Of a stretch of DNA of 64,000 nt, positions 1 through 64,000 are shown piece after piece. Position 1 is the stretch's first letter. Each line of letters opens with the position of its first letter. The DNA lies in assembly GCA_963665665.1 (NCBI GenBank), contig OY762428.1, positions 5,056,001 to 5,120,000 on the forward strand, given 5' to 3'. The position numbers and the translations under genes were made by a program. Source of the stretch: Candidatus Kapaibacterium sp. (GTDB lineage: Bacteria; Bacteroidota; Ignavibacteria; Kapaibacteriales; UBA2268). The notes under the pieces were generated by a model. It saw only the letters and a program-made list of their open reading frames with translations, searched no databases and was not told the DNA's origin.

Positions 1-1158
1 GATCTCTCCCGGGCGCAAGAATTGCGTAGGAATATTTATTACTTCCTGTTTAGCTTCATACTCCCCATTCGGCCCGTAATACCTAATTTCAATATTTGAC
101 TGTCCGTAATCAACGGGTAATATGAATTTGTAATAGCCCTGCTCATCAGCAACCTGATGATCAACAAGTTGGCCGTTCTGATAAAGTTCTACTTCCCAGA
201 ATGGGTCAATCTGATCTTCAAATGTAAAATCAGAAAAAAATGTCGGTAGTTTGGTTTGTTCGTTTGTAATTTGTATGCCGGTGAAAGCAGGCATACTTAA
301 ATTTGAAGTCCTGAATCCACCGCCACTTAACTGACCGACATATATTTGAGACAAGTATGGATTATCACTGATGAAATACCTCCATCGGTAATTGTAATTA
401 TAGTCCGAATTTTTGGTTTCAACGCTATAACTGCCATTTAAATTCAGTGTCATATCTCCACCAAGAATTTCTAATCCGGTAGTTGTTCCATAAGAATAGT
501 GTCCACCTTTGGAATATTGAAGATTATATTGAAGAACGCCTCCATTTAAAAACATGAAATTTCTGTCGAACATTAATGGCAACTCTTTATCAGCCATTGA
601 TTTTCTATCCTGGTTTAAAAAGGAATATGTTAATTTCCTTTTAATTTCTGTCAAAATTGGCAGTTCTACCATACTATTCAAATTGATTTTCAGGTTATTC
701 ATACTTACATCAAAATCAAGGTCAAAAACTTTTTTAAAAACAGATGGAAGAACATAAACATCAAGAGCAGCCATTAAAAACTCATTTTCTTCAAAATAAA
801 TTAAGCTATCCCGATACTTTGCCTGACCCTTTATAAAATCAATAGTAAAAGTACTATCTTTTTGGATAAAATAACCTTCGTATATTTTATTCTCGAAATC
901 GGTTGTATGAAAAATTTTCAATTTTGTAATCAATTCGTCAAATGGCAGATAAATTTCGCCTTTGTAATAATATACAATTATACTACCGCTAATATAATTG
1001 GTGTATCTAAATTCAAATATTGCTTCTTCATGAGTTTGCGCATCTGGTATGACAAAAGGATTATCATCCTGAGCAATACACTCTTTCCCATAGATTAGAA
1101 AAGCAATTACTAACAATAATATTAGTATGCCTGATTTATTTTTTCCCGTATTTCTCAT
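1..1158 (-). CDS. Fimbrial usher-like outer membrane protein, N-terminal ~386 aa (runs off window edge)
   Basis: Not in the ORF track because it has no stop within the window. Translated by hand from ATG 1158: signal peptide MRNTGKNKSGILILLLVIAF, then YRWRYF, FTGIQITN and WEVELYQNGQLVDHQVADEQGYYKFILPVDYGQSNIEIRYYGPNGE. The last segment resembles the usher plug region. Starts 2 nt after the chaperone stop. Confidence 0.72.
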   Translation of the reverse strand, partial: MRNTGKNKSGILILLLVIAFLIYGKECIAQDDNPFVIPDAQTHEEAIFEFRYTNYISGSIIVYYYKGEIYLPFDELITKLKIFHTTDFENKIYEGYFIQKDSTFTIDFIKGQAKYRDSLIYFEENEFLMAALDVYVLPSVFKKVFDLDFDVSMNNLKINLNSMVELPILTEIKRKLTYSFLNQDRKSMADKELPLMFDRNFMFLNGGVLQYNLQYSKGGHYSYGTTTGLEILGGDMTLNLNGSYSVETKNSDYNYNYRWRYFISDNPYLSQIYVGQLSGGGFRTSNLSMPAFTGIQITNEQTKLPTFFSDFTFEDQIDPFWEVELYQNGQLVDHQVADEQGYYKFILPVDYGQSNIEIRYYGPNGEYEAKQEVINIPTQFLRPGEI

Positions 1159-1160
1159 TT

Positions 1161-1988
1161 TCAATTGTCTATTGTAATTTCAAACTCTTTCAATACGGGT
1201 TCAAATTCTATAGTGTTTTCTTTTGGTATATCGTCTCTTTCAGACGATACGAAAATTTTCGTCTTGTATGTTTTACCTTTTTCAAGATTTGTCGAAGGGA
1301 AGTGAAAACTTCTTAAACCACTTTGATATAAAGCTAAATACTCTGTTACTCCTGCGATTAATTCATCATCATCATTATACATTTCAACAGCCATTAACCC
1401 CCAAAACGGGGAATTTCCATTCTTTGTAAAATTTATATCAATTTTTGCGCTTGAAGTATCCATACTAAAACTTTTATATTCGAAATCGCAATTTGCATTG
1501 ATTTTTCCGTTCTGATATATTACAATGCCAACGAGTTCGGTCGCCAGAATTATTCTTGCCGATATCTTTTCTTTTACTGAATCAATCTGTTTTTCAATCG
1601 GTTTGGATGAAGCAACAAATCTTGTCCAGTAAACCTTGTTTTCTAATTTGTTGGCTCCCCTTACCATGAATCTTACAGTTTGCCGTACATTTGGTGGAAG
1701 TACCATTTTCTGTGGGAAAACTTTTATATATGGCTCAAGGTCATATTTACTTTTCCATTCTTCATCATTATAAATTAATTTTGTATGTCCGTTAGAATCG
1801 ATTTCTGAATGAGCAAATTTAAAATATACTTCCATTTCCCGCGGTTCTGAAGAAGTATTAGTTACAGTCATACTGCCCATTCTTGTTGATGGATCGATAA
1901 ATACTGCGGGTGGGTGAACGCTAACCTGAGCAGATAATTTTGTGGTATACAACAATATAAATAGCGAAAATACAAAAATCTTTTTCAT
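1161..1988 (-). CDS. PapD-like fimbrial chaperone
   Basis: Signal peptide, then VSVHPPAVFID...GSMTVTNTS...IKVFPQKMVLPPNVRQTVRFMV...YW, the pattern of a PapD-type N-terminal Ig domain. Second domain contains KNGNSP. Confidence 0.78.
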   Translation of the reverse strand: MKKIFVFSLFILLYTTKLSAQVSVHPPAVFIDPSTRMGSMTVTNTSSEPREMEVYFKFAHSEIDSNGHTKLIYNDEEWKSKYDLEPYIKVFPQKMVLPPNVRQTVRFMVRGANKLENKVYWTRFVASSKPIEKQIDSVKEKISARIILATELVGIVIYQNGKINANCDFEYKSFSMDTSSAKIDINFTKNGNSPFWGLMAVEMYNDDDELIAGVTEYLALYQSGLRSFHFPSTNLEKGKTYKTKIFVSSERDDIPKENTIEFEPVLKEFEITIDN

Positions 1989-2021
1989 TATATAAACCCG
2001 AAAGATAGTTTTACAAATGAT

Positions 2022-2549
2022 TTAAAAATCTCCGTAATCACAGGAGATAGTTACTTTAAATTCAAGAAGAGAACCTGTCTCTGCTTTGTCGTCAATTACA
2101 AGGGAATTTGGATAAACCCTTATATTAATTTCTCCGTCCTGGCCAAGCACCTGGTTGAAGAAATTAATTTTTTTATCTTCATTTCCTGTTGAAAATGGTT
2201 CCATATCCTGCCAGCGGTGGCCGTCCCAATATTGCCATTTTATACCTTCAAGGCTGGCATCTTTAGATTCGGTAAATATATTACCCTCTAAAAGAATCCC
2301 TTTGCCCGGTTGGCCGGAAATTTTGAAGTTCATACTGTTTATCGGACCCTCGTATTTAATCGTAGATCCCGGTACTAAGGTTCCCAAATCTACATAACTT
2401 TGCATTTCTTCAACTTGTAGCTTACTTGTAATTTTTGCTGTAAAAGTGGACGTTGCCGAAGCGCCCTGGGTTTGTTTTTGTAATTCAAGTTGAGCATGTG
2501 CCGTATTCGTTAAAAATAGAATATTTAATATTATTATTGAAATTTTCAT
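2022..2549 (-). CDS. Putative pilin subunit (Csu/spore-coat-U/DUF4402-like)
   Basis: Signal peptide ending AHA-Q, N-terminal alternating strand ASATSTFTAKI, VDLGTL motif, C-terminal beta-strand FKVTISCDYGDF. Start overlaps the upstream stop at 2549. Confidence 0.6.
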   Translation of the reverse strand: MKISIIILNILFLTNTAHAQLELQKQTQGASATSTFTAKITSKLQVEEMQSYVDLGTLVPGSTIKYEGPINSMNFKISGQPGKGILLEGNIFTESKDASLEGIKWQYWDGHRWQDMEPFSTGNEDKKINFFNQVLGQDGEINIRVYPNSLVIDDKAETGSLLEFKVTISCDYGDF

Positions 2550-3205
2550 TAAAAGTTTGCCGTAGCTGTAATTGTAATATTTATTTGATAGTTGCTTGGA
2601 GCTGCTTCCGGTGAAATGTAAAGCTCATCTAAAGTAATCCTGAAATAAGCTTTATCTTCTTTTGGTCCTGTGCAACTTTGGCCTTCAATTGGAATCATAT
2701 CGTCAATCAGTAAGTCTGCATTGTTAAATGTTGCCAGTCCGGTACCTGTTAGTGCTTCCCAGTGCCATTTTCTTATCTCAATATATCCTCTTCCTGCATC
2801 TATCCTGTTTTCAATATTGCCGGTTATAGTGTAGGTTGGGCTTTGGTATTGATTAGCTCCAAACCTCCATCGAAGTCCACCCGGCCCTTCCTCATCCCAA
2901 CCGTTTCCCCATCTGTATCTGTGATGTTCGTCAAAAGATAACATCGTGAAGGTTATTTGGTTTGTGTTCCCCAGATAACCAGGGAGATCCGAATAGGCCG
3001 AACCATTGAAAAAGACACCAAGGTATGCAAAGCAGACATCCGAAAAGAAATAAATCTTTGGCTGGCACGGGTTGGGATTCGGGCAGCAACAGCTAATATT
3101 GTTTGCTGTACCGAAGCTGCCAAAATCAAAATCATTTCCGGAAGAATAGTGGAATGAAATTATAATGACTATTAATGTAATAAATATTTTTTGTGTTATT
3201 TTCAT
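2549..3205 (-). CDS. Putative minor pilin or tip subunit
   Basis: Signal peptide, Cys-rich N-terminus, AYLGVF motif, C-terminal AAPSNYQINITITATANF strand matching the neighbouring pilin-like genes. Confidence 0.52.
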   Translation of the reverse strand: MKITQKIFITLIVIIISFHYSSGNDFDFGSFGTANNISCCCPNPNPCQPKIYFFSDVCFAYLGVFFNGSAYSDLPGYLGNTNQITFTMLSFDEHHRYRWGNGWDEEGPGGLRWRFGANQYQSPTYTITGNIENRIDAGRGYIEIRKWHWEALTGTGLATFNNADLLIDDMIPIEGQSCTGPKEDKAYFRITLDELYISPEAAPSNYQINITITATANF

Positions 3206-3231
3206 TGCCTGGCCCCAAAATTAAAAACACA

Positions 3232-3260
3232 TGAAAGCCGGGAATTTTTCCCGGCTTTCA
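3232..3260 (-). terminator. Perfect 13-bp intra-operon stem-loop (attenuator or mRNA-stabilising hairpin)
   Basis: TGAAAGCCGGGAA-TTT-TTCCCGGCTTTCA, followed on the minus strand by an imperfect T-rich tract. Confidence 0.7.
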
Positions 3261-3270
3261 AACCGATCAA

Positions 3271-3921
3271 TTATAAATCTGTTGCAATGTTTGTACTAAG
3301 CCTTTGGACGAAAGTATATCCGCCAGGAGCAAGTTCAGAGTCTGCTGTAATTTTAAGTACTTCGCATTTGAATAGTGCAAATGAACTACATGGCTCACCA
3401 CTTACGGGAATAAGTTGAACAATATTATCCTCAAAAAAAGGTGTTCCATCATTCTGATCCCAGTTATCAGGCTCATTATATACTGTTCCATATACGATAT
3501 TGTTTTCAGTTGAATTATTAGCATCAGCTTTTAGCCATCTGATTTCAATCGAAACACGGTTATGGTCATCATCCTCATCATAAAGAGTAGTTGTACTTGT
3601 CCACACTTTATATTCAAGCTGTAGCGGATTATTTAGAACCGGATTGTAGCCAGTTCCGTAATCATAGGCTTGCCCGTATAATCCGAATTCAATAAATGGA
3701 CGATCTTCTTGGTTTACCCATTCATGAGTACTTCCAGCAAAAACATCACCTAGAATTACAGTTTGATCTAAAGGCAAGAGTGAATGAACACATACAACAT
3801 CTAAAGTAAAGGAACCATTAGCATTTTTCGGTGTAGTATTCAATGTAACTCCGCTTTGAGAGTATAGATTTACACTTCCAAACATTGCAAATATTATTAT
3901 ATATATTATGTATTTATACAT
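3271..3921 (-). CDS. Putative pilin subunit
   Basis: Signal peptide; NGSFTLDVVC...VILGDVFAG; C-terminal LAPGGYTFVQRLSTNIATDL. Paralogous to 3974..4663. Confidence 0.6.
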   Translation of the reverse strand: MYKYIIYIIIFAMFGSVNLYSQSGVTLNTTPKNANGSFTLDVVCVHSLLPLDQTVILGDVFAGSTHEWVNQEDRPFIEFGLYGQAYDYGTGYNPVLNNPLQLEYKVWTSTTTLYDEDDDHNRVSIEIRWLKADANNSTENNIVYGTVYNEPDNWDQNDGTPFFEDNIVQLIPVSGEPCSSFALFKCEVLKITADSELAPGGYTFVQRLSTNIATDL

Positions 3922-3973
3922 TTTAAACCTTGATTTTTTTAGTATATTAACTAAAATAATGGATTTTTTTCAA

Positions 3974-4663
3974 TTAAAAGTTCTGAAGTGTTGCTGTAGC
4001 TATAAATGTCCATGTCTTGTCGCCTGGAATTGCATCACCTTTTGCACCAACTTCTGTAGCAATAACTTTGAAATGAGCAAGATGACCGCAGGCATGATTA
4101 TTGCCAGAATTTGTAGGAGGAACAATTCCATTACATGTATAATAATCAGCGCCTGTAGATGTTTCATTATGTTCTTCATAGAGAGTTGTACTACCAGTAC
4201 TTACAGCATCAGTTGTTAAAGAAACTGCTATATAAGTATCATGGTCAGTATCATCTTCAAAGAATTTTGTTCCTGTTTTTGTTCCAGTAAAAGCAGGATC
4301 ACTTGCAATATCTGGGGTTTCAATTTTTATGTCATATTTGGCCCATCCACCACCAACTGTTCCAGCTTCTTTATTTCCTGATGTTTCACCAGATGGCATT
4401 ATTTTATTGCCTTTTAAAATGAAGTCAATTTCTGAATCAACTGATGAAAGAGAATTCCATTGTCCATTTGCATAGATGTCGCCAAGTACGATATCTGCAA
4501 TTGATGCTTGATAGTCATCGCCAATACCAAAGTTCCAATCACACCAAACTTCAACATCGAAAGCACCTTGTGAAGATTTTGTCTGATTAGGAAGTGTTAA
4601 CTGTGCGAATGCGTTTGCTGTAAAAAGTACTGCGAAAAGTGCGATAGCGATAAGCTTTTTCAT
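3974..4663 (-). CDS. Putative major pilin subunit
   Basis: Start moved to ATG 4663 (MKKLIAIALFAVLFTANAFA-Q, GGAG upstream). QGAFDVEVWC...IVLGDIYANG; C-terminal AIPGDKTWTFIATATLQNF. First gene of the pilin cluster. Confidence 0.6.
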   Translation of the reverse strand: MKKLIAIALFAVLFTANAFAQLTLPNQTKSSQGAFDVEVWCDWNFGIGDDYQASIADIVLGDIYANGQWNSLSSVDSEIDFILKGNKIMPSGETSGNKEAGTVGGGWAKYDIKIETPDIASDPAFTGTKTGTKFFEDDTDHDTYIAVSLTTDAVSTGSTTLYEEHNETSTGADYYTCNGIVPPTNSGNNHACGHLAHFKVIATEVGAKGDAIPGDKTWTFIATATLQNF

Positions 4664-4779
4664 TGTAAACTCCATAAAAAATTTGTAAAAAAACATTAAA
4701 AAGTATTAAGTATGAGAACAAAAATTGTTTCTCGAGTTTTGGCTGCCGTGCCCCCGGAATGGGGGGCGGGCCTCCTCTG

Positions 4780-7700
4780 TTACCTGTTCAAAAGAACTTT
4801 TCCTGATGTCGTGAAGTTCTCGCCTGTTACGCGGAATACGTAAGCGCCGTTGGCAAGGCCTTCGCCGTCGATGTATATGTCGTGCATACCCTGGCCGAGT
4901 TCCCCGCTGAAAACGTCAAGGACTTTCGCGCCGCGGCTGTCGAATAATTCAACAGTTACGCGCTGCCCCTGTGACAGGCTCAGACCAAAGCTTGTGCGGG
5001 AGACAAAGGGGTTGGGGTAAGCATCAGAAATCTGATTTTCGCCTTCACGCAGGCTGGAATGTTCGTAAATTTTCCAATCACCGCGTTTTAGGGAGTTTCC
5101 TGGGTATGTAAATCCACCATTACCGAATCCGGAATAACGCTGGTTTAGGAAGGCATATACTTCCTGAGTTCCGGCAGTATTCCAAACTGCGTCGTAAATC
5201 ATAATGTCAGCTAATTTACCGTTATAATTATCAGAGTATGTTTCGCCAGTGTTATAATCGTGATAACATGTGCGTGCGGCACCGCCAACACCGGATGCAT
5301 CATCGCGTGTAACGTCATTGGTGAAGTCTCTGCTGATACCAGCGAAATCAACCCAGTCTGAAACCACAGTAGAATGACCATTATCGTTAACACTTATAAT
5401 TCCACGAAAGCGATTATTGGTGTTATCATATTCAAGGTGAGCCAGATATACTTTGTCATGTTCATATATATCGTCATTACCTGGGTAGAATCTAATAAAT
5501 TTCTCCTGGAACCTGTTCCACATTCCGAAAACCAAGTCACCATTTTCCTGGTAAATATTATATCCTGATAATGGGCCACCAGCTTCAAACAAGCACATAC
5601 GTTCATCGGAATAATAAGGTGTTGATGGTTCTGAGTAATTAGTTTCCAAGGGTTGGAATACAACAAAAAGGTTTTTAGCTTTTGTATTGTCAGGATTCCA
5701 CTTGTCATCTTCACCTGTTGTTATTTCATCATGGGGTGAAGAATTTCCGATACCAGTAGTATGGTCGTTGGGAGAAACCATTATATCAGAATTACCATAG
5801 CCAGTATTAGTATAATCTGTTGTGAATTTTACAGCCGGGAAGCCTTCGATACCACCTGTACCAACAGCGTAGCTTAATATTGGTTTTTTCCTTGAGTCCG
5901 GAGTAACTGCATCTTCTTTGATCTGAGTATCATCAGGCCAAACTGTTACTGGAAGGAATTTCCCTGAACTAATTAGAAGTGGATTCAACCATAGAACCAA
6001 ATCATTTTCATTAGGCGGACAATAAGGATCAGTCCAGAAGAATTTTCCAGGGCCACAATTAGTCCAAGTACCACCATCACCATCAGAAAAATGATGACCG
6101 TCGCGAATTTCCGGTTCCAAAGATAGGCAGGTTGAAAATGTTTCTATAAATGACTCAGGAAATTCATATGCCATATAGTCATCACTAGCCCTATGGAATG
6201 TACATTCCTGGAATACTGTGTTCCCCTGATAACCACTGGGTACACCACTGGGTACATAACCAATATTTCCATGATCTTCTCCTCTGACAACAAATACCAT
6301 ATTTTGAAGGAAACTCTGGTCGGGTGTTGCACATGTAACAAGTGCCCCATTTCCCCAAATAACTGCGTTTTCATGATTATTAGTTGATAAGGCCGGACCA
6401 TTAAGAGTTACACCTTTACTTATTGTAAATGGTTCATATAATCCGGCTGTCAAATGGATGATACTATTTGATACATAATCAATCGCCTCGTCAATTCTTG
6501 AACCACTTATCTGATCACTTCCAGATGAAACTCCAACAACATCTTTGTTAATTTGGAATCCTGATTCTTCCGTATCTTCATCACTCGATGAATGAAGCCA
6601 AGGGGTGAAGTCCGTTTTACCATTAGTATTAGCAAATTCAATTGTATTCCTAACATCAGTATAACCAGTAAATCCCCAATAATTTTTTGAGCAATCAAGA
6701 TCATTACCGGTATTGTCAATAAGGTTTTTGCCATTATCGTTAAGATAATTTTCCAAAATGACAGCTTCTGTATTATCACCTTCACCATAACCGACATATA
6801 TACCAGTTGAATTGTGATGTATGATATTATTTTTAATCTCAACGTCTGTACCAAGCCCGTAATAATCTGTTGCTAAGATACCGGCAGATGTTGATCCATC
6901 AACATCTGCAATGCCGTAGCAATTTGTTAAAGTATTATTTGATGCGCTTCCTGTTGCACAAGCTCCAAATTCGATGCCATAATCAAGCCAATCACCATTT
7001 CCTTTACCTGTATAATTATTTCCAATCAAATTAATATTATTGGGAGCAGAAGAAAAAGTGTAAGATCCAAAATTGTCATATCCTTTTCTTACATGCATAC
7101 CGATTCTTTGAATATTGTTGAAGACACAATTTTCTACATTAATATCGTGTCCAAATATTACTATTGCTCTACCATAATATGTACCGGCTTTAATATTTTT
7201 GAACTTACAGTTCTTAATAAAACCATAACCCATGTGACAAATACACCAGTCTGTTATCTGACCTGGAGCCTGTCCATCAAATTCTAAGTCTTTTATTTTA
7301 ACATTGTTGCCTGGTTCAATTAAAAACCAAACATCAGAAGGTTTGTAATTTGCTGCTGTTGTATTTCCAGTATGAACAACTTTGCTGGTATTAGCATCAA
7401 ATCCGTATAATTTGATACTTTTATCAATCACGATCTGATTTGGTTCATTTACAGTACCATGTACATTAAGTTCATCACCAGCACTTGCTTCATCAATTGC
7501 AGGTTGAATGTTGTTGTACCATAAATTTTGGGTAACATTGTGTACTTTTTTAGTTAGCCATGGATCAAAGTCTGTTACACCAGTAGAGGCATCAACAACC
7601 CATTCACCGGCAGAAGTACTAGCATAGCTTGGCCCGTCATTTGAATTCCACCAGCAGTTTTCTGCATCAATGTTTTGGGTAGTAATGTTTTCAATACCCC

Positions 7701-8787
7701 GGGTATTTCCCCCAAAATTGCAAGAATTTATGCTGACTAAAGAAGGACTTTGATTATTTTTTCCAACTTCTCCTACCCTGAAAGCAACTCTGTTGTCAAC
7801 AAAATTGCAATCAGAAACACTAACATTTGACAGTGTAGCAGGATATGATAAATAACTTGTATCGTCAGAACTGGATCCACGAGCTTTGAACATCAGGGCT
7901 GCTCCATTAGTAGCCATCGAAGCCGTACCATTATTTTCATATGTGCAACTTATGATTGATATATTCTGATAAGTTCCTGCTTTTAGATTGAAATCAAATC
8001 CGCACAGCCAAGGGAGAAAATAAGTACATGCACCGCTCCATCCAATTACTCCATTGTCATATATTTCGCAATTTGTAAATGATGCATTTTCTAATTTTTC
8101 AACATACAATGCTTTGGAAACATTACTATAGAACTTTGAATTTGATACAAGTACATTTGTTACAGTACTTGCATCGGTACTAAAATCTTTGTGAAAATAC
8201 CATCCATATATTAATTCTTTGAATTCGCAATTATTAATATTTAGATTCGATAGAGATGATGTTTTGTCAACATAAATACCTCTTTCCTGTTCGCCACATC
8301 CTGTTGCTGGGCTTGTGCCATCAACAATAATGTTTTCAAGTGTAATATACTCAATATTCTGTGAAGTAGCTTCTGAAAATCTGCCAACAGATATACCAGC
8401 CAAGCCATTAACTTCAATACTTAAATCTTGAATCAATATCTGATTTGATGATGTGCCCGAAGCAGATAACTGAACAACACCAATTTTTGGATCACCTGCA
8501 CCTGCCGCTGTTTGTGTTATTACTGTACTTCCACTACCAGCGCCAATCAGGCTGATTCTTCTGTCTATATTGATATTTTCAGTATAAACACCAGCTGCAA
8601 CCTGAATAACATCGCCCGGAGATGCTGCATTGATCGCTGCCTGGATGGTAGCATGATCAGCCGGAACATTTATGGTTGCCCCGAAGCTAACACCCGCGCC
8701 GAGTATGCACAGCATGATGGCGGCAAGCATTATTTGTACTTTTCTTTTCATCGGCCTCCTCCTGTTATTTAATTTGTTAGTTGTCAT
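4780..8787 (-). CDS. Large T9SS cargo protein: right-handed beta-helix (pectin-lyase-like) modules, LamG/ConA-like domain, T9SS C-terminal sorting domain
   Basis: Signal peptide (true start may be MKRKVQ). Repeated TIQAAINAASPGD / NIQPAIDEASAGD openers and NxW...DFxPWL closers. CTD AYPNPF...LFDSRGAKV...GAYVFRV...GKVLLNR. Confidence 0.75.
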   Translation of the reverse strand: MTTNKLNNRRRPMKRKVQIMLAAIMLCILGAGVSFGATINVPADHATIQAAINAASPGDVIQVAAGVYTENINIDRRISLIGAGSGSTVITQTAAGAGDPKIGVVQLSASGTSSNQILIQDLSIEVNGLAGISVGRFSEATSQNIEYITLENIIVDGTSPATGCGEQERGIYVDKTSSLSNLNINNCEFKELIYGWYFHKDFSTDASTVTNVLVSNSKFYSNVSKALYVEKLENASFTNCEIYDNGVIGWSGACTYFLPWLCGFDFNLKAGTYQNISIISCTYENNGTASMATNGAALMFKARGSSSDDTSYLSYPATLSNVSVSDCNFVDNRVAFRVGEVGKNNQSPSLVSINSCNFGGNTRGIENITTQNIDAENCWWNSNDGPSYASTSAGEWVVDASTGVTDFDPWLTKKVHNVTQNLWYNNIQPAIDEASAGDELNVHGTVNEPNQIVIDKSIKLYGFDANTSKVVHTGNTTAANYKPSDVWFLIEPGNNVKIKDLEFDGQAPGQITDWCICHMGYGFIKNCKFKNIKAGTYYGRAIVIFGHDINVENCVFNNIQRIGMHVRKGYDNFGSYTFSSAPNNINLIGNNYTGKGNGDWLDYGIEFGACATGSASNNTLTNCYGIADVDGSTSAGILATDYYGLGTDVEIKNNIIHHNSTGIYVGYGEGDNTEAVILENYLNDNGKNLIDNTGNDLDCSKNYWGFTGYTDVRNTIEFANTNGKTDFTPWLHSSSDEDTEESGFQINKDVVGVSSGSDQISGSRIDEAIDYVSNSIIHLTAGLYEPFTISKGVTLNGPALSTNNHENAVIWGNGALVTCATPDQSFLQNMVFVVRGEDHGNIGYVPSGVPSGYQGNTVFQECTFHRASDDYMAYEFPESFIETFSTCLSLEPEIRDGHHFSDGDGGTWTNCGPGKFFWTDPYCPPNENDLVLWLNPLLISSGKFLPVTVWPDDTQIKEDAVTPDSRKKPILSYAVGTGGIEGFPAVKFTTDYTNTGYGNSDIMVSPNDHTTGIGNSSPHDEITTGEDDKWNPDNTKAKNLFVVFQPLETNYSEPSTPYYSDERMCLFEAGGPLSGYNIYQENGDLVFGMWNRFQEKFIRFYPGNDDIYEHDKVYLAHLEYDNTNNRFRGIISVNDNGHSTVVSDWVDFAGISRDFTNDVTRDDASGVGGAARTCYHDYNTGETYSDNYNGKLADIMIYDAVWNTAGTQEVYAFLNQRYSGFGNGGFTYPGNSLKRGDWKIYEHSSLREGENQISDAYPNPFVSRTSFGLSLSQGQRVTVELFDSRGAKVLDVFSGELGQGMHDIYIDGEGLANGAYVFRVTGENFTTSGKVLLNR

Positions 8788-8896
8788 TTTTTTACTCTTC
8801 AGAGAAATTTCAATTAAAAAATTTTGGCTTTGGTCATTGCCCGGGATTTTATTCCCTTATGTTTTCACTGGTACAAACATAATGAAGTGCAAACAG

Positions 8897-8971
8897 AAAG
8901 TAAATACCTGAAAACACGTAATTTATAAAAATCCCGAAAACTACGTATTTTGCATCCGTGTTTCTACGTAG
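8897..8971. promoter_or_regulatory. Conserved operator copy A (three TACG-N8-CGTA-like 16-bp sites)
   Basis: Aligns with 11870..11943. A TATGTTTG (TAnnTTTG -7 element) lies on the minus strand at 8874-8881, just downstream. Confidence 0.6.
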
Positions 8972-9052
8972 TGGCTTTCTACGTAGTTCTCGGTATATGA
9001 GTTTGTATTTATTTTTATCGTTTTTCATTCTAATTTATCTGATTACATATAT

Positions 9053-11731
9053 TTAGCGGATTACAACGATTTTCTGCACTTCTGTACGCCCCCCGAATTC
9101 AAGGCGCAAATAAAAAATTCCGGGATTAAGATTTTCCGTATCAATCCGGTATGTTTGGCTCCCTTTGGCCTGATTTCCGTTGAAAATATCCATTACTTTT
9201 TTTCCGGAAACATCAAAAAGGCTCAGTGAAATTGCTCCACTTTCATCTAAACTGATATTTACATTGCAAATATCACGGCAGGGATTTGGCGACGGCAACC
9301 CGAGGCTTTGGTTGAAATCCCTTGAAACCGGGTCAAGGCTTTTAATAATTTCACTTGCCATAGCCGGGCGTTTCCCGTATTCGCCGCCCATGAAATATTT
9401 CTGGAGCAGGTAAGCTGTTACCCAGTCATTTTGCTGCATGGTTTCGGGCCTGTAGCCGGGGTATGGTTCCTCCTGGTATGATTCGTCAGGAACCCATATA
9501 GTGTGTTCTGTATCCCCGTTATTAAGCAGGATTACATCTCCAATCACGCCGCTGAAGTGATTTGAATATGTCTCGCCGGTATTGTAGTCGTGGTAGCAGG
9601 TACGGGCAGCCCCACCGATGGCAGAAAAGTCCATACCGTCCTGCGAGAAACCGTCGAAGCCAAATCCTGAATTTTGAATGGGAAAATATATAAACTGCTC
9701 AATATTGTCAATGCCGATACCTATTCTGAGTTCATCAGTCTCAGGGCTGTATCCTACATGCAGCAGATATGTAAACGTAGATTCCAGTGGGGATAGATAT
9801 TCCAGCCAGGGGAAAGAACCCAACAGTTCCGGATCGCTTATTCCGAGGGCATAGAACTTGGACTGATACCTGTTCCAGAACCCAAAGCATAGCTGGTTGT
9901 TATAATAATACAGGTTCATACCGCTCATAGGGCCGCCAATTTCGAACAGTGTCTGCCTGCCGTCCGAGTAATATGGAATATCTCCTTCAAGCGGGGTCTG
10001 TGGTTTAAAAACAATAAAGAAGTCCTTTGCTGCCGGATCCGGCATCCAGAGATTATCCATACCCGTTGTTACTTCATGGCTATAATGGCTTATCATAATA
10101 TCAGACTGTCCGTAACTGCCATGCCCGATATCTCCATCGAAGTGCACACCCGGCAGATCGGGAGACGGGAAATTAACAAATATTCCAGGTTCAGCTGAAC
10201 TTTCAACATATCTTGGCCTGCGTGCCTCTAAATCCATGTAGGCTTCCTCGTGTACCCATTTTGGCGAACAGTCGTCCCAGTAGCGTATATGGTCGCCATC
10301 TTCGTGATGAGTGAGAGATTGGGGATTGAACCACAGGGCAATATCCGGGGCGGGTGCGTCAGGCATTATCTGTATTTCCGTTTCCCCGAGTTTTTCGCCG
10401 GGAATAAATCCCACAGGATTCCCGGGGTCTTCAACAGCTTCGAATATTTCGAAAATAATGGTATTATTGAGGCCAAGTATTGGTATTTCGGGATTTGTAT
10501 TGAATTCGAACTCGAGTATTGTCCATTCCGAGCCAAGATCGGGAGGATCAATGGGAGCTTCCGGAACCCAGTGTGAACCGGGGCCAAGATCAATTTTTGT
10601 AAATACGTCAAAGAATGAGTCAACCCACCAGTCGGACGACGTTTTCTTTAGTTTGGGTTTCACAAGTATTTTCTTCGCAACGCTTGAACGATTTCTCAGG
10701 AAAACCTGTGCTTTTGTTAGAATACCGGCTTTAATCCTTATATCCCTGCCGGATTTAACTTCAATACCGGGGCCGGGGCCTCCGGGAGCGCCGGGCCAGG
10801 GGGGAGGCATGAAATGAATCCACCAGTTCGGTGCAATGAATACTATAGTGTCCTTGGGAGGATCGATAATTACAGTACGTGTTTCAAGTGAATCAAGTAT
10901 TGGCGGCATTGGCGGTGTTCCTATTGGGCCGGAAACATCATCCGGATTGTTCGGATCAGCAGAACCGCGGTAGAATACCCATTCATATACTTCATTATCA
11001 ATAGCGTCCTCTCCGTAAATACTGAAGCTGTTATTAAATCCGTAGGCCCCGAAAGCCCCATAAAATGCCGACCAGTTCCATCCCGGATCGCCGGGTTCTG
11101 CCATACCGGGGAACCAGTGTACATCTGTTGAAGGATCATCGTTGTAGCGGACAATGAAGCCAACATCGGTAATTAAATTGTTATTTGAATGGTCTCCATC
11201 CTCAGGGATTAGATGGCTGAACTGCAGGCCGTCAGAGAAATTTATCCATCCGCTATCATCGGTTTTGTCGTCATTGCCGAGTATCCAGCATTTAACTTTA
11301 ACACCTGCTATGTATGTTTCAGCCACGTTCCAGTCGTTATTTTCCTGTTGCCTGAAAGCCAGCAGCGGATCATTTGACTGCCCTTCAATATCATGAGCAA
11401 TAAAAAAAGCAGTTCCGGGATAGAACGTTATACTACTTGAAGAACTCGTGGCAGTCCAGCCGTTCCTGTGCTCATACCAGAAGAATCCTGCATTGCAGTA
11501 TTGGTGCATCGGGTCGGCGAACCAATCGGGATATTTGCTTGCATAGTACCATTCTTCAGGGAATGATAATGATACCTGCCCGTCAACCTGCGGGTGTATT
11601 GGGCTAACTCCGTCGAACATTGTGTAGGGCGTGATGTTGGTACTGTTTCCCCGCATTGGTTCCAGGGAGTATGCCCTGAAACTGATGCACAGGAACAGTA
11701 ACATAAGGAATGTTGTAATAGATTTCTTCAT
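9053..11731 (-). CDS. T9SS cargo protein with Pro-rich linker, LamG/ConA-like domain and T9SS CTD
   Basis: Signal peptide; shares GGAARTCYHDYNTGETYS domain with 4780..8787; CTD SPNPC...LFDVSGKKV...GIFYLRL...QKIVVIR. Confidence 0.72.
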   Translation of the reverse strand: MKKSITTFLMLLFLCISFRAYSLEPMRGNSTNITPYTMFDGVSPIHPQVDGQVSLSFPEEWYYASKYPDWFADPMHQYCNAGFFWYEHRNGWTATSSSSSITFYPGTAFFIAHDIEGQSNDPLLAFRQQENNDWNVAETYIAGVKVKCWILGNDDKTDDSGWINFSDGLQFSHLIPEDGDHSNNNLITDVGFIVRYNDDPSTDVHWFPGMAEPGDPGWNWSAFYGAFGAYGFNNSFSIYGEDAIDNEVYEWVFYRGSADPNNPDDVSGPIGTPPMPPILDSLETRTVIIDPPKDTIVFIAPNWWIHFMPPPWPGAPGGPGPGIEVKSGRDIRIKAGILTKAQVFLRNRSSVAKKILVKPKLKKTSSDWWVDSFFDVFTKIDLGPGSHWVPEAPIDPPDLGSEWTILEFEFNTNPEIPILGLNNTIIFEIFEAVEDPGNPVGFIPGEKLGETEIQIMPDAPAPDIALWFNPQSLTHHEDGDHIRYWDDCSPKWVHEEAYMDLEARRPRYVESSAEPGIFVNFPSPDLPGVHFDGDIGHGSYGQSDIMISHYSHEVTTGMDNLWMPDPAAKDFFIVFKPQTPLEGDIPYYSDGRQTLFEIGGPMSGMNLYYYNNQLCFGFWNRYQSKFYALGISDPELLGSFPWLEYLSPLESTFTYLLHVGYSPETDELRIGIGIDNIEQFIYFPIQNSGFGFDGFSQDGMDFSAIGGAARTCYHDYNTGETYSNHFSGVIGDVILLNNGDTEHTIWVPDESYQEEPYPGYRPETMQQNDWVTAYLLQKYFMGGEYGKRPAMASEIIKSLDPVSRDFNQSLGLPSPNPCRDICNVNISLDESGAISLSLFDVSGKKVMDIFNGNQAKGSQTYRIDTENLNPGIFYLRLEFGGRTEVQKIVVIR

Positions 11732-11869
11732 GATATCTCCTTGTATATAAATGTTGAAATTAGTTTCAAATTCAGTGTACAGATAGCATTCATGCGGATA
11801 TATAAGAAATAATCAATATCGTTTCTTTATGCTATCCGTCTTAATTTCAACTTATTACAAAGAGTTGTA

Positions 11870-11943
11870 AAAGTAAATACCATGAACATGGTATTTTATA
11901 TAAATACCGTGAAATACGTATTTTCATCCGTATTTATACGTAG
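11870..11943. promoter_or_regulatory. Conserved operator copy B
   Basis: AAAGTAAATACC...TACGTATTTT-CATCCGT...TACGTAG, colinear with copy A and upstream of the paralogous T9SS gene. Confidence 0.6.
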
Positions 11944-11961
11944 AAGGTGTGAAAATAATAA

Positions 11962-11989
11962 ATGCCCGATGCGCTTTTGCACCGGGCAT
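11962..11989 (-). terminator. Rho-independent terminator of 12019..13815
   Basis: ATGCCCG...CGGGCAT stem followed by a T-rich tract on the minus strand. Confidence 0.6.
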
Positions 11990-12018
11990 ATTATACTGGA
12001 ATTATAATGTTAAGGAAA

Positions 12019-13815
12019 TTAACGCCTGACTATAAAACCGGTAGAGAATTGGCTTTTTCTGTTTGTTACTATTAATATATAAGCTCCATTTGGAAGGCTC
12101 TGCAGGTCAATTTTTTCTGAATTTTTATCGCGGAAAACAATTGTTGAATTCATATCAATAATTTTAATTTCATATTCTGAAAATTCAGGAACCGATATGT
12201 TCAGATAATCGCTTGCCGGATTGGGATATATTTCAATATTTCCGTCTGTCAGGTCATCAGTAACAGAAAGATATCCAAGAACGCGTATGGATATAAAACC
12301 CTGAGCCGGCTGGTATCCATCCTGCTCAAATTGAATTTTGATATAATAATTGCCTTTCTCTAAACTGTCGGGAATAATAACAGTGTAATGAATTTTGCCG
12401 CTGCCGTCTGTTGTCATACTACTGTCAATATTGCTTATCGGATCATTCAGAATAAGATCAGTATTTGGTATCGGATTTTGATTCTCGTCAAGAAGAGTTA
12501 TTTCAAATTCCCGGCTCTGTTCCCAATACATATCCTGTAATTCTTCGGGAGAGACATGGAAGTAAGTTTCGATAATATGATTTACGTTGATTACTTTTTC
12601 AACATTCATTCCTTTTGCATATCCGTCTTTTTCAGTTTCAATGCTAATTGTATAATTACCGTTGGATATATCATCAGGGACTGTAATATTGATTATTGCT
12701 TCACCGTTTTCATCTGTTGTATAAGTATCGCTTGAAGAATCCATAGAATTTGAAATCTTTACTTCTACACCCGGAATAACATTGCCGGTTTCGTCACTAA
12801 CTGTTACGGTGAATGATACAGGTTCGCCAATATCAGCACTTGTCGTATCTTCAGGCGAAATGTGATTAATCAGAACAGACTGATCCACAGGATACATGGA
12901 ATGATACAATCCCATGTTGGTAGCAAGATAAAGCCTTTTATTGTCGTCAGCGGCCATATCAAGGATCGTAATTGGTTCGGGCATATTAGCGTTTAATTTT
13001 GTCCAGTTAATTCCATTATCAGAGGAACGGTAAATTCCTCCGTTTGCTGTTCCTGCAAAAATATAATCGCCACATGCAAAAAGGCTTCTGATACTTTTAA
13101 TTTCGAGCCCCTTGTTCGATTTTTTCCAACTGTTGCCATCGTCGTCAGTGTAATAGATACCATCGCTGACGGCGGCCACAATTCTGCCGTCGGCTGCTTC
13201 AACGAAGTCATAAGTAGTTACATTATAGAAGAAACCGCTTTCAGTCCAGCTTTCACCGTTATCAGATGAATAAAAAGTACCATTATGATGAGTACCTGCG
13301 TATAGATCGCCGGATTTTGTACAATATACGGCGTGGACATCGTTATCTTTAACTCCTATCCTTTTCCATTCTTCATTTGATTTATCATATTTATAAACAC
13401 CACCGTAAAACCACATTCCTGCAATCAGATTTCCATTTTTATCAGATGAAAGACATAATGCATTATTATTATCAAGTGAGTTGTTGTATTCATTCCAGTT
13501 TAGCCCATTGTCTCCGGAAAAATAAATTCCTCCGCCGTTAGTGGCTGTATATATATTGCTTCCTTCAACATGAAAATCCCTGATAAGTTTATTAGCAGGT
13601 GCCTGATCAGGGTAGGCCCAATTCTTAAGATCAGTTGAAAACAGAATGCCCTTTCCCTCGATACCAGTCAGGATAGTAGATGAATTAATTACTTCAACAG
13701 CTTGAACAACACCTGTTTCGGGAAGATCAATTTTTTCCCAATATGCATTTAAAGAGTAATTTAGAGAAAAGATAATCAGAAATGATAAGCCGATTAGAAT
13801 TTTGAAGTTAACCAC
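12019..13815 (-). CDS. T9SS cargo protein: BNR/beta-propeller, Ig-like (Big_1-like) domains and CTD
   Basis: SxDxGxxW Asp-box repeats, TTDENG/TTDGSG Ig motifs, CTD IYPNPASD...LPNGAYIL. Confidence 0.8.
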   Translation of the reverse strand: MVNFKILIGLSFLIIFSLNYSLNAYWEKIDLPETGVVQAVEVINSSTILTGIEGKGILFSTDLKNWAYPDQAPANKLIRDFHVEGSNIYTATNGGGIYFSGDNGLNWNEYNNSLDNNNALCLSSDKNGNLIAGMWFYGGVYKYDKSNEEWKRIGVKDNDVHAVYCTKSGDLYAGTHHNGTFYSSDNGESWTESGFFYNVTTYDFVEAADGRIVAAVSDGIYYTDDDGNSWKKSNKGLEIKSIRSLFACGDYIFAGTANGGIYRSSDNGINWTKLNANMPEPITILDMAADDNKRLYLATNMGLYHSMYPVDQSVLINHISPEDTTSADIGEPVSFTVTVSDETGNVIPGVEVKISNSMDSSSDTYTTDENGEAIINITVPDDISNGNYTISIETEKDGYAKGMNVEKVINVNHIIETYFHVSPEELQDMYWEQSREFEITLLDENQNPIPNTDLILNDPISNIDSSMTTDGSGKIHYTVIIPDSLEKGNYYIKIQFEQDGYQPAQGFISIRVLGYLSVTDDLTDGNIEIYPNPASDYLNISVPEFSEYEIKIIDMNSTIVFRDKNSEKIDLQSLPNGAYILIVTNRKSQFSTGFIVRR

Positions 13816-14036
13816 TGTATTACCTCGTGTAAAAATTAGTAAAACCCGAAATTAAGGAGAATGCCGATTTCTCCGGAAAACACGAGAAAATAAACTCCGA
13901 AAATATTATTCGCAGGCAATGACCATTTTTAATTTAATGGAAAATGAATGAATCAACAAATTAATTTTTTTTAAGGATAATCAGATTACAAATAGTAGTA
14001 TAAATTTTGTATTAATATTGATAAACAAAATGTTTG

Positions 14037-14044
14037 TATATTTG
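14037..14044 (+). promoter_or_regulatory. Bacteroidota-type -7 promoter element
   Basis: TATATTTG (TAnnTTTG) about 35 nt upstream of the tilS start. Confidence 0.45.
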
Positions 14045-14078
14045 TAACTTGATTTTATAGTAATTTAAAAGATTATTT

Positions 14079-17000
14079 ATGGCTAAAAGAGTTAAAAAAG
14101 CAAACGATACTGAAAATCGTGATACAAAGATTACCCCTGATTCAGAAAAAAATGAAGTTGATAATAAGTCAGAATCTAAAGTGAAAAGAAAACCCGGCAG
14201 GCCGAAGAAATCAACTGCTAAGAAAACAACGGAAAAACCGGCAGAAGTAAAATCGGAAGTAAAAGAGACAGCAACTCCAACGAAAGAAGTTGAAGCAAAA
14301 GTTGTGAAACCGTCTGCTGATACTAAGTCCGAACAGCCAAAGCCAGCACGCAAGCGTCCGGGAAGGCCGAAGAAAGCAACTGCTAAGAAAACAACGGCAA
14401 AACCGGCAGAAGTAAAATCGGAAGTAAAAGAGACAGCAACTCCAACGAAAGAAGTTGAAGCAAAAGCTGTGAAACCGTCTGCTGATACTAAGTCCGAACA
14501 GCCAAAGCCAACACGTAAACGTCCGGGCAGGACGAGAAAATCAACTGCAAAGAAAACAACGGGAAAACCGGCAGAAGTAAAATCGGAAGTAAAAGAGACA
14601 ACAACTCCTGCAAAAGAAGTTGAAGCAAAAGCTGTTGCTAATGCTAAACCTGATACCGCTAAAACGTCAGAAGAAATAAAAACCGTGAAGCCAAAGCCAG
14701 CACGTAAACGTCCGGGCAGGCCGAAGAAAGCTACTGCAAAGAAAACAACGGAAAAACCGGCAGAAGTAAAATCGGTAGCAAAAGAGACAACAACTCCCGC
14801 ACAAGAAGTTGAAGCAAAAGCTGTGAAACCGTCTGCTGATACTAAGTCCGAACAGCCAAAGCCAGCACGCAAGCGTCCGGGAAGGCCGAAGAAAGCAACT
14901 GCAAAGAAAACAACGGCAAAACCGGCAGAAGTAAAATCGGAAGTAAAAGAGACAACAACTCCAACGAAAGAAGTTGAAGCAAAAGCTGTGAAACCGTCTG
15001 CTGATACTAAGTCCGAACAGCCAAAGCCAGCACGCAAGCGTCCGGGCAGTCCGAGAAAGACAGTGGCAAAGAAAACAACGGCAAAGAAAACAACGGCAAA
15101 GAAAACAACGGCAAAGAAAACAACGGCAAAGAAAACAACGGCAAAACCGGCAGAAGTAAAATCGGAAGTAAAAGAGACAACAACTCCAACGAAAGAAGTT
15201 GAAGCAAAAGCTGTGAAACCGTCTGCTGATACTAAGTCCGAACAGCCAAAGCCAACACGTAAACGTCCGGGCAGGACGAGAAAATCAACTGCAAAGAAAA
15301 CAACGGGAAAACCGGCAGAAGTAAAATCGGAAGTAAAAGAGACAACAACTCCTGCACAAGAAGTTGAAGCAAAAGCTGTTGCTAATGCTAAACCTGATAC
15401 CGCTAAAACGTCAGAAGAAATAAAAACCGTGAAGCCAAAGCCAGCACGCAAGCGTCCGGGAAGGCCGAAAAGGTCAGCTGACAGGCAGCCAATATCAAAT
15501 GATAATGAATCGAAGGAAACAGTAACAGGCCTTAAAACAACTGATACTCAATCCGTTAAGACGGAGACAAAACCTGGTCAGCAGAAAACAACCCGTAAAC
15601 GTCCGGGAAGGTCGAAAAAAACTACTTCAATGAATACGGCGACAAAACCCGACGGGAAAAAAGAAACCACTAAAACTGAAATACCGGATGCTAAACCGGA
15701 AGAACAAAAAAAACAACAGCATAAACGGCACGGTGGTGGCGGACAAAGAAGATCGGCAAAGAAACCAGAAGAACAGCAAAGGGCAAATAGAAGAAATATT
15801 ACTCAGGCAATTGAAAAAGCCAAAATTGAAGATAATGATAATAATTCTCAGGTTGCTGACTCTCCGGTTAGTAAATCAAATGATAAAAAAGGGCCGGGAA
15901 GAATTGCACCGCAAAAAAATAAGAATGCACATCCCCAAAAGGATAGTAAAAGCCCAAACCAGCAACAGAAGCAAAGAAGACAGCCCGATAATCAACAATT
16001 AAGGCAAAATAAAGGACATCAGGACAAGAAAATTTCCGGGAAATACCAACAGAAATCGAAATTTCAGCAAGAAAAGCCAAACCTGGCAATGATTCAGGAG
16101 AGAAAGGAAAAAGAAAAAACACACTACCAGGAATTACTGAAGAAATTAGGATTGATTGAAAAAGATAATATCCTGATGGATAAAATTCCCAAGAAGAGTA
16201 TATTTTCGAGAAGAAGGTCCGCTCCGGTGAAAAAGGATTCAATTCTTACTAAAGAGCAAAGATCTGACCTGTTCCTTAGAATGTTTCATTCCGAAGTTGA
16301 AAAATATCTGAAGAACAAATTGTTTGTTGAACCCGGTTCCGAGATAGTCGTTGCAGTAAGCGGCGGAGTCGATTCCGTTGTTTTACTGGATACTCTTGTT
16401 GTTTTGGCAGAGAAGAATTATTACCGGCTTATTGTAGCTCATTATAATCATAATTTACGTGCTGAGGAATCCGATAAGGATGAGGAATTTGTTAAAGCCC
16501 TTGCAAAATCCTATGGGCTGACATTCCATTGTTCCCAGGGCAGGGTTAAGCAATATGCCGAGAAAAAATCTTTAAGTATTGAAGAATCCGCAAGAATATT
16601 GCGATATATGTTCCTTGAAAGGGTTGCCAGAAATGTACGTTCTACTCTCGTTGCTACTGCTCACAGCAAAGATGATTCAGCTGAAACATTTCTTATAAAT
16701 CTCCTGAGGGGTTCCGGACTGACCGGCCTGAGTGGTATTCCTTCGCAAAGAGCTCTCGGAAAAAATGTTACTCTTGTCAGGCCATTGCTGGCTATGAGTA
16801 AATCCCAGTTTAAGAAATATGCAGAAAAACGAAATCTTCAGTGGCGTGAAGATGAATCCAACGAATTTACCAATTATACCAGAAACAAAGTTCGCTTGGA
16901 CCTGATTCCTGAATTAGTCAACGAGTACAACCCAAAAATAATGGACGTGCTTAATAGAACTGCAAAACTGATCAATGGTGCAGATGAATTTATATCCGAG

Positions 17001-17666
17001 TATATCAGGAATATTCTTGACGATGTGATTGGTGAGAAAAATTCCGATCGCTTCGCTATAAAAACATCCTTATTAAATACTTTTTCCAGGTTTATACAGG
17101 GCGAAATCATACAGGCCGCTATGTTTAAGCATTTCCAGCTTCAGTCACAATCTTTGAAAACTATCGACAGAATATTGGCTTTGTGCAACAAAGCTGTTGG
17201 AAGCATTTGTGAAATATCAAGGCAAATTATTGTTCTGCGCGACAGGGAAAACCTGATATTTGTAAGGAAACCTTCTGAAGAGAAAGTAAATCAGGAAATT
17301 AATAAAACAGGATTTTACAAAACTCCTGCCTACACGATAAAACTTGAAGAAGTAAGAGAAAAAGATGTTGATTTTACATTGGCTCCACAAGTTGAGTTCT
17401 TTGACTTCGACCTTATACCCCTGAAAATGACCCTGCGTTCCTGGCAGCCGGGAGATAAATTTCAGCCTCTCGGTATGAAGGGCGAAATGAAACTTAGTGA
17501 CTTTCTAACAAACTCGAAAGTTCCTTTGATCGACAAATCAGGAATTCTTGTCCTTACAACAGGAAAAAATGACATTGTCTGGGTTTGCGGAATGAGAATA
17601 AACGATAAGTTTAAAATTTCATCAACAACCAAGAAGTATCTGAAAGTAAGTTACAACGCTACATAA
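14079..17666 (+). CDS. tilS: tRNA(Ile)-lysidine synthetase with long basic, repetitive N-terminal extension
   Basis: C-terminal ~450 aa has the PP-loop VAVSGGVDS, HYNHNLR, TAHSKDDSAET, RPLL, WREDESN, RNKVR and the TilS-C motif LRSWQPGDKFQPLGMKG. Adjacent to hpt. Confidence 0.93.
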   Translation: MAKRVKKANDTENRDTKITPDSEKNEVDNKSESKVKRKPGRPKKSTAKKTTEKPAEVKSEVKETATPTKEVEAKVVKPSADTKSEQPKPARKRPGRPKKATAKKTTAKPAEVKSEVKETATPTKEVEAKAVKPSADTKSEQPKPTRKRPGRTRKSTAKKTTGKPAEVKSEVKETTTPAKEVEAKAVANAKPDTAKTSEEIKTVKPKPARKRPGRPKKATAKKTTEKPAEVKSVAKETTTPAQEVEAKAVKPSADTKSEQPKPARKRPGRPKKATAKKTTAKPAEVKSEVKETTTPTKEVEAKAVKPSADTKSEQPKPARKRPGSPRKTVAKKTTAKKTTAKKTTAKKTTAKKTTAKPAEVKSEVKETTTPTKEVEAKAVKPSADTKSEQPKPTRKRPGRTRKSTAKKTTGKPAEVKSEVKETTTPAQEVEAKAVANAKPDTAKTSEEIKTVKPKPARKRPGRPKRSADRQPISNDNESKETVTGLKTTDTQSVKTETKPGQQKTTRKRPGRSKKTTSMNTATKPDGKKETTKTEIPDAKPEEQKKQQHKRHGGGGQRRSAKKPEEQQRANRRNITQAIEKAKIEDNDNNSQVADSPVSKSNDKKGPGRIAPQKNKNAHPQKDSKSPNQQQKQRRQPDNQQLRQNKGHQDKKISGKYQQKSKFQQEKPNLAMIQERKEKEKTHYQELLKKLGLIEKDNILMDKIPKKSIFSRRRSAPVKKDSILTKEQRSDLFLRMFHSEVEKYLKNKLFVEPGSEIVVAVSGGVDSVVLLDTLVVLAEKNYYRLIVAHYNHNLRAEESDKDEEFVKALAKSYGLTFHCSQGRVKQYAEKKSLSIEESARILRYMFLERVARNVRSTLVATAHSKDDSAETFLINLLRGSGLTGLSGIPSQRALGKNVTLVRPLLAMSKSQFKKYAEKRNLQWREDESNEFTNYTRNKVRLDLIPELVNEYNPKIMDVLNRTAKLINGADEFISEYIRNILDDVIGEKNSDRFAIKTSLLNTFSRFIQGEIIQAAMFKHFQLQSQSLKTIDRILALCNKAVGSICEISRQIIVLRDRENLIFVRKPSEEKVNQEINKTGFYKTPAYTIKLEEVREKDVDFTLAPQVEFFDFDLIPLKMTLRSWQPGDKFQPLGMKGEMKLSDFLTNSKVPLIDKSGILVLTTGKNDIVWVCGMRINDKFKISSTTKKYLKVSYNAT
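14184..15473 (+). repeat. Coding tandem repeat, seven near-identical units of 165/189/225 bp (55/63/75 aa)
   Basis: Each unit begins RKRPGR-like and contains KPAEVKSEVKETxTPxxEVEAK. Near identity is visible at DNA level. Confidence 0.95.
15066..15140 (+). repeat. Perfect 15-bp tandem repeat x5 (AKKTT)
   Basis: GCAAAGAAAACAACG five times, nested in unit 6. Confidence 0.95.
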
Positions 17667-17704
17667 ATTATGTTTAATAATTTTGAAAATAACGATTTAT
17701 ATTT

Positions 17705-18247
17705 ATGAAAGCATTCAGGATCGGCGAATATAATTTCGGCCTTTACAAATCAGCAGAGGAGTTGCATGAAATTGTAAAAGGCCTTGCAAACCGGATAAAT
17801 AATGATTATGAAGGCAGAAAGCCGGTGTTCCTTATTGTGATGAAGGGGGCTTTTATTTTTGCCGCCGACCTGATAAGGCAAATAAACCTTAACTTGTCCG
17901 TTGAATTGATCAGGGCAAAGAGCTATGGCTCGTCCATGACAAGTTCCGGGAAGGTACAGCTTCAGCATTATGGAATTGATATCAAAGGCAGGGATGTTAT
18001 AATTGTTGAGGATATTGTAGATTCAGGCCTGACAATGGAATACCTGATGGCAAAAGTTCGGGATATGGGGGCTTCCAGCGTAGAAGCTGCTGCCCTGATT
18101 TCAAAAACCGAGATGAGGAAGACTAATGTAGATGTGAAATATACAGGAATGGATATTCCGCCTTTGTTCGTTATCGGTTACGGACTTGACTACGATGAGC
18201 AGGGGAGACATCTGCCCGACCTGTATATGCTTAATGAGGAGAAATAA
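17705..18247 (+). CDS. hpt: Hypoxanthine phosphoribosyltransferase
   Basis: MKGAFIFAADL, KSYG, PRPP motif IIVEDIVDSGLT, FVIGYGLDY. Confidence 0.95.
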   Translation: MKAFRIGEYNFGLYKSAEELHEIVKGLANRINNDYEGRKPVFLIVMKGAFIFAADLIRQINLNLSVELIRAKSYGSSMTSSGKVQLQHYGIDIKGRDVIIVEDIVDSGLTMEYLMAKVRDMGASSVEAAALISKTEMRKTNVDVKYTGMDIPPLFVIGYGLDYDEQGRHLPDLYMLNEEK

Positions 18248-19561
18248 TTATTTAAACTAAAGCGGAACATTTGTAGGAATATTCTTTAGCTGTTGATTAT
18301 TTCTTCGAATTATTTGAACAAAACTATCCCTTGATTAACGCTTAACCAATCCTGTTTTTGGGAATTATCCCGGAATAATGCAGAATCTCCCGTCTTTAAT
18401 TATCAAAAAATTCCCCGATATGTGCTTTCGATACTGATGCAATTGTATCTAAAAATCAAAAATATTGATATTCTGTGTTAAAGCAGCCTGACCCCGGCTG
18501 CAAAACCCTATTACCTGCCGGTGAAGCTGATATATATAATTTGGATAAAACTATAACTGATTAAAATTATTCAATTACATATTTAAATTAATATATTATC
18601 AGTAGTTATTATAATTTAATCAATCTGTTTTACCCTTGATATAGTTCATCTAACTAAATTATTTATACATCTAATAAAATTATAAATATGTTTTAATATA
18701 TTAATTATATAAATAACATATTTTACGATTCATCTTATTATTTAATTAATTCAAATTATGATTTACATAGTATATCTTTATTCTTAGATAAACTAAATAT
18801 ATTATAAATTATACTGTTAATATTCTAAATCAAATAGTTAATTTATTAATTCATATAAATAAAATTATAATATCAGAATATTAAATCATTTGATTATTCA
18901 GGAATATTCTAAAATTTGTAATTAACATGATAATTTGTAATCATAATTTTATTATTTGACTTTATAATTTTATAAGAAGGTTGTTTAAAACAATGATATA
19001 TATATTGTATTCAATATTTATACCTTAGGAATCAGTTTATATATAGTAATTGATGGAAGAATAAGCTGAACCAAAGGCTGTACGAGAAAAATTTTGAAAG
19101 AGAAGCCTAACCGTATCGATATATTTCATCAAATAAAATACTTACCCGCAAGTATAATCATGATGTCAGGGCTGATGAAAATTAATATACTCCGGTACTG
19201 AGCTTCTTTCAGGCATAAAATGATCCCTGTTTATCGGACAAATAATGATACATGGAATACAGTCGTATTATTTAAATAAATTGATTTGTTAATTATAAAA
19301 CAATTTCCTATTTTATTTCAGGTTGAATTTGATCTTACCCTGAAAAAGTCTCTTATGATTTTTGATTTTTCCTGAAAGGAACATTTGAAAACTTGTTGTT
19401 AAGAAGTTGAAATTTCATTTGTATAAAATGGAATTGCTTTGGGAAAATTGATTGGATATATGGCATTAAATGATATAAGAGAAGAATAGCATTAGAATAA
19501 ATTGACTTATGGTCAGGAAAAAATAACACGCGCTTTTGATGATTAACAAAAAGGGAAAGTC

Positions 19562-20296
19562 ATGAAGAAAACATTACTAACGTTTTTAACTTTTATATTC
19601 TTAGCAATCAGTGTGCACGCTGAGGAAGAATCCGATAATTCATATTTTGGAATTCAAATGGGACAGGATCCTGTTTTTGGCTTTTATCCGGTTGCCTATG
19701 GCGGTTGGGAAATCGGGGAGAGTTTATATTTTACTTACTATGGTGTATTCTGGACACAGGATTTGCTCGGTGGTGGCGACGGAACAAATTTATATACTGA
19801 ATTTGGCGTCGGGGTAAGCTATACAACTGGTAACCTGACAATTAACCCAAGCCTTGGAATTCTCGGTGGCAATTTTCATTCCGGCGGCGATAGGGCTGTA
19901 ATCGGTGACGGTATCGTTCCGGCTCTTTACCTGATTTATGCCCTGCCCTCAGGATCGGTAGCTCTTAGTGCTATATATTGGAAAGGATTAAGAGAAGAAG
20001 TTCATAACGGTACTTTTTATGATCTGTTTGAATATATTGTGAAACCGGAATTTACAATATCAAAACATTTCGACATTGGATTATATTATGACCACCTGAT
20101 AACTAATACCAGAATCGGAGATAAATCTGACAATGAATCTTCATATTTATGGTTAGGTCCATCAATCAAGATTAAATCATCAAAGGGAGCCAGCCTATGG
20201 TTCTCGACCGGGGTTGATCTTGTTGATTATACTTTGGACGTTGATGAAGAAAAAATCAAAGATTATTACAAACTTTTATTAACAATTGATTTATAA
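19562..20296 (+). CDS. Outer-membrane beta-barrel protein (DUF6733-like)
   Basis: Signal peptide, amphipathic aromatic-rich beta-strands, QDPVFGFYP / YYGVFWT / TEFGVGV motifs. Confidence 0.55.
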   Translation: MKKTLLTFLTFIFLAISVHAEEESDNSYFGIQMGQDPVFGFYPVAYGGWEIGESLYFTYYGVFWTQDLLGGGDGTNLYTEFGVGVSYTTGNLTINPSLGILGGNFHSGGDRAVIGDGIVPALYLIYALPSGSVALSAIYWKGLREEVHNGTFYDLFEYIVKPEFTISKHFDIGLYYDHLITNTRIGDKSDNESSYLWLGPSIKIKSSKGASLWFSTGVDLVDYTLDVDEEKIKDYYKLLLTIDL

Positions 20297-20412
20297 GAAT
20301 CAATAACCAGGAAATTATTTTAAACAAATCAGTGAACCATTTACGAAATGGTTTTCGGGTTGAATGTTTTTGATCAATTTTTAATTATTATTTATTGAAA
20401 ATAAGGTGTTTT

Positions 20413-23400
20413 ATGTTTAACAATCTGAATATCAGGAAAAAACTAATAGTATTTATTTTGTCAGTTACCGTTCTTGGTATAGTGGCTCTTTCAGGTTTTC
20501 TATACAATAATTCAGCAAATATGCAAACCGATTCAGCTCTTGAGCTGGGTGAATCCATTGCTGCCGAACATTCCATGGCGGTAAAAGCTTTTATGGAAAA
20601 ACCATTTGTTTCAGCAAGGGCATTGGCAGAAGTTATCAAAAAAAGGGAGACTATTGATATTTCTGACCGAAGATCTGCTTTGAATGGAATATTAAAAGGA
20701 TTTTTAGAAGATAATGAGAATTTTGTTGGTGTTTGGGTATGTATGGAACCTAATGTATTTGACGGATTGGATGACAATTATAGAAATACATCCGGTACTG
20801 ATGCCTCGGGAAGATTTATTCCCTACTGGAACCGTGGTTCTGGAAGCATTATTATTGAACCTTTGGTGGATTATGATAAACCCGGTACAGGTGATTATTA
20901 CCAGATACCACTTAAAACCGGCAAAGAAGCATTGATAGATCCATATTCTTACAATATTGGCGGAAAGGATATGCTGATAACAACAATTTCTTATCCCATC
21001 AAAGAAAACGGAAAAGTGATAGGTGTTGTAGGTATCGACCTTTCCCTGAATGTATTGCAGGAAATGGTATCGAAGATAAAACCCTACGGAACTGGTGTTG
21101 CAGCAATATTCAGTAATGCCGGAATTGTTACGGCTCATTTCGATCCTTCAAGGCTCGGGAAGAATATGAGTGAAACAGAACGCAATATGAGCGGCGATAG
21201 AACAGACAGCCTGGTGGCTGCTATAAAAGCAGGGAATAAATATTCTTATCAAGTGTATTCTCCGCAAATGGAAACCGATATTTATATTGTTACTGAACCC
21301 ATGGAGATAGGTAATACAAAAACTCCCTGGGGTTTTGCTGTTGGCATACCTATGAATAAAGTTCTTGAACCTGTAAGAACATTGCTTAATTTTACGATAG
21401 TAATTGGAATAGTTGTTCTGGCGGCAATGTTCATTGCAATTTTCTGGATTTCCGGCAAAATTTCCAAACCGGTAATTGAATGCATGGAAGCAGCCGATAA
21501 GATTGCTTCAGGGGAAATTAATATTAAGCTTGATTCAGAATCAAATGATGAAACCGGCAAACTTATGAAATCAATGAAAAAAATGTCCGGAAGTATCGCA
21601 AATATCATTAATGACCTGAATAATTTGGCAAATGATTGCAGTAACGGTAAACTGGACAGAAGGGTGGATGCTGATGATTTTGAAGGAGAGTATGCTGTAC
21701 TTGCCGGAAATGTAAATAATATTGTTGATAGTATTGTTGCTCCGTTGAACGTTACTGCCGAATACGTTGACAGAATCAGCAAGGGTGATATTCCTTCGAA
21801 AATTGAAGATGAATACAAAGGAGATTTCAATGAGATCAAGAATAATATAAACCTTCTGATTGATACACTGAATACCTTTATATCGGAAATGAAGAAAATG
21901 TCTGAGCAGCAGAGTATGGGAGATATAGAATACAATATTGATTCATCAAAATTTGCCGGAGTATATAATACCATGTCAGACGGCTTCAACGATACTGTAA
22001 ATGAAATAAACGGGGCAATTCTGATGATTCTGAATACGATAAAAAAATATTCCGAGGGAGATTTTTCCGAACAAATGGAAAAAATGGCAGGTAAGCGGGT
22101 TGTGGCCAATGAAATGATTGATGAGCTGCGTGATAACCTTGTTAATGTTAATTCTGAAATTCATAAACTTATCAACGCCACTGAAAAAGGCGATCTGAGA
22201 GTAAGGGCAGATGTCTCGGGGTTCAGGGGTTCTTATCAGGATATGGTTTCAGGTTTGAATAAAACTCTTGATCTTGTATTGAATCCTATTGCCGAAGCAG
22301 TTAAAACCCTACAGCAAATGGCAGAAGGCAACCTTTCAGTGGAAATGACCGGTGATTTTAAAGGCGATCATGCTATTCTGAAAAATTCTATCAACGAAAC
22401 GATTCGACTTATGCCTTTCCGGCAGGCTATAAATACTCTTGAAACAATAGCCGACGGCAATTTATCCGAATATATGGATGGCGATTTTAAGGGAGACAGT
22501 TTACGGCTGAAACAAGCTTTGAATAAAACTATCGATTCAATGAACGAAATTATGTCCCAGGTAGTGGTAACGGTAGATGAAGTTAACCGTGGGGCTGTTC
22601 AGGTTTCAGATGCCAGTACATCTCTTTCGCAAGGTGCAACCGAACAGGCGGCAAGCCTTGAAGAAATAACCAGTTCAATGTCCGAAATAGGCGGACAGAC
22701 AAGGCTTAATGCAGAAAATGCCAATATGGCCAAAACACTAACTGATGAATCCCGCGATTCCGCTGAAAAAGGAAATTCAGAGATGGAGAACCTGAATATG
22801 GCAATGAGCGAAATATCGGAATCAAGCTCGAATATTTCAAAAATTATAAAAGTTATTGACGAGATTGCATTCCAGACTAACCTGCTGGCATTAAATGCTG
22901 CCGTTGAAGCAGCAAGGGCGGGCCGACACGGAAAAGGTTTTGCCGTGGTAGCAGAGGAAGTTCGTAACCTTGCCGCACGTAGTGCCACTGCTGCCAAGGA
23001 AACTGCCGAACTGATCGAAGGCAGTATCAAAGTTGTTGAAAATGGTTCTATGCTTGCTATCAGAACCTCTGAAGTATTGAAGGAAATAACAAATTCATCA
23101 ATTAAATCAGCTGATATCGTTGGTGAAATCGCAACATTATCCAATGAGCAGGCTCAGGCTATTGCTCAGATAAACGAAGGCCTTACACAAATCGATAAAG
23201 TTACACAAACCAATACTGCAAGCGCCGAGCAAAGTGCGTCGGCAAGTGAGGAGCTTTCAGGCCAGGCCAATAATCTTAAGAGTATGATTTCCAGGTTTAC
23301 TTTAAAAGCCGGTGATTATTCCGTTGAAGATAATATTTCGAAAACAAACATATTGAATTCCGGCAGGTATAGTAAGCAGTTGCCCGAATCATTAGATGAT

Positions 23401-23463
23401 GAGATTATTGAGAATCCGGATGACATTATCAAACTGGATGATGAAGATTTCGGAAAGTATTGA
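20413..23463 (+). CDS. Methyl-accepting chemotaxis protein (dCache sensor, poly-HAMP)
   Basis: Two TM helices, GRFIPYW...YYQIP Cache motif, several HAMP repeats, [20 protein letters not shown] signalling core, C-terminal DFGKY. ATG 20413 preferred over TTG 20395. Confidence 0.95.
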
Positions 23464-23545
23464 TAATATTTTATAATTTTATAGTAGAAATTAACACGTT
23501 AATAACATTATTTTGTTATATTAAAATACTAAGATTATTGATTAG

Positions 23546-23589
23546 GGGTACTGAAATTATACTAAAATTTAGTACCCCGCGTTTTTTTG
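23546..23589 (+). terminator. Rho-independent terminator after MCP
   Basis: GGGGTACT...AGTACCCC followed by a T-tract. Confidence 0.65.
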
Positions 23590-23618
23590 ATTGTTAGTTA
23601 TTGACAGAAAATTATTGA

Positions 23619-25589
23619 TTGGAAGCTGTGAATATTTATTTTAAGAAATCGAAGGAAATTGTAAAATCTGTCATCATTTTGATTTTACTGCTTGTATTTG
23701 CAGGCCAATCATTTTCAAATACTATCGACAGCCTGAAAAACCAACTAAGCCACGCAAAAAATGATACTAATAAAGTTAACTTATTAAACAGGCTGGCTTT
23801 TTCAACAATGGTTTCCGATTTTGATAAGAGTATAGAATATGCAAATATTGCAAGCAGGCTTTCTGACTCATTGAATTTTAAAAGAGGGAAGGCTCTTGCT
23901 TTGAAATATATGGGGACAGGTAAATGGAACCAGGGAAATTATGCTGAAGCTAAGGATATGTTCTATCAAAGCCTGAAAATTTATGAGAGCCTGAATGATA
24001 TTGACGGACTTTCCAGATTGTGGAATAATATCGGGCTGATCAATATCACGCAGGATGAATACCTGACAGCCAGTGATAATTTCAACAAAAGCATTGAATT
24101 AAGTAAAAAAATCAATAACAATTTTATGCTCGGAACAGCAAAACTCAATCTCGGTATTAATCATCATTATTTAAAAAATTACGACAGCTCGAATTACTAT
24201 CTGAAAAAAAGCATTATTTATGCAAAAAAAATTAATGACAACAACCTGATTGCAACTGACCTGTCATTTATCGGGATAAACGAAACTCTGCTAAGAAATT
24301 TTGATTCCGCTAAATCATGTCTTGATCGTGCTTTAGAAATATTTGTTAGCCTGAACAATATTCGCGAACAGGTACGTACAAAAATTGCTATTGCAAAATA
24401 TTATTCTGCCACTGGTGATTTTTCCGGCTCGATAAATATTGCTAAGGATGCCCTGCAACATGCAAAGAAATTAAATTCAAAATTCAATATTTTCGAAGCA
24501 AGTTTTCATTTAAGTGAGACTTACAAAAAATTGAAAGATTATAAGAAAGCCTACAAATTCCTGGCTTTGTCAAAGAAATATGGCGATACTCTGCACAGTG
24601 AAGAAAGTAAGCGAAATATTGCCAACCTTACTGCCGAATACAATTACGAAAAGAAATTAAGAAAAATTGAGATTGAAAAAGAACGGGAAAAGCAACATAT
24701 TGACAGGGAATTGAGACAAAGGAACTATATTATTCTGATAATTAGTATCAGTTTGTTTTTAACTATAATATTTTCAATTATTCTATATAGAATTAACCTA
24801 AGCAGAAAATTGAAAAATAAAATCCTGGTTAATCAGAATATAGAGATTGAAAAAAATCACAAGATGCTTGAAGAAATGAATAATGACCTGAACTTGCTAA
24901 ATGCTACTAAGGATAAATTCTTTTCAATTATCGCTCATGATCTTAGGAATCCTATTGGTGGGCTGAATTCAATCACTCAGTTAATGTCGTCAGAATTCAA
25001 AGATATGAACGATGACGAGAAATTGGAATTTATTGAATTGATGAACGAATCAACAACTCATGTAAGCTCATTACTTGAAAATTTACTGACCTGGTCACGG
25101 TCGCAAAGAAATACAATTGATTTTAATCCTGTACCGGCTAATTTAAAACAAGTTGTCGAGCCGACTATTCAGGGGGTTAAGTTATCTGCTGCAAATAAAA
25201 ATATTGATTTAAGTTACGATTTGGATGACAAATATGAGGTCTTTGCAGATGCAAATATGCTTACAACAATTGTAAGGAATATTTTGAATAATGCAGTAAA
25301 ATTTACCCCGATGAACGGATCTATTAAAGTTGAAGCAACAGAAAATGGAAACAATATTGATATTTCAATAAAAGATTCAGGTGTAGGAATACCCGAAGAT
25401 AAAATTGACATCCTATTCGATATCGGTACAAACGTAACAACTCCGGGTACTGAAAATGAAAAAGGAACCGGTCTTGGGCTGATAATATGCAAGGAATTTG
25501 CTGAAAAGAACGGCGGGGATATTGAAGTTAAAAGTGAAAAGGGAAATGGCTCGGAATTTATTATTAGTATACCGAAATCAGATAAATAG
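23619..25589 (+). CDS. TPR-repeat sensor histidine kinase
   Basis: Periplasmic TPR-like helices, TM segment, H-box FFSIIAHDLRNP, N-box NNAVKFT, G-boxes DSGVG and GTGLGL. Confidence 0.92.
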   Translation: MEAVNIYFKKSKEIVKSVIILILLLVFAGQSFSNTIDSLKNQLSHAKNDTNKVNLLNRLAFSTMVSDFDKSIEYANIASRLSDSLNFKRGKALALKYMGTGKWNQGNYAEAKDMFYQSLKIYESLNDIDGLSRLWNNIGLINITQDEYLTASDNFNKSIELSKKINNNFMLGTAKLNLGINHHYLKNYDSSNYYLKKSIIYAKKINDNNLIATDLSFIGINETLLRNFDSAKSCLDRALEIFVSLNNIREQVRTKIAIAKYYSATGDFSGSINIAKDALQHAKKLNSKFNIFEASFHLSETYKKLKDYKKAYKFLALSKKYGDTLHSEESKRNIANLTAEYNYEKKLRKIEIEKEREKQHIDRELRQRNYIILIISISLFLTIIFSIILYRINLSRKLKNKILVNQNIEIEKNHKMLEEMNNDLNLLNATKDKFFSIIAHDLRNPIGGLNSITQLMSSEFKDMNDDEKLEFIELMNESTTHVSSLLENLLTWSRSQRNTIDFNPVPANLKQVVEPTIQGVKLSAANKNIDLSYDLDDKYEVFADANMLTTIVRNILNNAVKFTPMNGSIKVEATENGNNIDISIKDSGVGIPEDKIDILFDIGTNVTTPGTENEKGTGLGLIICKEFAEKNGGDIEVKSEKGNGSEFIISIPKSDK

Positions 25590-25791
25590 CAAATCATAAA
25601 TGCGATAATCCTGAGTTATAACATTATAAAAACAGGAAATTAAATGCCCGAAAGTAGCTGTTCCGGCAGATAATACGGTTTGCCGGGTATATAGTATGTT
25701 GTGCCAGGAATCGTATGAATAATAATTTGACAACGGGTTCACATTATTATGAGCCCATATTCTGATGTATAATAATGAAGTAATATCATCG

Positions 25792-25834
25792 ACTTTATGC
25801 TATTTCGGATATCATATCTGAAATAGCATAAAGT
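25792..25834. terminator. 20-bp inverted repeat between convergent genes
   Basis: ACTTTATGCTATTTCGGATA-TCA-TATCTGAAATAGCATAAAGT, one mismatch. Confidence 0.6.
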
Positions 25835-25876
25835 ATATTTCTTATGTTTTCTGCAAAACTGAGGGTTTGTTATAAT

Positions 25877-28800
25877 CTACATTCCGCGCCTGTACTTGCC
25901 GCCAATTTCATAAAGAGCCCTTGTTATTTCACCCATAGAGACATGCTCGACAGTATTTAACAGTTCTTCGAATATATTGCCCTGCGTAAGGGCTGTTTCG
26001 CGCAGGCGGCGCAGAGCTTCTGCTTTAGTGTCTGCATGTTTTTCGTCGAATGTTTTAAGCCTTGTCAGAATTGTCTGCTTTTCTTCGGTGGTGGCGCGTG
26101 TTATTTCCATATTATCATAAGGGCTTTCCGCATTCTCGTTCAGGTATGTGTTAACACCAATTATCGGGTATTCTCCGCTTTGCTTCTGAGCCTCGTATAT
26201 CATTGATTCTTCCTGGATCTTCGAACGCTGATACTGTGTTTCCATAGCCCCGAGAACGCCGCCGCGACGTGAAATCCTTCTGAATTCTTCAAGAACAGCG
26301 TCTTCCACTAAATCAGTAAGATATTCCATAAGGAATGAACCCTGGTTGGGGTTTTCATTCTTCAGGAGCCCGAATTCTTTTGAAAGGATAAGCTGAATAG
26401 CCATGGAGCGCCTTACTGATTCTTCAGTAGGCGTGGTAACAGCCTCGTCATAAGAATTTGTATGTAGCGAGTTGCAGTTGTCGTTGAAAGCAATGAGTCC
26501 CTGCAATGTTGTGCGGATATCATTGAAATCAATTTCCTGAGCGTGAAGCGATCGCCCGGAAGTCTGAATATGATATTTCAGTTTTTGGCTTTTAGGATTA
26601 GCGCCATATTTATCGCGCATGGCAACAGCCCATATACGGCGGGCAACACGCCCGAGAACTGAATATTCCGGATCCATTCCGTTCGAGAAGAAGAAGGACA
26701 GGTTGGGTGCAAAGTCGTCAACATCAAGGCCACGGTTAAGGAAGTATTCTACGTATGTGAAGCCATTGGCAAGAGTGAAAGCAAGCTGGCTGATAGGATT
26801 TGCTCCGGCCTCGGCAATGTGGTAACCGCTGATACTCAGTGAGTAATAGTTCCTGATATTATTATTGGATAAGTATTCCTGGAGGTCTCCGATAAGCTTC
26901 ATAGCAAAATCAATCGAGAAGATGCAGGTATTCTGTCCCTGGTCTTCTTTCAGCATATCAGCCTGTACTGTGCCTCGTATCCTTCGGAATGTATTAAGTT
27001 TTAAATCCTGCTTTTCCTGGTCGGAAAGTTTATTACCGCCGGCTTCAGCTTTTCCAAGTTCGCGCTTATATGCCGTCATGAAATAAAATGCCACCATTAT
27101 TGGCGCGGGTGCGTTTATAGTCATTGAAACGGATGTGAACGGGTCAGTCAGGTCGAATCCGTCCATGAGCATGTCCATGTCTTCTATGGTGCAAATCGAT
27201 ACGCCGCTTTCGCCGATCTTTCCGTATATATCCGGACTAAGGGCCGGGTCTTCGCCATAAAGTGTTATCCCGTCGAATGCAACCGAAAGGCGTTTGAATT
27301 TATCACCCTTTGTCAGGTAGTGGAACCTTCTGTTTGTTCTTTCAGCAGGGCCCTCGCCTGCAAATTGTCTTTTCGGGTCTTCGGTTGTACGCTTGAATGG
27401 AAAAACTCCGGCAGTATAGGGGAAATCTCCGGGGAAGTTCTCGCGATAGTAATATTTCACCAGGTCTTTCCAGTTTTCGAATTGAGGCGGAAGAACTTTG
27501 GGTATTCGTGAACCGGAGAGGGATTTATTATATAATTTAATTGAGTATTCTTTATCCTGTATCTTATAATTTAATTCCTCGTCAAAACATTTGTTTTTCT
27601 TTTCATCCCATGAAGAAAGGAAATCCTTGACTTTATCATCAAGTTTGTCCCATTTTTCCGAGAAAACATTTTTTACGCCTTTCATTATATCAGAATCAGA
27701 AATCTGCTTCATTGCTTGCTTCAATGCAAAAATATCCCCGGCAAGTTCTGCCTGTTTGTTCCCGGCTTCGTGATATTTTTTTACTGTCTCGGCAATCTCT
27801 GAAAGATAGTTTACCCTGCTGTTACTTATTAGTCCGAAATCCCTTGTCAAATCAGTTGGCAGGAGGGCGATCATTTCACTATTAGCTTTATAATCGCCGG
27901 ACTTTTCATTATTAAGTAAATCAAGTAAATCTTTGAAAAGTCTGTTTACTCCGTGGTTGTTAAATTGATTGCTGCTGCAAGCATAAACCGGCAAGCCAAG
28001 GTCTTCAAGTTGTTTACCTGCTTCCGGCCTGATATTATGTGTGCGTATATAATTTATTATAACTTCGCGAAGTGCATCTTCCGAGCCTATTTTTTCGAAC
28101 TTATTAATTGCTATATAGTTGGCAACATCAAGCATATCAATTTTTTCAAGCTGCGTCGGGGCGCCGAATTCGGCTGTCATCACATACATAGAGTGATCGC
28201 TAATATCAGCTACGGCGCTATTTCCCTGGCCTATACCACTGGTTTCAACTATTATAATATCAAATCCTGCCGATTTCAAGGCGGCTATAGCAGCGGTAAT
28301 AGAATCACTTATTTCTGAAACACTGGAGCGCGTGGCAAAGCTCCTTAGGAAAACCCTGTTGTTATAAATATTATTATATCTTATTCTGTCGCCAAGAAGC
28401 GCGCCGCCTGTTTTACTTTTTGAAGGATCAACAGCCAGGACGCCGATCTTAACATTTTCAGTAAATGCTATAAAACGTCCTATGATTTCATCAATCAGCG
28501 AGCTTTTTCCTGAACCGCCGGTTCCGGTTACACCAAGGACTATTGATTTATTTTTATCAAATTTCGAATACAGATCAATATAAGATTCAGGTTCGGGGCT
28601 GTATTCAAGAGCTGTTAACTGCCTTGCAAGTTTTATATGGTTTTCGGTATTATTCTCTCTTACAGTATCTTCACCCAGGTCACATGGTTTCCTGTTTTCT
28701 TTTTTATACTCGGTTACCCGTTCAATTATATCGTCAGCTATGCCGTCAATGCCGATCTTCTGTCCGTCAGTAGCGTGATAAAGCCTCATTACACCATAAT

Positions 28801-29116
28801 TTTCGAGGGCAGTTATCTCTGAAGGAAGTATAACACCACCGCCACCGCCAAACACAAGAATATCCCCGGCTCCTTTTTCTTTAAGCAAATCAACAAGGTA
28901 TTTGAAATATTCATTATGGCCACCCTGGTAGGAACTTATCAAAACAGCGTCAACATCCTCCTGGACTGCAACGGTAACAACTTCTTCAACTGACCTGTTA
29001 TGGCCAAGGTGAATTACTTCGGCTCCTCGTTTTTGTAATAATCTGCGGAAAAGATTAATCGAAACATCATGACCATCAAATAATGCTGCTGCTGTCAGAA
29101 CACGAATATTATTCAT
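25877..29116 (-). CDS. icmF: Fused isobutyryl-CoA mutase / MeaB-like GTPase
   Basis: B12-binding FDGHD, GTPase GTGGSGKSS / AVDPS / ETSGIGQ, mutase core RQFAGEG and QTSGRSLHAQE. Confidence 0.93.
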   Translation of the reverse strand: MNNIRVLTAAALFDGHDVSINLFRRLLQKRGAEVIHLGHNRSVEEVVTVAVQEDVDAVLISSYQGGHNEYFKYLVDLLKEKGAGDILVFGGGGGVILPSEITALENYGVMRLYHATDGQKIGIDGIADDIIERVTEYKKENRKPCDLGEDTVRENNTENHIKLARQLTALEYSPEPESYIDLYSKFDKNKSIVLGVTGTGGSGKSSLIDEIIGRFIAFTENVKIGVLAVDPSKSKTGGALLGDRIRYNNIYNNRVFLRSFATRSSVSEISDSITAAIAALKSAGFDIIIVETSGIGQGNSAVADISDHSMYVMTAEFGAPTQLEKIDMLDVANYIAINKFEKIGSEDALREVIINYIRTHNIRPEAGKQLEDLGLPVYACSSNQFNNHGVNRLFKDLLDLLNNEKSGDYKANSEMIALLPTDLTRDFGLISNSRVNYLSEIAETVKKYHEAGNKQAELAGDIFALKQAMKQISDSDIMKGVKNVFSEKWDKLDDKVKDFLSSWDEKKNKCFDEELNYKIQDKEYSIKLYNKSLSGSRIPKVLPPQFENWKDLVKYYYRENFPGDFPYTAGVFPFKRTTEDPKRQFAGEGPAERTNRRFHYLTKGDKFKRLSVAFDGITLYGEDPALSPDIYGKIGESGVSICTIEDMDMLMDGFDLTDPFTSVSMTINAPAPIMVAFYFMTAYKRELGKAEAGGNKLSDQEKQDLKLNTFRRIRGTVQADMLKEDQGQNTCIFSIDFAMKLIGDLQEYLSNNNIRNYYSLSISGYHIAEAGANPISQLAFTLANGFTYVEYFLNRGLDVDDFAPNLSFFFSNGMDPEYSVLGRVARRIWAVAMRDKYGANPKSQKLKYHIQTSGRSLHAQEIDFNDIRTTLQGLIAFNDNCNSLHTNSYDEAVTTPTEESVRRSMAIQLILSKEFGLLKNENPNQGSFLMEYLTDLVEDAVLEEFRRISRRGGVLGAMETQYQRSKIQEESMIYEAQKQSGEYPIIGVNTYLNENAESPYDNMEITRATTEEKQTILTRLKTFDEKHADTKAEALRRLRETALTQGNIFEELLNTVEHVSMGEITRALYEIGGKYRRGM

Positions 29117-29277
29117 ATTCTCTCCGGATTTGTTTTGGAAACATACTATACTTTCCGGTTTTTCCGGTCATTCGTTATTTTTCTTGCGGAGGGTATCTTA
29201 CCGGTATTAAATCATTATTCTATTACATCAATTTAAAATGACTGTTTTTAATCATTTTTATTTTTCAAGATAATAAA

Positions 29278-29973
29278 TCAAAAGAAAATTCCAAGCAGAA
29301 AACTTACTGTATGGAATTTAGGGTTGGGATTTGAAAAATTATTCAGCTCTTTATCATTGATGATAGGAGATAGAGAGTACTGGTATCTTAAGTCGAAAAG
29401 ATATCTGAATTTATCAGTTAAAATTGTGAATTCAGCCCCGCCTATCAGATTTGCAAAACTTTCCCTGATGAACTCCGGCTCGGAATTATCCTTTACACGG
29501 ATAACTTCACCGGATTCAATGTTATCAATTGAACTAAAATAAGAAGCTCTGGACCGGAATGCCACGGACATTCCGCCAAAAAAATGCAGCGCTTTTCGGT
29601 CCATTTCGTGGTTTGCCATAAAGAGCAGTGGTACTTCAATAAAATCAACAGAAAGTTCCTCAATCCTGAAGAGTTTGTTTTGGCCTGAAAGATTATATGA
29701 GCGGTGATAATAAGTTTTTGAGTTATATAATAATTCACACTGAATCGAAAATTTTTCAAGAATTTGAGCATTCATGAAAAATCCTCCAATAAAACTGTAG
29801 CCAGAATTTCTTTCTGTTTCAGACGCAGACTGAATAAGAACCGGATCATCTGTATTAATAAATGTTCTGTTTAGCCCGGATAAGTATCCGAAGTTAACAA
29901 AAAGTTCCTTTTCTTCTGCAAATACAGATAGAGGAAAAAATAGAAATATGAGAAGAAGTTTTTTCATGTTCAT
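29278..29973 (-). CDS. Outer-membrane beta-barrel (porin family) protein
   Basis: Signal peptide, IQCELLY...FIEVPLL...DLRYQYSL, terminal Phe. Confidence 0.75.
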   Translation of the reverse strand: MNMKKLLLIFLFFPLSVFAEEKELFVNFGYLSGLNRTFINTDDPVLIQSASETERNSGYSFIGGFFMNAQILEKFSIQCELLYNSKTYYHRSYNLSGQNKLFRIEELSVDFIEVPLLFMANHEMDRKALHFFGGMSVAFRSRASYFSSIDNIESGEVIRVKDNSEPEFIRESFANLIGGAEFTILTDKFRYLFDLRYQYSLSPIINDKELNNFSNPNPKFHTVSFLLGIFF

Positions 29974-29985
29974 TAATTGAAAAAA

Positions 29986-30996
29986 TTATACAGATTCTAT
30001 CATCTTCCCGGCAGCTTTCAGTATCATTTTTACTCCTGAGTCAAAATCAATATCATAAAGCCTGGCACCTGCGGCATGGAAATGCCCGCCACCACCAAAT
30101 TGTGTTGCAACATCTCGAACGGAATATTCATCCTTGGACCTTAAAGATACTCTGAGAAAATTACTATCCGGCGATTGCCGGATGAAAATTCCTACTTTAA
30201 CTCCTGCAACTGACATAATTCTTTCAACTATGTTTTCTGTATCCGATTGTTTTGCTCCGAGTTTATCAAAATCTTCCGATTCAATGCCTATAAATCCCAG
30301 CTTACCACCGAAGTGAAGATCAAGTCTGCTCATTGCCAGGCCCGACAGTTTGAAAGCAGTATCAGAAACGTTGTTGTAAATAAATTCAAACATATCCTCG
30401 GGCTTCGCACCACAGTCAATTAATTCGGCAATAATCCTGTGAACCTCACCGTCTGTTCTCGGGAACCTGAAACTGCCGGTATCTGTCATTATTGCGACGT
30501 AAAGAGCTTCCGCAGCTGCTCTGCTGGTTTGGTAATTTTTATCTTTGTCTGTTATTTTCCAGATTAATTGTCCGCATGAAGCAGCTTCTGTATCAACATA
30601 ATAATAATCAGCAAAATCATCAGGTTCAATGTGGTGGTCAATCACAAGTTTTTCAGCAGAAGACTTTGTTAAAGAATCGCCAATAGCGCCTGTACGAGAT
30701 GTATCGTTAACATCAGTTACAATAATCAGATCAGCTTCTGCAATTAGTTCATCATGTTCTTCTGGTTTATAAAGAAAAAATTTATCGCTACCCTGAAGAA
30801 AAATAAGATTTTCTGGAACCGGGTCGCTGTTCAAAAGGAACACTTTTTTGTTGATAGACTTAAGATAGTAAAACAGGCCAAGCTGAGATCCGAGACAGTC
30901 TCCGTCGGGGCTGTGATGCCCGGATATAACAATTTTATTTTTCTCTCCGAGTAATTTAATTATCTGTTGTTCTGTTAAATAATTTAGTTTATTCAT
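29986..30996 (-). CDS. nrnA: DHH-family oligoribonuclease/PAP phosphatase (NrnA-like)
   Basis: HxxPDGDxxGS, IDHH, TDTGSF, SLRS, GGGGH motifs. Confidence 0.88.
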   Translation of the reverse strand: MNKLNYLTEQQIIKLLGEKNKIVISGHHSPDGDCLGSQLGLFYYLKSINKKVFLLNSDPVPENLIFLQGSDKFFLYKPEEHDELIAEADLIIVTDVNDTSRTGAIGDSLTKSSAEKLVIDHHIEPDDFADYYYVDTEAASCGQLIWKITDKDKNYQTSRAAAEALYVAIMTDTGSFRFPRTDGEVHRIIAELIDCGAKPEDMFEFIYNNVSDTAFKLSGLAMSRLDLHFGGKLGFIGIESEDFDKLGAKQSDTENIVERIMSVAGVKVGIFIRQSPDSNFLRVSLRSKDEYSVRDVATQFGGGGHFHAAGARLYDIDFDSGVKMILKAAGKMIESV

Positions 30997-31105
30997 AATT
31001 CCATTAATAATCTGTTACAAATTCAAAGCCATATTACAAAACATTTAATATTGACTCCACAAAATTAATCAAATATTTGTATTTTTGTTAATGTAATAAT
31101 TAATC

Positions 31106-31939
31106 TTGAAAATCAAAATGACAGAAGAAGAATTACAACAACTAAAAGATGAATTGAAAAAAGAACCTGTTAAGGAAAAGAAAGTCCGGCAGAAGAGATC
31201 ACCAAAGGGATTTATGCCTTATTTTTTAGTATTTGTCAGTTTATCCTTATCGATTATTCTATTATATTTTATTCTGGACAAATTGTTGATGCCATCATTT
31301 GTCAGCGATAGGGAAATTGTAGAAATGCCTCTTGTTCAGGGCCTGAATATTGAAGATGCCAAAATGAAATTGCTTAAAAAGAATCTGCATGTATCTGTTT
31401 CCGGGCGAGAAATAAATTCCGAGTTTCCGGCGGATATAATTCTAAGGCAAACACCAAAACAGGGAAAAATGGTTAAATCAGGAAGAACTGTATTCCTGAC
31501 TTTAAGTAAAGGCCCGGATTCGATCAAAGTTCCTTACCTGATTGGACATGATATAAGGCGGGCTAGTGTTCTTCTTATGAGGCGCGGACTTGAATTGGGT
31601 GATACTTTGCATGAATACAGTATGGAATATAAAGCAAAAGCCATTATTCAGCAAAGCCTTAAACCGGGTAGTATGGTTCCGTATGGTTCTGAAGTTGATA
31701 TTATTGTTAGCAATGGCCCTGAAGATTATATCGAAGTACCACAACTGATCGGGGTGGAATTAAATGATCTCAGGAAATTACTTAACGAGTCAGGACTTGA
31801 AATGGGCTCGGTTTCTTACATTGAAGATGAAACATACCTGCCTTTCACGGTTGGCGCTCAAAACCCAAAAGCAGGAGAGAGAGTACCTGCAGGTACGCTA
31901 ATAAATGTATCTGTTTATATTGAGCCTCCAAAATTTTAA
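31106..31939 (+). CDS. PASTA-domain membrane protein (3 PASTA repeats)
   Basis: One TM, then three xPxxxG...QxPxxG...V repeats. Start may be ATG 31118. Confidence 0.85.
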   Translation: MKIKMTEEELQQLKDELKKEPVKEKKVRQKRSPKGFMPYFLVFVSLSLSIILLYFILDKLLMPSFVSDREIVEMPLVQGLNIEDAKMKLLKKNLHVSVSGREINSEFPADIILRQTPKQGKMVKSGRTVFLTLSKGPDSIKVPYLIGHDIRRASVLLMRRGLELGDTLHEYSMEYKAKAIIQQSLKPGSMVPYGSEVDIIVSNGPEDYIEVPQLIGVELNDLRKLLNESGLEMGSVSYIEDETYLPFTVGAQNPKAGERVPAGTLINVSVYIEPPKF

Positions 31940-32025
31940 ATATTTTTGATTTGATAAAGATTTACATTGACTTTGTAATCATTTTCTTTTTTATTTGTTA
32001 TTTGTATTGAGATTCAAAACAATAG

Positions 32026-34344
32026 GTGATTGAGATGAAAAAACAAATATACTTATCTATAATAACTGTTTTACTTCTAACAGTCTTTTTCTCGGATGCA
32101 TCAGCGCAGTGGCGCCGCTTGATAGACAGGCCTACTTATGATATGTGGGCCAATGAAAAAAACTACAACACTTTGTTCTGCGGAGGCGAGGGACGCTTAG
32201 TTTATCGTTCTTACGACGCGGGAGCTACATGGGATACTCTTATTGTTGGTAATCATTCCGGCGGGCCGGCGCAGTTCAACAATATTATGATGAGTAAAAC
32301 CGATACAAATGTGGTTATTGTCGGCGGGCTTGTTTTTGGCGATATACGCCGAAGTACTAACCACGGACAAACCTGGGATATTTCCCTTTTAAGAACACAT
32401 GCTCTTTCAACCAACGGTAAAGCTATTGTAAGAGATGAAAAAAATCCAAACACCATATATTTCGGGGATTACAAAACCGCAAAAATTTTCAGGTCTGACA
32501 ACTTTGGTGAAACCTGGGATTCTGTTACTACAGTTATGAGAAATTTCAGAATCTGGAGCAGCGACACTACATACCGCGATACTATCATGAAAGTAAACAT
32601 TGGCAGCTTGGGTATCCGCGAGGACAGCACGAATATTCTATTCTGCAATACTACTGACGGCTTAATATTTATGTCCAAAGATTATGGATATAACTGGGAT
32701 TTGATTGATACTCTTGTTATTCCCGGTATAGATCCTTCTGACTGCGAAATCACGAGGCTTTTATTCAGCCGCAGGGACAGTATTACCGGTTATGCCGTTA
32801 TTACTTACCTGTTTGGAACCAACAAACCAAACGGCGGGCTGTATAAAACAACTGACGGCGGTTATAACTGGGATTTACTTTCTTTTGCGGATACCAGTAT
32901 GTGGGCTGTTTCAGCCAGGCCATACGGGAACAACGATGAGGTATTTATTGGCGGCTACACTGAAAATTATTTCGACGTTGATGAAAACTATGTGCCGGGA
33001 GCAGGTATTGTTCGGCGATCTCTTGACGGTGGAAAAACCTGGTACGCTTACGATGAAATGATTAACTGGACAATTGAAAGGCCAAAATCCTCGGCTCCGC
33101 TGCTAAATATTGAATTTTTTAATACTGAAGTTGGAATTGCCGTGGGGCACTACGGTAATATATTTCTGAGAAAACCCGGACAAAAGGCATGGGATCCGAT
33201 GACTATCGAACTTACCTATGATTTTGAAGATGTTTCCATCGCTGACGAATCAACTGCCTACGTTGTTGGCAGGAATGGAATAATTGTGAAATCAATCGAC
33301 GTTGGCGAAACCTGGGTGGAAATACCGGCTGAATTTAAAGACGACATTTACACTGTAAAATTCTTTAATCCTGAAAAAGGAATAATTGCCGGTGAATCGG
33401 GAATGATAAAAATAACTAATGATTCTGCAAAAACATGGACAGACATTGAATCAGAAGTTGATGATGATATTCTGGATATTGTATTTACAAATGATCTGAA
33501 CGGTTATGCATGCGGCAAAAAAGGGCTGTTTGTTCGGACAACTAATGGCGGAATAACATGGGAAATAATTGACACAGATATTGATGAGGAATTTAAAAGG
33601 ATTTCTGCTGTCGGTAACCGTGTTATGATACCACTTAACGGGGGAAATATTTTGCTCAGCAATGACGGTGGTAATAATTGGACTGTTAAACAGACCGGGG
33701 AAGATTTTGACTTAAATGCAATTTCGATGCTTAATGAAAATAAGGCATGGACTGCCGGACATCAGTCCGAGGCTTTTAGTACTGAAGACGGAGGTGAAAA
33801 CTGGGAATTTATTGACATGAATTCTTTCCGCCATATATATGACGTTACAATGATTAACGATACTTTGTGGGCTGCCTCCGGACAATATACCACCATCTGG
33901 CTAACCTACGATGCTGGTGAAAACTGGTACTACGAAAGGATAGGTTCAGGCCCAAGGTCTAATATGTGGTCCCTTAGATATTTTGGCGATCCCGGAGAAG
34001 AAAAACTCTATATGGCATCCGAAGCCGGCCTTTTTGTTCTGGATGAACCCAGCGATGTTAAAAGTAAAAAAGAATCAAGTGATTCAAGACTGAATGTTGT
34101 TATTTCTCCTGCAAATACAATGATGGTATTTTATAATAAGTTCGACCAGTACTACCAGGGCGAAGTTAGTTTCAGGGTTATTGATATTAACGGCCGTGTG
34201 GTTATGGAAAGATCCCTTCCACCAAACTCATCACCGGAAATCAGGGCTAATCTTAGGTTGCCCAACCTTCCTTCGGGCGCATATATTTGCCAGACAATTG
34301 AAGGTGATCATGCCACAACAGCTAAGATTATTATCAATAATTAA
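32026..34344 (+). CDS. Ycf48-like/BNR beta-propeller protein with T9SS-like CTD
   Basis: Many T/SxDGGxxW repeats; C-terminal IDINGRVV...LPSGAYI...KIIIN. Confidence 0.8.
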   Translation: MIEMKKQIYLSIITVLLLTVFFSDASAQWRRLIDRPTYDMWANEKNYNTLFCGGEGRLVYRSYDAGATWDTLIVGNHSGGPAQFNNIMMSKTDTNVVIVGGLVFGDIRRSTNHGQTWDISLLRTHALSTNGKAIVRDEKNPNTIYFGDYKTAKIFRSDNFGETWDSVTTVMRNFRIWSSDTTYRDTIMKVNIGSLGIREDSTNILFCNTTDGLIFMSKDYGYNWDLIDTLVIPGIDPSDCEITRLLFSRRDSITGYAVITYLFGTNKPNGGLYKTTDGGYNWDLLSFADTSMWAVSARPYGNNDEVFIGGYTENYFDVDENYVPGAGIVRRSLDGGKTWYAYDEMINWTIERPKSSAPLLNIEFFNTEVGIAVGHYGNIFLRKPGQKAWDPMTIELTYDFEDVSIADESTAYVVGRNGIIVKSIDVGETWVEIPAEFKDDIYTVKFFNPEKGIIAGESGMIKITNDSAKTWTDIESEVDDDILDIVFTNDLNGYACGKKGLFVRTTNGGITWEIIDTDIDEEFKRISAVGNRVMIPLNGGNILLSNDGGNNWTVKQTGEDFDLNAISMLNENKAWTAGHQSEAFSTEDGGENWEFIDMNSFRHIYDVTMINDTLWAASGQYTTIWLTYDAGENWYYERIGSGPRSNMWSLRYFGDPGEEKLYMASEAGLFVLDEPSDVKSKKESSDSRLNVVISPANTMMVFYNKFDQYYQGEVSFRVIDINGRVVMERSLPPNSSPEIRANLRLPNLPSGAYICQTIEGDHATTAKIIINN

Positions 34345-34362
34345 AATATGAATCAAATATTT

Positions 34363-34403
34363 AAAGCCTTCCGGATATTATTAAGATACGGAAGGCTTTT
34401 TTT
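34363..34403 (+). terminator. Rho-independent terminator
   Basis: AAAGCCTTCCG...CGGAAGGCTTTTTTT. Confidence 0.75.
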
Positions 34404-34446
34404 GTTCTGTCGATTATTTTTTGTAAAAAAACATATATCTCACAAC

Positions 34447-35034
34447 CTAATATTCACGAATTCCCTTTAAATAATCGAATATTTCCTTTGCATTAGGAAT
34501 CATTACCAGTTTTGGTGAGATTTTGAATGTCCTGGAATATCTTAGGGGCAAAACATTATCCATGAACCGGTCTTTGTCAAGAATAATTGTACCGAAACCA
34601 TTTTTCTTTTCATTTATCATCAATCCAATAATTTTTCGAATTTCGTATATCCTGGTTATGTCCTGTGTCGGTCCGGATTTTATTATTATTCTTTTGTTTG
34701 TAATCGCGTAAATTGTGTATTTTCTACTGACCATATCATCAATAAAACGCCCGACAAGAAAGTAAAAAGCTATCAAAATTAAAATAACCGAGAAAATTTT
34801 CAAAATCATCATGCCTTCTGATTCGAAAGCCAATGCAGCAATATTATAGGCAGCTATGGCTAAGATAATGCTTAAAGGAATAAATATAATATCAAGTGGT
34901 TTAATAAGTATTCCACCTTTTGGCCGACAGGTATGAATAGGTTCTTCGCCATCTTCAAGATGTTGCGAAATTTTAGATCTTATTTTCTCGTCGATTTGCG
35001 GGAATCCAATAATATGATTATATCTTAAGCCCAT
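34447..35034 (-). CDS. Membrane protein with bacterial PH-like domain
   Basis: Two TM helices followed by YAITNKRIIIKSG...GFGTI. Confidence 0.65.
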   Translation of the reverse strand: MGLRYNHIIGFPQIDEKIRSKISQHLEDGEEPIHTCRPKGGILIKPLDIIFIPLSIILAIAAYNIAALAFESEGMMILKIFSVILILIAFYFLVGRFIDDMVSRKYTIYAITNKRIIIKSGPTQDITRIYEIRKIIGLMINEKKNGFGTIILDKDRFMDNVLPLRYSRTFKISPKLVMIPNAKEIFDYLKGIREY

Positions 35035-35444
35035 TATTTTGATAATTCCTTTTCATCAGATTTTTCAGCAGATTTTTCAGCAGTTTTTAAAAAAGTATAC
35101 TTAAAAAGTTCTACATTCTTGTGATTGATTCCAAAATCCAGCATTGCCAAACCCTGCGATTTGCTGACAATAGAAATTTTTCCTGATTCAAATGATACTG
35201 TGATTTCATAACTATTCTTTATCCAACTGCCTGGCCTTATAGCAATGGCATTGTCTTCTTTAGATGAGATTGTTAGCCAGTTAAGTATATTAAATGTCTT
35301 TAAAACTATTGGCAGTATTTGTTCACGGTTTAAATAAGGATAAATAACATCTCCCCATTTTGGTGTAAAACCAAAACTAAATTCAGGATCGAGAGAATCT
35401 TCAAATTTCTTAAGGTCTACAGTCACAATAATTGCCTCTAACAT
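35034..35444 (-). CDS. Hypothetical protein
   Basis: 136-aa ORF translationally coupled to 34447..35034. Confidence 0.55.
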   Translation of the reverse strand: MLEAIIVTVDLKKFEDSLDPEFSFGFTPKWGDVIYPYLNREQILPIVLKTFNILNWLTISSKEDNAIAIRPGSWIKNSYEITVSFESGKISIVSKSQGLAMLDFGINHKNVELFKYTFLKTAEKSAEKSDEKELSK

Positions 35445-35702
35445 TATTAATAATTTATTGAAATCACGAATAGTAACCCTAAAGTAAAATTGTAAAAAAC
35501 GTATTCAGCATAAAGTGTGTTTCTCATATTTTCAACTTCAAGCAAATACTTATAAAATATATTTACATCTTTCCCAAAAATAATAATTTTCCACTGTGTT
35601 AAAATATTAAAATCAATATGAATATATCTTAATATTTTTTTATTCACGAAAAATTTTCATAATTTATAAAAAAATTAAATCAAAAAATACGGGGAATTTA
35701 GA

Positions 35703-36164
35703 ATGGAAAGCCTGATTATTCGTGAAGCCGAAATGAAAGATACGGATTCTATTGCAGAATTCAATACTTTAATGGCACTTGAAACTGAAGATAAAAAATT
35801 AAACCGCGATACTATTTCCATGGGGGTTAAAAATCTTGTACAAAAGCCTGAGTATGGATTTTATCTGGTAGCAGAGCTTGAAGGTAAAATAATTGCTTCC
35901 CTTATGATAACTTATGAGTGGAGCGACTGGCGGAACGGCCTGATCTGGTGGATTCAAAGCGTGTATGTGAAAAAGGAATTCCGAAGAATGGGGATATATC
36001 GTGCAATGTATATCCGGGTAAAAGAAATGGCTATGTTTGATAAAAATATTCGTGGCTTCAGGCTCTACGTTGAAAAAGAAAATGAAACTGCTATGAAAAC
36101 TTATAAAAGCCTTGGGATGTCCGAATCGGATTATATTGTTTTTGAAGATTTAAAGAAGAAATAA
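35703..36164 (+). CDS. GNAT-family N-acetyltransferase
   Basis: YEWSDWRNG, SVYVKKEFRRMGI, NxxAxxxYxxLG. Confidence 0.9.
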   Translation: MESLIIREAEMKDTDSIAEFNTLMALETEDKKLNRDTISMGVKNLVQKPEYGFYLVAELEGKIIASLMITYEWSDWRNGLIWWIQSVYVKKEFRRMGIYRAMYIRVKEMAMFDKNIRGFRLYVEKENETAMKTYKSLGMSESDYIVFEDLKKK

Positions 36165-36180
36165 ATTTTGAAGATATAAA

Positions 36181-36218
36181 AAAACCTTCCGCCATAATTG
36201 ATCGCGGAAGGTTTTTTC
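36181..36218. terminator. Bidirectional terminator
   Basis: AAAACCTTCCGC...GCGGAAGGTTTTTT between convergent genes. Confidence 0.75.
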
Positions 36219-36235
36219 ATTTTTAGGAATGTGGA

Positions 36236-37480
36236 TTATAACATTCCAAGTTCTTTTCCAACTTTTTTGAAAGCATTGATTGCAAAATCAATATTTTCGT
36301 CGCTGTGGCCGGCTGAAAGCTGAACCCTGATCCTGTCTTTGCCTCTTGGTACAACAGGGAATGAAAATGCAGTTACATAAACGCCTTCTTCAAGCATTTT
36401 ATTAGCAAAATCAACTGCAAGCTGAGAGCAGTTATCATACTTGCCAAACATGATGGGAACGATCGGGTGTACGCCCGGAATAATATCAAATCCGGCGGCA
36501 GTCATTTCCTCGCGGAAACGTTTAGTGTTGTTTTCCAGTTTATCGCGAAGTTCCGTACTACCCATAAGCAGTTCCATAACTTTCAAAGTAGCGCCTACAG
36601 TTGCCGGAGGAACAGTATTTGAAAACAGGTATGGGCGTGCTTTGTTTCTCATCCACTCAACGATCTCTTTACGTCCGGAAATACATCCTCCGGATGCACC
36701 GCCAAGAGCTTTACCGAAAGTTGTTGTAATTATATCAACCCTGCCCATAACGTTGAAGTGCTCGTGAGTTCCGCGGCCGGTCTTGCCCATAAAACCTGTG
36801 GAGTGGCTGTCGTCAACCATTACAAGAGCATCGTATTTTTCAGCTATATCGCAAATCTCATCAAGTTTGGCTATATCACCGTCCATTGAGAAACAACCGT
36901 CTGTGGCTATCATTTTGAACCTGCATCCTGCTTCGTCTGCTTCTTTCAGGCAGCGTTCCAGGCCTTTAAGTTTCTTTCCTGTTGATTCGTCCAGATCTTC
37001 AATGTTACCCATTTCACCGTGGTTATAAATCCAGCGCTGAGCTTTGCAAAGCCTGATGCCGTCAATAATTGATGCATGGTTAAGAGAATCGGTAATGATA
37101 GCGTCCTGGTCTGTAAGAAGCGGTTCAAAAACAGCTCCGTTTGCATCAAAGCATGATGAGAAAAGAATTGTATCGTCAGTTCCGAGGAATTCAGATACCT
37201 TCTGTTCCAGTTCTTTATGGATATCCTGTGTGCCGCAGATAAACCTTACGGATGAAAGTCCGTAGCCTCTGCCGTCAAGAGCTTCATGAGCTGATTTAAG
37301 CAATTCGGGATGTGAAGAAAGGCCCAGGTAGTTATTTGCACAGAAGTTAAGTACTTTCTTGCCGTTTACTTCAATTTCAGCGCCTTGTGGGCTTTCGATT
37401 ATTCTTTCGTATTTATACAGTTTCTGATCTTTAATACTTTGCAGTTCCTGCTGTAAATAGTCTTTCATTTTGCCGTACAT
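36236..37480 (-). CDS. kbl: Glycine C-acetyltransferase (2-amino-3-ketobutyrate CoA ligase)
   Basis: NFCANNYLGLS, SVRFICGTQ, NHASIIDG, PLP lysine TFGKALGG. Start MYGKM chosen. Confidence 0.93.
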   Translation of the reverse strand: MYGKMKDYLQQELQSIKDQKLYKYERIIESPQGAEIEVNGKKVLNFCANNYLGLSSHPELLKSAHEALDGRGYGLSSVRFICGTQDIHKELEQKVSEFLGTDDTILFSSCFDANGAVFEPLLTDQDAIITDSLNHASIIDGIRLCKAQRWIYNHGEMGNIEDLDESTGKKLKGLERCLKEADEAGCRFKMIATDGCFSMDGDIAKLDEICDIAEKYDALVMVDDSHSTGFMGKTGRGTHEHFNVMGRVDIITTTFGKALGGASGGCISGRKEIVEWMRNKARPYLFSNTVPPATVGATLKVMELLMGSTELRDKLENNTKRFREEMTAAGFDIIPGVHPIVPIMFGKYDNCSQLAVDFANKMLEEGVYVTAFSFPVVPRGKDRIRVQLSAGHSDENIDFAINAFKKVGKELGML

Positions 37481-37759
37481 GTCAAACTCCACATGTATTA
37501 TTTGAAAATATTTGTTAATTATTAAAATCTACTTTTTTAAAGTCATGCAATATACGCTAACAAAAGCAATAATTAAAATTCACTAATAAAAATTTGTAAT
37601 AATTTCGTGTTTGTATTATGCTATGTTATCATGTGCTAAGTTGTTGTAATATATATAGAAAAAATTTTTCTTTGTTGATATGTTTCGTTTTAATAAATTC
37701 TATTCAGGAAGTAATTATTGAAAATAAAAAGTTTAATAAATGATTTTGCGAGGTGTATT

Positions 37760-38044
37760 ATGGAGGTATGTCCGAATTGCGGATCTGAACCTGAAAAAGG
37801 TGAAATTTTCGAGTTACTTGATTGTGAAGAATGCGGTACTTTGTATTGTCATAAATGTGAAGACGAAGATGGGTTATGCCCTGTTTGCCATGGCGAGGGT
37901 ATATATGACGAGGAATTTGATGATAAGGATATTGATGACGATGACATAGATTTAAGTGATATTGAAGATTTTGCTGAATTTGATGATGCCGAAGAAGATG
38001 ATGATTACATGGAAGACTGGCGAAAAGAGTATGATCTTTATTGA
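37760..38044 (+). CDS. Small 4xCxxC zinc-finger protein with acidic tail
   Basis: CPNC, CEEC, CHKC, CPVC then a D/E-rich tail. GAGGTG RBS before ATG 37760. Confidence 0.75.
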   Translation: MEVCPNCGSEPEKGEIFELLDCEECGTLYCHKCEDEDGLCPVCHGEGIYDEEFDDKDIDDDDIDLSDIEDFAEFDDAEEDDDYMEDWRKEYDLY

Positions 38045-38111
38045 TTGTGTTCAGAGAGTAGAATATTCGGGGCCGTCAAATTATTTGACAGCCCATTATA
38101 ATATTATTAAC

Positions 38112-38969
38112 CTATTTAATTATTTTATATATAGCTGACATATCAGATTCCCCGAACCCTTTTTGCCTTGCCGAAGAGTATAATTCTTTTACATGATTGC
38201 CAGCTGGCAGAGCAATATCATTTTTAAATGCACATTGCAATGCTAAAAACAGATCTTTATGCATCCATTTTAACGGAAATTCCGGAGGAAATTCTTCATT
38301 TTCAAAATTTGAGGTTTTTGCTTTAACAATCGGAGCCACAACGGGCAGTTCCGGTAGTATTTTCAGAAGTTTTGATTTATTCAGCCCGAGTGCTTCCCCA
38401 AGGTGCAAACCTTCGCAGAATCCTTCTATACTGATTGCCATAAGCATATTAACAACCATTTTAAGTGATGAGCCTGCACCATGGCCACCGGCATGAATAG
38501 TCTTGCGTCCCATTATATCAAACAGGTGAGAGGCTTCTTCAATATCTTTCTGATTTCCGCCTGCAAGAAATACCAGTTGTCCGTCACGTGCCGGAACGAG
38601 CGATCCCGCTACAGGTGCATCAATAAATCTGATGCCGGCTTGTTCAGCGTGCTCAGCAAGATGTTTTGAAGTATCAGGATCGACAGTACTTGAATCAATC
38701 CACAGGCTGTTTTCATTCATTGAATGAATGAATCCTGCACCGGAAACTGCAATTTCCTTTACAACTTCAGGTGTTGAGAGCATTGAAATTACTATATCAC
38801 AATCCTTTACAGCTTCGGCAGGCGAATCTGACCATTTTGAGCCGAGTTTTATCAATTCCTCTGCTTTCTCTTTTGTTCTGTTGTTTATTACAAGATTGTA
38901 TCCCTTAATTTGAAGGTTTGCAGCCATTCGGCTTCCCATAATTCCAAGTCCTATAAATCCTATTCTCAT
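38112..38969 (-). CDS. NAD(P)-dependent beta-hydroxyacid dehydrogenase (3-hydroxyisobutyrate dehydrogenase family)
   Basis: GFIGLGIMG, DAPVAGS, KMVVN, MHKDL. Confidence 0.9.
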   Translation of the reverse strand: MRIGFIGLGIMGSRMAANLQIKGYNLVINNRTKEKAEELIKLGSKWSDSPAEAVKDCDIVISMLSTPEVVKEIAVSGAGFIHSMNENSLWIDSSTVDPDTSKHLAEHAEQAGIRFIDAPVAGSLVPARDGQLVFLAGGNQKDIEEASHLFDIMGRKTIHAGGHGAGSSLKMVVNMLMAISIEGFCEGLHLGEALGLNKSKLLKILPELPVVAPIVKAKTSNFENEEFPPEFPLKWMHKDLFLALQCAFKNDIALPAGNHVKELYSSARQKGFGESDMSAIYKIIK

Positions 38970-39108
38970 TTCTTACTCACATTTGTTGTTCAAAAATAAT
39001 CGTAAAATTACTGAAAAAATCAGACTTGATAAAATTATGAGAATGAAAAATCTACCTTAGCTATCTGCTATAATTTTATTATATTTATATTAGATCAGGT
39101 TTGCAAAA

Positions 39109-40626
39109 GTGATTAAAGTGAATATTAGTATAAATAGAATTGAAGAACTAATCAAAGCCGGTGAAGGAATTTCAACGGAGTTTAAAACGTGCCGAAAATC
39201 GATTAGCAGGAATGTGTATGAAACTGTTGCTGCTTTCCTTAATAGAAAAGGCGGGTCAATTCTTCTTGGAGTAACAGATTCCGGTAAGATTCAGGGTATA
39301 GATAAGGATGCAATTCAGCAGATAAAAAAAGATTTTGTTACTGCTGTAAACAATCCGCAAAAGATTAATCCTGTCGCATATCTTTCGGTCGATGTAATTG
39401 ATTATGATAATAAACAAATACTTCATGTTTACGTGCCTGAAAGCTCTAATGTTCATAGGTGCGGTGGAAGAATTTTTGATCGCAACGAGGATGCAGATAT
39501 TGACATTACTAATAATACCAAGCTTGTTTTCGATATGTATATCCGTAAACAGGCATCTTACTCTGAAAACAAAGTTTTTCCATTTGCTGAAATCGATGAA
39601 CTGAGAAATGACCTGATCGAAAAGTCTCGCATAATGGCTTCGGCATGGAATGCGAACCACCCATGGCTTACAATGGACGATATGCAACTGCTGAAAAGCG
39701 CCCAGCTGTATAAAACAAATCCAGAAACAGGAAAAAGTGGTCTGACTCTTGCCGGAATACTTCTATTTGGCAATGATAATCTGATACTTGCTGCATTGCC
39801 GCACCACAGGACAGACCTGATTCTTAGAAGGGTTAATATTGACCGTTATGATGACAGGGATCTGGTAAGGACAAATCTAATTGAATCTTATGAAAGAATT
39901 ATTGCATTCATTCAGAAACATCTTTCTGACCCATTCTTCCTGGAAGGTATCAATCGTATAAGCCTTAGGGATTCCATATTTCGGGAAGTAGCTTCAAATA
40001 TTCTTATTCACCGGGAATACAGTAATGCTTTTCCGGCAAAACTTATTATTGAAAGAAACAGGGTATGGACTGAAAATGCAAATAGAGCAAATGGTTCCGG
40101 ACCAATTGATCCCGAACATTTTGTTCCGTATCCTAAAAATCCTGTAATTGGGGCTTTCTTCAGGGAAATACACCGGGCTGACGAACTCGGTTCGGGTCTG
40201 AGAAATATTATGAAATACGGAATAACATATAGTGGCTCTACTCCTGAAATGATAGAGGATGATATTTTCAGATTTTTTATCAATCTTCCGGCAAGTGAAG
40301 TATCTCCGCAAGTTTCATATAAATTTCCTAACCAGGTTCGGGAAACTTCCAGTACTTATTTCAGCACACCCGAAGTTAACACCGAAGTTGCCACCGAAGT
40401 TAACACCGAAGTTATAAATATGCTAAAGGTTCTTAAAGGTAATATGAGCCGCAAGGAAATTATGGCACAAATGAATTTGGTAAATGAAAAGCACTTCAGG
40501 GAATATTATCAGCAAAGGTGTGTCAAACTTGGTTTGATTGAAATGACAATTCCTGATAAACCGCGAAGCAGCAGGCAGAAATACCGTATTACAGAAAAAG
40601 GAAAAGCATTGCTCAGAAAGATGTGA
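39109..40626 (+). CDS. Schlafen/AlbA_2 domain protein with HATPase_c_4-like and C-terminal wHTH domains
   Basis: GEGISTEFK...AFLNRKGGSILLGVTD; REVASNILIHREY; PKNPVI...DELGSG; MTIPDKPRSSRQKYRIT. Confidence 0.82.
   Translation: MIKVNISINRIEELIKAGEGISTEFKTCRKSISRNVYETVAAFLNRKGGSILLGVTDSGKIQGIDKDAIQQIKKDFVTAVNNPQKINPVAYLSVDVIDYDNKQILHVYVPESSNVHRCGGRIFDRNEDADIDITNNTKLVFDMYIRKQASYSENKVFPFAEIDELRNDLIEKSRIMASAWNANHPWLTMDDMQLLKSAQLYKTNPETGKSGLTLAGILLFGNDNLILAALPHHRTDLILRRVNIDRYDDRDLVRTNLIESYERIIAFIQKHLSDPFFLEGINRISLRDSIFREVASNILIHREYSNAFPAKLIIERNRVWTENANRANGSGPIDPEHFVPYPKNPVIGAFFREIHRADELGSGLRNIMKYGITYSGSTPEMIEDDIFRFFINLPASEVSPQVSYKFPNQVRETSSTYFSTPEVNTEVATEVNTEVINMLKVLKGNMSRKEIMAQMNLVNEKHFREYYQQRCVKLGLIEMTIPDKPRSSRQKYRITEKGKALLRKM
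40370..40414 (+). repeat. 12-bp coding tandem repeat (~4 copies, TEVN/TEVA linker)
   Basis: CCGAAGTTAACA / CCGAAGTTGCCA units. Confidence 0.8.
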
Positions 40627-40720
40627 TATTTTTCTGATATGAGTTTCTGCCGGATTTTGCTAAATGTTTTTTTTATTATAATTTGGCATTGATATTTATT
40701 TATCAAAGAAGAATTGAGAT

Positions 40721-41860
40721 ATGAGAATAGCATTTTTATCGGTTTTTTATCCTTACAGGGGAGGGATTGCACAGTTTAATGCGGCTCTTTACCGGGCTCT
40801 TGAAAAGAAGCATGAAGTAAAGGCTTTTACTTTCACCCGACAATACCCCGGTTTGCTCTTTCCCGGAAAAACCCAGTATGTCAGCAAATCCGACAAAGCT
40901 GATCAAATTCCGGCAGAAAGGGTTCTTGACAGTATAAATCCATTGTCATACATATCTGCAACAAATAAGATTAAGGATTATAAACCTGATTTATTGTTGA
41001 TACAGAACTGGATGCCTTTCTTCGGGCCTTCATTAGGGCACGTGGCAAACAGGATAAGAAGGTCAGGGATACCCGTTATCAGCCTGATGGCAAATGTAAA
41101 GCCTCATGAGCCAAATTTTCTGGATAATATTTTAAGCGATATTTTCCTGAAACAGAATGACGGGTTTGTCCTGCTTGCCGAGGCAGTTAAAAACGACTTG
41201 CTTGATTTGCAGCCGAATGCAAAATATTTAATCCATCCGCACCCGAATTATGAGCATTTTGGAAAAGCTATTGAAAAATCAGTAGCAAGAAAAACCCTTA
41301 ATATCCCCTCTGGAAAAAAAGTTATTTTGTTTTTCGGCCTTATCCGGAAATACAAGGGATTGGATATTTTAATAAAAGCCATGAAAAATCTCGGGGACGA
41401 TTACTATCTTCTCGTGGCGGGCGAATGCTACGGAAAGTTCGATGAATATCAGAACCTGATTGATGAGAACCTGGAAAAGGATAATTTTGGCCTTCACCTA
41501 AGATATTTAGATGACGACGAAGTTTTTACATATTTTTCAGCGGCAGATGTATGCGTGCTGCCATACAGGACTGCAACACAAAGCGGAATCGTGGGTATAT
41601 CTTATAACTTCGGGGTGCCGGTGATATCTACTGATGTTGGAGGGCTTCGTGAAGTAATTGAACCCTTCGGTGCCGGAGTTGTTGTCGACCGGCCTGAAGA
41701 AAAACTTTTACGTGAAGCAATTTTAGAATACTTCGGTGGCGGTAAAATTGATGAATACAGAAACAATGTCAATAAATTCAGTGAAAGATATACCTGGGAC
41801 AGCCTTGCTGACGGAATTATTGAATTTGCGATTAAAATTAAAGCTAATAAGAGGATTTAA
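40721..41860 (+). CDS. Glycosyltransferase family 4
   Basis: YPYRGGIAQF, FFGLIRKYKG, LPYRTATQSG, TDVGGL. Confidence 0.92.
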   Translation: MRIAFLSVFYPYRGGIAQFNAALYRALEKKHEVKAFTFTRQYPGLLFPGKTQYVSKSDKADQIPAERVLDSINPLSYISATNKIKDYKPDLLLIQNWMPFFGPSLGHVANRIRRSGIPVISLMANVKPHEPNFLDNILSDIFLKQNDGFVLLAEAVKNDLLDLQPNAKYLIHPHPNYEHFGKAIEKSVARKTLNIPSGKKVILFFGLIRKYKGLDILIKAMKNLGDDYYLLVAGECYGKFDEYQNLIDENLEKDNFGLHLRYLDDDEVFTYFSAADVCVLPYRTATQSGIVGISYNFGVPVISTDVGGLREVIEPFGAGVVVDRPEEKLLREAILEYFGGGKIDEYRNNVNKFSERYTWDSLADGIIEFAIKIKANKRI

Positions 41861-41861
41861 A

Positions 41862-42425
41862 ATGAAATTATTAATTGGAGCTTTGTTAACATTTGGAATA
41901 GTCGTAATGGTTTCATGCTCATCATCAAAAAAATGTAGTGATTATAACAATATGTATGAATTAAATAATGATGAGTGCCTGGCTTTAAATATGGCCATTG
42001 GTCAGTCCGTAAATGGTGTTACAAACAACGAATTTTATTTACTAAATTTTGAAACAAGCATTGAATTACTTGGGGAAAATAACATAGCCGGATATTTTCA
42101 GGGTGAATTTAAACCTGATCAGGGGTTTATTAAGAAGTTTGCAGAACAGAATAATACTAAAGCAAGAATTCCGGATGATTGTTTTGGAGATAATAAATCA
42201 ATAAAATTACACAAAGAAAATTCTGCAATGCCTAAACCGGAGGAAAGCGGAGCAAAAGGAAATATATCTGTATCACGGCCGGTGATCAGCGACGATGGTA
42301 ATTTCATGCTTATTTATATATCTGTTTACAAAGGGCCTTTGGCCGGGTCAGGAAAGATATTATTTCTGGAAAAAACAATGGGTGCATGGCTAATAAAGAA
42401 TACCGGCCTGGTGTGGATGTCGTAA
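41862..42425 (+). CDS. Hypothetical lipoprotein
   Basis: MKLLIGALLTFGIVVMVS-C lipobox. ATG directly after the GT4 stop. Confidence 0.7.
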   Translation: MKLLIGALLTFGIVVMVSCSSSKKCSDYNNMYELNNDECLALNMAIGQSVNGVTNNEFYLLNFETSIELLGENNIAGYFQGEFKPDQGFIKKFAEQNNTKARIPDDCFGDNKSIKLHKENSAMPKPEESGAKGNISVSRPVISDDGNFMLIYISVYKGPLAGSGKILFLEKTMGAWLIKNTGLVWMS

Positions 42426-42515
42426 AATTATAAAATCTTGTATAAGATTTTCTTTAGCTAATATTAATGATATATTGTAGAATAAATTCAAATATAACTT
42501 GATAAATGGCAAATC

Positions 42516-43421
42516 ATGAGTAAAAAAACAAAAGGACCTGAATTCTTAAGATTTTTCCATCCACTAGTTGAAGTTTTAAAAGAATTAGGAGGATCCGGAA
42601 ATTCCTCAGAAGTGACTGATTTAGTTGTTGAACGAATGAATATTTCTGAATATGATTTGGAACAAAAACTTAAGAGTGGAGCTTCCAGAATAAAAAATCA
42701 AATTGCTTGGGCACGGAACTATCTGGTTAGAGCAGGAGTCATGGATGATACCTCAAAAAGGGGTTTATGGAGTTTGACGGAAGAAGGATTTAAACGAGAG
42801 ATATCGAAAGAAGAATCATTAAGAATTTTCAAAAAAGTTCAATCTAAATATTCTAACAATGATACGGAAAAACGAAGCCCAACCAACGAAATTATTCATG
42901 AAGTATCCAAAAATGATTCAAATGATATCGAAGATGATATTGAGACATCTGTATCATCAGATAATGATCATTCTAATAAACTTTTAAATATTTTACAAAA
43001 TATTCCACCAGAAGGATTTGAAAGATTATGCCAAAGACTGCTAAGAGAATCCGGTTTTAAAAAAGTTGTAGTAACTGGTAAATCTGGTGATGGAGGAATA
43101 GATGGCGAAGGAATTTTGGAAATAAATCCGTTAATGAGTTTTAAAGTTTTGTTTCAGGCTAAAAGATACCAAGGTACTGTAGGTTCACCAATTATTCGAG
43201 ATTTTAGAGGAGCTATGCAGGGTAGAGCTGATAAAGGGATAATAATAACTACTGGAAGATTCTCTGTTGAAGCAAAAAAAGAATCAATACGAGATGGAGC
43301 TCCACCGATTGAACTTGTTGATGGAGATTTGCTAGTTAAGTTATTTGAAGAAAATCAATTAGGACTGAAACCAAAGATTATCTATGAAATTGATAACAAG
43401 TTTTTTGATGAATTTAGATGA
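42516..43421 (+). CDS. mrr: Mrr-family (type IV) restriction endonuclease
   Basis: Mrr_N NQIAWARNYL...RGLWSLT; catalytic GDGGIDG...QAKRY, ITTGRFS, IELVDG. Confidence 0.9.
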   Translation: MSKKTKGPEFLRFFHPLVEVLKELGGSGNSSEVTDLVVERMNISEYDLEQKLKSGASRIKNQIAWARNYLVRAGVMDDTSKRGLWSLTEEGFKREISKEESLRIFKKVQSKYSNNDTEKRSPTNEIIHEVSKNDSNDIEDDIETSVSSDNDHSNKLLNILQNIPPEGFERLCQRLLRESGFKKVVVTGKSGDGGIDGEGILEINPLMSFKVLFQAKRYQGTVGSPIIRDFRGAMQGRADKGIIITTGRFSVEAKKESIRDGAPPIELVDGDLLVKLFEENQLGLKPKIIYEIDNKFFDEFR

Positions 43422-43661
43422 TATATATCACATTTCAACTCAATATTTATCAATAGAATTTTGTTCAAAGAAATTTGGTTAAACTTATATACAAATCAAT
43501 GTGACTTTTTTTTTCTTAGATTGAATTCTCATGTTATTCATAAATTTTCACTTTCTTGTGAATATTTTTATGAAATAATTGCCAAATATATTAATTTTGG
43601 TTCTTGGAAAGCGAAACAATCGCGAAGAGTTAGGATTAATATAATTTTTTTGGAGTAAATT

Positions 43662-44741
43662 ATGGCAAGAGCACACAATTTTAGCGCTGGACCGGCAGTT
43701 CTTCCGGTTGACGTTCTGAAAGAAACTGCTGATGCAGTTCTTGATTACAACGGGCTTGGCATGTCTATCATGGAAATGAGCCATCGTTCAAAAGAGTATG
43801 ATGATGTTTTTACCGAAGCACAGGCTGATGTTCTTAAATTGATGAATCTTCCGGCAGACGAATATTCCGTCCTTTTCCTTGGTGGCGGAGCCAGTACTCA
43901 GTTCCTTATGATACCGATGAACTTCCTGCATACAAGTGCAGACTATGTAAACACCGGTGCATGGTCAAAGAAAGCTATAAAAGAAGCAAACTGGGTTGGA
44001 AAAGCAAACGTTGTTGCCAGCTCTGAAGATAAAACTTACAACTATATCCCGAAAGAGCTGAACTGGGATAACAACGCTGACTATGCTCATATTACAACTA
44101 ACAACACAATTTACGGTACACGCTGGAATAAGATTCCTGAAGTAAACGTTCCTCTTGTTGCTGATATGTCTTCGGATATTTTCTCACGTCCGCTTGATTT
44201 CTCAAAATTCAACCTTATCTATGCAGGCGCTCAGAAAAATATCGGACCGGCAGGTGCTACTCTCGTTGTTATTAAAAATTCATGGCTTGAAGAAAAAGGC
44301 AAAGATGCCCCGACTATGCTGAACTTTAAAACTCATACAGCAAAAGGTTCTATGTTCAATACGCCTCCGACTCTTCCAGTATTTGTTGTTGGCCGTACAA
44401 TGAAATGGATTATGAACCAGGGCGGCCTGGCTGCTCTCGAAGAAATCAATAACAAAAAAGCTAACATGCTTTATGATTTCATCGATGCCAACCTTGACTT
44501 CTACAAAGGAACAGTGCCGGATAAATCAGACCGTTCCATTATGAACATTACATGGAACCTGAACACACCTGAACTGGAAGCAAAATTCATTGCAGAAGCC
44601 AGGGACAAATACAACATGACTAACCTTAAAGGCCACCGCTCTGTAGGCGGCGTTCGCGCATCCATCTATAATGCATGCACAATGAACTCAGTTGAAACAC
44701 TCGTTAAGTTTATGGAAGAATTCATGGCTGCAAACAAGTAA
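43662..44741 (+). CDS. serC: Phosphoserine aminotransferase
   Basis: NFSAGPA, EMSHRS, ADMSS, YAGAQKN, KGHRSVGG. Confidence 0.96.
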   Translation: MARAHNFSAGPAVLPVDVLKETADAVLDYNGLGMSIMEMSHRSKEYDDVFTEAQADVLKLMNLPADEYSVLFLGGGASTQFLMIPMNFLHTSADYVNTGAWSKKAIKEANWVGKANVVASSEDKTYNYIPKELNWDNNADYAHITTNNTIYGTRWNKIPEVNVPLVADMSSDIFSRPLDFSKFNLIYAGAQKNIGPAGATLVVIKNSWLEEKGKDAPTMLNFKTHTAKGSMFNTPPTLPVFVVGRTMKWIMNQGGLAALEEINNKKANMLYDFIDANLDFYKGTVPDKSDRSIMNITWNLNTPELEAKFIAEARDKYNMTNLKGHRSVGGVRASIYNACTMNSVETLVKFMEEFMAANK

Positions 44742-44771
44742 GAAACTGACAAATAATATTTTATTTTGAAT

Positions 44772-44810
44772 GCTGTCCGATACCCTGCCGGTGTCGGATA
44801 GCTTGTTTTT
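44772..44810 (+). terminator. Terminator after serC
   Basis: GCTGTCCGA...TCGGATAGC then a T-tract. Confidence 0.6.
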
Positions 44811-45163
44811 GTATAGCATGGCAGCGTAAGTTATTTCAATAACCAATTAAGTTGAATATATTCCCGGTTTTGAGGTTAGAAAATAATTAATAGAAACGCC
44901 AACCAAATATGATCCCTCATTAGCTGTATTCATGGCAGGTATGCAAGATTCTGTGTAACAACAGGTCAGTAATTTTTTAATTTTATTCTGTTCCACTTTT
45001 TTTTCTGAAAACTGAAATACTATGCTTTTAGGAACGTTTTTTGCTTAAGTTGTTGATTTAATATCATAGGTAGGATTATACTTATAACTCTAAAATGATA
45101 ATTAAAGTCAGAACTGAAAGTGATTTATCAACGTATTAAATAGAAAGTACTAACTGAAGGATT

Positions 45164-45892
45164 GTGATGGCAACAATATTAATAACCGGATCGGGAAAGA
45201 GAATAGGCAGGTCGCTTGCAATTGAATTTGCCACCAAAGGCTATGATATAATTGTGCATTACAATAATTCCAAAGATAAAGCAGATGAAACATGCCATGA
45301 AATTTCTTCAATTGGAAGAAAAGTATATTCGATGAAAGCTGACCTTGGCAATCCGCATGATATCGAGTCTATGTTTCACAAAATTAAACAATTAAGCATG
45401 GTTCCGGATATTCTTGTAAATAATGCAGGTGTTTTTCCCGGAAGAAAGAAAATAAGCGATATGGGTGTAGTGGAGTGGGACGAAGTGCTAAATGTTAACC
45501 TTAGATCGCAATTCCTTTGTTCAAAAGATTTTATAAGTCTTAATCCGGCAGGGGGCAGAATAATTAATATTGCTTCTCTCGGAGCTTTGGAAGTATGGAA
45601 AGAAAGAACTCCATATAATGTATCCAAAGCCGGCGTTGTTCAGCTGACTAAATCAATGGCAAGAGACCTTGCACCTGAATTTTCAGTTAACTGTGTGTGC
45701 CCCGGTGCTATTAGTATTCCCGGTGAACAAGGTCCCGGAGATGGCAATATGGCGAGGCTGAATAAGATACCAATGGGGCGATACGGGCTTCCGAAAGATG
45801 TTTTTGATGCAGTCTATTTCTTCGCCACAGCTTCTAAATACATAACAGGACAAACCCTGACAGTTGACGGAGCGTATCATTTGTGCAGATGA
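45164..45892 (+). CDS. SDR oxidoreductase (pteridine reductase/FolM-like)
   Basis: TGSGKRIG, HYNNS, VNNAG, YNVSK. Confidence 0.88.
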   Translation: MMATILITGSGKRIGRSLAIEFATKGYDIIVHYNNSKDKADETCHEISSIGRKVYSMKADLGNPHDIESMFHKIKQLSMVPDILVNNAGVFPGRKKISDMGVVEWDEVLNVNLRSQFLCSKDFISLNPAGGRIINIASLGALEVWKERTPYNVSKAGVVQLTKSMARDLAPEFSVNCVCPGAISIPGEQGPGDGNMARLNKIPMGRYGLPKDVFDAVYFFATASKYITGQTLTVDGAYHLCR

Positions 45893-45922
45893 TTTTTTTA
45901 ATTATTAAATATAGGTAAGAAA

Positions 45923-46783
45923 ATGGAAAACGAATTTGAAATTCCTGAAGTAAAAATTCAAAAAGCTGCCAAGGCATATAATAATATTGAGTTCCTTCAC
46001 AGCAGCGAGGGAAGGGTTGTCCGAATGCTTTCAGAATATTTATATCCGGGACAGCAGTTCGGAAAATTCGGGATAAAAAACCTGATAATTTTTTTCGGTT
46101 CGGCAAGAACCAAACCAATTGCAGAATGGAATAGAATAGAAAAGGAACTGGAAGCAAAAATTAAAACAGCCAGCGACGGCAGGAAGCAGCAATTTGAAGA
46201 AAAACTGGATATTCACAGGAAAAGAAAATATCTGTCCGAGTGCTATGAAGATTCGGTAAAATTGGCCGAAATGCTTACAAAATGGTCTTTGGACCTTCCA
46301 TATAAAAAGCAGTTCCATATCGGTACAGGGGGAGGCCCGGGTATGATGGAAGCCGCCAACAAAGGAGCACAAAATGCCGGTGGAAAATCGGTAGGGTTGA
46401 ACATCAGCCTTCCATTCGAGCAGTTCCCGAATCAATTTATTTCTCCTGAATTGAATTTTGAATTTCACTATTTCTTTATGAGGAAATTCTGGTTTGTATA
46501 TCTCGGCAGGGCAATAGTTGTTTTTCCGGGCGGATTTGGCACTATGGATGAATTGTTCGAGCTTTTAACTCTGATTCAAACTCATAAATTAAGCCATAGA
46601 AAACCAATTGTCCTGTACAATAGTAACTTCTGGAAAAAGCTGATCAACTTCGATCATTTCGTGGAAATGGGTGTAATAAACAAGGCTGATCTTGAGCTAT
46701 TCAAGTTTGCTGATACACCTGAAACAGCTTTTAATTATATTACCGGCGAGCTTGAAAAATTATATAATCTTGAATTAGTATAA
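45923..46783 (+). CDS. LOG-family nucleotide monophosphate nucleosidase
   Basis: FFGSAR, TGGGPGMMEAAN, YFFMRK, PGGFGTMDE. Confidence 0.9.
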   Translation: MENEFEIPEVKIQKAAKAYNNIEFLHSSEGRVVRMLSEYLYPGQQFGKFGIKNLIIFFGSARTKPIAEWNRIEKELEAKIKTASDGRKQQFEEKLDIHRKRKYLSECYEDSVKLAEMLTKWSLDLPYKKQFHIGTGGGPGMMEAANKGAQNAGGKSVGLNISLPFEQFPNQFISPELNFEFHYFFMRKFWFVYLGRAIVVFPGGFGTMDELFELLTLIQTHKLSHRKPIVLYNSNFWKKLINFDHFVEMGVINKADLELFKFADTPETAFNYITGELEKLYNLELV

Positions 46784-47004
46784 GTACTATCATTTTCAAA
46801 TCATTATATTTGTATTATAATAAAAAGAAAAGCCAAATATCAGGCTAAATTATTGAAAATAATACCAATAATGGAAATATTGAAATAGTACTGAAAATAA
46901 TTTCATAAACAATTGTATTTTTTTTTATAATATATTGAAAAATAAGTAATTAATAAAATATTTCATTATACTGAAAGTATTATCAGTAAAAGAGAGGGGA
47001 TATT

Positions 47005-48945
47005 ATGACGTTATTATCAAGAACTCTGGGCATGTTGTTTTTTCTGATTTTTTCCGGAACAACGATTGCCGGTGAATTAGATATCAGCCCGGAGAAACCA
47101 ACAGCCGGAAGCAGATTAAATTTTATCTACAAGGCTGATGAGCTTTTGAAATCTAATCCGGAAATCAATCTGTTTGCATACGTGTATATTTCTAATAACC
47201 CGGAAGCAAAAGCATACCAGATTAGCCTTAGTAAAACTTCAGGCGACAATTATTCCGGTACTTTTGTATTACCTGAAAAATCTGTTTTCCTACTTTTCAA
47301 AATTGACGGCAGGGATGAGTACTTTGACGTTGGGGATAACAATAAAGGCCGTATGTGGGATTTAATTGTTTACGATTCCAAATCCACTCCTGTTGAAGAA
47401 GCTCATCTGAGGTGTGCGCAATCATATCTGGGTGCTGTTCCGGAAAATATGAAAAGGCTGATAGATTATACAGGTGCATTGCAAAAACTCAGGGAAGAAG
47501 TAACGCTTTATCCTGATAATGAGCTTGCAAAGATCGCTCGGGCGTCATTGATGTACGACCTGAGAAAACTAACATACGATGATTTTGAGAAAACAGTTAC
47601 CAATCTTGCCGATAGTGATTTTGATAAATCAGACAAAGAACTTCTGCAGGCATTGATCAGAGGGCTTAGAACCATCAATAAGGAAAGTAAAGCTGAAGAC
47701 CTTCAGGAAGATTATTCGAAAAAATTTGAAAAAGAAAAATTAAAAGCTGTAATAGATTACGAGAACGTAACAAAAGCAGGTTCCCGAATTGAATTCAACG
47801 AAAAAGCTGTTCAATTTTTGAAAGAACATGAAAAATCGGAATACAGGAAAAAGGTTTTTGATGCGTGGGCTGGCATTTATCTCAAATCCGGTGAATTGAA
47901 AGAACTTGTTCTGGAACTTGACAAAATTGGAAATATTAAACCGGAGTTATATGCTGACCTGGCTGTAAAAATTGTCAGTTCAGAAGATATTCCGGATAAT
48001 ATGTCGGTGGTGGAAAAAGTTCAGGAAGCTAAAAGTATTTATAATTTTAAGATAAAGCATATACTTGATGATGACAATTATTTTGAAAATGAAAAAACCA
48101 AGCCTTCCTACCTGACAAATTCCGAGTGGGCTGCTGACAGGCTGGTAGCAAGAGCAAATCTTGCTGTTATGTCTGCTAAGATTTTCGAGAAGGCGGAAAT
48201 GCCAAAAGCCAACCTGGAACTTCTTGAAAAAGCAAAAAACTGGCTTGGATTTCGTGCCGGAACTTCCTTCTACGAAACACTGATAGAGGCCTGCCTTATG
48301 GCTGATAATGACCGGAAAGCTTATGACTACTCTGTGGAAGCCATAGAAAATTCAGCTGATTCTCCGAGGATAAGCGAAGTATTTCAGAGGGGTTTTAAAA
48401 GATACGTTAAGGGAAGTGATGATGATATGAATGACTACCTTGCTAAACTTGGTGAAAAAGCATATAATAAACGACTCGATGAAACAATGTCCGAAATGAT
48501 CGAAATTAAAGATATTAACGGTATTTTTATAACACCTGACGGCAGAATGCTTGATTTCGATGATTTGAAAGGCAGATATACCGTAATAACTTTCTGGGCA
48601 ACCTGGTGCGAACCCTGCGACCTTATCTTTCCATCGTTGGAAAACCTGTTTTCCAGATATGAAAATAATCCTGATATTGCTATTATCGGCATTGATATCT
48701 GGGAGAAATCTGATGACAGGGCAGAACTGATTTTCAATCACTTAGAAAAAAATCCTTATAAAATTCCTTTATTTTACGATCAGTTCGATTATCTTCCTAC
48801 AAAGCTTGGTATCAGCGGGCTCCCGACAACTGTTATTCTTGACGAAAATGCAGATGTACGGTTTATTATTAATGGTTTTACAAACGAAATCGATTTTGTT
48901 ACTAAAGTTGAAGACAGATTGCGAATATTAAGTAACGAGAAGTAA
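47005..48945 (+). CDS. TlpA-type thiol-disulfide oxidoreductase with large N-terminal helical region
   Basis: Signal peptide; C-terminal FWATWCEPC...GLPTT thioredoxin fold. Confidence 0.82.
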   Translation: MTLLSRTLGMLFFLIFSGTTIAGELDISPEKPTAGSRLNFIYKADELLKSNPEINLFAYVYISNNPEAKAYQISLSKTSGDNYSGTFVLPEKSVFLLFKIDGRDEYFDVGDNNKGRMWDLIVYDSKSTPVEEAHLRCAQSYLGAVPENMKRLIDYTGALQKLREEVTLYPDNELAKIARASLMYDLRKLTYDDFEKTVTNLADSDFDKSDKELLQALIRGLRTINKESKAEDLQEDYSKKFEKEKLKAVIDYENVTKAGSRIEFNEKAVQFLKEHEKSEYRKKVFDAWAGIYLKSGELKELVLELDKIGNIKPELYADLAVKIVSSEDIPDNMSVVEKVQEAKSIYNFKIKHILDDDNYFENEKTKPSYLTNSEWAADRLVARANLAVMSAKIFEKAEMPKANLELLEKAKNWLGFRAGTSFYETLIEACLMADNDRKAYDYSVEAIENSADSPRISEVFQRGFKRYVKGSDDDMNDYLAKLGEKAYNKRLDETMSEMIEIKDINGIFITPDGRMLDFDDLKGRYTVITFWATWCEPCDLIFPSLENLFSRYENNPDIAIIGIDIWEKSDDRAELIFNHLEKNPYKIPLFYDQFDYLPTKLGISGLPTTVILDENADVRFIINGFTNEIDFVTKVEDRLRILSNEK

Positions 48946-48949
48946 ATAA

Positions 48950-49555
48950 ATGACAAATAATGATATTGTCCGTTGCGACTGGGCCGGGAACAACCCTGTG
49001 ATGATAAATTATCACGACAATGAATGGGGCGAGCCGGTTTATGACGACAGGAAATTATTTGAATTCCTGATGCTCGATGCATTTCAGGCAGGCCTTAGCT
49101 GGGCAATTATCTTGAACAAAAGGGAAAATTTCCGTAAAGCATTTGATAATTTCGACCCTGAAAAGATAGTTAAATACGATGATAATAAAATTGCGGAATT
49201 AATTGAAAATAAAGGTATAATAAGAAACAAACTGAAAATCAGTTCTATGATTACAAACTCCCGTTCCTATTTGGATATTATGGATCAGAACGGTAGTTTT
49301 AGTGATTTCCTGTGGCAGTTTACTGAAGGCAGAATAATTGCAGGGAAATACAATTGCTGGAAGGAAATTCCTGCTACAAGCAAAGAATCTGATGATATGA
49401 GCAAAGCTTTGAAAAAAGCTGGTTTTAAATTTGTCGGTTCAACTATTTGCTATGCTTTCATGCAGGCTGTCGGGATGGTAAACGATCATACTATGCAATG
49501 CTTCAGGTACGAACAACTTATTGAAGAAAACAAGGAAAAAGTAATATTCCGCTAA
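48950..49555 (+). CDS. tag: DNA-3-methyladenine glycosylase I
   Basis: RCDW, YHDNEWG, FQAGLSW, GFKFVGSTICYAFMQAVGMVNDH. Confidence 0.95.
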   Translation: MTNNDIVRCDWAGNNPVMINYHDNEWGEPVYDDRKLFEFLMLDAFQAGLSWAIILNKRENFRKAFDNFDPEKIVKYDDNKIAELIENKGIIRNKLKISSMITNSRSYLDIMDQNGSFSDFLWQFTEGRIIAGKYNCWKEIPATSKESDDMSKALKKAGFKFVGSTICYAFMQAVGMVNDHTMQCFRYEQLIEENKEKVIFR

Positions 49556-49577
49556 ATTTTATGTAACTATTTCAATT

Positions 49578-49617
49578 AACAGCGTGTTTCATTATTGGGA
49601 ACACGCTGTTTCCTTTT
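49578..49617 (+). terminator. Terminator after tag
   Basis: AACAGCGTGTT...AACACGCTGTT then a T-rich tract. Confidence 0.65.
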
Positions 49618-49699
49618 TGTAATTATTTATTGTTGAAGTTTTTGATCTAATTTGTTTCTTAAGGATAAAAAATTTCGTAAATTTATATGATATAGAAAA

Positions 49700-52690
49700 A
49701 TGGTATTAGCATCAAATAATAAGGACATGATGATGAAAAAATTTTTTACACTAATAATGTTAGCGGTGATTTTCACTTTCCCCGGAATTGTGCAGGCTCA
49801 GTACGAGCTTAGAAGTATTCCGCTTCTGATGGAACCTGAAAATACACTCAGGCCTGATCAGGTGGATCTTGTCAGAAAGAATGTTCATAACTACGTTAAA
49901 GGCTTGCCGCTGGACCCGAAAGATGCAAAAGATTTTGCAAAGAATCCCCCAAGGGAAAGAATACAGGCTAACAATGGCTTTGAACTTATTAATTGTTCGA
50001 ATGCACCGGATGGGCAACATGAAACATGGATTGCCATAAATCCTACTGACGAAAAAAACATTATAGCCACTTCCAATGACAGCCGCTACCTTGTTCCTTC
50101 CGGGAAATACAAGATGCCTGCTTTTGTAACTACAGATGGTGGTGAAACATGGACAGAAACAACAACCCCGTCCAATATGGATATTTTTGTTGAGACACCT
50201 GCAAATCAATGGGCTCTTACAATTTTTGACCCTGGAATTACTTTTGATTCCAGGGGATGGGCATATTATTCCTATGGCTATACGCAAACAGTTGAGGAAG
50301 ATAAAAATGAAAACGGTGTTTTTGTTTGTGTAAGTAAAGATAAAGGCCTGACATGGGAAGGCCCTTATGCAGTAAGGGTAGAAACCGGTATAGGATTTCT
50401 TCCATTCCACGACAGGTATACAATTGCTGCCGATTATTTCCATACCTCTCCGTACAGAGACAATGTTTATATTACCTGGATGAATTTTGACAATTTTAAC
50501 CCCGGAATTATGTTTTCAAAATCAAATGACGGTGGAGAAAACTGGACCAGAATGTCTTATGTGCCCGGTGGAAATTTGCGTGAAGGCGAACAGGCTCCCG
50601 TACCATGTGTTAGTAAAAATGGTGATATTTATGTTGTTTTCAGGGCTAAGGGGTCAACAGAAAACCAGACTGTTGCAAAATTTGTCAAATCAACAGATGG
50701 TGGTGAAACATGGGTAGGTGAAGCAAAAGCTATTCAGAATGTTTACAATCCCGGAGTAAAATATTTAACAAGGTTTGTTTTCGAGGACAAACAAAATATC
50801 AGGGTATCTGCCATTCCGGAAATTGCCGTTGATAATTCAAATGGCCCAAGGCAGGGCTGGATATATGTTATCCAGGCCGGAAGGGAAACAATCCAGGGTA
50901 AATATGGTATTTACATGGCTGTGTCGAAAGATGGCGGCGAAACATGGAAAAGCAACATCAGGATTGATGATGCCACTGAAAGAAATGATATGATGTTCCC
51001 GGCAATTGCCGTGGACGATAAAACCGGCGCTGTAATGGTATTTTATTACTCGTCCCAGAATGATCCTGAAAATAAGGGTATAGACGGTTATATTGCTTAT
51101 TCACAGGACGGTGAGAATTTTACAAATGTAAGGCTTACACCGGAAACCTGGTATTTAACCAGTACAAACGATGTTGCCCCGCAGGGTTCTGCAAGTAATA
51201 TTTATTGGGGTGATTATACATCAATGGCAGCAAAGAATGGTAAATTCTATCCTCTTTTCTGGATGCCTGAACCTGTTACAGGGAATTTCAGCCGCCTTGA
51301 TTTGTTTACTTCCGTTTTGTCACTTCTTCCAAATCCTCCGGAGAATTTCAGAGCCAAACCAGACTTTGAAAATCCCGGACAGATAGAAATTTCATGGATC
51401 GATCCTGATGGAACGAGCCTTGGAACTGATCTTGGAAATTTCAAAATGCATTTGTATCGTGATAATGAACTGCTCGTTGAAGTTGATGCCGGGGTTCAGT
51501 CATATACTGATAAAGGGCTTGAATCCGGAAAGAAATATGTTTACAGCCTTGTAGCCAAATCTGACCTTGGCTATAGCGACAGAGTATATGCCGGTGCTTA
51601 TGCAGGTGGCAATCCTTTGGCTTATGCCCCGGAATTAATTGCAGCCAAACCTGCCGATAACGGAATAATGGTTGAATGGAGAAATCCTATGTACCACGTG
51701 GACAGTACCGTGGCCGGCGATATTAAAACAATTGAAATATACGTTAACGGCGAAAAGGCAACCGATGTTGAAGGTACGCTGAATGCCGGTGATGTCATGA
51801 CTGAACTTATCACACTTGAAACCGAGAAATTTTATGATGTAACAGTAAGGGCTATTACTGCAAGAGGTGACAGTACTTATGAAAGTTTATTTTCAAATGA
51901 AATGATGGGCTATGCAGGAGCTCCGTTTGCAGAGCTTGACGAGAATTTTGATAATGTTTCTGAAATGATCCCTTATTTTACAGACGGCTGGGCTATTACA
52001 AATGTAGTATCGGTTTCTGAACCTAACTCAATAACAGATTCTCCGGACGATGATTACGGAGAAGGTGAAAACAGATTGATCTTTGCCCCGGTTGTTGTAA
52101 ACTCAGAAAATACCACACTGCATTTTGATCATATTGGGATTATTGATAATACTATTTCCGATATGGGCAGAGTGATGATAACTAATAATTTTGGTAAGTC
52201 ATGGAAACACCCGCTTTGGGTTCAGCTTGATAATTACCCGGAAAAATGGTCCAAAGATATTACTGAGTGTGAATGGGTAAGTGAAACAATAGATCTTACT
52301 GAATTTGTTGGTGATACGGTTTTTGTTCAGTTCCAGTTGGTTTCCAATGCTTTCAGGAATGAAGACGGCTGGTATATTGATAATCTGGGAATCGATAACA
52401 GGCCAGTTGGTGTTGATGATATGCCATCTGTGAGCTTCAGGACAAATATTTATCCTAATCCGGCAGAAAACATTGCATCACTGTCTGTTGACTTATCTCG
52501 TCCGGCAAATGTTAGTATTGAAGTATTCAACAGCTACGGATTGAAAATTATTGATATTCCTTCTGCCGATATGACAGTTGGTAATTCAGTGTTCAATTTC
52601 GACCTGAATGATAATGCTTCGGGTTCCTACTATTGCAGGATAAAAGTTGATAATCAATATCAGACTATTCCTTTTGTAATTGCAAGGTAA
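49700..52690 (+). CDS. Sialidase-like/BNR beta-propeller protein with Fn3 domains and T9SS CTD
   Basis: IAINPTD, S/TxDGGxTW Asp-boxes, YWGDY, Fn3 YTDKGL, CTD IYPNPA...SGSYYC. Confidence 0.82.
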   Translation: MVLASNNKDMMMKKFFTLIMLAVIFTFPGIVQAQYELRSIPLLMEPENTLRPDQVDLVRKNVHNYVKGLPLDPKDAKDFAKNPPRERIQANNGFELINCSNAPDGQHETWIAINPTDEKNIIATSNDSRYLVPSGKYKMPAFVTTDGGETWTETTTPSNMDIFVETPANQWALTIFDPGITFDSRGWAYYSYGYTQTVEEDKNENGVFVCVSKDKGLTWEGPYAVRVETGIGFLPFHDRYTIAADYFHTSPYRDNVYITWMNFDNFNPGIMFSKSNDGGENWTRMSYVPGGNLREGEQAPVPCVSKNGDIYVVFRAKGSTENQTVAKFVKSTDGGETWVGEAKAIQNVYNPGVKYLTRFVFEDKQNIRVSAIPEIAVDNSNGPRQGWIYVIQAGRETIQGKYGIYMAVSKDGGETWKSNIRIDDATERNDMMFPAIAVDDKTGAVMVFYYSSQNDPENKGIDGYIAYSQDGENFTNVRLTPETWYLTSTNDVAPQGSASNIYWGDYTSMAAKNGKFYPLFWMPEPVTGNFSRLDLFTSVLSLLPNPPENFRAKPDFENPGQIEISWIDPDGTSLGTDLGNFKMHLYRDNELLVEVDAGVQSYTDKGLESGKKYVYSLVAKSDLGYSDRVYAGAYAGGNPLAYAPELIAAKPADNGIMVEWRNPMYHVDSTVAGDIKTIEIYVNGEKATDVEGTLNAGDVMTELITLETEKFYDVTVRAITARGDSTYESLFSNEMMGYAGAPFAELDENFDNVSEMIPYFTDGWAITNVVSVSEPNSITDSPDDDYGEGENRLIFAPVVVNSENTTLHFDHIGIIDNTISDMGRVMITNNFGKSWKHPLWVQLDNYPEKWSKDITECEWVSETIDLTEFVGDTVFVQFQLVSNAFRNEDGWYIDNLGIDNRPVGVDDMPSVSFRTNIYPNPAENIASLSVDLSRPANVSIEVFNSYGLKIIDIPSADMTVGNSVFNFDLNDNASGSYYCRIKVDNQYQTIPFVIAR

Positions 52691-52710
52691 CAATAGCAAA
52701 TAATTAGAAA

Positions 52711-52745
52711 AAATGCTTCCTGAAATAGTTCGGGAAGCATTTTTA
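52711..52745. terminator. Bidirectional terminator
   Basis: AAATGCTTCC...GGAAGCATTT between convergent genes. Confidence 0.7.
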
Positions 52746-52766
52746 ATTTATAAATTATTAAAAAAA

Positions 52767-53120
52767 TCAGCTTAATAGCTTTTCGTTGATTTCATCAACT
52801 GCTTCATCAATCGTAGGGGCATAGTCAAACAATGTTTCTATCTGTGATATATCCAGCAATGTTTGAACCATTGGTTGTATGCCAACCAGGTAAACCGGGA
52901 TTTCATGGTCTTTAAGTTGCCTGTTGGCAAGTAGCAGTGCGCCGAGCCCGGAGCTGTCAATTAGTTCTACTGTTGTTAGGTCGATAACCAGTGCGTCAAT
53001 GTTCGGTTGGCAAACTATAAGTAATTCGGCTTTGAATTTTGGTGAAACTTCTGCATTTAAGCTACGGTGTTTCAAAGCAAAAATTACTATTTTGTCTCTG
53101 CGTTCGATAGTGTAATTCAT
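52767..53120 (-). CDS. STAS-domain anti-sigma factor antagonist
   Basis: IDLTTVELIDSSGLGALL. Confidence 0.9.
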   Translation of the reverse strand: MNYTIERRDKIVIFALKHRSLNAEVSPKFKAELLIVCQPNIDALVIDLTTVELIDSSGLGALLLANRQLKDHEIPVYLVGIQPMVQTLLDISQIETLFDYAPTIDEAVDEINEKLLS

Positions 53121-53162
53121 ATTTCTTATTTTTGTTTTTTAAAAACAACTTTTTTCAATTAT

Positions 53163-54215
53163 ATGAAGATATTAAATAAATCTATTTTAAACAACATTTT
53201 AATTATCAGATTAAGTTCGATGGGGGATGTAATCATTGCAACCCCGCTTATAAGGCTGATAAATCAGAAATTTCCCGACGCGAAAATTGATTTTGCAGTG
53301 GCACAAAATTTTGCGGACATTTTAAAATACAATCCACGGATTAACAATATTTATCACTATGATAAATCCATTCCACGGAATATGCAGAAAGAATCCAGGA
53401 ATAAATTTCTTAGTGAAATCAATTTAAAACAATATGACCTGCTTATAGACCTGCAGAAAAACATACGTTCATATCAGTTTTCTTCCGGAATATTTAAAAG
53501 CAAAGTAAGCATGAATAAAAACCGGCTTCATAAACTTAGCCTGGTTTATTGTAAAAAGCCTTTAAAAAGTGGTTTAAGGGTTGCTGAGGAATATATCAGG
53601 ACTGTTGACGAACTTGGCGTTAAACCGGATAAAAAATGCCCTGAGATCTGGTTGCAATCTGATTTAGACAGCGGCAGGTATCTTCCTCACTTCAGGAAAC
53701 AAACAAATGAAATAAAAAATATTGTGATTGCACCGGGAGCACATCACTATACCAAGCAGTGGCCTAAAGAAAAATTTGCTGCTCTCGTGAAATTATTAAT
53801 TGAAAAATATAATTGCAGTATAAAACTGACAGGGGGGAATGCTGACGTGCAAATCTGCGATGACATTATCCGGCAGTGCGGGATGAATATTGAAAATATA
53901 GCAGGCCGGACAGATATTATTGGTACAACGGAGTTGATCGATAAATCTGATCTTGTGATTTCAAACGATACGGGAGTAATGCATATTGCTTCTGCAAGGA
54001 ATGTTCCTGTTGCAGCGATCTTTGGTTCAACTGTTCCGGAACTTGGATTTTCACCGTATAATGTGAAGCATGAGATTGTGCAGAAGAGTATTAAATGCAG
54101 GCCTTGCACTCATATCGGCAGGGCGGAATGCCCCAAAGGCCATTTTGACTGCATGAAAAAAATTGAACCTTCTGATATTATTATGGCTGTTGAAAAACTG
54201 TTTTCCCGCAGCTGA
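53163..54215 (+). CDS. Glycosyltransferase family 9 (LPS heptosyltransferase-like)
   Basis: IIRLSSMGDV, PGAHHYTKQWP, NDTGVMHIASA, FGST, CRPC. Start moved to ATG 53163. Confidence 0.9.
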   Translation: MKILNKSILNNILIIRLSSMGDVIIATPLIRLINQKFPDAKIDFAVAQNFADILKYNPRINNIYHYDKSIPRNMQKESRNKFLSEINLKQYDLLIDLQKNIRSYQFSSGIFKSKVSMNKNRLHKLSLVYCKKPLKSGLRVAEEYIRTVDELGVKPDKKCPEIWLQSDLDSGRYLPHFRKQTNEIKNIVIAPGAHHYTKQWPKEKFAALVKLLIEKYNCSIKLTGGNADVQICDDIIRQCGMNIENIAGRTDIIGTTELIDKSDLVISNDTGVMHIASARNVPVAAIFGSTVPELGFSPYNVKHEIVQKSIKCRPCTHIGRAECPKGHFDCMKKIEPSDIIMAVEKLFSRS

Positions 54216-54737
54216 TTATCTTTTCAGCTCCCATACCGATTTTTTCAGCATACTCTTAAATATCATTGTATGGAAAGGTTTTATTATTGAAAAATACCAC
54301 CTGCCAATACTATTTTTAAACCTGACACGAGTTGAAGCTGATAAATGATAATTATTCTCGCCATGGTCATCCAGAATTACTGACATCGTAAAATCCAGGT
54401 GGCTGTCGTCCTCGTAGAAAACAACTTCACTGTCATTCATATCCCTGATCTCCCACATTCCGAATTTTTTTTCTTTCCGGAAGTTATCCGCCGACAGGCT
54501 TTTATAAAAATTGGAACTGCCGCCGCGCAATCCGATTATTTTAACAATAAAATCCCTGATGCGAAACATACCAAGAACCCAGTCCGGAAGGGTAGTGAAC
54601 ATTGCTTTTGCCGCGTCGAATAACTCAATATCTCTGTGCGTTTGGAACCTTACACCGTAGGAATCCTGAAAATTTGTCCTTCTGATAATTTCACAGGCTA
54701 ATTTATGGCGTTGGCTGTCTTGTTTCAATACTATCAT
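54216..54737 (-). CDS. DUF2867-like protein
   Basis: PDWVxxxFRIRDxIVK, DDSHLDF, GRWYFSIIKPFH. Confidence 0.75.
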   Translation of the reverse strand: MIVLKQDSQRHKLACEIIRRTNFQDSYGVRFQTHRDIELFDAAKAMFTTLPDWVLGMFRIRDFIVKIIGLRGGSSNFYKSLSADNFRKEKKFGMWEIRDMNDSEVVFYEDDSHLDFTMSVILDDHGENNYHLSASTRVRFKNSIGRWYFSIIKPFHTMIFKSMLKKSVWELKR

Positions 54738-55073
54738 CTAATTTCTTCTTATCTTATCATTGAAATGAAAACCTGATTTTGTAAAAATACGTTATTTTCG
54801 TGAGATGGTAATGTTGTTTCGGGAAAAAATATTGAATCTTCAGATAGAATTCTATCGAACAGTATGGAAATTCTTTTCCTGATAAACCATAAAATGACAG
54901 ATAATTCTGAGCCGGCAAAAATAAAAAATGGTTGGTTGGACTCTAATCAGGTGAGTATGTTTTTTAACCATCAACTGCCATTGTAATACTATGATAATAT
55001 TGCTATTAATGCCGTTTGTGCATCATGCGGAAACGATTTATCACGCTTAGAATACCTTGTTTTGTGCAATAAT

Positions 55074-55451
55074 AGCGTTCCCTCGTGCTTTCCGAGCGAT
55101 GGTTTGTGCTTTCCGAGTATTCCCCCAAGCTTTCCGAGCATTCCTCCGTGCTTTCCGAGCGTTCCCCCGTGCTTTCCGAGCATTCCCCAATGCTTTCCGA
55201 GCGTTTCCCCGTGCTTTCCGAGCGTTTCCCCGTGCTTTCCGAGCGTTCCCCCGTGCTTTCCGAGCGTTCCCCCAAGCTTTCCGAGCGCTTGTTTGTGTTA
55301 TCTTAGGCTTGGTATGTGCCGTCTTAGTATTGGTTCATGTCGTCTTAACCTTGGTTCGTGTCGTCTTAGCCTTGGTATGTGCCGTCTTAACATTGGTTCG
55401 TGCCGTCTTAGCATTGGTTCGTGTCATCTTAGAGTTGGTTCGTCCTTTCCA
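55074..55451. repeat. Two-block 21-bp minisatellite, 18 units
   Basis: Ten units like AGCGTTCCCCCGTGCTTTCCG, then eight like AGCATTGGTTCGTGCCGTCTT, in exact 21-bp register. Confidence 0.92.
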
Positions 55452-55890
55452 AGACATTTTTTCAGGTAAAATTTTACTCAGAAAATACAGAGTTTCACTT
55501 TTTTTATATAGAAATTCGTTCTATTAGATTGGCCGATCCCTATTTTCAATTGATGTTTTGGTACGGAAGGGCCGGTATTTGTTTTTTCCGGGTGAATATT
55601 GGATATACAAACATTGAAGTTTACTATGCCCGGCAAAGTTGATGATTCTTTAGCACATTGTATCAGAACTTCAGTCCATATAATGTTTCCTGCCACAGCT
55701 TTGATTATTCGATTACACTAACTGACCGCTCCCAAAGAGGCAGTCTCAATATTCAGAATTTTTGCGATTTGTTATTCCCCAATAAATCCCCGACCCATCG
55801 GGGCATACTGAGGGTAAGGCGTCTTTGGGGAGGTTAAAATCGCTGATTGTTTCGTTCCGGAATCAGTGTTTTTTAAAAATTTCAAACATA

Positions 55891-55920
55891 AAAAAAGCCC
55901 GAATTCTTATCCGGGCCTTA
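55891..55920 (-). terminator. Terminator of sucA/kgd
   Basis: GCCCG...CGGGC stem with an A6 run (T-tract on the minus strand). Confidence 0.6.
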
Positions 55921-55943
55921 ATAAAAATTGTTAAAGAAAAGAA

Positions 55944-58900
55944 TTATTCGAAAGCTTTTTCAAGAAGTTCCCTTTGCTCTATAACGTGCTTGGTATATGA
56001 ACCGGTGGCAGTACTTGCACTTTCTTTCCTGGCAGAAACATTAAGTTTATGCCGCTTCAGAAGAAGGCCAGACAGCCGGGGCATAATATAATACCATGCG
56101 CCCATATTTATCGGTTCTTCCTGAACCCAGACAAATTCACTGACTTTGGAATACTTCCTGATGATCGATTTCATAACCTTTTCATCGAAAGGATAAAGCT
56201 GTTCAACTCGAACAATAGCAACATCATTGATTTCTTTAGCATTAATATACTCAATAATGTCGTGATATATCTTTCCGGTGCAAAGCAGGACTTTCCTTGT
56301 TTTCTCAGGTTCGGGGTTTCCTTCGTCGATAATAGTTTTAAAACCACCGCTGATAAATTCTTCAACAGGTGAAACAGCCGTGGCTGTTCTAAGCATACTT
56401 TTCGGAGTCATAAGAATTAGTGGTTTTCTCCATTCTGCATTTACCTGGCGGCGCAGCAGATGGAAATACTGAGCCGGAGTACTCAGGTTGCAGACTATCA
56501 TATTCTCGTCCGCACATGTCTGAAGATGCCTTTCCAGCCTGGCACTGGAATGTTCAGGCCCCTGGCCGTCGTAGCTGTGGGGGAGAAGCATTACCATGTT
56601 TGATACCTGGTTCCATTTTGTTTCAGCGCATGACAGGAATTGATCGACAATTGGCTGCGCCATGTTTGCAAAATCGCCGAACTGTGCTTCCCATAAAGTT
56701 AAAGCCTGAGGTTTAACTACACTATATCCGTATTCAAATCCCAGAACTCCCATTTCCGACAGGGGACTGTCATATATTCGAAGAACACCCTGTTCGTCCC
56801 GGATTTTGTTCAGAGGGATATACATTTCCTCGGTCATTGTATCGAAAAGAGCCGCATGGCGCTGGCTAAATGTTCCGCGCCTTGTATCTTCACCCGAGAA
56901 TCTGATATCTCTGCCTTCTGTAAGAATTGTACCAAAGGCAAGAAGTTCAGCCATAGCCCAGTCTATTGAATTTACTTTGGGTTCGATCATTGACGCGCGT
57001 TTTTTCAATAGCGATAATACTTTCTTGTGTGCTTTGAATCCTACCGGAACTGTAGTTAAAGTTTGCGTAATTTCTTCAATCAGGTTTTCTTTAACAGAAG
57101 TTTTTACAGGCTTGAAAATATCGCCGGAATTATATTTTACTAATTCTTTGTTATCAGCGGCTTTTCCTTTTTTGCGTGATTTATATGCATCTTCAAGGCC
57201 TGCTTTAATTTTTCCTGTAACTTCTTTGATCCTGTCATTATTAAGAACTTTCTCCGCAATAAGTTCCTTTTCGTATTTTTGCCTTACACCGGCCATAGAC
57301 TTTATCTTTTTGTAAAGCAGGGGCTGAGTGTATGCGGGTTCATCTGCTTCGTTATGCCCGTATTTTCTGAAGCTGAGAATATCGAGTATCACATCGCTTC
57401 CGAATTTTTCCCTGTAAAGGAAAGCAAATTCAGCTGCTGCAATTACAGATTCCGGTTCGAACCCGTTCACGTGAATGATAGGAACCTGTATCATTTTTGC
57501 AATATCGGTAGCATATACCGAAGATCTGGATGATTCAACGGTTGTGGTAAAACCTATCTGGTTATTAATAATAATGTGTATTGTTCCGCCGGTTTTATAG
57601 CCGTCAAGCTGGGACAGGTTAAGGGTTTCTGCAACAATTCCCTGTCCGGCAAAAGCAGCATCGCCATGTATAAGAACCGGCAGGTTGTTTTTATGATTTT
57701 TATCTTCAATTTTGTTGTTCAGTGCCCTTGCCATTCCTTCAACAACAGGATTGACAAGTTCGAGGTGGCTGGGATTGGGAGCAAGGAGCACATCAATTTT
57801 TTTATCCTTTTTAGTTTTGTATCTGCCACTGGCTCCAAGGTGGTATTTTACATCACCCGATCCTGAATAGAGAGTAGTGTCTATATCATCATCAAATTCA
57901 TCGAATACCTGCTTCATATCCTTGCCAATATTATTTACAAGAACATTCAGACGCCCCCTGTGAGCCATTCCAAGCACAACGGAATTTAGTTCCTTTTCAG
58001 CGGCATTTCTGAAAATTTCATCAAGCAGAACAATTATAGATTCGCTGCCTTCAAGCGAAAAGCGTTTATGCCCTACATACTTGGTATGAAGGAAATTTTC
58101 GAAAGATTCAGCTTCTGCTAACTTGTTATATATTTCAATTTTCTCATCATTTGAAAAAATTCTGGTATTTTTACTGCCTTCAAGATAACGTTTTATCCAT
58201 TCTTTTTTATCAGGGGTCTGAATATGCATAAATTCAACACCTATCGGGCCGCAATAAGTTTCCCTGACTGTTTCAATTATTTCCCTGAGCGGGAGATTAT
58301 TCTTCTGCCATGAATCATCTGCGTGGAACTGCCTGTCCAGATCCCAAATCGTGAAGCCGTAATATGCCGGGTCAAGCTCCGGGTAATAATAAGATTCCTG
58401 CCCAAGCGGGTTTATTGAAGCCAGAAGGTGTCCCCTTACTCTGTATGCATTTATCATCAGCATGGCATGGGCCCCTTTTTCTATCATGTCGTCATTAACG
58501 AAGGTTCCCGGCTTTGCGGAAGAATACTTGTCAACTGTCCACCTGATAGGTTCAAACGGGATTTTCAGAGCTGCAAATATCTGGTCATAAAAATGCTTTT
58601 CTCCAATTAATAGCTTGTTTACGTAAGCAAGAAATTCCGCCGACTCGGCACCCTGGATTATTCTGTGGTCGTAGGTATTAGTCATTGTAACAACTTTTGA
58701 AACTGCCAGGTTAGTCAGCATATCAGGCCTTACAGCCTGCAATTCCGGAGGATAGTTTATTGTTCCCGAGGCAATGATCATACCCTGGCCTTTCATCAAG
58801 CGGGGATTGGAAAAGCTGGTTCCAATCATACCGGGGTTTGTAAGCGTAACAGTTGTATCCATAAGGTCGGAAATATCAAGCTTATTATTTCGGCTTTTAT

Positions 58901-59516
58901 TGATAATATCATTGAATGCTTCGATGAATTCCGAAAAATTCAAATCCTGAGCATTCTTCACATTAGGAACAAGAAGAAGCCTTGAGCCGTCTTTTTTTTC
59001 AACGTCTACGGCAAGGCCTGCGTTTATTGATTTTCTTCTTATTCTGAATGGTTTTCCGTCTTTGCGGACAAACGCATCGTTCAGCCGGGGATACTTTATA
59101 AGTCCCTTAACAATTGCCCAAAGAATTATATGGGTAAAAGATACCTTTGGGCGTTTCATCTTCAGAAGATATTTATTAATGATCCTGCGATTTTCATCCA
59201 GAGCTTTTACCGGCATGGTTCTTACCGACGTAGCAGTTGGAACCGTCAGGCTTTCCTCCATGTTGACTGATATTTTGGCCGGGATGGGAGAAAGTGGTTC
59301 AAGCGATTCATAACTCTTAAGTTTGATTTCATCTTCAGGCTGATCAAGTGGCTCAGGTTTTGATTCAGTATTGCTTTTTGCTTGATTTTTTACTACAAAA
59401 GCTGATTTTCCGTGGATCTTTTTAAAATATTCCTGCCATTCTTTGCTTACCGAATCAGGATCCTGCAGATATTGAAAATATAACTCTTCTTCAAACGCGT
59501 TGTTAGGACCTATCAT
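55944..59516 (-). CDS. sucA: Multifunctional 2-oxoglutarate dehydrogenase (E2-like acyltransferase domain fused to E1; Kgd/OdhA type)
   Basis: N-terminal TNPGMIGT...TYDHRIIQGAES acyltransferase domain; E1 motifs KRFSLEG, GMAHRGRLN, HGDAAFAGQG, WEAQFGDF, GPEHSSAR. Confidence 0.92.
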   Translation of the reverse strand: MIGPNNAFEEELYFQYLQDPDSVSKEWQEYFKKIHGKSAFVVKNQAKSNTESKPEPLDQPEDEIKLKSYESLEPLSPIPAKISVNMEESLTVPTATSVRTMPVKALDENRRIINKYLLKMKRPKVSFTHIILWAIVKGLIKYPRLNDAFVRKDGKPFRIRRKSINAGLAVDVEKKDGSRLLLVPNVKNAQDLNFSEFIEAFNDIINKSRNNKLDISDLMDTTVTLTNPGMIGTSFSNPRLMKGQGMIIASGTINYPPELQAVRPDMLTNLAVSKVVTMTNTYDHRIIQGAESAEFLAYVNKLLIGEKHFYDQIFAALKIPFEPIRWTVDKYSSAKPGTFVNDDMIEKGAHAMLMINAYRVRGHLLASINPLGQESYYYPELDPAYYGFTIWDLDRQFHADDSWQKNNLPLREIIETVRETYCGPIGVEFMHIQTPDKKEWIKRYLEGSKNTRIFSNDEKIEIYNKLAEAESFENFLHTKYVGHKRFSLEGSESIIVLLDEIFRNAAEKELNSVVLGMAHRGRLNVLVNNIGKDMKQVFDEFDDDIDTTLYSGSGDVKYHLGASGRYKTKKDKKIDVLLAPNPSHLELVNPVVEGMARALNNKIEDKNHKNNLPVLIHGDAAFAGQGIVAETLNLSQLDGYKTGGTIHIIINNQIGFTTTVESSRSSVYATDIAKMIQVPIIHVNGFEPESVIAAAEFAFLYREKFGSDVILDILSFRKYGHNEADEPAYTQPLLYKKIKSMAGVRQKYEKELIAEKVLNNDRIKEVTGKIKAGLEDAYKSRKKGKAADNKELVKYNSGDIFKPVKTSVKENLIEEITQTLTTVPVGFKAHKKVLSLLKKRASMIEPKVNSIDWAMAELLAFGTILTEGRDIRFSGEDTRRGTFSQRHAALFDTMTEEMYIPLNKIRDEQGVLRIYDSPLSEMGVLGFEYGYSVVKPQALTLWEAQFGDFANMAQPIVDQFLSCAETKWNQVSNMVMLLPHSYDGQGPEHSSARLERHLQTCADENMIVCNLSTPAQYFHLLRRQVNAEWRKPLILMTPKSMLRTATAVSPVEEFISGGFKTIIDEGNPEPEKTRKVLLCTGKIYHDIIEYINAKEINDVAIVRVEQLYPFDEKVMKSIIRKYSKVSEFVWVQEEPINMGAWYYIMPRLSGLLLKRHKLNVSARKESASTATGSYTKHVIEQRELLEKAFE

Positions 59517-59721
59517 AGTTTATCAATTAATGTGAATAAATTTTACCCTCTCTGACGTTAATATAATAGGTTTATTAAATAATACTAAATATTTTTGTAT
59601 TGAAATTAAAAATAATTCCAAAATATCTTGCAAATCAGCAGTATTCGTAGTAATTTTCGGCACGGATTATGCTGTTTTACAATATTGATGTTGATTGATT
59701 TTAAAGATTGAGCAGGAAGAA

Positions 59722-61452
59722 ATGAAGGTCCAGAAAAGAATAGCAATGATATTTATCGTGTCGCTCGTGTTATTGCTTTTAACAATTGTTGCATACCTAT
59801 ATATTAATAAGGTCGGCCATGAGAATATCCAGGCAGAGGAATTGAAAGCCAAGGAATATGCCGTGGATATTGCAATACAGAACTCAGGCGACTACCTGAT
59901 GAAATTTGCTGTGGATTATACTCTCTGGGATGAATTGGTAAGATTCATAAATAAGTATGATTCAGCCTGGGCCGGTGATAATATTAATACTCTGATAAAA
60001 ACAACCCATATTAAGTATGTCTGGATATTCAACCAAAACAGAGATATTGTTCATTATCTACAGGATAAATCTTACCCGAAGATTGAAACACCGCTTTCTT
60101 CATACTGTATTAAAAAGATAATGTCGGGCAAGAAATATTCAAAGCACAGGTTTTGTCATTTTTATTTGCGGCATGATGATATAATTATCGAAGTTGCCGG
60201 AGCCACGGTTCATGGTTCCGATGATATTGACAGGAAAACCAGGCCGGAAGGGTATTTCTTCATTGCCAGGATTATTGATTCAGTAAGTATTGATGATCTT
60301 GAAATTCTGACCAACAGCGAGGTTCAGTTAGAACTTGATACCGGTAAAGTTCATGAAATTGGTGATTTTGAAACATTTATCGAAAAAAGGCTCAGAAATC
60401 AGAATGGACTGCCCATCGCAAAATTATTTTTTATAAGCGAAGATAAAATCGGAAGGTCGGAAGATAAATTCTCCAAAATATATCTTGCCGTGAATATTGT
60501 TGTTATTCTAATATTGATGATATTTACTTTCACTATGATCAAGAAAAATGTCAGCACCCCTCTTGGAAGAATCGCAAAAAGCCTTGATACAGGGGATGTA
60601 AAACATATTCAGCTAACAAAATCAAGGGACGATGAGTTCGGGCAAATTGCAATGCTGATCGAGGAATCTTTCAGGTACAGGGAACAGCTTGAAAACTCTT
60701 CCGAACAGATTCAGTTTAAAAATGATAAATTGCAGGAACTGAATGCCACTAAGGATAAATTCTTTTCAATTATTGCCCATGACCTGAAAAATCCTTTCGG
60801 TGTGATTTTGCAAACTACGGAATTCCTTGCCAATCCTGATTATGACCATAGTAAAGAAGAATTTATGGATTTTTCCAAAGATTTGAATTTTACTGCTAAG
60901 AATCTTTTCAATCTTTTGGAAAACCTTCTTACCTGGGCAAGGTCGCAAAAAGGCACGATTAAATTTGAGCCTTCAACGCAAAAAATCCATGATCTTAGTG
61001 AAACTACGAAATCGGTTCTCAATACACAGGCCTATGCTAAAAAGATCACTATCATCAATAATGTTGCTGAGGATATTGTTTGCGATTGTGACAGAAATAT
61101 GATACTAACAGTATTCAGGAACCTGACATCAAATGCTATTAAATTTACTAATGAAGAAGGTGAGATCAGGCTGTCCGGCAAAATAAACGATAGCGGAGAG
61201 GCAGAATTCAGTGTAAGTGATAACGGTGTCGGGATGTCCGATGAAAATATGAAAAAACTTTTCCGGATAGATGTTAATGTTTCAACTATCGGTACTTCCC
61301 AGGAAAAGGGAACGGGGCTGGGGCTGATACTCTGCAAAGAGTTTGTGGAAAGGCACGGCGGCAGAATATGGGTGGATAGCAAAATTGGCGAAGGATCGAA
61401 ATTTTCTTTCACACTGCCTTTGAAACAGGAAATAATTGAGGAATCAAAATAG
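59722..61452 (+). CDS. CHASE4-domain sensor histidine kinase
   Basis: TM, DYTLWDE CHASE4-like motif, TM, HAMP-like segment, FFSIIAHDLKNP, NAIKFT, GTGLGL. Confidence 0.88.
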   Translation: MKVQKRIAMIFIVSLVLLLLTIVAYLYINKVGHENIQAEELKAKEYAVDIAIQNSGDYLMKFAVDYTLWDELVRFINKYDSAWAGDNINTLIKTTHIKYVWIFNQNRDIVHYLQDKSYPKIETPLSSYCIKKIMSGKKYSKHRFCHFYLRHDDIIIEVAGATVHGSDDIDRKTRPEGYFFIARIIDSVSIDDLEILTNSEVQLELDTGKVHEIGDFETFIEKRLRNQNGLPIAKLFFISEDKIGRSEDKFSKIYLAVNIVVILILMIFTFTMIKKNVSTPLGRIAKSLDTGDVKHIQLTKSRDDEFGQIAMLIEESFRYREQLENSSEQIQFKNDKLQELNATKDKFFSIIAHDLKNPFGVILQTTEFLANPDYDHSKEEFMDFSKDLNFTAKNLFNLLENLLTWARSQKGTIKFEPSTQKIHDLSETTKSVLNTQAYAKKITIINNVAEDIVCDCDRNMILTVFRNLTSNAIKFTNEEGEIRLSGKINDSGEAEFSVSDNGVGMSDENMKKLFRIDVNVSTIGTSQEKGTGLGLILCKEFVERHGGRIWVDSKIGEGSKFSFTLPLKQEIIEESK

Positions 61453-61453
61453 A

Positions 61454-62329
61454 ATGAGATATTTAATCTTTCTATTAGCAGCATGTGGTTTAGTGTCCTG
61501 TAGTGAGGATAGTAGTTCGATTGAACAAGACAACCTGAATATTGGAACCTTTAATATTCAGTGGCTTGGCGACGGCATCGAGGATATAGTTCATCGTGAA
61601 AATTCAGATTACGAACGAATAGCAGAAGTAATTGAAGATTGTGGTGCTGATATAATGGCTCTTCAGGAAATTGAAAATCAGGCGGCTCTTACTAAAGTTC
61701 TGGGTTTTATCCCTGAGTATTCCGGATTTGTCCTGGGTGGCGAAGCAGGGCAGAACGTGGGCCTGATTTACAAACCCGGTATTGAAGTTAGCAATATTGA
61801 AAGTCTGCCGCAGCTTATTGTTAAGCCTGGAAAAACAAGAGCGGGACTTGACCTGAATGTTAAATTCGGAGAATTTGATTTCAGGATGCTGGTTGTTCAT
61901 CTTAAATCAACATCAAGATACGACAGTACCGACGAGATGCGGGAAAATTCAATAATATGGCGAAGGCAGCAAGTTGATTTTATAAATTACTGGGTTGACT
62001 CGCTCGTTTCAAATTCTGAAGAAAAGGATTATATTATACTTGGTGATTTCAACGATTATCCCGGAAAGTTAAATAATTCCACAATGGATTCCCTGATAAA
62101 TAATTCCGGCCTTGAAATATTGAGTTCAGGTTTGAAAAGCTGCAAGGATAAGAACTGGAACTCTATAGACCATATCATTGTTACAGAATCTGCTGCCGGG
62201 CGATATAAGCCGAAATCAGTCAGAATGTGGAATTTCCGCAGTGCTTATCCTGACGAAGAGGCTGATAAAATCTCAGATCATTGTCCCGTTATTGCAGGTT
62301 TCGATGCTACAGCCAAAGATAATGATTGA
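61454..62329 (+). CDS. Endonuclease/exonuclease/phosphatase-family lipoprotein
   Basis: Lipobox LVS-C; TFNIQW, LQEI, HLKS, GDFN, IDHI, SDHCPV. Confidence 0.88.
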   Translation: MRYLIFLLAACGLVSCSEDSSSIEQDNLNIGTFNIQWLGDGIEDIVHRENSDYERIAEVIEDCGADIMALQEIENQAALTKVLGFIPEYSGFVLGGEAGQNVGLIYKPGIEVSNIESLPQLIVKPGKTRAGLDLNVKFGEFDFRMLVVHLKSTSRYDSTDEMRENSIIWRRQQVDFINYWVDSLVSNSEEKDYIILGDFNDYPGKLNNSTMDSLINNSGLEILSSGLKSCKDKNWNSIDHIIVTESAAGRYKPKSVRMWNFRSAYPDEEADKISDHCPVIAGFDATAKDND

Positions 62330-62462
62330 TGTTTTTGGTAGTTCCGTCATTAATTTTACCATCAAAAATATATAAATCCAGGCATTTGTATTATTTTAAT
62401 TGGCAGTTTGCCTTGTAATCATTTACATAAGCTAAACTTAAATGTTAGCAATGATTTTCTGT

Positions 62463-63209
62463 TTATAGTTTTGTTCCTACATAATGCCTTAGCATATCGT
62501 TCCATGATTTATAATCGTGAGAATAGTTCTCATTCCAAATGTCAGTGTGGTGAGTAATACCTTTATGAAAAAGAATATTCGAAAAATGTCGGGTCTCCTC
62601 AGGAGTTTCCCCTTCTCCGGAACCTGAAGCAATATAGATATGCTTTCTGCTGCGCAGGTAGGAAAGCCAGTAATCATCATTTAATAATGAAATGAAATCT
62701 TTCGGGGAATTGTAATAGCAGTTGTCATCAAAATATCCACCCGTAATTCTGCGAATATCATAGAAAGAACTAAGCGAGAAAGTACCTATTATCAGGTCAG
62801 GCCTGCGGAAAAATATATTTGCTGCGTGATAACCGCCATAGGAGGCTCCGGCAGTCAACATTGGTACAGCGCCGCCGGAACTGTCAAAAATAATTGGAAT
62901 TACTTCCTCATTCAGAAATTCATTGTAAGCAGCATGTTTTTGGGATTTTTCCTCGTTGGTGCATTGCGGACAAAGCCAGTTTTCCCTGTTAATTGAAGGA
63001 ATTGAATATACTTTGAACCGCCCGGAATTAATAAAATCCTCAATGGATTCTATCATACCGTTTTCCTCGGGTTCCAAAGGATCGTCGCTTAACGCCGGAA
63101 AAAGCAAAAGGGCATAACCAAAATGGCCGTAAGTTATAATTTTTCTTTCAGCGCCAATTTTTTTACTATTGAACCTGATAACTTCACGTTTCATTAAGTA
63201 TCCTTGCAA
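62463..63209 (-). CDS. Esterase-family alpha/beta hydrolase
   Basis: YGHFGYALLLFP, GASYGG nucleophile motif, HD near the C-terminus. Confidence 0.82.
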   Translation of the reverse strand: MQGYLMKREVIRFNSKKIGAERKIITYGHFGYALLLFPALSDDPLEPEENGMIESIEDFINSGRFKVYSIPSINRENWLCPQCTNEEKSQKHAAYNEFLNEEVIPIIFDSSGGAVPMLTAGASYGGYHAANIFFRRPDLIIGTFSLSSFYDIRRITGGYFDDNCYYNSPKDFISLLNDDYWLSYLRSRKHIYIASGSGEGETPEETRHFSNILFHKGITHHTDIWNENYSHDYKSWNDMLRHYVGTKL

Positions 63210-63272
63210 AAAGGTATAATCAAATATCTAACTTGAAACGTAATTTTCTAATTTTAATTGTGAAATAAAATT

Positions 63273-63878
63273 TTATAAATTATATACATCCTTCAAAATT
63301 TTTACGAGGTTCATTGCTGCATTGTTCCTGTGGCTGATAGCATTCTTCTCGTCAGCAGACATTTCAGCGAAAGTTCTGCTATGGCCAAGGGGAACAAACA
63401 GTGAATCATATCCGAAACCACCGCGGCCTTTTTCCTCGCGTATTATCCTGCCTTCGCATTTACCGACTGCATACCTAACAATATCCATGTCAACAAGGCA
63501 AATCACTGTCCTGAATCTGGCAGTTCTCTGATTATCATCAGTACCGTCGAGTAATTCAAGAGCTTTATTCCTGTTGGCGGCATCATTGCCATGCTCTCCG
63601 GCAAAACGTGCCGAATAAACTCCCGGCTGACCGTTTAAAGCATCAATTTCAAGTCCTGTATCGTCGGCTATTGCAGGCATACCGGAAACTTCGTGAAAAG
63701 CCTTTGCCTTGATCAGCGAATTTTCTTCAAAAGTTGTTCCAGTTTCCTCGGGGTCAATATTGTTTTCAAGAACTTCTGCCGGGAGCAACAGCTGAACCTG
63801 ACCCGGTATCTCGCGGTCAAATATCTGCTGAATTTCTTCCTGTTTATGTTTGTTGTTCGAACCGAGTAATATTTTCAT
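63273..63878 (-). CDS. rdgB: Non-canonical purine NTP pyrophosphatase (RdgB/HAM1)
   Basis: SNNKHK, ENSLIKA, ADDTGL, PGVYSAR, GFGYD, KNAISHR. Confidence 0.95.
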   Translation of the reverse strand: MKILLGSNNKHKQEEIQQIFDREIPGQVQLLLPAEVLENNIDPEETGTTFEENSLIKAKAFHEVSGMPAIADDTGLEIDALNGQPGVYSARFAGEHGNDAANRNKALELLDGTDDNQRTARFRTVICLVDMDIVRYAVGKCEGRIIREEKGRGGFGYDSLFVPLGHSRTFAEMSADEKNAISHRNNAAMNLVKILKDVYNL

Positions 63879-63901
63879 AATTCTCTGATTAAAGTTTCTG
63901 A

Positions 63902-64000
63902 TTACAGTTTTTTCAATATAATTTTTTGTTCAGAATCCTGCTGGGAATTTTTAAAGAAATCTTTCACATCTTTGAAATTTTCCGTTTTGATTTTATCTTC
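63902..64000 (-). CDS. C-terminal fragment of an upstream gene (possibly DUF3857/transglutaminase-like family)
   Basis: Hand translation EDKIKTENFKDVKDFFKNSQQDSEQKIILKKL*. Family guessed from the terminal pattern only. Confidence 0.4.
   Translation of the reverse strand, partial: EDKIKTENFKDVKDFFKNSQQDSEQKIILKKL

What the first reader, a model, noticed from the sequence alone, without database searches (positions are those of the whole stretch)
14079..17666. TilS fused to a ~740-aa AT-hook/histone-H1-like disordered extension
Seen: one uninterrupted frame. Nine (R/K)(K/R)(R/K)PG motifs, five with the GRP core (e.g. RKRPGRPKK), are spaced by K/A/T/P/E-rich units with AKKTT repeats. A Q/K/N/R-rich low-complexity region follows, then an intact TilS. 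Known: TilS is normally ~320-470 aa. GRP-core AT-hooks bind AT-rich minor grooves (HMGA, Myxococcus CarD). AKK repeats typify H1-like bacterial proteins. Some Bacteroidota Rho proteins use long disordered extensions for phase separation. Inference: an essential tRNA-modifying enzyme tethered to the nucleoid or to RNA condensates, or moonlighting as a nucleoid-associated protein.
Basis: partly seen in the sequence, partly recalled or inferred. Interest (0 to 1): 0.8.

Follow-up and report, generated by a model that had tools for sequence, protein, structure and literature searches.

The report
TilS enzyme with giant disordered tail
An essential tRNA-modifying enzyme (TilS) here carries a roughly 720-residue, strongly basic, unstructured N-terminal tail with AT-hook-like DNA/RNA-binding motifs, and variable tails of this kind are common on TilS across this bacterial order but not outside it.

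Summary
Window 14079..17666 (+) is one stop-free 1195-aa frame. Residues 719-1195 are a complete type-I TilS. Residues 1-718 have no family match and are predicted disordered. They hold nine [RK]3PG motifs (five with a GRP core) in 55-75-aa K/T/A/P/E repeats, a perfect AKKTT x5 run, then a Q/K/N/R-rich stretch.

This is not a one-off fusion. Of the 150 match rows listed for 201 genomes of the same order, 90 have TilS open frames of 600 aa or more (up to 1492). In 115 sampled genomes outside the order none has a real extension. The tails are hypervariable, mostly net positive, and stop-free only in the TilS frame. AT-hook arrays occur in 8 of 120 long homologues and need at least 4 changes on the tree.

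In this genome the tail is the longest low-hydrophobicity stretch by far, and the hook array is unique to tilS.

Best reading: the full-length protein is made, and a multivalent polycationic tail binds nucleic acid and tethers TilS. No RNA or protein data exist. Binding, its target, condensates and a short isoform remain untested. I found no paper describing it.

The parts
14037..14044 (+). TATATTTG, a Bacteroidota-type -7 promoter-like motif 35 nt upstream of the start codon (weak evidence)
   Evidence: It is the only + strand TANNTTTG between 14037 and 17677. The motif is not enriched in the window (75 found, 78.8 expected).
14079..17666 (+). Complete tilS coding sequence, 1195 aa (P0001)
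   Evidence: The ATG lies 5 codons after the upstream in-frame stop.
14184..15620 (+). Array of nine [RK]3PG (AT-hook-like) motifs separated by 49-75-aa K/T/A/P/E-rich units (residues 36-514)
   Evidence: AlphaFold2 pLDDT is below 50 with no secondary structure. There is no Pfam family except HC2 at E 1.2.
15065..15145 (+). Perfect 15-nt tandem repeat x5.4 encoding (AKKTT)n
   Evidence: 100% matches.
15621..16232 (+). Q/K/N/R-rich low-complexity linker (residues 515-718)
   Evidence: pLDDT is below 50. Comparable Q/K/R/P-rich stretches next to the core occur in relatives.
16227..16229 (+). GTG (Val717), a possible internal start with a weak AAGG about 10 nt upstream
   Evidence: SD-like motifs lie upstream of 35.5% of proxy starts, against 11.1% background.
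16233..16319 (+). Start of the folded enzyme: clade-conserved 'LTKEQRSD...' motif and first helix (residues 719-747)
   Evidence: Motif conserved in relatives. Helices 725-728 and 731-747, with 10-residue pLDDT block means of 88 (721-730), 95 (731-740) and 91 (741-750).
16281..16283 (+).
   Evidence: It corresponds to about residue 1 of G. kaustophilus TilS 3A2K. It is not conserved in relatives.
16344..16910 (+). TilS N-terminal PP-loop ATPase domain (residues 756-944), SGGVDS at 761-766
17430..17633 (+). TilS C-terminal substrate-binding domain (CTD2; residues 1118-1185), which makes this a type I TilS
   Evidence: The core aligns end to end with 3A2K.
17705..18247 (+). Downstream phosphoribosyltransferase gene (hpt-like, 180 aa)
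   Evidence: PF00156, E 1.7e-24.

Best explanation
The gene encodes one full-length 1195-aa protein. Its C-terminal 477 residues are an ordinary, probably active type-I tRNA(Ile2) lysidine synthetase. Its N-terminal 718 residues or so are an intrinsically disordered, strongly basic tail that grew by tandem duplication of a 55-aa unit.

The tail carries nine AT-hook-like (R/K)3PG(R)(P) motifs and AKKTT runs. I infer that it works as a multivalent, low-specificity nucleic-acid-binding tether. It would hold TilS on AT-rich nucleoid DNA and/or on structured RNA or tRNA, and so raise the local concentration of enzyme near its single substrate.

The tail is this species' version of an order-wide, fast-evolving N-terminal extension of TilS in this Kapabacteria/Ignavibacteria-like lineage of Bacteroidota. 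That lineage label comes only from the names sources give to homologues.

Shown here: the architecture, the predicted disorder, the lineage-wide occurrence and the specificity to TilS. Inferred: translation of the whole frame, nucleic-acid binding, and any benefit to lysidine formation.

My odds for each step: about 0.85 that the full-length tailed protein is real and made, about 0.6 that the tail binds nucleic acid. Whether the target is DNA or RNA is open.
For: Architecture:
- TilS domains score above the curated cut-offs.
- The core aligns from residue 743 to 1192 with G. kaustophilus TilS 3A2K (E 6.4e-42).
- In the AlphaFold2 model made with 40 homologues, the 10-residue pLDDT block means are 30-50 over residues 1-710 with no secondary structure, 66 for 711-720, and 75-95 from 721 to the end.

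Coding of the tail:
- The TilS frame has 0 stops, against 33 and 75 in the other forward frames. The same holds in all 24 relatives with tails of 100 aa or more.
- The first ATG lies 5 codons after the upstream stop.
- A promoter-like TATATTTG lies 35 nt upstream, and there is none inside the ORF.
- A second-study assembly keeps the frame, with 3 non-synonymous and 1 synonymous changes in the tail and none in the core.

Lineage-wide trait:
- The PP-loop starts 31 to 936 residues into the frame in 40 loci.
- 90 of 150 listed rows from the order have frames of 600 aa or more, up to 1492.
- 160 database proteins of 657-2092 aa match the core. The best 120 are 671-1442 aa long.
- Outside the order, 115 sampled genomes gave 116 match rows with frames of 267-535 aa plus three outliers. 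Two outlier loci were inspected (671 aa, and one of the two 614-aa rows of a single genus). Both are non-basic read-through of GC-rich DNA with a Met at the canonical position.

Specific to TilS:
- The tail is the longest low-hydrophobicity stretch in the genome, 675 aa against 236 aa for the next.
- The hook pattern occurs 7 times in tilS and at most once elsewhere.
- No separate K-rich gene lies upstream of short tilS genes in relatives.

Nucleic-acid binding:
- The window's tail is 28% K+R against 13% D+E, net +0.15 per residue. 113 of 120 long homologues are net positive.
- The motifs fit the review definition of an AT-hook, a GRP core flanked by K/R and nearby P. AT-hooks also bind structured RNA (PMC11354804, passages).
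- In relatives RGRP and PGRP hooks sit in the same arrays.
- Arrays with 3 or more GRP occur in 8 of 120 homologues and need at least 4 changes on a FastTree tree of the cores. The window's nearest neighbours lack them. A further RRGRPPK array is in G003.
- The same AKKTT composition forms the N-terminal tail of a DksA/TraR zinc-finger protein elsewhere in this genome.

Substrate need: AUA makes up 26 per 1000 codons, and there are three tRNA genes with anticodon CAT.
Against: - No expression data: no listed run is RNA and there is no proteomics, so translation of the tail is inferred.
- The open frame must be kept anyway, because the essential enzyme lies downstream. Frame conservation therefore does not prove that the tail itself is useful.
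- Repeat copies are near-identical, and their differences fall 22/22/32 on codon positions 1/2/3. There is no clear purifying selection on the tail sequence.
- None of the window's hooks has the canonical RGRP (0 RGRP, 5 PGRP).
- No Pfam AT_hook match was reported. The only Pfam hit is HC2 at E 1.2.
- 112 of 120 long homologues have no hook array, and 7 of 120 tails are neutral or net negative. DNA-hook binding therefore cannot be the general function of the trait.
- Met735 coincides with the canonical TilS N-terminus, and GTG717 has a weak SD-like AAGG upstream. A short isoform is possible in this genome.
- The repeat copy number is not bridged by independent contigs.
Confidence: 0.6

Rival explanations
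1. The tail is a largely neutral low-complexity expansion. Replication slippage keeps generating repeats at the 5' end of tilS. Because the essential enzyme lies downstream, only in-frame, stop-free variants survive. The tail is made but has no specific function.
For: - There is no sequence conservation between tails, and composition differs widely: K/T/A, R/D/E, N-rich, P/Q-rich.
- Repeat copies are near-identical, with differences spread 22/22/32 over codon positions.
- The AKKTT run is a perfect 15-nt microsatellite-like repeat.
- Within the window's own family about half of the genomes have short forms (my hand tally of the rows, not computed).
- 7 of 120 tails are not net positive.
Against: - The trait persists in most families of the order, and 90 of 150 listed rows are 600 aa or longer.
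- It is limited to one gene. No other protein of this genome has anything comparable. Generic slippage would not single out tilS.
- 113 of 120 tails are net positive.
- AT-hook arrays recur on separate branches.
- Even 'short' family members keep a 20-90-aa K-rich leader.
- From general knowledge: bacteria have a deletion bias, so useless sequence should shrink.
Confidence: 0.2
2. The functional enzyme is mainly a canonical-length TilS made from an internal start (GTG 16227 or ATG 16281). The long form is minor, or a separately regulated isoform.
For: - Met735 aligns with residue 1 of G. kaustophilus TilS.
- GTG717 has an AAGG about 10 nt upstream. SD-like motifs are used in this genome: 35.5% of 2111 proxy starts against 11.1% background.
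- The annotated ATG 14079 has no SD-like motif.
Against: - 5 of 24 long-tail relatives have no ATG, GTG or TTG at all from -50 to -13 before the PP-loop. 13 of 24 have no ATG there, and no start position is conserved.
- Met735 lies inside a helix with pLDDT about 95, downstream of the clade-conserved LTxxQ motif.
- There is no + strand TANNTTTG inside the ORF.
- A 2.1-kb stop-free leader in one frame only is not expected for untranslated sequence.
Confidence: 0.1
3. The tail acts on the protein rather than on nucleic acid. It would be a highly charged 'entropic bristle' or solubility tag, or a degradation and regulation handle, for an aggregation-prone enzyme.
For: - TilS is described as an obligate Hsp90 client in another bacterium (abstract of bioRxiv 10.1101/2025.07.01.662558, seen in the listing).
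- The tails share disorder and charge rather than motifs.
Against: - This genome has its own HtpG (PF00183, E 9.7e-119), so the tail does not replace a missing Hsp90.
- The bias to net positive charge and the recurrent AT-hooks are not needed for solubility.
Confidence: 0.07
4. Assembly artefact: the repeat array is mis-assembled, so its copy number and length are wrong, or an indel is hidden.
For: Short-read contigs of four runs break inside 14250-15440, and none bridges the array.
Against: - The flanks and the tail/enzyme junction are reproduced in two studies without indels.
- All pieces inside the array match at 99% or more.
- The genome is a single 5.46-Mb contig.
- Relatives independently have tails of up to 936 aa or more.
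- A wrong copy number would change the length, not the nature, of the feature.
Confidence: 0.03

Closest known systems
Canonical type I TilS (tRNA(Ile)-lysidine synthetase; e.g. Geobacillus kaustophilus TilS, PDB 3A2K)
   Same: PP-loop N-domain with SGGxDS, linker, CTD1 and CTD2. The alignment is end to end, and TIGR02432, TIGR02433, PF01171 and PF11734 all score above cut-off. An hpt-like gene lies downstream.
   Different: About 718 extra N-terminal disordered residues. The types described in PMC12514573 (passages) differ only in their C-terminal domains, and the word 'extension' does not occur in that paper.
Myxococcus xanthus CarD: bacterial protein with an intrinsically unfolded HMGA-like AT-hook domain
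   Same: A folded bacterial domain joined to an unfolded basic region with repeated AT-hooks (PMC4374960, passages). The title of its reference 5 (Garcia-Heras 2009, seen only in that reference list) states that HMGA-like and histone H1-like domains are functionally equivalent. That matches the mix of hook-type and K/A/T-type tails seen here.
   Different: CarD's hooks are four canonical RGRP in about 140 C-terminal residues of a transcription factor. Here there are nine PG(R)(P) variants in about 500 N-terminal residues of a tRNA-modifying enzyme. There is no homology.
Disordered insertion of transcription terminator Rho in Bacteroides thetaiotaomicron and other bacteria
   Same: A lineage-specific, compositionally biased disordered region on an essential, conserved nucleic-acid enzyme. 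For Rho it drives phase separation and raises activity (abstracts of PMC10284900, PMC13269538 and PMC11347177, seen in the listing).
   Different: Different enzyme. Rho's region is an insertion. Condensate formation has not been tested for TilS.
Lysine-rich N-terminal extensions of eukaryotic aminoacyl-tRNA synthetases
   Same: From recall: a basic appended peptide adds non-specific tRNA affinity to an enzyme that acts on tRNA. The listing shows reviews on the topic, which I did not read.
   Different: Those extensions are tens of residues long, partly helical and eukaryotic. This one is about 700 residues, repetitive and bacterial.
Bacterial histone H1-like proteins (Chlamydia Hc2)
   Same: K/A/T-rich repeats. 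There is a weak compositional match to Pfam HC2: E 1.2 for the tail, and E 8.6e-05 for the AKKTT tail of the DksA-like protein.
   Different: Both scores are below the curated cut-off (9.6 and 23.2 bits against 40). The resemblance is in composition, not homology.

Membership tests
TilS (tRNA(Ile)-lysidine synthetase), type I | N-terminal PP-loop ATP pyrophosphatase domain with the SGGxDS motif, scoring above the family cut-off | tested here: met
   PF01171 E 8.6e-53. TIGR02432 193.5 bits against a cut-off of 93.6. S761, G762, G763, D765 and S766 are invariant in 40 homologues.
TilS (tRNA(Ile)-lysidine synthetase), type I | C-terminal substrate-binding domain CTD2 (TilS_C), which separates type I from type II | tested here: met
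   PF11734 32.2 bits against 22. TIGR02433 31.8 bits against 20.2. The alignment to 3A2K runs to chain residue 459 of 464.
TilS (tRNA(Ile)-lysidine synthetase), type I | Lysidine formation at C34 of tRNA(Ile2)(CAU) | not testable with these tools
   Context only: three tRNA genes with anticodon CAT, and AUA at 26 per 1000 codons. Which of the three is tRNA(Ile2) was not determined.
AT-hook (HMGA-type minor-groove motif) | GRP core flanked by K/R, often with nearby P (definition in PMC11354804) | tested here: met
   Five of the nine motifs read RKRPGRPKK, KRKPGRPKK or RKRPGRPKR. The other four lack GRP.
AT-hook (HMGA-type minor-groove motif) | Canonical R-G-R-P core (the PRGRP that enters the groove in HMGA1) | tested here: not met
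   0 RGRP and 5 PGRP in the window's tail. In relatives RGRP and PGRP occur in the same arrays, which suggests, but does not prove, that they are equivalent.
AT-hook (HMGA-type minor-groove motif) | Match to the Pfam AT_hook profile | tested here: inconclusive
   No match was reported at E up to 10 for the tail or for a 31-aa unit. HMMER's filters drop most weak matches, and I ran no positive control.
AT-hook (HMGA-type minor-groove motif) | [quoted passage not shown] | not testable with these tools
   Needs EMSA or footprinting.
Histone H1-like nucleoprotein (Pfam HC2) | Profile match above the gathering score | tested here: not met
   E 1.2, 9.6 bits against a cut-off of 40.
Phase-separating bacterial disordered regions (Rho-type) | Condensate formation that depends on the disordered region | not testable with these tools
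   Only predicted disorder and charge are available.

The most novel reading that the evidence does not exclude
TilS in this order has acquired a second, tail-borne activity. The polycationic tail (AT-hook/H1-like in this species, R/D/E mixed-charge or Q/K-rich in others) would place the enzyme in a nucleoid- or RNA-associated condensate. tRNA(Ile2) would then be lysidinylated at or near its site of synthesis. Alternatively, the abundant tail would itself act as a nucleoid-associated protein. The hypervariability would then reflect selection on bulk charge and valency rather than on sequence, giving a bacterial, single-gene model of how such tails evolve.
Probability: 0.15. Interest if true: 0.8.

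Novelty: new variant of a known kind. Interest (0 to 1): 0.6.

Why it matters
TilS is a nearly universal, essential bacterial enzyme with one known substrate. It is described as varying only in its C-terminal domains (PMC12514573, passages).

Here a whole order carries N-terminal disordered tails of 100 to about 1000 residues on it. They change completely between genera, and AT-hook arrays occur on several separate branches. No comparable tail exists on any other protein of this genome.

That is a clean natural experiment on what long disordered regions do for a bacterial enzyme, and it can be tested with simple deletions and binding assays. It bears on the open question, raised by Rho in Bacteroides, of how widely bacteria use such regions to localise or condense core machinery.

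It also matters for annotation. These proteins are filed simply as 'TilS' (names), and gene callers could wrongly trim them to an internal start.

Tried and rejected
- Gene fusion with a neighbouring K-rich gene: rejected. In relatives with short tilS the upstream genes are ordinary (hydrophobic fraction 0.15-0.56, K+R 5-25%), and many end in a sorting-domain-like tail. None is a separate basic protein.
- A proteome-wide habit of long disordered tails: rejected.
- Tail as a replacement for a missing Hsp90: rejected, because HtpG is present.
- Extensions outside the order: of the three long frames, two loci were inspected (671 aa, and one of the two 614-aa rows of a single genus). Both are stop-free GC-rich upstream DNA, not basic tails.
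- ESM Atlas look-alikes of residues 1-735: no usable hit.
- Pfam on the tail: only HC2 at E 1.2.
- Synonymous versus non-synonymous differences between repeat copies: uninformative, because the copies are too similar.
- Codon usage of the tail: broadly genome-like for K and E, but distorted by the repeats. Not decisive.
- Sigma-70-type promoter and terminator scan: 14 and 12 sites against 8.0 and 5.6 expected. The minus-strand 'terminators' are one hairpin repeated in every unit. Not informative.
- Expression: no RNA holder is listed among the public runs, so nothing can be said either way.
- Repeat array: not bridged by any contig of the four runs laid. Its copy number is therefore unverified.
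- Organism name: the search for related loci with the core returned only distant Bacteroidota at 26-42% identity and no close named relative. The lineage label rests on source names.
- Literature: searches found no paper on a TilS N-terminal extension or disordered region, and none that combines Kapabacteria with lysidine. The terms were TilS + N-terminal extension + disordered; lysidine / intrinsically disordered / TilS; Kapabacteria / lysidine / AT-hook / disordered. Supplementary files were not consulted. Subscription journals are mostly not held.
- Complex prediction, the search of protein representatives and fold search were not used, because the core's identity was already clear.

Full report
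1. WHAT IS THERE

Window 14079..17666 (+) is a single ORF of 1195 codons without a stop. The ATG lies five codons after the preceding in-frame stop. It sits at the end of a 263-bp AT-rich spacer that separates it from a divergently transcribed gene for a secreted protein with a C-terminal sorting domain.

Pfam and NCBIfam place a PP-loop TilS N-domain at residues 756-944 and the TilS C-terminal domain at 1118-1185. Both score above their curated cut-offs, and nothing matches residues 1-735. Residues 743-1192 align end to end with Geobacillus kaustophilus TilS (PDB 3A2K, E 6.4e-42), so this is a complete type I enzyme. An hpt-like phosphoribosyltransferase gene follows at 17705.

2. THE TAIL

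The nine [RK][RK][RK]PG motifs start at residues 36, 91, 146, 209, 264, 319, 394, 457 and 506. They head units of 55, 55, 63, 55, 55, 75, 63 and 49 residues, which are rich in K, T, A, P and E.

Tandem Repeats Finder reports a 165-nt period x5.2, higher-order periods of 354 and 225 nt, and a perfect 15-nt AKKTT unit x5.4 at 15065-15145. Residues 515-718 are Q/K/N/R-rich. Over the first 715 residues the tail is 28% K+R against 13% D+E, a net +0.15 per residue.

An AlphaFold2 model built with 40 homologues gives 10-residue pLDDT block means of 30-50 and no secondary structure up to residue 710, 66 for 711-720, and 75-95 from 721 to the end. The first helices are at 725-728 and 731-747.

3. IS IT REAL AND CODING?

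The TilS frame of the tail has 0 stops, while the other two forward frames have 33 and 75. So T-poor composition alone does not explain the open frame. The long antisense ORF 14012..15451 is a by-product of that composition.

Contigs assembled from public runs of two studies cover 15440-17750 (X1, X3; 0 differences) and 15461-17750 (X4) without any indel. X4 shows four substitutions: V482L, A521V, I535K and a synonymous change at S729. All four lie in the tail. The tail therefore changes faster than the enzyme, yet stays in frame.

The repeat array 14250-15440 is only tiled by short exact pieces, so its copy number rests on the window's own assembly, a single 5.46-Mb contig. No RNA run is listed.

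A Bacteroidota-type TATATTTG lies 35 nt upstream of the ATG, and no such motif occurs on the + strand inside the ORF. The motif is not enriched in the window, though, so this is weak evidence.

4. IT IS A LINEAGE TRAIT, NOT A SINGULAR FUSION

All 41 of the nearest genomes have one TilS, and many have long open frames ahead of the PP-loop. In the 40 loci I extracted, the PP-loop motif begins between residue 31 and residue 936 of the frame. Twenty-four loci have tails of 100 aa or more, and in most of them the first start codon lies within about 20 codons of the upstream stop.

In a sample of 201 genomes of the order, 195 have a match. Of the 150 rows listed, 90 have frames of 600 aa or more, 60 of 800 or more and 20 of 1000 or more, with a maximum of 1492. 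Another 47 weaker rows were not listed. My guess is that they belong mostly to the families with short forms, so the share of long forms is probably overstated.

By my hand tally of the rows (not computed), three families (f2, f4, f5) have canonical lengths, the window's own family is about half and half, and the rest are mostly long.

The protein database holds 160 matches of 657-2092 aa to the core. The best 120 are 671-1442 aa long and 41-53% identical. Where a source names them, it calls them TilS of 'Candidatus Kapabacteria', 'Kapaibacterium' or 'Ignavibacteria bacterium', and in single cases Bacteroidota or the Patescibacteria group. That is my only basis for the lineage name.

Outside the order, the same-class sample (23 genomes) and the rest of the phylum (92 genomes, 93 match rows) give frames of 267-535 aa, plus three outliers. 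I inspected two of the outlier loci (671 aa, and one of the two 614-aa rows of a single genus). Both are non-basic read-through of GC-rich upstream DNA, with a Met at the canonical position.

5. NATURE OF THE TAILS

The tails share no alignable sequence. The alignment consensus is 'x' throughout until about 45 residues before the PP-loop.

Their composition ranges widely:
- K/A/T/E/P-rich tails.
- R/D/E-rich tails with RDERR-type repeats (L014, L023).
- N-rich (L025), P/Q-rich (L028) and S/Q/K-rich (L006) tails.

Across the 120 long homologues, mean net charge per residue is +0.054, and 113 are net positive.

AT-hook arrays with three or more GRP occur in 8 of the 120. A further one (RRGRPPK, six GRP) is in genome G003. 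In P0006 and P0010, RRGRPKK, RPRGRPKK and RRPGRPKK sit in the same array. This is the best available argument that the window's PGRP form is a working variant of the RGRP hook.

On a FastTree tree of the cores, the hook-bearing proteins need at least four changes, three of them forced by well-supported branches. The window's protein stands apart from the other hook clades. The caveats are that this is a FastTree tree with midpoint rooting, and that P0001 sits on a long branch.

6. SPECIFICITY TO tilS

In the window's genome the tail is the longest stretch with 12% or fewer hydrophobic residues, 675 aa against 236 aa for the runner-up. The remaining candidates include IF2 and CheA-like linkers, by my reading of the sequences printed.

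The hook pattern occurs seven times in tilS and at most once in any other frame. Relatives with short tilS have no separate basic gene upstream, so the tail was not captured from a neighbour. It grew in place.

One other protein of this genome, a DksA/TraR-type zinc-finger protein at G000:C1:1124400-1125188, has an N-terminal tail of about 100 residues made of AKKTT/AKKST repeats. This composition is therefore used on at least two nucleic-acid-related proteins.

7. INTERNAL START?

Met735 (ATG 16281) corresponds to residue 1 of G. kaustophilus TilS, so a canonical-size product is conceivable. Several points count against it as the main start:
- It lies in the confidently folded first helix.
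- It would remove a clade-conserved motif just upstream (LLTxxQ..D/N PFF.NF in relatives, ILTKEQRSDLFLRMF here).
- The position is F, L, V or I in relatives.
- Of 24 long-tail loci, 13 have no ATG and 5 have no ATG, GTG or TTG at all between -50 and -13 of the PP-loop.

GTG717 (16227) has a weak AAGG about 10 nt upstream. SD-like motifs precede 35.5% of 2111 proxy starts in this genome, against 11.1% of internal controls. This start cannot be excluded, but the AAGG comes from Arg codons. The annotated ATG has no SD-like motif either.

8. MECHANISM

What is shown: a full TilS is joined in frame to a long, disordered, polycationic, repeat-built tail. Such tails are maintained in most families sampled in the order, on this gene only.

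What I infer: the tail is translated and binds nucleic acid with low specificity and high valency. It has nine hook-like sites about 55 residues apart, plus K-rich spacers.

A review defines AT-hooks as a GRP core flanked by K/R and nearby P. [quoted passage not shown] The genome is 61% A+T, and AUA makes up 26 per 1000 codons with three CAT-anticodon tRNA genes. TilS therefore has real work to do here. A tether to the nucleoid or to RNA would raise its local concentration.

I cannot tell DNA from RNA as the target, nor whether condensates form. Most tails in the order lack hooks and a few are not basic. The common denominator may therefore be bulk charge and disorder, with hooks as one solution.

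The main rival is neutral repeat expansion, kept in frame only because the essential enzyme lies downstream. It explains the lack of sequence conservation and the 22/22/32 spread of differences over codon positions. It does not explain the restriction to one gene, the persistence in most families of the order, or the charge bias.

9. COMPARISON AND NOVELTY

The enzyme part is a member of TilS type I; all testable features are met. The tail works like, but is not homologous to, three known things:
- The HMGA-like domain of Myxococcus CarD (PMC4374960, passages).
- H1-like bacterial proteins. Pfam HC2 matches only at E 1.2.
- As a lineage-specific disordered region on an essential nucleic-acid enzyme, the Rho insertion of Bacteroides, which drives phase separation (abstracts in the listing).

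The lysine-rich extensions of eukaryotic tRNA synthetases are a functional analogy that I give from recall.

Three literature searches found no description of N-terminally extended TilS. A 2025 comparative paper on TilS classifies variants only by their C-terminal domains and never uses the word 'extension'. The proteins themselves are in public databases, labelled plainly as TilS.

I therefore rate this a new variant of a known kind. It is an undescribed, order-wide architecture of a textbook enzyme, with this window as one of the longest and the most hook-rich examples.

10. TOOLS NOT AVAILABLE

Supplementary files were not consulted.

Noticed in passing
G000:C1:1124400-1125188 (-), outside the window; L074:401-1165 (-): A 255-aa protein with a DksA/TraR C4 zinc finger (PF01258, E 7e-07). 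Its N-terminal tail of about 100 residues is made of AKKTT/AKKST repeats, the same composition as the TilS tail (HC2 E 8.6e-05, below cut-off).
   Followed up: partly
window 14012-15451 (-): A 479-aa antisense ORF (F/V/S/A/G-rich) runs through the repeat array. It looks like a by-product of the T-poor coding strand, not a gene.
   Followed up: partly
L014 (G034) and L023 (G032), TilS tails: Some relatives have R/D/E-rich tails of 560-610 residues built of RDERR/DDRR-type repeats. These are mixed-charge rather than lysine-rich, a quite different flavour of the same trait.
   Followed up: no
L026 (G003) TilS tail; P0082, P0024, P0032, P0007: Canonical RRGRPPK/RRGRPRK AT-hook arrays (3-6 copies) on TilS tails of other genera, on branches separate from the window's protein.
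   Followed up: partly
P0006 and P0018 N-termini; L003: A short conserved motif at the very N-terminus of some tails (KRLTDEEILFLA; TDEDILIMAAAE in L003). It is absent from the window's protein and could be a short linear interaction motif.
   Followed up: no
window 18250-19250: A very AT-rich stretch (G+C 0.16-0.26) downstream of the hpt-like gene, far below the window's usual 0.35-0.47.
   Followed up: no
G000:C1:24601-25950 (+), outside the window: A 450-aa frame that looks transposase-like to me (no family search was run on it), with a single KRKPGRPRK hook. It is one of only two other frames in the genome that match the hook pattern.
   Followed up: no
G000:C1:3269425-3269901 (+) and 2870689-2871171 (-), outside the window: Two short frames made of TKAKMTHTKAK and ARGNARKARGN repeats. 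Their nature is unknown, and they may be non-coding repeat DNA.
   Followed up: no
window 4780-13815 (-): Three consecutive large genes upstream all end in a Por/T9SS C-terminal sorting domain (PF18962). In relatives a gene ending in a similar tail also often precedes tilS.
   Followed up: partly
window 14272-15366 (-): Nine of the 12 'terminator-like' hits are the same hairpin (CAACTTCTT...GGAGTTG + T-rich tail) on the minus strand, repeated once per protein repeat unit. I take this as a consequence of the repeat, not as terminators.
   Followed up: no
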